Source: the human T2T-CHM13v2.0 reference genome, Homo sapiens
Strand: one strand, 5' to 3'
Length of the DNA stretch: 64,000 nucleotides
NCBI RefSeq assembly: GCF_009914755.1
Contig: NC_060934.1
Below, one piece after another: positions 1-64,000 of the stretch. The position numbers were made by a program, and so were the translations under genes. The notes beneath the pieces are model-generated. The model made no database searches. It was not told the origin of the DNA and was given only the letters and a program-made list of their open reading frames with translations. How positions within the stretch are numbered: position 1 is the first letter of the stretch; each line of letters opens with the position of its first letter.

Positions 1-374
1 TCTATAACATAGTAGTTGATCCACAGACCCATTAATGCATCTAAGTGAGGGGTCTGGTTTAATGAGGCTATTCAGCATATTCATGGTCCTGCCTCTGGTT
101 TAATTCTGTCACTCAGGAATCCAAGCAAGCCCAGCACCATGGATGCTGCCTGCACCTGTTGTGCTTTATCAAAGAGTGACTTTTAAGTTTTTTGTACTAT
201 ATTACCAAATGTTCAGAGAAGGAAGTTTTCATGAGGGCCGTGAAATAATTGGAACAACTCTTTCTAGGAAGTCATGGACCATGTGAGTTCATTCTGTAGC
301 ATTCTTATTTTTTCAAAGCACTCTGTCATTTCTTTTGTATTGCATTCTTGTGAAGTAAGGAAGGCAGGCATTCC

Positions 375-490
375 CAGCCCCATTTTACAGATGTGGAATC
401 TGAGAGTCTGAGTTTAGTGGCTTGTACAGAGTCACATGGGCCCTGAGACCCAAGGCCTGAGACCCAAGCCCTGATTTCCTGTTTTGTGGT
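375..490 (-). mobile_element. MIR SINE fragment
   Basis: Degenerate MIR core CCCATTTTACAGATGTGGAATCTGAG...GTCACATGG; contains a small 14-bp tandem duplication CCTGAGACCCAAG(G/C) at ~442-474. Confidence 0.6.
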
Positions 491-2364
491 CATTGCACTC
501 TTTTTTGCAAATAACAACTCAATGGACATGTCAAAGTGGTGTACACAAAGACTGAGTACACTTACATATAGCACACTGAGCACACAATGAGTTTAATATG
601 TGCAAATTCCTGAGTAAGAGTTGTTAGGATTTAGTTTTGATTTGATACTCAACAGCCCCTCTTTACTGCCACACCCGTGTTTCAACCTGTTGCTGACCAT
701 TCTCTTTAACAGAGGCACACACACACAAATATGCATTTAAGGATGATCACACTGCTCCCACAAATTAAATAAAAAGTTATTTTGGAAGAAAGACGGATGA
801 TGTCATTCATAATTAGACCCATTATTGAACAAATGGCTATCCTGTGTAACTCTAGGCTGGACATAGAGAAGGCCAGAACTTTGCAAAAGAATTGTCCCTA
901 CCCTGAGAGGCTGGCATTGTAGTTGGGGAGATGAGAAGATGCAATTAGATAACACAGGGAAGTGTGTAATCAGTTGTCCATCATGAGCTATGAAAACCTT
1001 TATTTCCCTAGGATTTTGGGGAAAGTAGGGTCACTGTGGGATGGAGGAGTCAAGGAAGCAGCATGGGTCCTTAAATTCTCGTAACAAAGGATCTTAGGTG
1101 CTAGGTGGAATTTGGATGAAGGGAATGGGAAAAGGAAGACGATTCTATCACACTATAAGCTCCAAAAATTTGGGGTTCAGAGAGGAAACATCAGATAGCT
1201 GTAAAGAGAAGGGATCCATCGTCTTCTGATTATATTTGTTAGTTTCCAGAGGAACTTACAGAGTGCCCAAATCACTGATTCCTGGGACGTTTTGCAAATA
1301 AAAGTCCCAAGGGTTTAGGTATAAAAGGATAAAAGCCTGGACCACCAAATGTCTTGCAGACTCAATACTTTGGACTTTAGCTGTGGGTGTCCCAGATTTC
1401 CTAGTTGTCATTGCTATGTCATCACCATCATCATTATCCACATGTGACATGTTTGCAGAGCTCTTGATGGGGGAGGTTCTGTGGTATTAGAAAACTTGTT
1501 TCCCTGGAGTCTCCTTAAGAATATAAAACTGACCCTAAATATGAATCAGTATTTTACCAAGTAATTGCCAAACAGCAAACAAGTATGAGCTCAGAGGGAA
1601 GAGTTAACTTTGGGCTAAGATATCTAGGATGGTTTCAAAGATGAGATGGGACCCAACTGGCTCTTGACAAGTATGTGGGCTCAGCGTGTTAGATGAATGA
1701 GTAGAAGATGAATGGCAAGACCATTGCAGATCTTTGAAAAGACCTTAGAAAACTACCTTTGGAGATGTGTGGAAGTAGGAATATGATGGCATGTTTGGGA
1801 AAGAGTAGACCAGCTTTTTTGAAGAGCCGGGTCCTTGTGGGATATTAGGTAAAAGGAGGAGAAAGGGGCTATGATATGGGGTCTTTAATGTCAGTTTGAA
1901 ATGTCTAAGAATTTAGATACAAAGTATTATAAAACCACAAAGGTAATCAGGAAATTCTAGATTGTTGGAAAATCATAGGAGCTAATAGATTTTTTAAAAT
2001 ATGAATGATTCTAAAAGATGGATGATTTGCTGTTACCTGTTATGGTAACTGCATCTGGATGCAATGTGAGCTTTGTTCTAGTAGCAATTCATTATGAGAT
2101 ACTTACAGATTATTTTCTCACCTAGTCTTGAATAAAAATGTAATAAATACCCATCCAAGGGGCTGTTGACAAATTGCAAACATAATATGCCACAGACCAG
2201 AATTAAGTCAAAGCATTGCCTAAGGTTGGGCTTCAGAGTCACAAGTGGTTGCTTGGACGCTGAGCTGTGATTTTAGGAGTGGGTGGTTTGCCCTGAGCCA
2301 TCGGCATTCTGCTTCCTGATCACTTTGTGTAGGAAAATAAGGTGGCCTGAGGTGTGCATTCCCT

Positions 2365-2830
2365 GTACTGGTCAGGAAGCTTTGAGTGACAAGTGAAAGA
2401 AATGAAACTCAAACCTTAACCAAATGAAAAACTTAACTAAAAATCCAGCATGGAAGTAGCTTCAGTCATGGCTGGAGCCAGAGAGGCTCAGTGTGGTTAT
2501 GAGTCTGGCTTTTTCTCTCTCTGTTTCCAATGCTGCTTTCCTCATTGTTAGTTTCATGTTCCAGCAGACTCCATGTGATGGGAAACGTGTGTTCTGGCAA
2601 TTTAGAGCTTGCATTGACCAAAGGAGAGTAGGTATATATTCTCTTTCTCTTCCTTTCTTCATTTTATCCCTGAAATTGTTGACCCCACTTGGATCATGTG
2701 TCTACCCCACCTCTGGACCAATTACTGGTCAGCTTGAGGAGGCAGAACTCTCTAATTGACAGCCTCATCAGAATAAAATGGAGTCGGGAGAGCAGTTTCC
2801 GAAGGAAGGGACATGGGCCAGACTAAAGTG
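2365..2830. mobile_element. Old MaLR LTR (MLT1J/K/L-like)
   Basis: Segments GACAAGTGAAAGAAATGAAACTCAAAC, TTCAGTCATGGCTGGAGCCAG and GGATCATGTGTCTACCCC...CCAAT resemble old MLT1 LTRs as recalled. Confidence 0.5.
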
Positions 2831-4097
2831 GGGGTGGGTAGGGAGGGAGAGATCAAAGTGATACCAACTGACGCTGACTGTCACGGGGTGGGGCTTTATG
2901 GTCTTTTGGCTTTAGGTGCTCTCCGGTCCACACAGCCAGCCTCATGCCTAGAATAAAAGGCAGGGGCTCAGCCTTAGCCTGGAGTACAACAAAGGATGTG
3001 AATATCAGAGACAGGGACCTATTGGATCTCACAGCCAACCACAGCCCAAGCTTTTTAAGTCTGTAGAAAGTGACTTACCTCTTTGAATTTTTATTCCGAA
3101 TTCCAGTTAAAGTTATTCATACTGATAGAAGACTATTATTGCTTAGCCTTCAGAAGAAGAAGAGGTTGAAGTTCTTCCCTTAGAAGTTACCAGAATTTAA
3201 TTCGTGGAAAGTTTTCCATCTTGCATTTGCTGTACTTGGACTAAGGCTCTTGTAGGAGATAAAATCCCTGGCTTTTGTTCCTATTTACTGTGAGTTCTAC
3301 CTCTCTGGAAAACAATCTGGGCCTGGAGAAAATATACATAAGCAATGTTTAGCATTTACCTGTTAGGGTCTTATAAAAATCTCATAGCAAGTGCAGTTAA
3401 TACATCCTTTCCAAACCATTTGTTTGGAGAAAGAGGACAAGGGGTAGGAGACGGATCTGATTTTCTCCATTTGGCTGATACAGGAAGTAGTACATAGGAG
3501 GGTTAAGAGATTTTCAAAGGAATATTAGTGGCAAAACTGAAAGACAGAAAATTGCACTCTTAATTACAAATCAGTTTTCTTAACAATCGGTCTTTGTCTT
3601 TTCTGATTCTAGTATGTTATTTCCTTTCAAAAGGGTAGCACCTTCAACAGTCACTTTCACTGGAGAGCCCATTCAAATCCATTGGTGAGCCCAACGGATC
3701 GTAGCCAAGAAATCATTTAATGAGATCTAGACCATTTTACAAGGCATGCTGGGTTTCCATTTATTGTAGTACTGCATTCAATGTGTGCATTTCTCTGATT
3801 TTTCTTTCAAAATAGAATGAAAAAACTTTGTTTTCTGTAGCTTTCTCACTGATTGCTAATCCTAAGTGCAGTGGTAATGAAGGGTGTAGCTGTCTGGTTC
3901 AAGAGTTCAGGCAAGAGTAGATATTATTGACAAGAGGCTTCTAAGCAGGTATCAAGTATTGAATAAATTTGTTTTGTGATTTTTTTTTCGGTATTGGGTA
4001 GAAAAATTATCCTTTCCAGCACTCTGAACATCAGTAATATTTTATTTAATTTTGGCTGCTATTGTTGATGCTCATGTTGTTATTATGTGAGTTTGTG

Positions 4098-4310
4098 TGA
4101 GGAGCTGGTAAATTTCTTTTGTAAAAGGGCATATTGTAAATATTTTGGTTTTGTGGGCCACCGGGTGAGCTACTGGACTCTGCTATTGTGTGAAAGCAAC
4201 CATACACAATGCATACATGAATGGGTGGGCCTGTGTTCCAATAAAGCTTTATTTACTGAAACAGATGGAGGGTCAGACTTGGCTCATGGGCAGTAGTGTG
4301 CAGACTGCTG
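4098..4310 (-). mobile_element. MER58A hAT-Charlie MITE
   Basis: TGTAAAAGGGCATATTGTAAATATTTTGG...GTGTTCCAATAAAGCTTTATTTAC matches the reverse complement of the recalled MER58A consensus. Confidence 0.8.
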
Positions 4311-4449
4311 GTGTATACAGTCTGTTGGATTCTGTCTATGCGGACCGCTGTGTTTGAGCACAATGGAAACACACTGTGTTTTCATATGGTTTCTGCAGCT
4401 GCCATCCAGTTCCCTTCCTTTTCCCTTCAGAACTGTGTTACAGGATACA

Positions 4450-4773
<324 letters not shown>

Positions 4774-4924
4774 TGATGTTTCCAAGAGCTCCATTTCCAA
4801 TGTTTGCATTTTCATCTTAAGAGCTATGAACCTTGGACTGTACTCAGGGGCCTGATTTTAGTTCTTCAGAAGCAAAGACTGTAAAAATCTTCCTGTTCTG
4901 GTGCTGGGGTTCAGGTACATGGTC

Positions 4925-5180
4925 TAGTGAAATGGCACTAGACAAATGATAATAGAGTGCTAGACTGGGTGACCCTGAGCAAACCACTTAATCTCACTGA
5001 GTCTGGTTTCAACTATACGAATATCTAGCTTGCTCATTCCACAGGGTTGTTGTGAGGATCATTCATTCATTCAGTTTCTCTTTAGTGAGCACATACTTCC
5101 TGCCCTGGCTTTTGCTAGGCATTGGAGAAATAATGGCAAACAAAACAGGGAAAGGCCTACCCTTATAGAGCTTACTTTCA
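4925..5180. mobile_element. MIR fragment followed by L2 3' end
   Basis: GTGACCCTGAGCAAACCACTTAATCTC...GGGTTGTTGTGAGGAT (MIR), then ATTCATTCATTCA...CTAGGCATTGGAGA...GAGCTTAC (L2 tail). Confidence 0.6.
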
Positions 5181-5420
5181 AGTGATCAAATTTGTTGATG
5201 TAAGGGAGAGAACACTTCAAATCGATTGATTATACAAGAAGTTAGATTTTCCTGACCATTTTAAACAAATAGCATCCCAAAGTCCAAGGGAAATTTTGGT
5301 CATTTTATTAAGAAGTTGAAGTCTCAAGAAAGCCAGTTGGATGGCAGTTTAGATAAAATGATTCGGGTTGAGGGCCAGGGCAGGGAAAGAATGAAAACCA
5401 AGTTTAAAAGTGGCCTGATA

Positions 5421-5919
5421 GGTCAAATGGTATTTCTGGTTCTAGATCCTCGAGGAATCGCCATACTGTCTTCCACAATGGTTGAACTAATTTATGTTCC
5501 CAACAACAGTGTACAAGCATTCCTATTTCTGCACAGCCTCGCCAGCATCTATTGTTTCCTGAATTTTTAATAATTGCCATTCTGACTGGTGTGAGATGGT
5601 ATGTCATTGTGGTTTTGATTTGCATTTCTCTGATGATCAGTGCCATCATCCTCAGCAAACTAACACAGGAACAGAAAACCAAACACTGCATGTTCTCACT
5701 CATAAGTAGGAGTTGAACATTGAAAACACATGGACACAGAGAGGGAAACAATACACCGGGGCCTGCTGGAGGGTGGGGGGTGAGGGGAGGGAACTTAGAG
5801 GATGGGTAAATAGGTGCATCAAACCACCATGTCACACGTATACCTATGTAACAAACCTGCACATTCTGCACATGTATCCTGTTTTTTTTTTTTTTTTTTA
5901 AGAAGAAATGAAGAAAAAA
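5421..5919 (+). mobile_element. 5'-truncated, 5'-inverted (twin-primed) L1PA8-like element
   Basis: Antisense ORF2 C-terminal piece at 5421-5642 joined to a sense 3' end at 5642-5919 with A-rich tail; 16-bp TSD AAAAGTGGCCT(G/T)ATAG at 5406-5421 and 5920-5935. Confidence 0.9.
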
Positions 5920-6339
5920 AAAAGTGGCCTTATAGAGCTGCTTTCTACTAAAGTTCACTTCTGAAAGAAATCAGAGAGGTTTTCGACTCCATCAGGGTTC
6001 CAAACCTGAGGAGATTACCATTAAAGTCAGCTAGTCAAGGGTAAAAATTAGAGTGTAGGAGGATTCATTTTGAAACATTGTCAGCAACCAGCTGGAAAAA
6101 AATAGCAGCGACTGTGATTACTAGGAAATTTCTTGGAGGGTGTAGAAGTGTATCAGGTAATCTAATCTGTCACCTACTTCAGTGGCCTTTGGGTGGTTGG
6201 ATAAGCATTTCAGTTTAGAAGTAAATATCACTGAACAGGAGGGAGAATAACATGGTTATTTAAAACTCTGAGGCCTTTTGGCCAGTTTTGGATTTGTTGT
6301 CAGCCAGACCTGATAGCTCATCCAAGTTTCCTTCTATGA

Positions 6340-6648
6340 CTTTTTTTTTTTTTTTTTTAGACAGGGTCTCTCACTGTCGCCCAGGCTGGAGTGCAGTGGC
6401 ACGATCATGGCTTAGTGCAGCCTTGACTTCCTAGACTCAAGTGATCCTCCCACCTCAGCTTACTGAGTTGCTGGGACTACAGGTGTGCACCACCATGCCC
6501 AGCTATTTTTGTTTGTTTGTTTTAATTTTTTAGGGACGATATCTCCCTATGTTGCCCAGGCTAGTCTCAAACTCCTGGGCTCAAGCAATCCTCTGGCTTC
6601 AGCCTCCCAAAAAGCTGGGATTACAGGAATGAGTCACCATGCCCCAGC
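6340..6648 (-). mobile_element. AluJ
   Basis: Poly-T followed by AGACAGGGTCTC...GATCATGGCTTAGTGCAGCCTTGAC...GATCCTCCCACCTCAGC (J-type diagnostics). Confidence 0.9.
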
Positions 6649-8322
6649 TGACTTCTACAGGTTCAACTACAATATTTACAGAGGGAGATCTTTGGGTCCT
6701 GGGTGAGGAGGGAAACTGGGGATGGGGTAGGGATGGGTAAAGGGGTCAACAAATTAGAGGCAGACCTGCTTACAGCCTTCTGAAGATAGACTTTCTGCAG
6801 AATGAATGTGAAAAGGTTTTGTAAAGTGTAATGGACCAATTTTTCCCTAGTACTCTAGGGAATGTGTGTTCCATCCATGCAGATCCTTGCATCGTGCCTG
6901 TAAAATAGCAAACATGCAAGCAACTGTGGAAAGGATCATCTTTGCCATCTTATGTTCAGTGTTCCAGCCATACCAACTCATTTGCAGATCCCCAAATGCA
7001 CTATGTGCCTTTATAGATGCTGTTTTGGTGCTTGGCCTACTCTCCCCCTCTACTTTGCCTTGCTAGCTCTTGCATCCTCTTTAAGAGTGTACACAGGTGC
7101 CCTTTCCTTCCTGGAGGTTTTCTTCTCTCCTCCTCCACCACAAGTCTGGTTCAAATGCTCCACCTTAACCCCCTCTTCCCTCATTTCCCAACCCCAGATA
7201 TGTCTATTATAGCCCATGTCTCAATAAATTGTAGTCATTTGTATTTTATGGTGGAGACCAATTCTTGGTAATTGAAAAATTTGTCTGAACTTTAGGGGAA
7301 TCATTAAAAAATACATAATGCCCTGGACATATTATTTTAACTTAAAGTTTAGAGATGTGTATTTATTTGCTCATCTTTTGATATGGGCAGGCCTTCGTTT
7401 TTTTTTTTTTTTTTTAATTGGTCTGCTGATTAGAGTTCCGGATTATCTTTCTTGTTTAACTCACATCCATAATACATCATCTATGATTTCCAGTGCCCGA
7501 TTTTTTTTTTCATGGAGTAGAAACCAACTGGGAAAGCAATTTAAAGACTCTAGATTCTCCCTACTCCCAGTATTTTATACTTTTCCCACTCACACCGAAT
7601 TAGGTTCAACTACATTTTTAAGTGACTTACCTTTATCAGGTCTTTGCAAAACATTTAACTAAACTTTGACAGAAGCTTTTATTGGTACTCATCTTCTGTT
7701 GATTTACATATTACTTAATTAAACAATGTAATTATAATGACATGTAATGACAATGATAAATGGTTTTGAGAATGGACACGGTTGGCTCCTGTAAACACAT
7801 ACCTCAGTTGTGGGAGAAGCAGTGCTTGTGTATATGAGAATGGAATAACAGGTGACCCGACTGGTAGGAGTAGCATGAAGTAGGCATCAGAAGCAATGGA
7901 GAATCCCAGTTAATCCAGCAGCTCAGTGGAGCACAAGTTAAGGGAGCAACATAGATTGAGCTAGCCCAGTGCCTGTTCGAGTGGATATTCAATAATTTGT
8001 TAAATAAATGTGAGAATGATCCAGGAAGTCGAGAACTTCTGGGGATATGAGCTTCAGGACCACTGGATTTGAACTCGTAATTGGCCATCTCCTCTACCTA
8101 GAGGGGTGCTGGGCCCGAGTCAAAAGCCTAGAACTTAACCACTGTCTGCAAAATGAGACTGTGAAGAGAAATCTCTCTCCAATAACAGGGTGCAGATTTC
8201 TTGCCGAGGCTGCTAGCTGTTGCTGACGAGTGAGTATGAAAGTCTCCCTCCTTGCTCCCTGGATGACCTCTTTGCCATTCCTTCTTGTTTAAGCTCCTCT
8301 TCTTTGGCTCTGAAACCTGTGA

Positions 8323-8679
<357 letters not shown>

Positions 8680-9309
8680 GAGACTAGAGTTTCTTGAGAG
8701 ATATACTACTGAAAGAAGCTATCTGTATTAAAATTCAGTATGTGTAAACTACTTTAATGAACCTGGTTCCACCGTAGCATATGGGAAGTCAGATGGTAAG
8801 GGGTGCGATGTATGCATCAGTGTCCCTCTCCTGGTATAGTCCCACTTCCCTGTGGATAATTTTACCTTACCTATAGGGAGGCACTCACAAGAAGCTTATG
8901 CACACACACATACACATATGTACATTTATGTGTTTTATTTATACCTACATAAACATGTATATGCACACATACATAATGTATACATGTACATCTATAAGCT
9001 ATAGGTCTATAATGACTTTTTCTTCTAAACGTGAGAAGAAAAATGATTTTTTCTTTTAAACGTAAGTGTGGGCACGTGGAAGATTGCTGTGGTTGCAAGG
9101 TCAGCTCTTGCAATCTAGGGACTGTGGAGAGAGACAGAGACTAAAGTTTTTCATATGTGTGTGGTATTGGAGTGGGGGTTGCTTAAATTAATAAGTTAAT
9201 GGAGAGAAGTGTGAGCTATCTGAGGCATCGCATAGAGACAGGGCAGTCAGGCTTATCCACAAGAAGGAGCAGTGGGAATTGAGTCCAAGAGCCAGAAAAA
9301 CATACTGAT

Positions 9310-9530
9310 GTAGTGGCTAAGAGCACGTTTCCTAGTTTCAAATAGTTGTGGGTACAAAATCTGGCTCTGCTACTTACTAGCTGTATATCTAGGCAACTTA
9401 CCTTAGTGTTTCATGGTTTAGTCCATAAGAAAGAGAATAATAGGACTTCCTTCACAGAGCTGGTATGATAATTAGATTTTATATGTAAAGTAATATACAT
9501 AGTGTCAGCCATTCAGTAAGATACTTAAAA
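9310..9530 (+). mobile_element. MIR
   Basis: GTAGTGGCTAAGAGCAC...CTGGCTCTGCTACTTACTAGCTGT...GGCAACTTAC. Confidence 0.65.
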
Positions 9531-11694
9531 ATGTGATATTCTTATAAATATTAATTGTATCTGGGGACAGCACAGGAACCTGCTATGGGGGCACTTTTTG
9601 GTAGTAATTGAGATCTAAAGACCCTCACTGAACCAGACTCTCTGATTAACACTGAGTAGTAAAGTGTAGTTCCAGGTACTTTGGGGCTAGGGGGAATCAA
9701 CGAAGTAGATTTCAGGACCACCACAATGCAGGTTTGCATATAATAGGAGAGAGGTGGCCAACATCCATAGAAGGAGGACCTGAATCACATTCAAGGAAAA
9801 TATATAAATGAATATCAACGATGAGATCCTATCCCATGCAGGGGTTGAGATACCCTGGGCAGTTTGTTTCACCTGCCTTTAATCACTGAGATTAACACTC
9901 AAAGGCTGAGAGCTAGTTAAAATGTATCTGCCTCCTGCCTATTTCCGAAACCAGAATAGAATGCCTGTTGCTTCCCTTCCCCCATCCCCAGCCCACTCCA
10001 AGCCTGTTCTTTATCCCTTATATTAGGAAGGATTTGCCCATGACAGTCTTGAGACCTAATGTCAGATACACTTGGGATGCAGATCTTTTATTGAAGAGAA
10101 GGTTGGACTTGACAGTGAGAGGGGTTGAGATGAATGAGTTTCCATTGTATTTATAGAAACTCAGTGCAATATCTCTCAAGGTATAAATAGAACAATGAAG
10201 TGTTGACAAAGGGGCTGGTTTTCTGTAACTGTGGAAACCCTGCAATTATTCCTGGAACTACACTCGTTGTTTATCTGCATCTGAATTTTAATAAACAGGG
10301 CTCTTGCTGCTTATTCATGAATTTTCAAATGGAAATATCTCTCCCATTATTATCCCCTTCTTGTGAGTCAGGCCCCATCTTGCAAATTTGCAGCTGAGTA
10401 AATATACGGAACATTAGCAGCAATTAGATAATTGGTGCCCCGGATCAGCCCACCCACAGCTGTGAATGAATATGGGCTGCATGAGTGTCACCTGGTGCAG
10501 CCTTCCTGATGGCACTGCATGCCACCACAGTCTTGCAATTAAGCACAGAATTTTACCAGCCTTAGTCCTGGCCCTCCTTTCTCCCAAGAGACCCAGACTA
10601 GCAAGGTAAGTGAGGTTCCCTATTCTTCCAGCTGTCATCATACAATGAGAGATGTTAGGCCAAAGAAGTTGGTAAAGAAGAGAAAGTCCATGTATCTTCG
10701 CTTAGCTGATTGCTAAATTGCTTCTGATAACTTGTTTGGTGCATATAGCCAGCAAAAATTCATGTTTGGATCTGGGCTGGGGAGTTGGGTCATAAATCCT
10801 GTTTTTCTGTAAATCTCCCAAAACTTGCTAGCTCTGGGCTGGCCACATTTTTTCCCCCCCATCATCAGTTTTTTGGCCTCTGGCATTAACTTGGGATTCC
10901 TTTTAGCAGCCATATTTTAATCTCTCTTTCCTTTGGATAATATTTCTTCCAGGCCTCAGACTGCACTGGGTGCCTTTGCCAGCTCATGCTTTGCTCCTGT
11001 TCCTCAGGCAATCACAAAGCCCTTTTGAGGCATATAGATTTTGTTTTTTAATTGCTAGAGACTTCAGGAAAACAGAGTACTATTGCAAAAGGGAAAGTGG
11101 CAAGAGGGCTGCGCCTGCTATTATGACATTATGATGGAGGCTCATTAGCGTGCAGTGGAGCCACTTCTTTTCCTCCTCTGCCTTGGCCACCTGGCCCATC
11201 TCCTCGCTTTTGCTTTTGGTTAGACAGCAATTCTGTCTAGCCCTCCAGTCTCTCACACTCATTCTCCAGCCTCACACTCCCTGGAAGCTTTCCCAGGTTA
11301 CTTCTTTCCTTTTTTATTGCATCCACCTTCTGTGTGTTTGGGAGGAGGCGGGTAGAGAGGGAGTTGGAAATAGTGAGGTAGAGGGGGAGATTTGGGTTGG
11401 GTGTTTGGATCTGGGAATGCGTCACATGGAATTCATTCATCTCCTGGAGATCCTTCCAGGCCACCTCACTGTGTCCCTGCATAGCAGGAATGTCATATTG
11501 GGCAATGAACAGTGGTCTCCAAGGAAAGCTCCAGAAGAAGTTGAAGTCTGGGTGGGATTTTGTGCCAATTCTCCCCTGTTTTTTTGATATGTACCATCCC
11601 TTTATAGGCATGGGATACATTATCTTTTGTTTATTATTAGAATTTTTTTACATTGCTAATATTTAACATCATTCATGTAATACTAAAAGTACAT

Positions 11695-11910
11695 TTCCTG
11701 TACTGAGCACCTACTCTGCTTTATGTACAATTATATATCTTTTCAGCACCCCATGAGATTAATCTTATGATGTCCATTTGACAGATGGGGAACTCAGATT
11801 CAGAGAAGTTTAGGAAACATTACAAGGTCACAACAGCTAGTATGTGGCAAAGATGGAGTCCACACTTAGGCTTAACTAATTGCAAAGCCCATACTCTGAA
11901 ACTGTGCTAA
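11695..11910 (-). mobile_element. MIR
   Basis: TACTGAGCACCTACT...CCATTTGACAGATGGGGAACTCAGATTCAGAGAAGTT...AAGGTCACAACAGCTAGT. Confidence 0.7.
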
Positions 11911-12514
11911 ATTGCAGGACTCAAGTCATTTTGGGATACAATTAATGTCTGACTTGTTCTTTGCTTGAGAGTGAGATGTTATCTGTATAGCCTGCATTTT
12001 GGTTCCTTAAATAATGTGTCCAATTTGGTGAAGCCATTAAAAACACAAACTCAGGCAGTGGTGTTGGTTTTTTTTTTTTTAATTAAAAAAATTTTTTTTA
12101 ACCTTTGCTGAATTTTCCCTTCTAGCTAGAAACTAGTTTTCCCAGTACTCTCTTGGTTCTTACTGCTGCCAACACATCAGATGTATCAACCACCTGAAAT
12201 TGGGCTGCAGGGGTAGAATTTATTTGCAAACATTTTAATTTCCCTGGTGATAAGCAAATTAATTTTGTTGCAACTCTTTAACATTCTAATCGAATGATGG
12301 AATGTCACTGAATGTATTTTACAGATCAAAGACAGCCAACGTCTTCCCATCTTTCAGAAAAAACAGAGCTGAGACCTGAGTCTGCATTTTCCTTTGCCCT
12401 ATAGCCCAACCCAGCTTATCCTCCTGAGCTTGAGAAAAGTCATTTGACTGAGGCTGTCAAATCTGCAATCCAGCCAAAGTGCTGGCAGTCACCTGTGCTG
12501 GGGAAGGACCTTTG

Positions 12515-12815
12515 CTTCATTTATTCATGTATCACATATTTCTTAGGTGTCTACTATGTATGTACCAGGCACTGTTCTGGCTCAGTAGTGAAAAAAACGG
12601 GCAAGTCTCTTTGCTGTTCTCTCAGAGGAGGCAGAGGATAAACTAATGAACAAATGCAATGTACAATCCATGAAGAAGAGCAAAGCAACATAATACATAC
12701 AGAATACTGGGGTTGCTGTTTGAGAGGGCTTCTCTGGGGAGGTGATATTTGAGAAAAGCCAGAATGAAGTGACGAAGAACATTTCAGCCAGAGGGAACAG
12801 CACATCCATGAGGTT
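12515..12815 (-). mobile_element. L2 fragment
   Basis: CATTTATTCA...CTACTATGTATGTACCAGGCACTGTTCTGG...GAGGTGATATTTGAG...CAGCCAGAGGGAACAGCA. Confidence 0.65.
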
Positions 12816-13284
12816 TATGCTCATCTTCAGATCAAACCCCCACCCCCACCTCATCCAGAGCAATGAATTGTCCTGAACTGAATATTCTGTAGTTGTCCAT
12901 TCTTGTGGCTCATAGGAGCTTTCTCCAGACCAACTTCTTTGGAAAATGCTTATTTCATCTGAGTTCCTCTCTCATTAAGAAGTTTAGGGAAAAGTAGACA
13001 GCATCACCATAAAAAGGCAACATGTGAAGCATGAGGAGGAGGGGACAGTAACATGGATTTGCAATTTCTGCCTCTGTTGGCCAAGCAGTGGCATTTGTGA
13101 GTAGATGGAACAAAATGTTGGGAGATTAGATGGACGTTTCCAGGATCATCCATTGCAAATATTTATCAATTTCTTATTATGTGCTAGAGCTTGTGAGATG
13201 AGGTGGAACCACTTTGGTATGCAAGTCCCTTCATCAATAATTTATTATTGTTATTAATTTATTTTTATTGAACAAATCTTAGCT

Positions 13285-13700
13285 GTCATTATTCTTGAGC
13301 ACTTACAATATACCAGGTACTGTTCTAACCACTTTACATGAATTAACTAATTTAATCCTCACAACAGGCCTAGGTTCTTTTATTGTCCATGTTTTATGAT
13401 TGAGAAAAAGGAAGCACAGAGAGGTTGATAATTGCCCAGGGTTGCACACTGACATCTGATCCAGGTTTTAAACTTGGACAGTCTGGGAATGAACATCTGT
13501 AATTTACTGCGGGCCATGCACTGTGGTGAGAGCTGTCAGCTTAGTGCTTTTAAGTGGTGAGAGCTGTCAGCTTAGTGCTCTTATCTTTACATGAGAAAAC
13601 TGAGGCTGGAAAGGTCAAGCGTCTTACTGGAGGCCACATAGTTGGGCAGCTGCAGAATCCAGAATCTAACATGAAATCTAATCTTTCTGGCCGTAAGGCT
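13285..13700 (-). mobile_element. Two MIR fragments
   Basis: TTGAGCACTTAC...TTTAATCCTCACAACA...GCACAGAGAGGTT and ATGAGAAAACTGAGGCT...GGCCACATAG. Confidence 0.65.
13523..13583. repeat. 31-bp tandem duplication
   Basis: GTGGTGAGAGCTGTCAGCTTAGTGCT(T/C)TTA occurs twice with period 31 and one mismatch. Confidence 0.95.
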
Positions 13701-15288
13701 GTGTTTTAAGGGCTCTGTTAAGCTACCCTTCCTAGCAATCCAGCTCAGGCCACACTCACTTTCTGGGAGTGCAGGGAGGACCAGAGCTAGCTCCTGCCTT
13801 GGGCAATTTCCCAGCACCAAGTTGTGGCCCCTCCTCTGCCTTGCATTTCTGCATAGAGACAGATTCAAGGTGAGAACTGGCCTCTGGGGATTATGGTGGA
13901 GTTGTACTGGAAGGACTTTTGGAAGCATCACAGGCTACTGAGTCCAGGGTATTGTGGCTCTGGGACACCTTGAGGAAAGTTCAGAGTTGGGGATATTTGA
14001 GCTAAGGGTGTTGTCCTGTGAGTTCTGTGCCTGGAGGACATAGGAAGGGAAGGGAAGGGAAGTGAAGGAGGATGGAACTAGTTTATGCCAAGTTAATCAC
14101 CACTGCCTGCCCCACTTTTCCATATCTCTCATGATGTTTCTATGGCACCCTTCCAATAACCAAGTTACCATTAGTTTTCAGGTTTTTGTTCTTATTGTAC
14201 TGGATCCTCAGCACATAAGTTTCTCCCCTTTCCTACTCTCGTGATTCTTCCAGATAATAACAACAATCAAAAGTAGCAACAAATAATTTGGCTCATTCTT
14301 CCCACTTTACAAAGTACTTTATGTATGCATCATCTCCTTGAATCTGGTTAACAACCTTGTGAAATATCATTATTTCAGACCTGTACCAGTATGAGGAAAT
14401 GGGGGTTCAGAAAGGTTCCTTGACCTGCCTGTTGCCACACAGCTACTAAGTAACTGCCAGAGCCCAATTCTAGTTGCTTAACTCTTCCCCTTTCTGCCAC
14501 GCAGCCTCTCCAAATAATTTCCTAATTAGTCTATTTAACGATTCTCTGTCAAGCTGGCTTCAGTTGCCCTTGCAAAGACAAGCTTGAGTGAAATCAAATG
14601 ATTTCACTGCTGAATGAAAACATTTGCATGATGCTATTTTCTAAGCCATCCTCACATGTGAGTCTCTTGGCTCAGGAAGCCAATCCAGGTTGGGGGAGAG
14701 CTGTAGAGGCTGAGGAGGGATAGGATTCCTTTCTTGTCATAGGTGAGCTAGTTAGAATTCCCAGAGCCTGGCAGCGTGTTCCTTGAAGGGCCAGTATGTC
14801 TAGGGAAGGAAGAGACAGAGGAGGCCTCCATCTTGTAACAACAGTAAGTGTTCCTCTTGCTGAGAAAATGCTCACAGCTGAAGGATAGCTATGGACCTAC
14901 TGCTTCCAACATAGGAACCCTCTTTCCAAGTGGTCTTGGCCCCTAAGTAACCCAGATGAGGACAAACTGGATAATTCAGTCAAGGAAAATTAACAAGCAC
15001 CTACTGTGTGATGGGGATATAGCAATTTATAACCCATGGTCTTGAGGGGTTTGCTTTCCAGTGGGTGACAGTCAGTAAACAAAATAAATTATTCCGTATG
15101 TTAGAAAATGCTATGGAGAAAAATAAAGCAGGGTATGGTATGTGCTATGGGTGGGATTTCAGATAAACAGGATTTAAAGTAACTGGGCAGGTTTTATTTA
15201 TTTTCAAGATGTGCATTCAGTTTATTAAAAAACCCCAAACACGAAAATTTGCACAGGGCCAGGCAGTGCAATATACCAGCCTTTCTCA

Positions 15289-15320
15289 AGTGTGTGTGCG
15301 TGTGTGTGTGTGTGTGTGTA
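15289..15320. repeat. (GT)n microsatellite
   Basis: Visible GT run with one GC interruption. Confidence 0.9.
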
Positions 15321-15594
15321 GTGTGGGTGCGTGCATGCATATAAAATGAAACTTCAAAGTGACAAGAAAGCTTTTACTCCAGGCAGGTGCTATGTCACCT
15401 TTCCTCATCTGTGCTCTTCCCAACACAAGGTTGTCATCTTTGTTGCATGTGGGTGGTGGTAACAAAGAAGAAGTCCCAACCCTCCTCAGCCTCAGCAGCC
15501 TCCTGTAAACCTGAGGGAAAAATCAGCTTTCACCTTTTGTCCTTTTCTGTGGGATGTTTTTCTTTTTCTTAGCTCATGTCATCATGCTAGCTGT

Positions 15595-16910
15595 ACGTTT
15601 TTTGGGTAGATATTCTTTACCAAACTGAGGAAGTTCCCCTCTGTTTCTAGTTTGCTGAGAGTTTTTATCATGGTAGATGTTGGATTTTGTCAAGTCCTTT
15701 TCCCACATTGATTGATGTGATCGCAGGGTTTTTCTTCTATAGTCTGTTGATGTAGCGGCTTACATTGGTTGATTTTCATATTGAACCAACCTTGCATATC
15801 TGGGATAAATCCCATTTGGTTGCATTATATAATTTTTTTTATATATTGTTGAGTTGATTTGCTAATATTGGTTGGGGATTTTTACATGTGTGTTCATGAG
15901 AGATAATTCGTCTGTAGTTTTCCTGTCTTACAATGCTGTTATCTGGTTTGGGGGTATTATAGAATGCTTCTGTTTTCTAGAAGAGATTGTAGAAAATTGG
16001 AATCATTTCTTTCTTCAGTGATTGGTAGAATTCATAGGTGAAAGCATCAGGCCTGGTGATTTCTTTTTTGGAAGGTTTATTATTGACTCAATTTCTTTAA
16101 CAGAAATAGGGATATTCAAGTTATTTATTTCTCCTTGTGTGAGTTATGCTAGTTTGTGTCTTTCAATGAATTGGTCCATTTTATATGAAGTATCAAATTT
16201 GTAAGCATAGTTATCTGTAGTAGTAATTTATTATCCTTTTAATGTCAGCAGAATCCATAATGATGACTAGTCTTTTATTTCTGATATTGGTAATTTGTGT
16301 CTTTTTTCTTTTTTTCCTGGTTATCTTCATGAGATATTTGTCATTTTTATTGATCTTTTCAAAGAACCAGCATTAGGTTTAATTAATTTTCTCTATTGTT
16401 TTTCTGTTTTCAAGTTCACTGAATTTTGCTCAAATTTTTCTTCTTTCTTTTTTTCTCACCTGCTTTAAGCTTAAATTACTATTTTTCCTCTAGTTTCCTA
16501 AGGTGTAATCTTAGGTTCATTGATTTTATAGCTTTCTTATTTTCTAACATATGCACTTAATGCTATATTTTTCCTGTTAGGCACTACTTTTTCTGCATCT
16601 GACATATTTTGATAAGTTGTATTTTAATTTTAATTTTGTTAGAAATATTTAAAAACTTGTCTTCATTTTTGACCCAAAGTTATTTAGAAATGTGTTGTTT
16701 AATTTCCAAATATTTGGGAATTTTTACAACTATCTTTTTGTGGTTATTGGTTTCTAGTCTAATTCCACTGTGGTCTGAGGACATACTTTGAAGGATTTCT
16801 ATTCTTTTAAACTTGTTAAGATGTATTTTATTGCTCCAAATATGGTGTATCTTGGTGAATATTCCATGCCAGCTTGAGAAGAAACACATATTCTGCTGTT
16901 ATTAGATGGT
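15595..16910 (-). mobile_element. Ancient L1M ORF2 fragment
   Basis: T-rich antisense L1 sequence (GAGGAAGTTCCCCTCTGTTTCTAGTTTGCTGAGAGTTTTTATCATG); ORF 16680-16889 (-) gives the endonuclease-like FTKIHHI...SDHSGIRLE. Confidence 0.85.
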
Positions 16911-17255
16911 AGATTTTGGAGTTTCATGCCAGTTTTAGATTCAGATCAAGACCACAGACTTCCCTGCCTTTCTCTCTGAGCCCATACAATGCTGCCTTCC
17001 CAGTAGGGAAGCTCCCAGCATGGTTGAAAGTTAAATGAGGGTAACTTTCAATCAGACAAGCAACCAAGTCACAGGCATTATTAGGAAGACCAGAGTCAAG
17101 AGGACAGGGAGGAGCTGGGTGATGGGTCATAGGCTAAATTATATGTGGGGTTGGGAGGAATGAGTATAATTTAAGCTCGTGTTGTATTACCACCTGTGCT
17201 TGGTACTCCATACCAATTATTTTGTGTAAGCTACCTTAGTACTCTCCAAAGTAGG

Positions 17256-17766
17256 TGGGATGGCTAATTTTGTGTGTCAACTTGACTGGGTTAAGGGATG
17301 CCCAGATAGCTGGGAAAACATTATTTCTGGGTGTGTCTGTGAGGGTGTTTCTGGAAGGGACCAGCATTTGAATCAGTAGACTGAGTAAGGAAGATTCCAC
17401 CCTCACCACGGTGGGTGGGCATCATCCAATCTGTTGCAGGCCCAAATAGAACAAAAAGGAGGAGAAAGGGAGAATTCACTCTCTCTCTTCTTAAGTTGGG
17501 ACATCCATCTTCTCCTGTCTTTGGATGTTGGAGTTTCTGGTTCTTGAGCCTTTGGACTCCAGGAGTTACACCATCAGCTCCCCTGGTTATCAGGCCATCA
17601 GACTTGGACTGAATTACCTATTGGCTTTCCTGGTTCTTCATCTTGCAGACGGCAGATCATGGGACTTCTCAGCCTCCATAATTGCGTGAGCCAATTCTCA
17701 TAATAAATCTCTTCATATGTATCTGTATATCCTGTTGTTTCTGTTTGTCTGGAGAACTCTAATACA
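17256..17766 (+). mobile_element. MLT2-type (ERVL) solo LTR
   Basis: TGGGATGGCTAATTTTGTGTGTCAACTTGACTGGGTTAAGGGATGCCCAGATAGCTGG...CTGGAGAACTCTAATACA, with TG...CA ends. Confidence 0.85.
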
Positions 17767-17924
17767 GTACAGTACATCGAAGGGGTAGGTGAAACACTAG
17801 ATCTTCTGTTTTTGTTTTTGAATCTCATTGTTTTACTATTTCTGTTTCTAGGTGTATTTTAAAATGTATGGAACATAGTAGTAGAAAACTATAAAGCAGA
17901 TAAGGACTAGTTCTTATCACCTCC

Positions 17925-18520
17925 ACTGGTAAAACCCTGGTGTAGTCACCTTGATCTCTCACTAGGATTATTGCAGTAGCCTTAGATCTATTCTCCCTGA
18001 TTTCAGCCTTCTTGCAGTGTGATCACACCAGGTGATTCTCTTACACACAGGTCAGGCCACGCCACCCTCTTCTCTGGCTTTCTGGTGTATGCCAAGTAGA
18101 GCCAAAGTTCTTACTGCTTATCTTCTCCCGTGCTGCTCTCACCTCTCTCCTGACCACCCATTTACAGGAGTCTCCTTGCTGCTTCCACCTCAGAGCTCTT
18201 GCAGTGGAGTTCCCTCTGCCTGAATCCTCTTTCCCCAAATCTATTCAACTTGCTTCCTTAATTTCTTTAAGTCTTTTAAATTTGTACCCTGCTGCATTTC
18301 CCAGTCCCCCTTCCTGCATTATTTTTTTCTCATAACATTTTCACTGTCGGACAGGTAATTTACTTATTTATTTTATGTATTGATTATCTTTCCCAAACTA
18401 GAATATAAGATACACGAGGACAAGGTTTTTGTTTTGGTACTGCTGCATTTCTGGAGTCTGATATCTACACGGAAGGTCCTCAGTGAACATTTGTTGACTA
18501 CATGAAAGAATAAATATTGC
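17925..18520 (+). mobile_element. L2 3' fragment
   Basis: GGATTATTGCAGTAGCC...TTCCCTCTGCCTGAA...ACTAGAATATAAG...ACATTTGTTGA. Confidence 0.65.
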
Positions 18521-19176
18521 AGGAGATGTTAAACTTTGTTGAGTGATGGGGTGCATAATGAAAACATTAGGTAGCCTAAGAGAAGTAAGGCTGAGTTCAT
18601 GCTGCTGCTAGAAAGAGGGAGAGCTGAGTTTCAAATTCAGGGCTTCCTGATGCCAATGCTCACACTAATCCAAGATGCCATGGGGGTCGGGGAGGGGGCA
18701 AGAGAGAGAGACAGGGAGACAGGGAGTGGGGAGAGAGAAGAATGAGGATGAGAATATGAATGAGAATAAGAATTGAACTTAAAAGAAATCATTAGGACCA
18801 AGGAGAGCAAATAGGACCCACGTTTAGTCAGCAGGCAGTTCTTTTGGGACAAGAAATCATCTTAATTCCTCCAGGACCTTTAAGATCTGGTTGTCTGCGG
18901 AATGTTTTGGGGTTGGGGGAGAGTTTCTTTATCTCCTGCAAGTTCCCTGAAGTTGAGTCTCAGGTCAGTGGAGACAGATCTCCCTCCATGGTGGACCATT
19001 GTCATCTCTATTTGTAGGGTTTCACTTAGTGAGTTAGATGTCAGCTGGCACTGCAGTTCTGACTGGAAGAGAGAAAGCACTTGAAGAGCTTCCCTACCAT
19101 TGAGGGAGAAGTCATTTTTCTAATTGTCTTCTCCACCAAAAAAGAAGTATATTCTAGCCTTGAAAATGGCAGCATG

Positions 19177-19493
19177 GGCCAGGCACAGTGGCTCATGCCT
19201 GTAATTCCCGCCTTTGGAAGGCCAAGGCAGAAGAATATCTTGAGACCAGGATTTCAGGACCAGCCCAGGCGGCATAGCAAGGCCTCTTCCCTATGAAAAA
19301 CAAATTAGTCAGGCATGGTGGCTCACACTTGTAATCCCAGTTTCTTGGAAGGCTGAGATGGGAGTATCACTTGAGCCTAGGAGTTTGAGGCTGCAGTGAA
19401 TTATGGTTGTACCACTGCACTCCAGCCTGGGTGACAGAGGGGAGACCCTATCTCTAAGAAAAAAAATGTAAAAAAAAAAAAAAAAAGGAAAAA
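19177..19493 (+). mobile_element. AluJ
   Basis: Full dimer; TSD GAAAATG(G/T)CAGCATG at 19162-19176 and 19494-19508. Confidence 0.9.
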
Positions 19494-19948
19494 GAAAATG
19501 TCAGCATGCAGTAAAACAAAAAGAAAGAGATGTTCTGTTTTGACCTCCTTCAGGTTTCCTTCTGTTCTCCAGTTCCTTTTCCTACTCAGAGCATTATTTC
19601 TTCCTTTCCAGTCCCGGACACCTAGAGCTCACCCACAAGGCGCCCAGCATTGTTGCCTGCTGTCTGTGTGAGCTGGTCTTCTCCACTGGGCTCTTTGTGG
19701 GTCCTTCTCTTTTTCCCTTTCAGTTGCTACCTTTGTTTATGAGTGTCTTCTCCCTGATGATCACATAGAAAACCCTGGGGCAGTGACAAGTAGGAGACCT
19801 CTGAGGGCACCACCTGCATATTGTGCTTGTGAGATAGTCACACCATCCAAGGAAAACAATTACAGCAGAAAACAGAGGGTCAGAGCTGGGCAGTTTGATG
19901 AAATTTAAGATTTAAAAAGCCTCAGGATACTGAATTATGTTAATCATA

Positions 19949-20689
<741 letters not shown>

Positions 20690-21090
20690 CTGTAGAAGAA
20701 AGGTTTGTGTAGGGGGGTGCCTCTGAAGTACAATTAGAGTCTGAGAAATCTGATCCCACTCTGACCCTTCCCTATGTTATCTACTGCAGGAAATAAATCT
20801 GGAGCCTATCCAAGGAGGAATAGATTGCAGTAATGGGCCCCTGCTTTGAGGAATTAGGTGTGTTGAGTGTGAGAATTTCAGTAAAGACCATAACAGAAGG
20901 AAACTCAGTTCTGAGGTCAATGTGATGAACAAAGTAGGCCCGAGGAACTGGAGGAAGTCCAGGAAAGTGGGAGAAATGTTAGGAATATGCCATTATGGAA
21001 ATGACTATTTGTCTACAGTTATTAAGAATGTTGGAAAAAAGAAAAATTCTGGTTTTATTTCATAAAAATAAAGAAGGGAACTGTCTAAGA

Positions 21091-21393
21091 CAGTGCTGTC
21101 CAATTGAAATATAACATGTGCCACATCTGCAATGTAAATTTTCTCATAGCCAAGTTAAAAAAGGAAAAAGAAACAAGTGAAATTAATTTGAATGATATAT
21201 TTTAATTTATTCAATATATCCAAATCTTATTTGAATGTGTAATTACTATAAAAATATTAATTTTATATATATTTTTCATACTAAGTATTTGAAATCTTGT
21301 ATTTGACACCTAAGCCCATCTCAATTCTGACTAGCCACCTTCCAAGTGCTCCGTAATTACATGTAGCTAATGGCTGCCGTATTGGACAGCATG
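21091..21393 (+). mobile_element. MER33 hAT-Charlie MITE
   Basis: Terminal inverted repeats CAGTGCTGTCCAAT / ATTGGACAGCATG; internal AAAGAAACAAGTGAAATTAATTT. Confidence 0.85.
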
Positions 21394-22379
21394 GGTCTAG
21401 AAGGTCCTCTTTTCTTTTCTAAAATCCTGATTATTTTATTCCTTCCTCATTATAAGCATACCCTGGTTTTGCTTGTCCTTCATGCTTCAGTGTCTAGCGT
21501 GTGTGTGCTGCATGTGGCTTTGGTTAATGGTTGCAGGGGTATAGGTTTGTCAATGTGATTGAATATAAGTAATTCGAGAATGGAGCTATGTCTTTTTACT
21601 TCCGTATTCCTTGACTCTGAAAGAATTCCTCGACTTCTGTATTCATCTGAAAGAATGGAAAGGTTGTGGAGAATGGATGGTGGATGCCCAGGGAAAGACA
21701 TTACTCCATATCTCTATCTGATCTTAGACTAAATTGCTTCGCTTCTCTGCTCTTCTCCTTCTCCGTTAAATGGGGATGGTGGGATCATTTATACCTGCCT
21801 CCAGGATTGTTTTGAGGCTAAAGGAACACTGAATATAAAAGACACTTGGAAAAACACCATGCATGTATGTGAGGGTGTATTTATTACTTTAAGATCATTG
21901 AAATCAGCTGGTTTGTCTCTCTCTCTTCATGTGACGGTAATTTCTTTGCCAGCAGGAAACCATGAGAATTATGTGAATGAGAATTATGCTCTTGCCGAGA
22001 TTGGAAGTGTGTGAATGTATGTGTTGGGGTGAGGGGGAACAAATGGATATGGATCTGAAAGTTGTCTGATGAAAGATTTCCCCACTTTGTGTGTAAGTCC
22101 ATGTTAGAAAGCTAATTAGAAAGCCAGGTGAGCTTTCTGCTCATAGGTTTTTTTTTTTTTATACTTTAAGTTTTAGGGTACATGTGCACAACGTGCAGGT
22201 TTGTGACATATGTATACATGTGCCATGTTGGTGTGCTGCACCTGTTAACTCGTCATTTAACAATAGGTATATCTCCTAATCCTATCCCTCCCCCTTCCCC
22301 CGACCCCACAACAGGCCCCAGTGTGTCATGTTCCCCTTCCTGTGTCCATGTGTTCTCATTGTTCAGTTCCCACCTATGA

Positions 22380-26185
<3,806 letters not shown>

Positions 26186-26248
26186 TATGACGTTAGCTGG
26201 TGATTTTGCTCATTAGTTGATGCAGTTTCTTCCTAGCCTCAATGGTCT

Positions 26249-27265
26249 TTACAATTTGGCATGTTTTTGCAGTGGCTGGTACCGGTTGTTCCTTTCCATG
26301 TTTAGTGCTTCCTTCAGGAGCTCTTTTAGGGCAGTCCTGGTGGTGACAAAATCTCTCAGCATTTGCTTGTCTGTAAAGGATTTTATTTCTCCTTCACTTA
26401 TGAAGCTTAGTTTGGCTGGATATGAAATTCCGGGTTGAAAATTCTTTTCTTTAAGAATGTTGAATATTGGCCCCCACTCTCTTCTGGCTTGTAGAGTTTC
26501 TGCCGAGAGATCAGCTGTTAGTCTGATGGGCTTTCCTTTGTGGGTAACCCGACCTTTCTCTCTGGCTGCCCTTAACACTTTTTCCTTCATTTCAACTTTG
26601 GTGAATCTGACAATTATGTGTCTTGGAGTTGCTCTTCTCGAGGAGTATCTTTGTGGCGTTCTCTGTATTTCCTGAATCTGAATGTTGGCCTGCCTTACTA
26701 GATTGGGGAAGTTCTCCTGGATAATATCCTGCAGAGTGTTTTCCAACTTGGTTGCATTCTCCCCATCACTTTCAGGTACACCAATCAGACGTAGATTTGG
26801 TCTTTTCACATAGTCCCATATTTCTTGGAGGCTTTGTTCATTTCTTTTTATTCTTTTTTCTCTAAACTTCTCTTCTTGCTTCATTTCATTCATTTGATCT
26901 TCCATCACTGATACCCTTTCTTCCAGTTGGTTGAATTGGCTACTGAGGCTTGTGCATTCATCATGTAGTTCTCGTGCTGTGGTTTTCAGCTCCATCAGGT
27001 CCTTTAAGGACTTCTCTGCATTGGTTATTCTAGTTAGCCATTCGTCTAATTTTTTTTCAAGGTATTTAACTTCTTTGCCATGAGTTCGAACTTCCTCCTT
27101 TAGCTCGGAGTAGTTTGATAATCTGAAGCCTTCTTCTCTCAACTCGTCAAAGTCATTCTCCATCCAGCTTTGTTCCATTGCTGGTGAGGAGCTGCATTCC
27201 TTTGGAGGAGGAGAGGTGCTCTGGTTTTTAGAGTTTCCAGTTTTTCTGCTCTGTTTTTTCCCCAT
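26249..27265 (-). CDS. L1 ORF1p (RNA-binding chaperone), intact 338-aa frame
   Basis: MGKKQSRKTGNSKNQS...RPNLRLIGVPE...YPAKLSF...QKHAKL; full length with no stops. Confidence 0.9.
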   Translation of the reverse strand: MGKKQSRKTGNSKNQSTSPPPKECSSSPAMEQSWMENDFDELREEGFRLSNYSELKEEVRTHGKEVKYLEKKLDEWLTRITNAEKSLKDLMELKTTARELHDECTSLSSQFNQLEERVSVMEDQMNEMKQEEKFREKRIKRNEQSLQEIWDYVKRPNLRLIGVPESDGENATKLENTLQDIIQENFPNLVRQANIQIQEIQRTPQRYSSRRATPRHIIVRFTKVEMKEKVLRAAREKGRVTHKGKPIRLTADLSAETLQARREWGPIFNILKEKNFQPGISYPAKLSFISEGEIKSFTDKQMLRDFVTTRTALKELLKEALNMERNNRYQPLQKHAKL

Positions 27266-27840
27266 CTTTGTGGTTTTATCTACCTTTGGTGTTTGATGAT
27301 GGTGATGTACAGATGGGGTTTTGTTGTGGTTGTCCTTTCTCTTTGTTAGTTTTCCTTCTAACAGTCAGGACCCTCAGATGCAGGTCTGTTGGAGTTTGCT
27401 GGAGGTCCACTCCAGACCCTGTTTGCCTGGGTATCAGCAGCGGAGGCTGCAGAACAGTGGATATTGGTGAATAGCAAATGTTGCTGCCTGATCATTCCTG
27501 TGGAAGTTTTGTCTCAGAGGAGTACCCGGGCATGTGAGGTGTCAGTCTGCCCCTACTGGGGGTTGCCTCCCAGTTAGGCTACTCGGGAATCAGGGACCCA
27601 CTTGAGGAGGCAGTCTGTCCGTTCTCAGATCTCCAGCTGCATGCTGGGAGTACCACTACTCTCTTCAAAGCTGTCAGACAGGGACATTTAAGTCTGCAGA
27701 GGTTTCTGCTGCCTTTTTTTTGGCTATGCCCTGCCCCTAGAGGTGGAGTCTATAGAGGCAGGCAGGCCTCCTTGAGCTGAGGTGGGCTCCACCCAGTTCG
27801 AGCTCCCTGGCTGCTTTGTTTACCTACTCAAGCCTCGGCA

Positions 27841-28284
27841 ATGGCGGGTGACCCTCCCCCAGCCTCACTGCCACCTTGCAGTTTGATCTCAGACTGCTGT
27901 GCTAGCAATGAGTGAGGCTCCGTGGGCATAGGACCCGCTGAGCCATGCGCGGGATATAATCTCCTGGTGTGTCGTTTGCTAAGACCTTTGGAAAAGCGCA
28001 GTATTAGGGTGGGAGTGACCCGGTTTTCCAGGTGCTGTCTGTCACCCGTTTCTTTGAGTAGGAAAGGGAATTCCCTGACCCCTTGCGCTTCCCGGGTGAG
28101 GCGATGCCTCGCCCTGCTTCGGCTTATGCTCAGTGCGCTGCACCCACTGTCCTGTACCCACTGTCCGACACTCCCCAATGAGATGAACCCGGTACCTCAG
28201 TTGGAAATGCAGAAATCACCTGTCTTCTGCATCACTCACGCTGGGTGCTGTAGACTGGAGCTGTTCCTTTTCGGCCATCTTTGA
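27841..28284 (+). pseudogene. L1 antisense ORF0 homologue with one in-frame stop
   Basis: ATG at 27841 gives MAGDPPPASLPPCSLISDCCASNE* (TGA 27913-27915); the same frame continues as the ORF at 27922 (GIGPAEP...KRSIRVGVTRFSRC), matching recalled ORF0 MAGAPPPASLPPCSLISDCCASN...IRVGVTRFSRC. Confidence 0.85.
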
Positions 28285-29682
28285 TCCACCCCAGTCTGCT
28301 CATAGGTCTTTAAAGTAAACAAGTCTGTCATCAGAGGCAAATTCCCCTTATCCAAGTGTTCAGTGGCTCTGAATTCCAAGAGCTCACGGCATTGTGTTAC
28401 TAACCTGTACCCAGGAGAATGGACACCTTCCCCTCTGGGAGCCTTAGAGGAACATCTGGTCTTGTCTTGTCCTGAGTGTTCGTACTTGGCCTTTCTTCCT
28501 ATGAAGGCACTTGTTTGTAAATGGTTTTACACTTTATTAAGCAATCAGTTTTTGCTTGGAACTAAACTCGTGCTAATTTACCTGGATTAATGCTGTAGGC
28601 CAACGTGGTGGGTGATGAGGGTTGGGTAAGGCCTGCGTGTGCCATGAGAGTGGGGAAGTCTGACCTAAACCCCAGGACCAACCCAAGCTTCTCATGTCTC
28701 ATGCATGTTCCATGTGGAAGGCATTTGTGCCATCCCACCATATGACGACCCCCAGGGGGCTCTCCGTTGGACACCTCTTTATTCCTTTTCTCCCCATCTA
28801 GTTTGCTCAATTGCTGTTCCAAAGTTGCTCCTCCTCAGAAATCTTCAATAGCTCTCTGTTGTCACTGGGACTTCAGAGGCATCTGCAATCTGGTTCCTAT
28901 TTATACATCCTGTGGGTAAAAAACTGCCCTATTCCCACTGAATGAGCCTTGCCTGCCCCATCTCCATTCCTCTGCCCTTTTTTTCCAGAGCTTCTCCCCC
29001 AGAATAGGACCAGCAGTCCCAGTTGACCTGGGACTAGGGCTACTTGGGATGCAAGACTTCCAGTGTTCAATCTGGTATGTTCCCTGCTCCAATACCATCT
29101 CTAGTTATTGACATTTGCCTGTTTTTAGGGTACTGCTGAATTCCCTGTTGGGCCTCTGTGGTTTAGCTCTGATTGTCTGTCCATCCATATGGTGCAGGCA
29201 TTGCCTTTTGCCATAAGTATTTGTGTTCACTCATTGTCTCCCAATCTGAACTGTAATTAATTTGAGGATGAGGATCATGTCATATTCTGTGGATTCTTTC
29301 AAGCACCTAGCACAGGACTTTCATGTGGTAGATGTTGAGATATTATTTGCTGCATGAAGGAATGGTGAATAAATTACCATTGAATAAATTACGTAGTTGT
29401 AATGAGAGAATGTATTGTAACTATGTTGATGGATTTTTATTGTTTTGTTGATTGCAAAAGAATATATATTCATTGTACTTTTGTGGAAAGTTTGGGAAAA
29501 ATAGAAAAGCGTACATATATCTCTTGTAAACCCACTATCCAGAAATACATAACTACTATTAATATCTTTGTGTGCATCCCTCCAACATCTTCCCTCCTTC
29601 CTATCCTTCTGTTTGTCCAGTCATCATCTGCATATTTCCATGTCTTTAAAAAAAACTTGGATCTTATAGTACATATAGTTTT

Positions 29683-29801
29683 GTATATTCTTAGAAGGGA
29701 TATATGTGTGTGTGTATATATATATATATATAAGATGCATACACGCTTACCTATATATTCATATACTTATATATATACATATATCCCTTCTAAGAATATA
29801 C
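29683..29801. repeat. Perfect 25-bp inverted repeat with a 69-bp TG/TA-rich spacer
   Basis: GTATATTCTTAGAAGGGATATATGT (29683-29707) and ACATATATCCCTTCTAAGAATATAC (29777-29801). Confidence 0.95.
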
Positions 29802-29823
29802 GTGTGTGTGTGCATCTCCTTTT

Positions 29824-30170
29824 TAGGGGTCCCCAACCCCTGGGCTGTAGACCAGTATCAGTCCGTGGCCTGTTAGGAACTGGGCCAGGTAGCAGGAGGT
29901 AGGTGAGCGGTGTGCAAGAGAGCATTACTGCCTAAGCTCTGCCTTCACTCAGATCAGCAGTGGCATTAGATTATTATAGGAGCATGAACCTTACTGTGAA
30001 CTGTGCAGGCAAGGGATCTAGGTTGCATCCTTCTTATGAGAATCTAATGCTTAATGATCTGAGATGGAATAGTTTCATCCTGAAACCATCCCCCACCCCA
30101 CCTTCCCATCGATGGAAAAATTGTCTTCCACAAAACCGGTCCCTGGTGCCAAAAAGGTTGGGGACCACTG
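29824..30170 (+). mobile_element. MER1B hAT-Charlie MITE
   Basis: TAGGGGTCCCCAACCCC...GGTGCCAAAAAGGTTGGGGACCACTG termini; internal GAGAATCTAATGC. Confidence 0.9.
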
Positions 30171-30188
30171 CTTTATATATATAACAGT

Positions 30189-30240
<52 letters not shown>
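30189..30240. repeat. (TCTA)13 tetranucleotide STR
   Basis: Pure run visible directly. Confidence 0.97.
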
Positions 30241-30869
30241 ATCTATCTGTCATCTCTTTTGTTCCATTTGTGTCCATACCATCAGGTTTTTTTTTCTTTT
30301 TTAACCAATCCACCATTGTTGAACATTTAAGTTTGTTTCAGAAATTTTGCTCTTATGGCTCTTTGTTCCATCCCTCATTATTTCCTTAAGATAAATGCTT
30401 AGAAGTAGAATTTCTGCTTCTAAGATTAAAGGCTTCTGAGTGATTTTTAAGATTCAGGGTGCTGCTTGTAGTTTGCAGGTCAGCTTAACCTGTGATCTTG
30501 CAATTCTAGTGCTGTTCTAAGATTTGGGCAGTGGAGGTTTGAGGAGACTTAGTTCTACTGCAGGGCTGAGAAAACCTAGGCAAGACTGAGAATTAACTTG
30601 GTTTATGGTTGATCTGGATTCTGGGAGTTTGTGTGTGTCAGGGATGATAATAGGAAGTTGATTGAAGCCAAGAAAATGGTTGGAAACCAGGTTAGGACAG
30701 TGAGAGTAGAACGATTAGGTGATGTCAGGACAAAGACCTGGGGATATACTGCACTAAATATGAGGACCTTGAAGCTGGGATGAATCCTGCCTCAGGCTCA
30801 AGGCCGTTTACACTTGACCTATCAGAAATCAAAGGATAATTTCTGTGATGGGGCTCTCCTAGGGCCTGC

Positions 30870-31990
30870 AGACCCAAAGAGCATCTGTATATAACCCCTG
30901 GAAAAATCCTAGTATCTGGCTGATCTTTTCTAGCTCTAGATTTTCTGAGCTCAGCAAATGATGGTGGAAGTCCAGGCTCACTGAGAGACTAGTCCTATAA
31001 GTCACAAACCTGGGGTAGATTAGGAATAATGAATACAAATGACCAGTTCTGGTGACCCAGTTATAAGAGGACTCCATCTGCCTTAAGTCTCTTAATCTCA
31101 ACAATTACATCCCAGGCCAGATGTCACACTATAATGTAATATAATATTGCTAGTAATATTTCAGGAAATCATTGCAGAGTGGGAATGTTCTGAAAGACTG
31201 GAGACAAGCAATTATTCCTATTTTCAAAATAGTTTTATGAACTCAGATTCATGAGTTAGTTTAAAATCCTAGGCAAAAGATTCTATAATACATTATTTAA
31301 AAAATGGTATGTGTAACTTTGGAAAAGCAAATAGTAGTCACTAGGAATCATCATGGGATAAACAAGAAGCACATGTTGTTCAGCTAACCTCATTTTCTGT
31401 TTTATGGTACACGTGTATATCCTACTTTCAGCAAGACATTTGAAAAGTCTCTCTAGATTACCCCAGGCTCAAGACTGAGACCTTTGGGCTGGATCAGTTA
31501 TTCATGGAATGATATGCCCAGAGTACATTTTTAATGAAGCAATCTTAAGCCAGATACAGGTTTCCAGAGTTATAAAGTTCTATTCTTGATCCTGCATTGT
31601 TAACATTTCCTTTAATCAATGACAAAGAAAGAAATATGTAGGTGACATGAAGATGGGAGACACAATGGATATGTTGGATGAAAGACTTCAGATCCAAAAT
31701 GATAAGTTCAGGCTTGAAGAAATGAACTTAATTTATCAAAATGATGGTTAATAGGGTCATAAGCTAGGTTTTATCCTTGCATTAAAAAAGTAAAACAACT
31801 GCACAAATGTGTGATAGGGAGGTTTGGCGTATCCATATTTCAGAAGGTATTAGGTGTCAAGTGCTGTATGTATCAGGCTGCATGAGTGGAACTACAGAAC
31901 CTGTCATGATGGAGAGTCCTGCCCTGGCACTGCTTCTACCACGCCTGTCAGGAGGTGACTCGTTTTGGGCCCAGAACTTGGAGATAAAAC
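30870..31990 (+). mobile_element. CR1/L3 LINE RT-region remnant
   Basis: GACTGGAGACAAGCAATTATTCCTATTTTCAAAA (DWR.A...PIFK-like), ACTTTCAGCAAGACATTTGA (DFSKAFD-like), GGTGACATGAAGATGGGAG. Confidence 0.7.
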
Positions 31991-32004
31991 AAAAGGCAGA
32001 CAGT

Positions 32005-32540
32005 GTGCTGTAGGGGAAAGCACATGACAACTTCCAAATCTGCCAACAGACTATGTGTAGCTTGGGGAGTGAGTGTACTTAATCTCTCTGAGCCTCAGTT
32101 TTCTTATCAGTAAAATGGGCCAAGAGAACTTGACCTTATCAAGTTTTCTGAGAATTATGTAATTTATGAGCATTGCTTAGAAAATCACCTTGCTCAGACT
32201 TGGTACTCAGCAAATCTTGAATTTCTTTTGGTTGTCCCTGCTATTGGGAATGAACAAGATTCTAAGAGTCAAAATTCATGTTAATTGAAGGTTTGCAGTC
32301 TGGAGAAGAGTGGACGTCAGAGCATGTGAGATGTATGCATATACTCTGCCAGACATTATTCTGAACAATTTATATGATTCTCTCATTTACCTTTCTGAAT
32401 AGTCCAATGAAGTATATACTGTTTGTATCGGCATTTTACAGATTAGGAAACTGAGGCTCAAGGAATATGTGCCACAGCTAATCAGGGACACAGCTGGGAC
32501 CAGAACCTGATCTTCTGCCTCCCCGTCTGTACTACTGTGC
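32005..32540. mobile_element. Two MIRs in opposite orientation
   Basis: ACTTAATCTCTCTGAGCCTCAGTTTTCTTATCAGTAAAATGGG (+) and CATTTTACAGATTAGGAAACTGAGGCTCA (-). Confidence 0.75.
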
Positions 32541-32768
32541 TGCATCTCTTGCATTCTAGAAGAATATTGAAAATTGGCAAGTGTTAGAGGAGGTGTTTGT
32601 GGTGAATGGAGGGCTCCATCTGGGTTGATTCCTAGGAGCTGTCAGTGTAAGTCCTATACCAGCCACTGACCAGATAGGACATCTCTTTTCATTCCCTGCT
32701 TCTACCTCCCGCTTTTCTCTCCATGTTTTCCTCAGCTGGGCCCTTAGGGCATTTTTGTGAACAACTGC

Positions 32769-33120
32769 TATATTAGTCTTTTCTCACGCTGCTATGAAGA
32801 AATACCCAAGACTGAGTAATTTATACAGAAAAGAGGTTTAATTGACTCACAGTTCCACATGGCTGGGGAGGCCTCAGGAAACTTATAATCATGTTAGAAG
32901 GCACCTCTTCACAGGGCAGGCAGGAGAGATAATGAGAGCCAAGCGAAGGGGGAATCCCCCTATAAAACCACCAGATCTCTTGAGAACTCACTCACTATTG
33001 CCAGAACAGTTTGGGGGAAACCAACCCCATGATTCCATTATCTCCACCTGGTCCTGCCCTTGACACATGGAGATTATTACAATTCAAGGTGAGGTTTGGG
33101 TGGGGACACAGAGCCAAATG
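32769..33120 (-). mobile_element. THE1C-like MaLR solo LTR
   Basis: TATTAGTCTTTTCTCACGCTGCTATGAAGAAATACCC...GGCACCTCTTCACAGGGC...TTTGGGTGGGGACACAGAGCCAAA. Confidence 0.88.
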
Positions 33121-35518
33121 CTGAGTTTAGGCTTTCTGTTCTACCCTGTGGATCACCCTATGGTCTGGGGCCAGGGGGCCAAGGTTGAATTGGATGCAGA
33201 GTGTATTTATCATGGTTGGAAGGGCAGGTACTGAGTAGGGTTTAACTGCATGAGTGAATGCATTCCCAAAGAGAGCCAGAATCTGTCTGGTTGTCTGGTG
33301 TCTCCGCTGAGCCCGCATTCCCTTGCCTAGTTTCTGCTGACATGACCTTCTTGTGAGGACCCTGGAGGGAGCTTTTGAGAAACACCATCACCCTCCATTC
33401 ATTCACATATGCTCCAGACAGCTACTTCTCTGGCATGGGGCAAAATAAATGATCTTTGGGGATATCATGGCTATCTTTTCGAAGGTTTTTCTTAGATCCC
33501 AGCCCGAGGCAGAGATGCAAATTGATGTGTCTTCTTAATCTGCATCTTCATTTACTGAGTCATGTTCCTTCTGGGAGAAAGAGCAGGGCTTGTGATTTAA
33601 CTCTAAATCATCTCTATCCCAGAAGTCACTGCCGGGGACACTTCCAGAAGAGGCTACCTAATCCCTGACTTTCCCAACTCTGACATTCCCCTTCAACTTT
33701 CTTGGGAGGCTCAGTTTCCCTGTCACCTTTAGTCTACCTTCCAGACTCTAGGCTTTGGATCACACTGCCTTGCCCACTGTGATGTGTCTCCATGTCCTCT
33801 GTACATCTGGAACTTACATGCTTTTCCAGTTTACAAATCAACCCTGCTCCATGGAGCTGCCCAGGTTATTGAGCCTGTGTAGATTTACCGAGCTGTGAGT
33901 AACTTAAGGACAGGAACACTCATCCCTGTATCTAGAATTTGCCTGATGCTCAGTAGACACTGTTCAAAGCATGAGTGAGGACAAATGAAGGGAGGAACAT
34001 CAATTGGCACCATTTAGCCCTTCATTCATCTCTGGTTGTTTCATGGTGGTGACATTGATCCCACCTTCCAGCTATGGGCTCAGAAGTCAGAGGCCTGGTT
34101 CCAAATCTCAGCCCTTCCAGTAACTTGGGAACATTTGGTAAATTCTCTAAACCTCAGTTTCTTTAACACTGGGGAATATTTTATAGGGTTAGAAGGAATA
34201 AATGAGATTATGGACACAATACCCTTACTGATCACAACAAACATTCCAGAAATATGCGTTAGCTCTCGTGTAAATATCTGGAGGACAGAACATCATCTTA
34301 TATTACTGCTGCTGGTTTGGTGTTTAATTGGCCCTCAGTTAAGTCCATCTTGAGTGCTTATTGGATAAGAGCTCCAACATGTGCAAAGTAAGCAAGAAAG
34401 GGCTTAGGCAAGGGGGCTGCCACATTTATAATATAACAGGATTGTGCTAGCTTGGAGGCTTAATAGCAGACATTTTGTGTACAAAATGAGAAACAGAAGC
34501 ATGAGGTCAGGGCCATTGTTACATCAGTGTTCTCTGTTGTCTTTGAACACGATGTTCCTAAACCGTAGTGCTTGCATTTGAAAGGCAGGTCACTCTAGGA
34601 CGACACTGCTTTTAAAGATTATAATAGATGCTGGCAAGAGAAGAACACTCAGAACCAGGCTCTGCTTCAGGAAGTTAAAAATGCCAAATGCCAGTGCCTT
34701 TGCTGTGCCCCCAAGGGGGTGGGGGCAGTATGAAATTTACTAGAAAGATGAACTCCCATGTCAGTCTCCTTAAATGGGATGAGCCTCTGCTCTTGCACGC
34801 GTGCATGCTGCTGCTGCTGTTTAAAAGCCTTTATCTTGGGCTAAAATGTGCATATTGTGGGCAGAGCTATCTCTCCACTTCGCTGAAAAAAATCACCATG
34901 CTAACAGGCAGGGATGGGAAAGGGGTCTGCCACAGCAGTGCTTTAACATCTAGATGGCCTATTTAGCTGGGGAGCTTGTGTAGGTGTGCTGGGTATAGCC
35001 TGGTGTATGTAGAATGAGGGTCAGCCTAGGGGTGGGGGTAGCTGGACCCATGTAGGCTCAGTCCTCAGGGGAGAAGGAGGGCCTCTTTCAGGCCCCATTC
35101 ATGGTCTCTGGTATCTGAAGGTCAAGGGGCTGAGCAAACAGTGGAGGTGGGAGCCCAGTGGCAGAGTTGGGGCAATCAGCTTACAGTACATAAGCTGATA
35201 AATCAGTGATAGATTTGATTTCCATGCAAGAACTGATGTAGATTGTCATGGGCATAAGCAAAAAAATAATAACCCGTGAACTTACAGAATGCTTTATGCT
35301 GCTGAAAATGCTCTGGGGCCCATGAGCTCCTCTGATGCCCCCAGGAGCCCTGAGAAGTGGGGAAGGCATGTACTACTCTCCCTTAGCAGAGGTGCAGAGA
35401 GGGTCAAGGGACCTGCACAAGGCCACCAAGCTAGTTCTCAAATAGCTAGACCTGATGTCCATACTAATTTCTGTGATTTCTTCATTTGTGCATTCACTCT
35501 TTCATCAAATCTTTGATA

Positions 35519-35738
35519 ATTTTTTTTTATTTTTTAGAGACAGGGTCTTGCTCTTGCCCAGACTAGAGTACAGTGGCAAGATGAGAGCTCACTGCAGCCT
35601 TGAACTCCTAGGTTGAAGTGGTCTTCCTGCCACAGCATCCCAAGTAGTTGGGACTATAGATGCGCACCACCATGCCCTGATGATTAATTTTTTTTTTTTT
35701 TTTTTTGTAGAAATAAGGTCCCGCTATGTTGACCAAAC
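35519..35738 (-). mobile_element. 5'-truncated AluJ
   Basis: Right monomer plus part of the left monomer; GCTCACTGCAGCCTTGAACTCC. Confidence 0.85.
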
Positions 35739-37621
35739 GCTTTGAGCCATTATTTTTGGTGCCAAGCACTGAGTTAGGTTTAAGAAATACGGAGATCAGA
35801 GACTTGCCTTCAAAGTGATCCCTATAGTTTATGTGTTTAAATAAAGCAGCTTTGGAGTGTTTTTCCCTCAGCTTTCCTCTGGGAAGCTCCAAGTTTGGTG
35901 CTTTGCTGTGAAGCCCAAAGATTTCATTTTCTTTTTTCTCAATCCCCTGTTTTGTGGTGGAGGAGAAGGCCAGGAGCCCTCTTGTTGAGCAAACCTGCAA
36001 ACCTAAGCCAATTTATATAAGGCTGTTCTTTTTTCAGCATCCCCTCGGAACGAAAAGATGGGGGTTATGATGTTTCCCAGTGATGCCTTTAGATGCATGA
36101 TGGTGCCTGGACAGATCATAAGCTTTATAAGGGTCCTGATGTCCTGTTTGTTTTAGCAATCTGCCCTCATGCAATAGGAGGCATTCAGCAGACAATAACT
36201 GGATTGAGGTGGTTGAGATATTACTATTTTAAGTTATTTGTGTCTCTGTGTGTGTGAGTAGATGTATGTTGGGTTGGCTTAATCTAAAATGTAAACAAAA
36301 TTTGTCTACTTTTGTGGTTTGTTTTTAGGGATGCTAGGAAGATCTCGTCCCTAGAAATATATCCCATTACCTAGCTCAGTGTGCTCTAATTTTTACCATT
36401 AGAGATGCAATTCTTTATTGTAAGGGTGAATATCTGTAGTCCCGCACATGTTAGTATGAATTAGTCAGTGGTCTTTCCTTTTAGCTCTAGAAGAAATTAC
36501 AGTAGTAAGGGGGCCTGGAGCTCTAGAAGAGAGCAAAGGGCAGAGAAAGCAACAGCAAAGCTCAGGCACCAAAGGCAAACTGCTGCTTTTGTAATTTGGC
36601 TGAGAGAGGACCTTAGTCCTGTCTTAAGAAGATTGAAAGAGCTTCAGAGACCAAGTATCTGTTTCTCCCTGAGAACTAATTACCAAGTACCAAGAGCACA
36701 GACGACACTGTGCTGGTGCACAGGACTTTGCATGCTATTGTTACTCAGGCTGTGGGTCCTAGTCTTGTGCAGGCATGATGGCTTTATCAATCATCATAGT
36801 GAGAATGAGTCATGAGGGATCCACACTTGGACAGAAGGGCTTAGCCCTGAAATCCCTCTCCATAGCTTTCACTGATAGTGTTCTCTTTTAACGGGAGAGA
36901 CCATGTTTTGCAATGAAAATACATCTGCAGGCTTTGGGTGGAGCTAGCCAGACCTGGGTTTGATCCTAGCTAAGGAACTTTATAGCTTTGTGATCTTGAC
37001 TGAAAGATTTAATCTCTCTGATCACCAGAGATAAAATTAACACTGACCTCCTACATGTGATGGGAGTATTAAATGAGATGAAGTATGTGCAGGGCCTGTT
37101 ATTAACTTATTACTAATACATCTAACAAGTTAGGTATCTCTTTTTTTAAAAAACCATTTTTTATTGCAGTTAATTAAAAAAAATCTACCCTTTAATGTAT
37201 TTGGTTTAGAAATTATTTCCCCAGAACAGAATGGGTAGAGTGTAAATTCAAGAGTCAGTAAAGCACATCAAGAAAGAGAAGGGCTCCCAGAGGGGGCTGT
37301 TCCCTGCCGCTTGCCTTTCACGTGGCTCTCCTGCCTGGTGACTGTCGGCTGGGCAGGGGGCCGGGCTGCTCCCAGGGAAGCTGTGCTGCTGCATTGTTCT
37401 TGGCACTTATGCCAGCCATTCAGGGCTCTCAAAAAATTGGCTTAGAAAATAGTTTGAAAGTTATTACTTGGGATTCAGGAAACTCCAGGTGGCTTTTGAG
37501 AGCTGCCCCCAAATGCAGCCGGAGATGCGTCCTCAGCTGTTCACTTTCAGGACTTTCATTATTTTTCATGTTTATTTCGGGCTGGAGCCAGAGCTGCGGT
37601 ATTCATGAGCTCTCACCGTCT

Positions 37622-37653
<32 letters not shown>

Positions 37654-38942
37654 CAATCCCTTTGTTTCTTTAGGAGAGAAAGAAGCTTGCTCCCCAATCC
37701 CCTCTGCCCCACCATAGGGTTCAAGGAAACTGGCCCTCATAATTGTAAATTACCTATGAAAAAGACAGAGCCCTTGGCTCCCTTCCTGGCGAAAGCTTCA
37801 AGATCAGCAGTGATAGCGGAAATTAATGAAAGCGGCTGCTGAGCCCCTGGCCTGTTGGTGGCTGCTGAGATGAAAAGGCAGCAATTGAAGTCGGCTTTGG
37901 GGATGAGCATTCCGATAAGGATTTTTGTTTGGGATACGGTTATGACCTGTAGCATGGGCTCCAGCCAGGACTTAGGTTTCTTGGAACCGGTTCTGATTTG
38001 CTCACTAACAACAGTCTGCTTTTCTTTCAAAATATAACCTCTTTCCCTCTAATCTGACCACCTCATCCCCCAAGAAAAGAAATGCAGCCCTCCAAACACA
38101 ATACAGTAGTAGCCCAAGGTGACGCCAAATGTCTGAATCTCTCCCTCTTTTCTTTTTCTTCTTCTTTTTAGTAGCAGAATGAGGCTCAGTTGAACTCATT
38201 TTCTCTTTCATCTCGGCTCATCCCCCTTGGGCTGGTGTTAAACAGCTGTCATACAAGGGCTGCCCAGGAATCCAGTTATGAAACAAACCAGCCAGCCTTC
38301 TTAATTGTCCTCCTGCGACTGGACTAAATTTGTCATCCTAATTCTTGAGCACTTGAGTTCCTGGGCTGCAGGCTTGAGTGTCATTCCTGAACTTGGCCAG
38401 TTGTTTGCCCTCCGTGAGACCCTCTTGTAAACTGATTAGATGGCACTCAGGAGGCCACGGCGGGGCGGGTTGAGGGGGGCAGGACTGAGCTTGTTATAAA
38501 CAGAGATTTCTTATTTAGGTGGAAGGCAAAGTTTTCTCCTTACTGTTCCACTGTCTTCCTGAGAGAAATTAACACTCAAGTGGAAAGAACACATTCCACA
38601 TGGTACACGGACACATGTGTTTTGTTGCACATGAGGGCTGGGTTTTTGACTGTAAGTGACACTTCATTCTGTCAAGATTTAGAAGTATATTTTAAATTGA
38701 CATCAATGAATTTAACCGTCATGGTTTTGGATATTATTGTCAGCATCCCCCAACATCTATGGCATTATAGTAATTTTTTGCAGTATATTGTACTAAATGG
38801 TTTTTCTGTTGTCTTTTTGGGAAGTGAGTCCTTCTGAAATCTGTTTCCTTTATATTCTCAGCAGGTGAACCTTTTCTTTTCTTTTCAAAATACTTCAATC
38901 TCAGAGTCTTTCTTTGACTTCTTCTTTTCTTTCAAAGGCATG

Positions 38943-40458
<1,516 letters not shown>

Positions 40459-40615
40459 CTTTCTTACTTGATAGTTCAGATTTTAAATGTGATCATTTTT
40501 TCTTTGTTCACAACTCACCCACATATCCATGACATTTTATATCGATCCAGCCGAGGCACTTTCCAGAAACAGGTTCTTGATTCATCTTGAAGGAGCAGTT
40601 TATGGATGTAGCCTC

Positions 40616-41830
40616 TTAGAAATACCTGGTAATATCAGAAGATCCTGGAAGTAAATGAACCAGTGGTCTTCTCCCATTTGCCGTTTCTTTCTTTATAGTT
40701 GGCATATCGTCTTTAGGGGACTGTGGCAGAATTGCAGTATCTGTAGCTGCTTTGGGACAGATCTTTATGGGTTCCGTGTTCCCTCCTGGCATCTCAAGGC
40801 AGAAGAATGGACGCACGGGCTTTGAGGCAGACACGTGTGACTGTATATAGAAGGAAACCAACAGACCTTGGGAAATGAAATGGCTTTCAGGTCACAGACA
40901 AAGTTGGGTTCATATGGAGAACAATTCATTGTTGAGAACTGATAGCAACTTAATATTTTCCCTTGAGACGCAAGGGCTTCCCAGTACTCAAGGTCTGAAG
41001 ATATAGGAGACATTCCTTGACAATATACAGATTCCCTGCCAATACCCACAGGTGAGTCAGCTAACTCTCTTAATCCTACCTCCTCCCAACTGTGGCAGCT
41101 GGAAGGAAAGCCAGAGGAACCCAGGACATGAGCTGCAGAGATGAATGTTTCAAGGTTTTCTCTGGTGGTCTCTTTGAGGCATTTGTGCATCTGATGCTCT
41201 GCAAGTCATTAGAAAACACAAGGAAGCCATTGGCTATGGCTGGATCCAGACTCAAACATACACAAACCTCAGCCTCCAGCAGCGCCTGCCCAGCACAGGT
41301 ATCATCACTTTTGTCTCTGCTGCCAGCTGCCTCAGGGCCATGCTGATCTGGACTGTCTGTGTCTGAGCGATGTCAAGACACTGGAGACAAATGAAAAGAC
41401 CATCTTGGTTCACTCTCTCCAAATGCCGGAGACAAGAGAAACAGAAGTTGTATTTGCAGAATAGTAAATAGGGATCTTCAAAATAGGTCAGGCAAATGGG
41501 TCAATTTCTTTCTGAGTTTTTTTCTGCTATTGTCACATAGAAGTTCACCACCTCAGGGCAAATTCAGGCCTGTGTTCATGACTGCTCCAGCTCTCTGATA
41601 AGTCTGACCATGTTGCCCAGTGCCAGGTTCTCCTGAATCTGTTTCTCCCAGGAGTACTGAAAGCACTCGGGAGAGGTGATAACCCTGTTATCTGTCTTCA
41701 TCACCAACGAGTCAAGACACTTTAGACAGAGGCCATGTCTACAACTCATAGAGTAGGGTTCTTCACAGTAGTCCCTGCAACAGGGGGAGGTCAACAGGGC
41801 TTTCTGGAGTTCAGTCTCAGATGCTCTTAA
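40616..41830 (-). pseudogene. Intronless RFPL4-like (RING + B30.2/PRY-SPRY) pseudogene with two tandem RING modules
   Basis: RING1 (LQKALLT-SPCCRDYCEEPYSMSCRHGLCLKC...SPEC...LGNMVRLIRELE); RING2 in the same frame (*PICLTYFEDPYLLFCKYNFCFSCLRHLERVNQDGLFICLQC, 41378-41503); PRY (LSLDPAIANGFLVFSNDLQSIR, ~41250-41190); SPRY (VLGSSGFPSSCHSWEEVG, VGIGRESV, KPVRPFF, PIKICP). No B-box or coiled coil; multiple stops and frameshifts. Confidence 0.88.
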
Positions 41831-41899
41831 ATTGAGGTCCTCTCCTCAGGCTTCTGGCTCTGAAGATCCCCAGCATGTCTGAAGGATCTGGAGTCACTG

Positions 41900-41990
41900 C
41901 TGTGCTTTTAGTGGGGCAAGTGAAATCACACGTGTCCCCACATCCTTCTATACCCATTTCACCTACTCAGTCATTTGATTGGATTTCCAT
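41900..41990 (-). promoter_or_regulatory. Candidate proximal promoter of the RFPL-like pseudogene
   Basis: On the minus strand: AAATCCAATCA (41976-41986; one mismatch to DUX TAAYBBAATCA, also a CCAAT box), CACGTG E-box (41929-41934), TATA-like CTAAAAG (41905-41911), ~110 bp above RING1. Confidence 0.4.
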
Positions 41991-43070
41991 TAGAAAGCCA
42001 AGCAAAATAAGACAAGGAATTCACCCACCTTTGTAGGATGGGAGGATTTCTGGGTGCTAATTTTCAGGTTCTGTGTGTATTCAACCACCAAACAGAATTG
42101 TACTTGGTACCTCTTTTGTGTAGTAAGTATGCAAGGAGATATGGTATGTTTAATGGTGAACAGGAAAGACCTGGACCACAAAATATTAGCTGGTCTTTCC
42201 TTTTACAAATGGGAAGAATTTTCTTTATTTTGTTCATAGAACGTATTTCTTGGCATGATTAAAACATGCAAAAAGGTATGCATTTACAATTTTGCAGTGC
42301 GTACTAACAAAGGCAAACTCAGTGATATTTTTATTACATAAAACTGAAACAGTCAAAATTAATTATTTATGACAAATTCCTTCAAAAAATCTGCCTGTAC
42401 TGTGTAGTCCTAGAAATTTGTGGCCCCCTTTCTCCTCACTCATGTACTACCGAGTTAAATAATTAATTTGCAGTTTTGTATCCCTTGATAAAATGAAGGC
42501 TTCTCAAAAGTAGGAAGTTATCTGGATCAGATTGTGATCAAAATATGTAGAATACATGTGAGTCTCTGCTGTCGTCTCACTTACTCCTCCTTCTGTGTAC
42601 TGTTTCGACGCACCTCCTCTGGGAAGTCTTATCTGATCTTCCAGGTTAAGGATCCCCTTGTTTATGTTCTCATAGCCTGGCTTTGTCCTTCACAGCACAT
42701 ATTAAATTGTTGCTTTCTTAGTGTCTATCTTCCAGATAACCTCCATAATGGCATGAACTCCTTGTTTGCTTCTCAGGAAGGGATTCCAGCTTCAGGGTGT
42801 CACCTAATGCATTGCTCAATGAAAGGTTAATGGATTAACATTCATTGCACAGAGGTTTTATAAAAGACACTTATTTTTTTGTTTGTTTGTTTCCTTGCTT
42901 CTGTGTGTCAAGGCAAGGAAAGTGGTTTGTATGTATGTATGGAGAAATAATAATGTAGAAGGGGTGAGATTCTGGGGATTTGAGGGCTTAATTTTCTTCT
43001 AGGATCTTATCTATTAGTTGGCCTTATTAGGTTAACATAAAGTTAATCTTTCCATTAGCAATCATTGTAG

Positions 43071-43441
<371 letters not shown>

Positions 43442-43589
43442 GACCTTTTCTTTTTAATCACCAGAAGGCAATGCTGACATTCGTTGCCCAACCATCATAA
43501 CAGCACACTTGGCCGTTGTGGTCCTGGCAGGCGTATCTGTCTCATTAGATATTCACAGTTACTCGGAGCAGAGGCCTCCAAGAACTGAT

Positions 43590-44350
43590 GTGCATTTCTT
43601 GGGTTTATCCTGTATGGAGTTTGTCAAGCTGCTTGAATCTTTAGGGTTGTGTCTTTTGTCAAATTTGGGGAAATATTAGTTATTGTTTCTTCACTCTACT
43701 TTCTTTTTCTCTCCTTCTGGAAATCCTAGGACATAAATGTTAAAGCTTTGTGTAGTTCCCTGATGCTCTTTTTTTTTTCAGTCCATTTTCTCTCTGTTGC
43801 TCAGAAAAATAATTTCTATTTTTCTGTCTTCAAGTTTATTGTTTCTTTCCTCTTTCCTTTCCATTCTGGGTTTTTTTTTTTTTTTTTTGTTTTTTTTTTT
43901 TTTTTTGCCTAGCCTTTGAGTTTTTAATTTTGGTTATTTTATTTTTCAGTTCTAAAATTGCCAGATGGTTCTTTTTTTATATCTCCCATTTCTTTGCTAA
44001 GACTTTCTATTTTTTCATGTGTTTCAAGCGTATGCATAATTGCTCATTGAGACATTTTTATGACGGCTACTTTAAACTCCTTATCAGAAAATTCCAACAT
44101 CTGTATCCTCTCAGTGTTGGCACGTATTGTCTTTTCTCACTCAAGTTGGGATTTTCCTTGTTCTTGGTATCAGTGTTTTTTTAAAAAATTGTATCCTGGA
44201 CATTTGGGTACTGTATGACTCTGGATCTTATTTTGACCTTCTGTTTTAGCAGGCTTTCTCTTATATCATGATAGTGGTGGGGGACAGGGGAGGGGAGGTG
44301 CTACCTTGTTACTGCCAGGTGAGGGTGGAAGTTAGTTTAGATTGACACCC
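43590..44350 (-). mobile_element. Ancient L1M fragment (ORF1-proximal region)
   Basis: T-rich antisense L1M-like sequence (TCAAATTTGGGGAAATATTAG...TTTTCAGTTCTAAAATTGCCAGATGGTTCTTTTT). Confidence 0.6.
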
Positions 44351-47300
44351 TAAGAGGTTCCTTGCTACTGCTGGACAGTGGCACATGCAGAAAGGCTGAA
44401 ACCATCATCTCTTGAAGTTTCCCAGAAAATTGTTTTTGTTCATCTCCTTAGCAGAAAAGATGTGCAAAGTTTTGCATTTGTAATCCATTTGGTGCTGGGT
44501 GACAAGTCATAACCTTAGTAGTGTGCTGTGTGGAAGCCAGCGGGGCAGCATAGAAGGGGGTCTCTGAGAAGTGTGACCAGCCTCCTGAATCACAGTGTTT
44601 AAGGATCTATGGAAAAGTAAGGCCCTGTTTGTCCTGACAGTGACCTCTAAGGAGCTTGGGTAGAGGAGGATACCAGTAGGTAGTGGCCACACTCATTGTC
44701 CAGTGGGTAGTGGTAACATGACTCCAGGAATTTGACTCAGTTTGATGCAGGCCCAAATTTGGGCCTCAGTCAACAACATTGGGCTGCAGACCTTGGACAG
44801 CTGGGCCTGGGGCCTCAAGAGGTATTAACATCAGAGCCAGGTCTGGGCCCCATCCAGCAGACCTCTGGACACTAAAAATAAGGGCAAACATCTTGACAAC
44901 TGAACCAGTCAAAGAGTAAGTGTAGCACAGTAAGCGCAGGGAGACTCAGGGCAGTCAGTGGTCCTAAATCTATTGGATGGAACAGGGCTCCATGTTCCAT
45001 TGGTTGGAACTGCACTGCCATGATTGACTTAGGGCTGAGACTCCGTAAGACTGGCCACAAAGAGACCAGGAGCACTTATTATTATTATTGTTTATTACTT
45101 AGTTCACATTCTAGGAATGCCCTGTGTGTAAGAAGCTTGGATATAAATAAGCATTAATAATTCTTGAAATCAGAATGGAAAGCATTTTATATGCATTACC
45201 TTTTAAAAAATTTCATAATAATCCTGTGGGGTGGATAGAACATGTATTGTTATTCCATTTCCTGAGGAAAAATCTGGAGCTCAAAGAGATGAAAATGCAC
45301 TATACAAGTGAGTTAGGGAACTTGGCTCTTCAGACTCTAAAGTCTAGGGCTGTAGAGGGATATGCTGAGTGTCAGTCTCTGCAGCTTCCAGTAAGTGCCA
45401 GGTGTTTGCATAACTCAGTCTTTGCATCTGTAGACTAGAGCAACCATGACCTAGAGGACTATCTCTGCCATAGCGGGGTGAAGTTGCACCTAGTTTTACA
45501 TGTCTCAGAAAACTCACTGATGCTCCTACAAGCTGCTAACAATCATTCAGGAAACATTTATTAAGCATTCACTGTACGCTAATAACTGATGTTGGGAATG
45601 CAAAAGTCTTCTTTGTCCACATGGTTTCTCGGCTCAATGGTCTCATGGTCCAGTGCAGGGAGGCCAAGTTTAATGCGTTCCTAATGTAGTAGAAGGCAGT
45701 GGGGGAGATGTGCCTTGGGAGGCATTCACCTTCTGCTAGGGTTCCTGGACCAGATGGATAATCTTGGGGGTAAAGGAGGTGAACTTCTGGGTCCCTTTTA
45801 ACCATGCCTAAGAAGTTCCCTTCTATTAGTGGGTGTTACTGACCCACTCTCAGGACAGCCTGTGGACTGAGTTCTTGTCTCCATATTCTCCCCTAAGCCC
45901 CCTGTGAACCTGTACGTGCTGCTGTGAGATACTAGGCTGGAGCTGGAAACACAGGAATCCGCCTTGTCTGTACCGATGTGGATATGAGGACTTGGAAGCG
46001 AGGTTAGGAACAGGAAATTAAAAGCATCCTTTTATTCAGGCATCCGCTTAAAGGCTAAAGCTACAATAAAAAGGCTTCAGAATGGGCCTCCCTAAATCTT
46101 CATTCATTAATAACGATTATGATCATTATTCTAACAACAATAATAATACTAAACTCTGATAATGATCTTTTTGCATTTACCCAGTTCATCACCTCATTTG
46201 ATCTTCACAACACTGTGAGATGGACATTATCATCTCCATATTGCAGATGAAGAAATCAACCCTTAAAAACTCGGTGGGCTTGCCCATGGTGGCTGGCAGG
46301 AGAATGATGGAGCAGACTTCTCATTCTAGAGCTCTTCTCCTTTGCCTCTGTCATCATCTTCCCTTTGAACCCAGTCCTCTAAAACAGCTGCTTAAAAAAC
46401 AATAATGAAGAACAAAGAACTGACAATGAATAGACTGTCAGAAGACACCTTTGTTCTGCCTTCCCTCCCCTATGGTGCTCTGGGAACTTTTGACATGCTG
46501 GGCCTCCTTGATTTATACCAGTGAATCTGTTGAATGAGATTTCCAGTTGTAATAGTAATTTTTCTATTATAATAATGGTGATTATTATTAATTATAATGC
46601 TATTTTTATTAAAGCACAGGCCATATGTCAGCAATAGAAAAGCATTTGATTTTTCTTGTATAATCCTCACAACAATCCTATGGAGAACCTGTTATTATCT
46701 CCACTGTTACAATGAAGGATCTAAAGGTTATAGACATTTGAAACTTGCTTAAAACAAAATAGTTAATAAGGGGCAGAACCAGAGTTTGAAATTAGGTCTG
46801 TCTGTTTCTAAAGCCCATGCTTTTAACCCCAAAACCTAATTTCCTCCCACACTGATGCTAGGTTTGCAGAATCTGGACTCCGCCTCCATACCCAGAATGT
46901 GTCACGAACACTAAGAAGTAAAGGACATGCTGAATCTTCTCCCTTCAGTTTCCCTCTTGCCTTTGCTTCTCTGCAGGTTGCTGGTTGGGTGTTGTATGCC
47001 TGGGACCCATTTTAAGTCTGTGCTGTCTAAGATATGAGTGGTGTATTAAAAGTGAAGACACGTTGTTTGCTTCACGGGCATTAATCAATGGCAAATTAGA
47101 ATGCAATTGATATATGCATAAGACATGCACATTAATTCCAAATGTGTTTATCGTAATTAGTGCTGTTACAAAGAATACCAAAGGAATCAGGGAATGATTA
47201 GCTACACTTAGTATTTGTTATGGTTTGTTTAAAAAAGTTAAACATAACAATTAGTTGAGGTTTGAGGAGCGATGTTCCATTTGCATGGTGAACGTGGCTA

Positions 47301-47584
47301 CAAGCCTTGGGTCTTTGCGAGTTTGAAGGTTTGAAGGGGGTTTCCTACTCAAGATTTTACCAAAAAAACTGAGTTAATGAGGCTATCATCCTCAATTAAT
47401 GCTGTGGTTTTCCTTTCTTAATCATTTGTATCTTACAGCTGTTTTCTACTGTCACATCTACATCAAAAAGCCTATCAATTGAGAAAGATGAACAGAGGGG
47501 ATAGAAAAGTAGACCAAAACATCTAAAAGGATCTATTAGTATATACTTATATAGAAGTATACTTTTGAAGAAACTAGCAAGTTA

Positions 47585-48182
47585 TGGCTGACATACAAAA
47601 AGCGGTACATATTTTAAGTATGTGAAATATTTAATGACAAGTTAGGAAATAGTGTACACCCTTGAAACCATCACCATAATCTATGCTATAAACCTATCCA
47701 GCACCTCCGAAAGTTTCCTCCTGCCCTTTTTATTAGTTATTATTATTTTGTAATGAGAACTCTTAACACAAGATCTGCCCTCTTAGCAGATGTTTAAGTA
47801 TATAATAGAGAATTGTTGACCACAGGCACTATGCTGCGCTGTCCATCTCTAGGATTTATTCATCTTATATCACTGAAACGTTGTATCCTTTGACTGATAC
47901 CTCCCACTTGCCCCCTCATCCCAGCCCCCAGACACCAGCATTTCACTCTCTGCTTTTATAAGTTTGACTATTTTAGGTTCATTATATAAATGAGATCATG
48001 TAGTATTTGTCCTTCTGTGTCTGGCTTATTTCACTCAGCATAATGTCCTCCAGGTTCTTGTATGTTGTCACAAATGGCAGGGTTTCCTCTTTTTTAGGGC
48101 TGAATAATACTCCATTGGATGCATATACCACATTTTCTTTATCCATTCAGCCATGGGTGGACACTTAGGTTGCATCCATATC
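47585..48182 (-). mobile_element. L1MB1/2-like 3' end
   Basis: TGACATACAAAAAGCGGTACATATTT...GAAACCATCACCATAATCTATGC...CTGGCTTATTTCACTCAGCATAATGTCCTCCAGG. Confidence 0.8.
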
Positions 48183-48244
48183 AAAAGGATAAGTACATAC
48201 TTATTTGGGGGAAGAAATTATGACCCAATTTATTTTGAAGGTGG

Positions 48245-48987
<743 letters not shown>

Positions 48988-49999
48988 AAGGATCAGTATA
49001 TACTTTTAAAGGACATATGCTGCATTAGCCAGGGGTAGGATATTCATATGTATTGACATTGACTATGTCCTGGCATCTAATTTATGTGATCTTCATTTAA
49101 TCTTCAGAATGACTATGAGAAACAAGTATTAAAATGAGAAGACTGAGGCTCAGAGAGGTTTATTTGCTCAGTTACACAACTACTGGGTTGAGGGCAGGGA
49201 TTCAACTCCAAGTCTGTGTGAATTCACGTTCATGCTTGCTCTACTAAGGGTGGCTCACTTCCTTCAAGTGGCTGAATGCCTAGACTAATGATGCCAATTC
49301 CAGAGAACGTTGGTCCATTGTTCTGTGGTCAGTCTGAACCTCCCCCATCTGGCTGGTCACCTCCAGGATGGATGGAAAATAACATGGTTTAGCACAAACC
49401 CAACTCTGCTGATGAACCAGCTGCTCAAAGTGTTTGTCCTACCATGATTTCTGTTTTTTGAGGATGGGCTTCTAGGGAAGTAATCAGTCACATTAAGGAG
49501 TCCATTCAACAAACATTTGTTGAGCATATTGGGAATGCTGAACAACATGGGTAGAATGAGGGTCTATCCATGTTGAGAATGCTTCTCAGCTCTAGTGAGG
49601 TAGATGAACAGTACAGTCACCCACATGAATTCTTATAATTAAAGGGGAGTGGATAGACATACTGATACTTCCAATACGCTGAGAAATCTATGACAGATGC
49701 ATGGAGTTCCTGGAGAGTTAATGAGAGGCTAATCTAACCTGTAGATTGCAAGGAGGCAAGAAATGCTTCCCATATGTGGTGTATAGGTTGAATTTTGATT
49801 ATCGAATGCCTGCTTGATACTGTGCTATGCTCTGTGCATTATCCTATAACTCTGGGGAGTCATGTTCTTTAAGAGAGACACTGCTCGGACCATTCTCAGC
49901 ACCTAGCACAGTTCCTGGCATGTAGGAGGCATCAGTAGAAAATATGTAACAACTCCTGGAAGGCAGTCTCCTGCCTCTGCCTTAGCACTTCCACACTGA

Positions 50000-50240
50000 G
50001 CATGTCAGCTGGAACAGGAGACCAGCTGTGCACCTTGAACAGCACTGGGTTTAAAGCCTGGATCTAACCCCTTGCTAGCCATGAAACCTTGGGAAAGTTC
50101 TTCCTTTATTCCCTGAGTTTCTTCATCTTTAAGTGGGAATAATAGTAGCCCAACATGACATGGTTGTTGTGAGGATTAAATGAGTTAATGCGTGTAAATG
50201 CCCTTAGAGCAGTAGCTAGCATGTAGTAAGCACAATAACC
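50000..50240 (+). mobile_element. MIR
   Basis: CTGGGTTTAAAGCCTGG...GGTTGTTGTGAGGATTAAATGAGTTAATGCGTGTAAA. Confidence 0.75.
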
Positions 50241-50722
50241 AATATTGGCTAAGTTTGTCATGAGGTCTCAATGAATCTTCTCAGAAAAGTCTCTGTTTTG
50301 GCAAATTCTGGCTTTCCTCTGATGTCATGTGGTCTGAATCTAAAATCCATTCTCTTTTTATAGATCTGGATGATATATTTTGATGGCATGATTCTATAAT
50401 CTCTTTCTTAGAGAACTTTACTGAGTCCCGTTCAGTTTGTTCTAGCAAATAATAAACTATTAGATCTTATTTTGGTTATTTATATCAGCCACAGCAGTTG
50501 TAGCAATGGACAGAACCAGCCCGATAAAATCAGTATTATTGTTTTCCATTATTATCAGTATATCAGTTCAGTTTATTTTCCTTTCTTTTAAAATTAAAAG
50601 CAATGGGAACCGTCTGGAATCCACTTAAGGAAGAAAAGAAAATTTAATGGAAAGATACTGTAGGTATTTCAGGAAAAAACTGAGCCTCAAAATGGTAGGG
50701 ATCAGGAAAAATCCAGGCCTCA

Positions 50723-51211
<489 letters not shown>

Positions 51212-51397
51212 TCACCACTCCATGGGGGGCAGGCAATTCCAAGGGAAGGGGCTTTTGGGTAACCTGCTTCATGTCTACTGCAGTTAATTTTTGTGTAGCA
51301 TGGAGAGTTGTGATTTTACTTCTTGTTTTCCAACTCTGAGGATTAATCAAGTGTGGTTACTGAGCAGTGACCATGTACCTTGTTCTGTGCAAAGTAT

Positions 51398-51400
<3 letters not shown>

Positions 51401-51442
<42 letters not shown>
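51401..51442. repeat. (GT)21 microsatellite
   Basis: Pure run. Confidence 0.95.
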
Positions 51443-51445
<3 letters not shown>

Positions 51446-52399
51446 GGTTACAACGAAGCAATTTGAAGGATCTTGTCCTTAGAAGTGCAAGCCCAGAACC
51501 AGACCAAGGAATGCTTTATCACTTTGAACATGATTGTGACTTCTGCATCAGCTGTTTTCCTAGTTCCTTTTCTTTTTAAATCTTTATGTCTTCTTCATAT
51601 TTCATGCTTCTTAAAAATTGGGGCATCTTTGGCTCAAGTGTTCAATATAAAGGGTGGATTTTAAAGGGAAGCATGTAAAATACTATCAAGTTTAGTGCGT
51701 TCTTATTGTATGTCAATAACTGTACAAATTCATTATTTTCTCATTGAATATTCCCAGCCCCCTCAGCAGAGGCACTAGGATAATCCATATCCCACAAATG
51801 AGGGAGATGGGCCTTGAAAAGAGGAGGTAACTTCCTCAAGGTTACACCACTAGTATGAACTGAACAAAAGCTTCTGAATTCAACTTTGCTGACTCCAAAG
51901 CCAGTGCAATGGACAGGGCCAGTCATGTCACTTTTCATTTTGTTTAGTAAATTATTTTTCATATTTTGCATACATTTCATATTTTTCATTTTATTTATTT
52001 GATTTCCTCATGGAAAGATTTTTATTTTTTAAAGCCGTGATCTCACTGGTATTTCCTGAGTCTGTACTATTTAATTATATAATAGATTCCTTGCAAAAAC
52101 AATGAAAATGAGCATTATTCTTTGAAAACCAACAAATGATAAAAATTAAATTATTAAATGGCTATATAACTAATTTTTTGATCAGCATCAGACACATTTT
52201 AAAAGCAATTTGTTTGAAAACATGTGCAAAGACAAGGTGTGTGCAGTATCAGTTAGTGGGTAGTACTAACTTATATTACATACTATGATGTTTGCCATGA
52301 TCCTGGAATGGTGGGCTTGAAAATGACCCAGGGAAAGATTATAGAAGGGGCTACTAAGATAATGAAGAGGAGGTGATGATCACTGGGACTGCAATGAGG

Positions 52400-53520
52400 G
52401 CTTGGTGCAAGCAATTCATGCTAGCATAAATCTTACTGCTTTCGTAAGGGTCACAGACTTATTAGGTAGAAAAAAAAATAAGCAGAATGGACCTCGGCAA
52501 CATATCTGAACAACTTCCTTGTGGTATCTTTGTGGCCAATATGGAATGTATTTGTATGTAAGGAAAACTGATGGGTTAATAATTGGCCAAATGATTATAC
52601 TCAAAGTATACTGACCAGTGGTTGAAAGTTAACCTGAAGATAGTGTCCCAAGTAGCCAACTTTAGGGCCCTGTCCTTGGTCCTGCCCTCCAGTCTACCTA
52701 AGAGATGCAGGCTTCACTTTTCTCAGGTTGGTGAAGATACTGATGGCAAATTGTACCCAGTGCACAAATAATACGAAGACAGGATGGGACAGTGAATACT
52801 AAGACAGAAACAGGATATAAAATGATATTTATAGACTAGAGATCTGGGCCAAGTCTAACAGAACAAAATGTAGCAGGGATAAATGTAAAGTTCTACAAAT
52901 CCCAAAATTAAACTGCACAAAATAGGATGAGGTAGATGTTTCAGAGAATTAGTAGCATGAGTAAAATATTAAATAGCTTGGGAACCAGTAAGCTCAAGGT
53001 TCACTATGAGTCAATTCTGTGATACAATAAGCAAAAAAACTCACAAAGCCTTAATCTATTTTAATAGACCTATATTCTAGAATGAGAATGGGGATAATTT
53101 CTTGGAACTATGCATTTCTTAGTTTGGAATATCGTGTCTATAATATTTTAATTTAGAATAATTTTTCTGCCTTGGTGGGTACATAATGAGATATGGACAA
53201 ATTGGAAGACATACAAGAGAGGGAGAAGCACACAGCAAGAAAGAGAGGGCAAAAAAGAGACATTATAGCAGCCTTTAGATGCAGGAAGGGGTGTCAAGTA
53301 CAGGAGATATTAGTATTGTTTAATGCAGTATGAGATTGTGGAATTGGTGCTAATCTGTAGCAGCCACAGAGAGATAAATTTGGGGTCAAAATAAGGAATA
53401 CATTTCTAATAGGAATGCCTGGTTATAAGTTTTCCTGGGAGGTACTGGACTCTCTCTTATGGGAGATTAAAAATCCTGGGTTGGAATGTAATGTAGGATT
53501 GGTCTCAAATGGCATTACTA
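52400..53520 (+). mobile_element. CR1/L3-like LINE remnant
   Basis: GGGCCCTGTCCTTGGTCCTG (QGSVLGP-like), GATCTGGGCCAAGTCTAACAGAA, CAGGGATAAATGTAAAGTTCTAC (KCKVL-like). Confidence 0.65.
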
Positions 53521-54096
53521 CAGATTATAGGTGTGTCCTGAAATGGGGATACTCTAAACATTTTGAGCAGATGAGTGACAGGATTCTGACCATCCTGCAA
53601 GAGATGGGCCAGCCTGAAGTCAGGGAGACTAGTTAGGAGGCAATTGCTCTCATCCAGATGAAACAAAACTTGATTGGAGGTAAGGGTTAAGTAGACACTG
53701 GAGAGTTTAGGATAGGTCCATTGCTCCAAAGCCCTTGCAAGGCACGGTGAGTGAATGAGAGATAGCTAAAGCTTGCTGTGCATCTGGGGCAATCATTTAA
53801 TGTCTGGGGTCTGTATTCACTCAGCTGTGAAATGAGAGGCTAAAATCAGGATCCCTTTCATTCATGACATTCTGTGATGAAAACAAGCTATAATAATCCC
53901 ATCGCAGGGAAGGTGCATTTATAGCTCTGTGTCTGCTCACTTAAGTAGTCTGATATGAGGAGGGAAATGGAGGTGGCTCCTACCCAGAGATACTCTCCCA
54001 CAATGACCTTGTACTGTGGCTGGGATTTTGTCACTGGGGTTTTTATTCAATTAAGTTCTTATATGCTCACTTAAAAAATGTAAATGCTAATAGGAA

Positions 54097-54098
<2 letters not shown>

Positions 54099-54145
<47 letters not shown>
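54099..54145. repeat. (AT)n microsatellite
   Basis: Pure AT run of about 23 units. Confidence 0.95.
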
Positions 54146-54148
<3 letters not shown>

Positions 54149-54214
54149 GTTTAGCAGCAGGAATGAGGTTTTCTGATTAGTTTCCTTTAAAAGCTCTGTT
54201 AAGCACAGTCTTAA

Positions 54215-54511
<297 letters not shown>

Positions 54512-56409
54512 AAAGCATTATTTTTTTGTGATAAGGAAAAGAGAGAGATCATTTTGGAGCATGGGACACTGCTTGGATTGCAAAGCCAAGTAAGGTGCCA
54601 CAGTTGGCAAACTTGGCAAGGGAGGGGAATCACCACTGAGGGTAAGCCTTGCTTGTAAAAGAGTGGAAGGACTTCAAGGGCAAATTTAAGTCACTTCACA
54701 GTTTTACTGTGGGCTGGGCCAGCTCAGAGGCTGGACCACAGATATATTTAGCCTCCCTCTTCCATTTATTTGAGAAGACGATCTTAGGGATGTTAGGCGT
54801 GTCCCATTGTGATTGTTGTTATATCTGTGCAGTGATTAAAATATAACTTCCTTTCATCAGCGCTTGATTCCTTTAAATGGAATTCATTACTCTCATCTGA
54901 ACATTTTATGTTAAAAACAAAAGATCATAGAGCAGTCTGAGGAGGTATATAATAATTAAGTTACTGTTGAGGTTCTGATAGTTACTATCAACTTAAAATA
55001 GAGAGTTTAAGTATTTTCTATATATCCTAAATGCCTGTAGACAGATTTTTATCGTTGGTTATTCAACAACCTTGGAAAGGGTTTGTTGGAATTCATGGGG
55101 CTTTTGAAGAAAAACCAAACCAAGCCAAGCCAACCAACCAACCAACCAAACAAACAAATGAACAAATGGACAAACAAACTTTCATGGAAACTGGGACTTT
55201 GGCTTCAAAAGTAATTTTGAACTAAACTCTTCTAGTAATTTATCACTGAAGTAGGAGTATGTTCACTCTATTGACTGACCTTTTAATTAAATGTTGTACC
55301 TGGCTAGCTATATTTTAAGAATTTGGCATTGACTTTGGACAACCATGGGTAATCTATCCAAATGAGATTTACTTGGGTCTTCCCCACAGAAGAAGGTTTA
55401 GGGCACCTTCTAATTTGTTAAATTATGAGTAAGGAATCCATTTGATGGGTGGAACCAGGGCCACCTTCACTGTTTGAGAAAGGTTAAGTGATATTTACCA
55501 GCACATTTTCTTGAATGTTCGTGTCAAGAAATATAAAAGGAAAAGTGATCTACATTCATGTAGAATGATTGGGCCAGGTTATGTCAAGAGGAGAATGAAT
55601 GCACTAAAGACCCGAATGAAAGTTTCCCTTAAGGCTGGATTCTGAAAGATGCACTGAATATAAAATGTTTGAATAAAGGAAGAACAGGAAGAGTGTTAAG
55701 TATTTACTGCTAGCAACACTTAGCTTTTAATCAAGAGCTCTTTTCCTAATACTATACGAATGATTAACTTTGATAATAGAAGTGTAAGGATCCTAATTTG
55801 TGACTTTGTTGATGGTTTTTCCCTCCTTTCTAAACGTAGTTTTAAAATACACTAACTTTCATTACCTTATAGTAGGCTTTTTCAAAGGACTTCCTTATCC
55901 TCAATCTTATTTACTAGTGTGACATTGTCCTTGGGGTTTATGTTATGGCACCATGTTATGAATGAGGCAGCATTATTGTGACATTCTTCAGAGATCAATG
56001 ACCAAAAAGTCCAAGGCTGACCTATAGCTACAAGAATTTTGGGCTATCATTATGCTGACCATATTTTCAGAAGCCTCAAATGTACTATTTATTTTCCTAG
56101 TTGAGAATGTATATATCTGGAAGGTTTAAATCATAGTTACATCCTGTAAAGAGTCTTAATTTGGTAGACCTAATATAATTTAGTGAAATTTGCACTGGGC
56201 CAGGCAGTCTGAGAGGTAGAGTTCAGGGGCCCTATTTGGGCTGGTCTAGTTACTAAAATTCTGCTATGTGCTAGGCACTGCGCTACTAATTTTGTGAATG
56301 TTTGGTGCTTAAATCAAGGTTAAGCAGCTTACCCGTTTGTGATAAGTGACAGGGCTGGGATTTTATCCCAGGCCTGCCTGTGTCAAAAGCACATGCTGTT
56401 TCCATCACA

Positions 56410-56585
56410 CTGAGTTTCTCTGCTCTCTACCAGTTTGTCATATGGGTCTGCTACATCAAAATCATCCGGGGCCCCTGTTAAACATCAGATTGTCAGACCC
56501 CACGCAGGGCCTCCAGAATCTCTCCAGCTGTAGCTAGCCAGCTCTCCAGGTGATTGGATTGTATGGCCAGGTTTGGGAATCATGG
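56410..56585. mobile_element. MER5A-like hAT fragment
   Basis: ACATCAAAATCATCCGGGG...GTTAAACATCAGATTGTCAGACCCCAC...CTCTCCAGGTGATT...TTTGGGAATCA. Confidence 0.5.
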
Positions 56586-57384
56586 GCACCTTTGAGCATC
56601 ATTGCTTGCCCTTATACTGTAACCTTTAGAGGGCAACACTTTTGCTGCATACCTATAGGTATGGCAGATGTTAGACACAAAGTCCAGAATAGGGGGGGTA
56701 AAACTTTACCCCCCTGGCGTTTTTGGTTTTAGGTGCTATTAAGGGAGAAGTTGAGAGAGACATACATTGAAAGATAGATAAGCTTCCCTGAGACTTGGAG
56801 TTGAGAGCAGTGTTTGGGCTTGGGGCCTTGCTTCCTGTTCTAGGACATGGAAATTTACTTAGGAAATGATTCTCATCAAGCTTGTTTGTAACTTGGGATA
56901 TTCATCAATAAATGAAAGCTGATTATAGAAATCAGTCCCTGCTGGGGCCCTGCTAGGCTACGCCCTGACCTCTGTGCCCATATATTGACATCTTGTTTAC
57001 TTGCATCTATAAAGATTTATTCCAGTCATTAGAGGATGGCAATTTGAACCCTAGAATTACACCCTATTCCTGCCAGCTGATTTATGTGTTTTCTCCTTTT
57101 CACCAAGCACAGAAATAATCCAGATGGAGTCAGGGTGGGTTGGAGGGGGATGCCAAAGAAGAAATTAAATTAGAAAAGGTGCAATTGAAATAACCCAGCT
57201 AATCTTAGCAGAGCTCTGTGGCTAATGCATTACCGGTGAATTCCTTCTGGTCGACTGAAAATAGTATTAATAGTGTATAAATATATGTGTGTTAGTTTGT
57301 AATAGGGAGGAGAGGAGGCAGGCAGAGGATAGATTTTGTTTGGAATTATTGACTAACAGTTGAAACCTGACCAATGATTTGGTA

Positions 57385-57870
57385 CATTCATTCATTCCTT
57401 TATTCAATGATTCATACAGCTGTTCTGCAAGGAGATATTCATTCATTCAATCATTCATACATTCATTCCACAAAAACATATTCAGTCACTCATTCATACA
57501 TTCATTTTGCAGGGAGATATAACTGAGCACTCACTATGTACCTGGGACTTATCCATATGTGAATTTTCTTGAGAAGAGAACTTGGGACTTAACATTAAGG
57601 AATTTAAAATTTAGATCAGTAATAAGATTGCATGAGAGTTGAATAAGGACATAAGAATTGAACAGGAAATATCATAAGAGACAAACTAAGTGTTGCAGAA
57701 TGAAAGTGGCAGAGTAGTTAAGGAAAACCTAGATGAAAAGAATAATCCTGAAGAATTTAGGATTCAATTTGATACTTGAGTTTCTAAGATGGGATAGATT
57801 TACATAGGAGTGAGGACATTCCAGGTGGGGAGAATGGTGTGAGCAAAAACCTAGAAGCAGAGGTATGCTG
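57385..57870 (-). mobile_element. L2 3' end with expanded (ATTC)n-like tail
   Basis: Repeated CATTCATTCA, then ACTGAGCACTCACTATGTACCTGGG. Confidence 0.6.
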
Positions 57871-60800
57871 GGGGCATTGACATTCAGGCCAGCCAAGTTT
57901 TGATCACAGGGATCATGTTTGTGAGGCAGAAGAGCAATATGAGTTTCATTTGATGATGTAGAATAATACCATTTTTGCCTTTCCTCATCACAGTTATCAC
58001 ACAGAATCATAATGATCAATGTTCCTGTCTGTTTTCTCCATTAGATTGAAAGTCCTTAAGATCAAGGACTGAGTATTTTTTTGTGGGGGCTTTTAAGTAC
58101 CCTTAATTACACAAAGCTGTGCACCCAGTTATTGAGTGGAGACTGACTAGGGACATGTCTGGAATGAGGCAGTGGGGAGCCAGCCCCTGCTTCCCTTTCT
58201 TGCTGCCTGTTACATGTTGAACATCAGCCAAAGTGGTTTTCTCATTTATAAAATCATTAAGTTATTATGTGGCTCCTCATCCATGTGGTTAGAGGAAGTC
58301 GAGGTCACTCTGAGCCTCGCAACACTATTATTAGAGTTAGGCCATCAGTGAACTGTGAGTAAGAGGATGCATGGTGGTGAACTAATGGACAGCTGTTTAC
58401 CAAGGATTTACTTCTCTCCACACCTATGTTAAATACTATGGGGGCATATAAAAAGTGCATATAGGATCACATAAGAGCACTGTCCTTCAGAAGTATACAG
58501 CATACTGGACTGATGAGGTTCCTCTACACGCAATAGAAATAAAAGAATGTCTGAATAGTCCATGGAACCTGCCTTGGTTTATTTTTATCTATAAAGTTGG
58601 ACTGGATGATCTCTAAGGATCCTTTGAGTTTGAAGCTGATGGAGAGCTCAAAGAGTTCAGCAGGGGTAAATAACTAGGAAGGGCAGGCAATGCTTATTCA
58701 GCACCTTCTTCATAAACAGAGTTTGTAGGCAGGGTAAGGGTGGGTGAAAGGTGGAGCTGGGAATCTATCAGCTGGGGTTTGAATGGGAGTGGAGAAAGCA
58801 TCCCAAGAGTGGAGAAAGCCACAGCAAGGGGCAGAACCTGGAAGAGCATGCAGAATGGAGGCTGCCTGTGGCATCCAGGCGGGCCTCAGATGGCACCGAT
58901 CCTCAGACAGTGGTCAGGGTAACACTTTCAAGACAGCTCCCTTGTGAGCTTTAGTACCTCTCTTTAGAAGTTGCTGGCAGTGCATTGGCTGGGATCCTGA
59001 AAGTTCATGCTCTGTGCTAGTGTATGGGGAACATTCTGATACTTGGGTTAGTGATTTCTGGGACTGAATATTAAGGACTTGATCTTCTGTCCGTTCCACC
59101 TGCTTTCAGGACCACTGGAGATAGTCCCTTGGCTTCTACTGAAGCTGGAAGATCTGTGTCCATGTACAAGATCAACAACCATTATCTCCTTGGACTTCTA
59201 ACTCACTCCAGCATTGAACAGCTGCTGTTTTCCAAGTTAAGGGTTTTTTTTTTTTTTTTTTTTTTTAGCCAATTATAGCTCACAAAAGTTTGTGCTTGCT
59301 CTGTCCAGGTGGGTCTGCCAGAGGCCCCCTGACCCAAATGTTCTGTCCCCACATCATGTGGCAGCACAACCCAATTAGAGGTGACCAGGGCAGCTGTCCA
59401 CATAATTGTATGCAGTTAACATCTAACCCTTGGCTTTCTTGGCAAAGCAAAGGCATTGGCCTTTTGGCTTCTGCTGGTCCGGTCAGCAATTACCCAGTTA
59501 TTAAAACTAAATAATTGCCATTAGCTCTTGTCCTCAGTGCATCCTGAGTCTCACTGCAGGTGGATCTTCATCTCATTTGCAAAGCTCTCCAATGCAAGGC
59601 AAGGGATACTTGTCCTTCAGACACTAGGCAGGTACAACAGCAGAGCAGTCTCCCTGTGTGCCACAGTTTCCAGCTGCTTTTGCGTTTCGAGGTGTTACTG
59701 TGAATTTTGCGCTTCTGCCACAGAGCCGATGCCTTGTGTGTCTGTGTGCTTGTGTATTCAGAGGGCTGCTGTTTTATTGTTGGGTTGGGGGGATTTTCCT
59801 TTGCTTTTTCTTAGCTGGATATTGCCTTTTGGTGGTGGCTTGAAATTCAGTTCGGGGGTGTGAACTTTCTCTTCATTTTTTTCTCCTTTTCTTTCTTTCG
59901 AGTTCTCATTTCTGAAGAGATTTCTGTTCTTAAATCCTAGCATTAAATGGAGGTGTTTTCATTTTCTCTGGGAGAAGTTTCACAGCACAGGTGTGTGCTT
60001 GATTCTCTACTTGCGGTTCCCCACTGCCACCACCCCCCCCCACCCGCTGCCTTGATGCTGATAGTGGCTGTCTAAAGTACAAAGGGAAAGTTAAGCTTAC
60101 AGGTTGTCCTTCTCTTTGATTGTATTCTTGGCTGTAGCTTCTCAGCCCTTTGCAGGAGGAACTCACATCAGGCTGGAACATAAAAACAGGAGAATTTTCA
60201 GCCCTGGAAATAATTGCTTCTTGGAGTAGATCCTTTGGGAGCCTCCACACTGAGGAATGAAGTTTGACTAAGCCCCAGCAATGAATAGGACTTGGATGAG
60301 GAGAAAGGGTCTGAGATCTGTGTTTCGAGGCAAGGAAAATTCTGGCAGGATCCGTTTGCATATATATTGAGGCCTAATTAGGCCCTCGGTGTGTTTGGAC
60401 TGCTTTGTTGCGGTGGGTATGATATTATTCCATTTTAAGTACTTCCAGAGGGCAATGATCTTTAACTCAGATTCATTCCTGGACTTTATTTTTGCAGGGG
60501 TGGGTGGAGTGTAACCATAATGAGGGTTACTGCATTTTGTCTTTATGGCTATAATCTCACTCATTTATTCCTTTCTTCAACTATTTGATACATGTTTATC
60601 AAGTGGTCACCCAGTATAAAGTATGGCACAGCCTTGAACCATAGATTAAGGTGGTAGGGAGAGTCTGTAGGGGCCATTGTCTAACTTCTCATTTTGCAGA
60701 GGGGGAAACTTTGTCTCCATTTTTCTCATCTGTTTAGTGTCTCTCCAAGATCCCGGGCCTTTGAACATTCTAGCTTTGGGATGTCTCCTTTCCTGGATGC

Positions 60801-61097
60801 CCTACACTTCATCACTTTAAAATGACAGCTGAGACCTTGCAGGGTCATTGAGGTTATTAGGTGATCTAGCTGGTACTTTGGGATATTGTGGCTCCTCGCC
60901 AAGTAGGAATGGGCTCACATCTCTCTTTTAGTCCTTCTCCCAAGCAGCTTCTCCAGCCCCAGAGTTCATTCTTTCTGTGCTCCCTTTTTAGCGGCCGGAC
61001 AGGGCTGATATGCCTCCACAGTTCTGAGTTGACCCAGACATGACTTCACTCTGAAGAAGTAGATCCTGTTAGGGAAACCGGTTTCAAACATGAGGTC

Positions 61098-61557
61098 TTG
61101 TATGGCTTGAATTGTGTCTCCCTAGAATTTACATGTTGAAATCCTAATCCCTGGCACCTGAGAATGTGATTGTATTTGGGAATAGGGTTGTTGCAGATGG
61201 AATTAGTTAAGAGAATGTCATGCTGGAGTAGGGTGGGCCCTGATCCAGTAGGACTGATGTCCTTATAAAAGGGGGAAATTTGGACACAGACACATATAGG
61301 GAGGATGCCATGTGAACATTAAGGCAGAGATCAGGGTGATGCAGCTGGAATGCCAGAGGTTGCCATCAAACAACTAGAAGCTGGCCAGAGGCTGGAAAAG
61401 ATAATTTATTAAAAGATAATCCCTTAAAAGGAAGCAACTCTGTCCACACCTTAATCTTGGACCTCATCCTCCAGAACTGTGATAAGATAAATATCTGTTG
61501 TTTAGGCCACCCAAACTGAGTGGTACTTTGTTACAGTAGTCTTAGCAAACTCATACA
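61098..61557 (+). mobile_element. MLT1B-like MaLR solo LTR
   Basis: TGTATGGCTTGAATTGTGTCTCCC...GTCCTTATAAAAGGGGGAAATTTGGACACAGACAC...TTTGTTACAGTAGTCTTAGCAAACTCATACA. Confidence 0.88.
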
Positions 61558-64000
61558 CAGAGGATTTGAGAGTGTTTTCTGGAATCTGCAGAGGGCCAAA
61601 TAATCCCCTGGGGAGGGGACATGACTGAAGAGGGACTTGTCTCTCTCTCACTGCCATTCCAACAGAACAGGGGATTCTTGGATAATATTCTGCTGAGATT
61701 GCGTGAAGGTTACTTTAGTATATAGTTTCAGCATATTGATTATATGTGACCTTTTATCTGGAATACCCTCTGACTTTTTTTGCCCAAGTTTTATTTTTCT
61801 CAAGTCACTGTTTCAGATCCGGCTCAGTCCTCACCTCCTTGGGATATCTTTTTCTACACCCAGGCTTGGGTAGGTGTTTTCTGCTCTCCTTTGCTGTAAC
61901 TTACCTCGTTGTATTCTATTTATGCTGATTTGCTGATTCACCAGGTGTTCTGTCGAGGATCTGTCACGGCCTGGTGATGTCCTGTTGGTTCTGGGTCAGT
62001 GGCTGACACAGAGGAGGTCCCTGTGCTTGAGGAGCTTGTACAGAACTGGGGTGAATGGATGGTAAACACGCTAGTGGACAGAATAATTTCAGATTCTGGA
62101 AGGTTCTAGAGAAAAAACAAAACAAAGTAATGTACCGAGGGGAAGCAAGGGACAGCTAGAGATACGGGGCCCAGGGGGGCAATAGCTGAGCTGAGATCTG
62201 AAAGAACAGGAGTCGGTCATGCAAAGATCTGCAAAAGAAAATCCCAGGTGGGGGAAGAGCAAAGTGCAAAGGCCCAGAGGAGGGACCTGTCCTGGTGTGT
62301 TCAGGATGGAGTGCTTGGAGAATGGCAGCTGAGCAGGAGAGTCAGTGGTGAGGTGGAAGAGATTAGCAGGAGTGGGGTCTTGTGTGCCTTGTCTCAGGGC
62401 CAGACTGTGAACTTAGCATGGAAAGGATTTTGTAACTTTTGTCACTACAGCACCTGGCACACAGTCAGTGCTTAATATATGTATGAATAACCATAAACAC
62501 TTGTATGTATACCTGTTAATCAAACATTATTAAACAATACCTCATTTATCTAAGAATTGCTTCTTAGGCAACCTCTGCTAGCCAGGGTGCATCAAGAAGC
62601 AACAAAGAAACAAACACAATTCAGAGACACCAAGTCAAGATGTCAAGAGTTTTATGTACTCCAAGTTGAACATTTTTCTCAGAGAATACTGACTTTGGTC
62701 CTTGTTCAGAGCCCAGTAACTATTTCTTTATATACTATTATAGTACTTTCTTTGCATATTATTGTAATAACTTTGAGTGTTAATTTTCTCAGTTCCTAGC
62801 AAATTTAGAGCAAGAAGTTATCATTGGGAAGGAAGTAGGAATTGGAAAATTGACATGAGAGGCAGACACTGTGATGGCAATATGACGTGACGACAGACAG
62901 ACTGTAGATAGGAAGGAAACAGCTAGGACTTCAGAAAGCTCATCAGTATGAGTCTCTTGATTCAGAGACAAGCAGTCTTAAATATCACAGTAAGCCTGAG
63001 ACATCATGTATGATAGCTTGGTAAAAATACATGCTCTTAACAATGAGGATTCTGAAGTACTGCAGGACAGATTACGTTTTTTTTTTTTTCTCCATTTGTT
63101 TTATCGAAGAAAACAGGGAAGTAGAGACCATTCTAGAATAATTTCCATTTGAAATGGTTAAAATTCAAAAACAGATCTGGTGCTTAAGGATAAGCTTCAT
63201 TTATCTGGAAAATGTACTTCTATGGAAATCCTACCTCCTTGAATGATGCCAAATAAATGAAAATGTGATTGTTTAGCCCTTTGATCTTCAAAAGCCTTAG
63301 TACAAGTGGTAGATGATTTCCTGTGACCTCCCAATCAGACCAAGGAATTACTATTTCTGTTTTTTCTCCTTCCTAAGAGCAAGGTAGAAAATGACGAGCA
63401 AACAATGACATTATTACAGTGGCATTTTAATGGGTGTTCAGGGAACTAAAAAGTCAGCAGAGGCACTGTATGAAATATTCATGGGTATTTTTCTATTTTC
63501 TTGCCTCTTCTCGCTCCAGATACAGGAATGAAGTGTATCTGGAGAGAGAAGATACATACCATATCTGGAGAGAGAAGAGGCAAGAAAATAGATACAGGCC
63601 AAGTGTTCTGAGTACAGGAAGCATGCAGAAATGGCTCCTGCAGGCCTATCTTTGACCTTTCATGGGAGGGATAGACAAGGCTCTTCCATCCCCCACCCCA
63701 AACCTTAATTTTTATTTTCCTGAAATCTTGTTTTTCCAGTAAGCTGAGATCCCTCTGCTTCTTGCAGAGTATCCAAGATCCTGAATGGATATTGACAGTC
63801 TAATCTCCCCTTGGGAATTAGAGGAGGATTTTGAAGATGCAAATTTCCCCACTAAAGGCTTCTGGGAGAGGGTGAATGTGATCAAACAGATTATTGTCAT
63901 TGAAGTGAGAAAATGGGGGCTGGATGGACTGGTCTGGGGTACCTCTTAGGTACTGCCTGTAAAGCGTTGACATGATACAAAGTCAGGAGATCCCTAGGAA

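What the first reader, a model, noticed from the sequence alone, without database searches (positions are those of the whole stretch)
40616..41830. Fossil ubiquitin-ligase gene with RING-RING-PRY/SPRY architecture (double-RING RFPL4-like)
Seen: manual minus-strand translation reveals a second RING hidden from the ORF track, in the same frame as the first (41794 to 41530 is exactly 88 codons): ...RING1...IRELEQS*TQA*ICPEVVNFYV-TIAEKNSERN*PICLTYFEDPYLLFCKYNFCFSCLRHLERVNQDGLFICLQC...ALRQLAAETKVM, then PRY (LSLDPAIANGFLVFSNDLQSIR) and SPRY. Established: RFPL proteins are RING + short helical linker + B30.2, with no B-box or coiled coil, and the ones I know have one RING. Inference: this is the decayed copy of a gene with two tandem RING-linker modules, possibly a covalent RING dimer, since TRIM-type RINGs usually need dimerisation. 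The two modules are highly diverged from each other yet remain in frame, suggesting the double-RING form was once under coding selection and may be intact in other mammals.
Basis: partly seen in the sequence, partly recalled or inferred. Interest (0 to 1): 0.82.

Follow-up and report, generated by a model that had tools for sequence, protein, structure and literature searches.

The report
Dead double-RING RFPL-like ligase gene copy
This stretch of a human SORCS3 intron is an old, broken copy of an extinct ubiquitin-ligase gene that carried two RING domains in a row before its target-binding domain, and it is one of several such dead copies in the genome.

Summary
On the minus strand, 41845 to 40616 reads RING1, linker, RING2, linker, PRY, SPRY. 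Both RINGs reach the Pfam cut-off (30.2 and 37.1 bits against 30), share one frame, and are broken by three TGA stops and at least three frameshifts.

It is not a lone fossil. The human genome holds collinear DNA-level relatives on chr2, chr9 and chr11, and fragments of the upstream part on chr10p and chr6. The chr2 and chr9 copies also have both RINGs. The spacing from RING1's last Cys codon to RING2's first is a multiple of three in all three copies, so the double RING belonged to the source.

Differences between copies fall evenly on the three codon positions and match non-coding identity. This locus has therefore drifted neutrally since the copies split and was probably never a working gene here.

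No intact parent exists in the human genome, and none was seen in the protein libraries. Other mammalian genomes could not be searched. The architecture matches the engineered, active TRIM21 RING-RING-PRYSPRY construct.

Verdict: a new variant of a known kind, of moderate interest.

The parts
41663..41785 (-). RING1 core (C3HC4). Ligands 1 and 7 are now Ser.
   Evidence: Pfam zf-C3HC4_4 at residues 21-61 of ORF 41576-41845, 30.2 bits. Aligns to TRIM21 RING 6fga_A, E 2.1e-6. The chr2 copy keeps Cys at ligands 1 and 7.
41504..41662 (-). Helix after RING1 and the inter-RING linker. It holds two TGA stops (residues 90 and 94 of P0001) and the leader of module 2 (TIAEKNSERN).
   Evidence: Translation. 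The PDB alignment extends through the helix after the RING. The chr2 copy reads L and R where chr10 has the two TGA.
41378..41503 (-). RING2 core. The first Cys codon is now TGA (41501-41503) and the His ligand is now Tyr.
   Evidence: Pfam zf-C3HC4_4 37.1 bits. TRIM69 RING 6yxe_A, E 3.5e-6. The chr11 copy has Cys and His at these two positions.
41256..41377 (-). Linker from RING2 to PRY. It ends at a 1-nt frameshift just before SLDP.
   Evidence: In the chr2 copy this stretch and PRY/SPRY lie in a single frame.
41160..41255 (-). PRY
   Evidence: Pfam PRY 22.2 bits, below cut-off. The homologous chr2 stretch scores 24.6 bits and matches the TRIM21 PRYSPRY at E 1.2e-15.
40619..41159 (-). SPRY, in three frame pieces, with a deletion of about 22 nt near 40904
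   Evidence: ORFs 40765-41205 and 40616-40891. PDB 2fbe E 1.6e-4. The deletion shows against chr2, chr9 and chr11 in the alignment.
40616..40618 (-). TAA stop codon, shared with the chr11 copy
40548..40615 (-). 3' tail homologous to the chr11 copy (untranslated)
   Evidence: blastn 77% over 79 nt
41846..44079 (-). Non-coding DNA upstream of RING1. It is collinear with the chr2 copy and partly with chr9, chr6 and chr10p. An Alu-like repeat at 43120-43433 interrupts it.
   Evidence: blastn. No Pfam domain in 19 ORFs. No Rfam family.

Best explanation
Window 41845-40616 (minus strand, antisense in a SORCS3 intron) is a non-functional relic. It is one of at least four dispersed human copies of an extinct RFPL-like E3 ubiquitin-ligase gene. 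That gene had one open reading frame encoding RING1, a helical linker, RING2, a helical linker and a PRY/SPRY (B30.2) domain, with no B-box or coiled coil. The others are on chr2, chr9 and chr11, and upstream-only fragments lie on chr10p and chr6.

**Shown**
- The domain order, and both RINGs scoring on HMMs.
- The paralogous copies, and the shared double RING with preserved phase.
- Neutral divergence of every copy since they split.
- Absence of any intact copy in the human genome.

**Inferred**
- The source was a working gene. The evidence is that both RINGs can be rebuilt with all eight zinc ligands across the copies, although the modules are only 25% identical to each other.
- The copies arose roughly at the time of the placental radiation. 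Each lineage is 11-16% diverged, and the chr2 copy was hit by an old LTR-like insertion. The dating rates are recalled, not computed.
- In the living protein the two RINGs formed an intramolecular RING dimer, replacing the coiled-coil or clustering-driven dimerisation of TRIM ligases. The engineered TRIM21 RING-RING-PRYSPRY construct works this way.

The locus has no present function.
For: **Domains.** See, and the PDB matches.

**Paralogues**
- chr2: 70.8% over 667 nt, 69.0% over 645 nt and 63.8% over 872 nt. The match is collinear from window 44079 to 40899.
- chr9: 59.7% over 1293 nt.
- chr11: 64.2% over 965 nt, plus 77% over 79 nt.

**Double RING in the relatives**
- Both RINGs are readable in chr2.
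- In chr9 the RING1 tail and RING2 are clear, but its RING1 core is badly decayed.
- Spacing between the last Cys codon of RING1 and the first of RING2 is 162 nt (chr10q), 153 nt (chr2) and 156 nt (chr9). The chr2 figure is taken after removing a 450-nt insert. All three are multiples of 3.
- That insert is a full-length high-copy repeat with TG..CA ends. It drew 4529 candidates; 40 were scored, and the 39 that were not the query itself matched at 71-75%.

**Zinc ligands.** Each of the 8 positions of each RING holds Cys or His in at least one copy.

**Neutrality**
- chr10q against chr2, differences per codon position: RING1 .19/.25/.26, RING2 .21/.28/.23, PRY/SPRY .29/.26/.30.
- Coding identity is 72-77% and upstream non-coding identity 73-75%.
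- Lineage-specific changes are even over codon positions in all four copies.

**No close living relative in the human genome.** The best non-fossil matches to the double-RING read-through have E 8.6e-6 or worse at 33% identity.

**Functional analogue.** Engineered TRIM21 R-R-PS rescues a TRIM21 knockout and outperforms R-PS at low concentration (PMC10105713, passages read).
Against: - No start codon can be placed. The RFPL4-equivalent start of module 2 reads ATA in all four copies, and module 1 has no in-frame ATG nearby in the human copies.
- Phase preservation in three neutrally drifting copies is only weak evidence. By my estimate it would arise by chance about 1 time in 9 to 1 in 27.
- The linker reads in different local frames in chr2 and chr9.
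- The RING1 core is only weakly detectable in the relatives: chr2 scores 14.8 bits, and chr9's only Pfam match lies in RING2.
- More than 2.2 kb of shared upstream non-coding DNA, plus copies that keep only the 5' part, do not fit a simple retrocopy model. How the copies spread is therefore unresolved.
- No intact double-RING relative was found in any library. Those libraries are not built from mammalian gene sets.
- The B30.2 tree does not place the fossils inside the RFPL crown.
Confidence: 0.6

Rival explanations
1. The source was a single-RING RFPL-like gene (RING2-PRY/SPRY). Module 1 was an already dead 5' fragment of another RFPL-like copy lying just upstream, for example in the 5' UTR or promoter region. 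It was copied along with the gene and never translated with it.
For: - The chr11 copy has RING2-PRY-SPRY but no detectable module 1. Its local alignment score upstream of window 41536 is 10, against 10.7 +/- 1.7 for shuffles.
- Module 1 ends with NFYVT, which resembles the KFQ-VD junction of the intact chr19 gene. Module 2 begins IAE where that gene begins MAE, as if a complete coding sequence started there.
- The modules are only 25% identical.
- No start codon was found for module 1.
Against: - All four copies have ATA, not ATG, at the would-be start of module 2. A RING2-only protein therefore had no start at that place in the source.
- RING1 and RING2 are in phase in 3 of 3 copies that have both.
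- Every RING1 zinc ligand survives in chr10q or chr2. That is unexpected if module 1 had been dead long before copying.
Confidence: 0.25
2. This chr10q locus is itself the original gene, a unitary pseudogene that worked here for a long time. The chr2, chr9 and chr11 loci are its dead offspring.
For: - It is the most complete copy, running from the upstream region to the stop codon and 3' tail.
- Its lineage-specific divergence is the lowest, equal with chr2.
Against: - Lineage-specific changes on chr10q are even over codon positions.10/.12/.12 and .13/.15/.13.
- It carries 3 stops, at least 3 frameshifts and a deletion of about 22 nt.
- Its divergence equals that of chr2, which carries an old repeat insertion.
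Confidence: 0.1
3. The second RING is a chance Cys-rich pattern, or a recent internal duplication within a dead single-RING pseudogene.
For: None beyond the low complexity of RING signatures.
Against: - RING2 passes three Pfam RING models, the best at E 3.5e-9.
- It aligns to the TRIM69 RING including the flanking helices.
- The same module is present in chr2, chr9 and chr11.
- The modules share only 15 of 59 residues, so the duplication is not recent.
Confidence: 0.01

Closest known systems
RFPL4-type genes of chr19q13.4, and RFPL1-3 on chr22
   Same: - A RING is followed after about 45 residues by PRY/SPRY, with no B-box or coiled coil.
- Module 1's linker aligns along the chr19 gene's linker (LG..V..I.ELE ... 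KFQ/NFY).
- These are the nearest rows by path length in the B30.2 tree.
- The best PDB match of the chr10 SPRY is the RFPL-like PRYSPRY 2fbe.
   Different: - The fossils have two RINGs, not one.
- They have no intron between RING2 and PRY, whereas the chr19 and chr12 loci have one.
- B30.2 identity to the chr19 gene is only 37-43%.
- The fossils lie outside the RFPL1-3/RFPL4 crown, with support 89/82.
- All copies are dead.
Named RFPL4A pseudogenes (for example RFPL4AP3 on chr4)
   Same: They are dispersed, broken relatives of RFPL-type genes in the human genome. RFPL4AP3 is named in PMC6906185 and PMC13702204 (passages read). A matching locus lies at C4:23496677-23496976.
   Different: - The chr4 locus is 57% identical to the chr19 B30.2 and nests with an RFPL4-type gene in the tree at 96/87. 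The double-RING fossils are a separate, deeper lineage.
- I could not check whether GENCODE or HGNC already name the chr10q locus. The RefSeq table supplied with the task lists nothing there.
Engineered TRIM21 R-R-PS (RING-RING-PRYSPRY)
   Same: It has the same domain order. It is active without B-box or coiled coil, and tandem RINGs give activity at concentrations where single-RING R-PS is inactive (PMC10105713, passages read).
   Different: - It is man-made from two identical TRIM21 RINGs. The fossil's RINGs are 25% identical and of natural origin.
- No activity data can exist for the fossil.
Class IV TRIM ligases (TRIM21, TRIM69, TRIM7 and others)
   Same: - The RINGs have TRIM-type flanking helices.
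- The B30.2 of the chr2 copy matches the TRIM21 PRYSPRY at E 1.2e-15.
   Different: - No B-box or coiled coil.
- The fossils lie outside the ten TRIM/BTN/pyrin-type B30.2 domains sampled, with support 98/98.

Membership tests
RING finger, C3HC4 (Pfam PF15227 / PF00097) | HMM score at or above the curated cut-off, for each of the two modules | tested here: met
   RING1 scores 30.2 bits against 30 on PF15227, which is borderline, and 18 against 21 on PF00097. RING2 scores 37.1 against 30, 23.6 against 21 and 26.1 against 25.2.
RING finger, C3HC4 (Pfam PF15227 / PF00097) | All eight zinc ligands present | tested here: not met
   In the window each RING keeps 6 of 8. RING1 has Ser at ligands 1 and 7. 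RING2 has TGA at ligand 1 and Tyr at the His ligand. Across the paralogues every position holds Cys or His in at least one copy.
RFPL (ret finger protein-like) | RING joined directly to PRY/SPRY, without B-box or coiled coil | tested here: met
   There are 42 residues from RING2's last Cys to SLDP, against 46 in the intact chr19 gene. No B-box or TRIM coiled-coil hit at E<=10.
RFPL (ret finger protein-like) | A single RING | tested here: not met
   There are two RING modules in one frame. The intact chr19 gene has one.
RFPL (ret finger protein-like) | B30.2 domain groups with RFPL B30.2 domains | tested here: inconclusive
   Tree of 21 rows. The fossils lie outside the 10 TRIM/BTN/pyrin-type rows (98/98) but also outside the other 18 rows, which include all RFPL-type rows (89/82). 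The tree is unrooted, and the chr10q row has a long branch of 2.09.
RFPL (ret finger protein-like) | RFPL-defining motif between RING and PRY (recalled from the RFPL literature) | not tested
   No model of the motif was available. Only a visual match of module 1's linker to the chr19 linker was made.
TRIM (tripartite motif) | B-box and coiled coil after the RING | tested here: not met
   No such Pfam match, and the linkers are too short.
Processed pseudogene (retrocopy) | Lacks the parent's introns | tested here: inconclusive
   RING2 and PRY are contiguous, whereas the chr19 and chr12 relatives have an intron there. However, the true parent is unknown.
Processed pseudogene (retrocopy) | Poly(A) tail, target-site duplication, and homology limited to the transcript | tested here: inconclusive
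   There is only an A-rich patch at 40470-40510, next to an L1 fragment. More than 2.2 kb of upstream DNA is shared with chr2. The chr6 and chr10p copies keep only 5' parts.

The most novel reading that the evidence does not exclude
Early placental mammals had a working family of RFPL-like E3 ligases with two different RINGs fused in tandem in front of a B30.2 domain. This would be a natural, constitutively dimeric 'R-R-PS' ligase that needs no coiled coil or substrate clustering for RING dimerisation. The gene left at least four dead copies in the human genome and may survive intact in some mammalian lineage.
Probability: 0.25. Interest if true: 0.6.

Novelty: new variant of a known kind. Interest (0 to 1): 0.38.

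Why it matters
TRIM-type RINGs are active as dimers. How ligases that lack a coiled coil, such as the RFPL proteins, achieve this is an open point.

A natural RING-RING-B30.2 gene would show that evolution tried the solution protein engineers later built into TRIM21 (R-R-PS). The fossils give sequences from which a testable ancestral protein could be inferred.

The finding also has a practical use. It defines a small, unmasked, low-copy repeat family of about 3.2 kb with at least six loci, which genome annotators could otherwise mistake for unique sequence.

As it stands, this is a dead relic with no present function, so the immediate biological weight is modest.

Tried and rejected
- **AlphaFold2 on the read-through P0001, without an alignment.** Mean pLDDT 33.5 and pTM 0.18, so it says nothing on an intramolecular RING dimer.
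- **The search for homologous proteins, three searches.**
  - the only hit, P0002, is a gene call on primate DNA with W at each TGA. It is an artefact and not an intact protein.
  - the 'longer' search with a profile of fossil ORFs found none among 2661 candidates.
  - the 'near' search returned only the input fragments and P0002.
- **Representative library.** 80 hits at E<=0.001.
  - The closest are short broken ORFs from other copies, of unknown species (P0006, P0007, P0009, P0010, P0027).
  - I scanned 10 of the 80 hits against Pfam, including most of those with several RING stretches. All have single RINGs, or B-box or coiled-coil segments between RINGs, or look like merged tandem TRIM models.
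  - P0029 is RING, B-box remnant, RING, coiled coil, PRY/SPRY at 26% identity. It is not the parent.
- **ESM Atlas.** The plain RING2 ORF gave only generic RING clusters.
- **Intron reading of the chr2 spacer.** Rejected, because the spacer is a full-length high-copy repeat.
- **Hidden extra domain or RNA upstream.** No Pfam domain in 19 ORFs, no Rfam family, and no long direct or inverted repeats in 38500-46500.
- **Homology of the upstream DNA to RFPL loci.** No match to the chr19, chr12 or chr22 loci apart from Alu-like repeats.
- **A vestigial second RING in the chr19 RFPL4-type gene.** None seen.
- **Literature.** Four searches found no paper on a double-RING RFPL or TRIM-like gene or pseudogene: RFPL4 + pseudogene + RING; 'two RING domains' + SPRY; RFPL4AP; RFPL + retrotransposition + B30.2 + evolution. 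Subscription journals are not covered.
- The own-genome search does not accept an alignment.
Full report
**1. What is in the sequence**

The window is human chr10 (T2T), inside a SORCS3 intron, and the feature lies on the minus strand.

- RING1 is in ORF 41576-41845 and RING2 in ORF 41252-41500. They share a frame, 115 codons apart.
- TGA codons lie at residues 90, 94 and 115 of P0001. The last one replaces the first Cys of RING2.
- The frame then shifts by one base just before SLDPAIANGFLVFSNDLQSIR (PRY, ORF 41076-41372). It shifts again into ORF 40765-41205 (SPRY) and once more into ORF 40616-40891. That last ORF ends at a TAA at 40616-40618.

Pfam results:

| Part | Model | Bits | Cut-off | E-value |
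|---|---|---|---|---|
| RING1 | zf-C3HC4_4 | 30.2 | 30 | 4.9e-7 |
| RING2 | zf-C3HC4_4 | 37.1 | 30 | 3.5e-9 |
| P0001 read-through | zf-C3HC4_4 | 53.6 (2 stretches) | 30 | 2.4e-14 |
| PRY | PRY | 22.2 | 27.5 | 1.1e-4 |
| Two SPRY ORFs | any | no match at E<=10 | | |

The PDB sequence search aligns module 1 to the TRIM21 RING (6fga_A, E 2.1e-6). It aligns module 2 to the TRIM69 RING (6yxe_A, E 3.5e-6). Both alignments include the helix that follows the RING. The SPRY ORF's best PDB match is 2fbe, an RFPL-like PRYSPRY, at E 1.6e-4.

**2. It is one of a family**

The whole human genome could be searched. The double-RING read-through has no close living relative: 12 matches at E<=0.001 among 82 candidates. 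Apart from itself, the best are other broken loci on chr9, chr11 and chr2, followed by ordinary TRIM/RFPL genes at about 30-35% identity.

DNA alignments show collinear homology.

- **chr2.** 70.8% over 667 nt (window 42184-41529), 69.0% over 645 nt (41534-40899) and 63.8% over 872 nt (43120-42306). Further blocks reach window 44079, interrupted by Alu-like repeats that differ between the loci.
- **chr9.** 59.7% over 1293 nt (42468-41263) and 60.5% over 324 nt (42881-42573).
- **chr11.** 64.2% over 965 nt (41536-40615) and 77% over 79 nt (40625-40548).
- **chr10p and chr6.** A DNA search with the upstream part found two fragments that carry only upstream sequence. These cover window 42630-42196 and 42706-41807, and neither has a RING or SPRY match.

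NCBI's mask, supplied with the task, does not cover 40469-43119. This is therefore an unmasked low-copy family of about 3.2 kb per unit.

**3. The double RING is ancestral**

- **chr2.** It reads MTCPFC..CLH.., then ..CPEC.., then the linker ..ICPGKVNFYGT. A 450-nt insert follows, then TITGKLRKESTCSIFLNYFEDL.. (RING2). The PRY/SPRY follows in one frame with three stops.
- **The chr2 insert is not an intron.** It is a complete copy of a high-copy repeat with TG..CA ends. The search drew 4529 candidates. Of the 40 scored, the 39 that were not the query itself matched at 71-75% identity, mostly end to end.
- **chr9.** It reads the RING1 tail, the linker, RING2 (RPVCL..CKGSFCSPC..), PRY and the start of SPRY.
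- **Phase.** The distance from the last Cys codon of RING1 to the first Cys codon of RING2 is 162 nt in chr10q, 153 nt in chr2 (insert removed) and 156 nt in chr9. All are multiples of three.
- **Stops.** Where chr10q has its two linker TGA codons, chr2 reads L and R. Where chr10q has TGA for the first Cys of RING2, chr2 and chr11 have Cys.
- **Ligands.** Pooling the copies, every one of the eight ligand positions of each RING holds Cys or His somewhere.
- **Divergence of the modules.** The two modules share only 15 of 59 residues. The second RING is therefore neither a recent internal duplication nor noise.
- **chr11.** This copy has RING2, PRY and SPRY. Pfam gives RING 30-32 bits and SPRY 31.2 bits. 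It has no detectable module 1: the local alignment score upstream of window 41536 equals that of shuffles.

**4. This locus evolved neutrally**

Between chr10q and chr2, differences per site at codon positions 1/2/3 are as follows:

| Region | Pos 1 | Pos 2 | Pos 3 |
|---|---|---|---|
| RING1 module | .19 | .25 | .26 |
| RING2 module | .21 | .28 | .23 |
| PRY/SPRY | .29 | .26 | .30 |

Coding identity (72-77%) equals that of the shared upstream non-coding DNA (73-75%).

In three-way comparisons I assigned changes to single lineages. Every copy then shows an even spread:

| Lineage | Pos 1 | Pos 2 | Pos 3 |
|---|---|---|---|
| chr10q | .10 | .12 | .12 |
| chr2 | .10 | .15 | .13 |
| chr9 | .18 | .22 | .21 |
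| chr11 | .17 | .15 | .17 |

None of the copies shows purifying selection since they split. The chr10q copy also has a deletion of about 22 nt in the SPRY core, which the other three lack.

The reading 'fossil of a gene that worked here' is therefore not supported. It is more likely one of several copies that were dead on arrival or soon after.

Per-lineage divergence of 11-16%, together with the old repeat insertion in chr2, suggests an age of the order of the placental radiation. This is inference from recalled substitution rates, not a computation.

**5. What the source was**

- **Architecture.** It is RFPL-like. An intact chr19q13.4 RFPL4-type gene has a single RING. It reads MAEHFKQASSCPICL..., a linker ending ..RMRKFQ, an intron, then VDMTLDVD....
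- **Linkers.** Module 1's linker runs parallel to that linker and ends ..VNFYVT. Module 2 begins IAEKNSERN(C)PICL, with ATA in all four copies where the chr19 gene has ATG.
- **Spacing.** The distance from RING2's last Cys to SLDP is 42 residues, against 46 in the chr19 gene. That leaves no room for a B-box or coiled coil.
- **DNA similarity.** Only the PRY/SPRY core is similar, at 57-61%, to the chr19, chr12 and chr22 RFPL loci. The upstream DNA is not.
- **B30.2 search.** A genome-wide search with the chr19 B30.2 domain gave 117 matches at E<=1e-5. The chr11 fossil is at 43% identity and the chr2 fossil at 37%. RFPL-type genes and pseudogenes are at 50-72%, including a locus at chr4:23.50 Mb that fits the named RFPL4AP3.
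- **Tree.** I built a maximum-likelihood tree of 21 B30.2 rows and dropped none.
  - The ten TRIM/BTN/pyrin-type rows form one group with support 98/98.
  - The RFPL-type rows and the three fossils lie outside that group.
  - The fossils are separated from all other rows at 89/82. Their nearest neighbours by path are the chr12 pseudogene and the chr22 RFPL genes.
  - The tree is unrooted and the chr10q row has a very long branch.
  - 'RFPL-like' therefore holds by architecture, while clade membership is unresolved.

**6. How it would have worked (inference)**

Each module has the N-terminal and C-terminal helices that form the four-helix bundle of TRIM RING dimers. This is established knowledge of TRIM RING structures, and the alignments cover these helices. 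The 51-54 residues between the RING cores would allow the two modules to fold back on each other.

Engineered TRIM21 RING-RING-PRYSPRY (R-R-PS) is active. It rescues a TRIM21 knockout and is ubiquitinated at low concentration where R-PS is not (PMC10105713, passages read). The most likely mechanism for the living ancestor is therefore a built-in RING dimer that delivers E2~ubiquitin to targets bound by the B30.2 domain.

A single-sequence AlphaFold model of the decayed read-through was uninformative, with pLDDT 33.5.

**7. What remains open**

- **No start codon can be assigned.** The rival that module 1 was an untranslated relic upstream of a single-RING gene is not excluded. I give it about 0.25.
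- **Phase evidence is modest.** Three in-phase copies are suggestive, but the chance probability is about 0.04-0.11 by my estimate.
- **The way the copies spread is unresolved.**
  - An intronless RING2-PRY junction and a 5'-truncated chr11 copy fit retroposition.
  - More than 2.2 kb of shared upstream DNA and 5'-only fragments fit DNA-level duplication.
- **An unexplained coincidence.** The chr2 repeat insert and the start of chr11 homology fall within about 7 bp of the module boundary.
- **No intact relative was found in the protein libraries**. The nearest entries are broken ORFs on short contigs. The multi-RING proteins I examined are TRIMs with B-boxes or coiled coils, or merged models.
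- **Coverage limits.** These libraries do not represent mammalian gene sets, and no other mammalian genome could be searched.
- **Literature.** Four searches found no description of such a gene or pseudogene family. I could not check GENCODE, HGNC or Dfam.

**8. Verdict**

It needs correcting in one respect, because this locus is a neutral copy among several and not the decayed gene itself.

This is a new variant of a known kind, and interest is moderate at 0.38. It would rise if an intact orthologue were found in another mammal.

Noticed in passing
window 38909-40468: An L1 3' fragment lies immediately downstream of the fossil on the same strand. It includes an ORF2-tail ORF at 39766-40326(-). 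It hides whatever 3' end or poly(A) the fossil once had.
   Followed up: partly
L018:5459-5908 (chr2) and L003:1525 (chr11); window equivalent 41529-41536: The chr2 copy carries a full-length 450-nt high-copy LTR-like repeat exactly at the RING1/RING2 module boundary. The chr11 copy's homology begins within about 7 bp of the same point. I have no explanation for this coincidence.
   Followed up: partly
L005 (C12:107843951-107847193); also C12:107853575-107854009: There is an RFPL-type locus on chr12 with a RING exon, an intron of about 1.2 kb and a B30.2 exon carrying one TAA. A second, more broken B30.2 copy lies 6.6 kb away. In the B30.2 tree this locus is the nearest row by path to the fossils.
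   Followed up: partly
L006 / L041 (C19:58876934-58878229): This is an intact single-RING RFPL4-type ORF. Its B30.2 is only 72% identical to two neighbouring chr19 copies (C19:58861947 and 58871955). I did not determine which named gene it is.
   Followed up: no
P0002 (protein library entry): This is a 235-residue 'protein' in a cluster of 12 member sequences on 35 contigs. It matches the window at 98% with W at every TGA. It is a gene call on primate DNA under a TGA=Trp code, so it is an artefact that could mislead homology searches.
   Followed up: yes
window 43120-43433 and 43760-43984: An Alu-like insertion interrupts the upstream homologous region; the chr2 copy has its own, different Alu-like insertions. 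The masked repeat at 43760-43984 lies inside blocks that are collinear with chr2, so it was probably already in the source unit.
   Followed up: no
L031 (C10:15651223-15651965) and L032 (C6:26977306-26978095): Two further human loci share only the non-coding upstream part of the unit (window 42706-41807). They have no RING or SPRY.
   Followed up: partly
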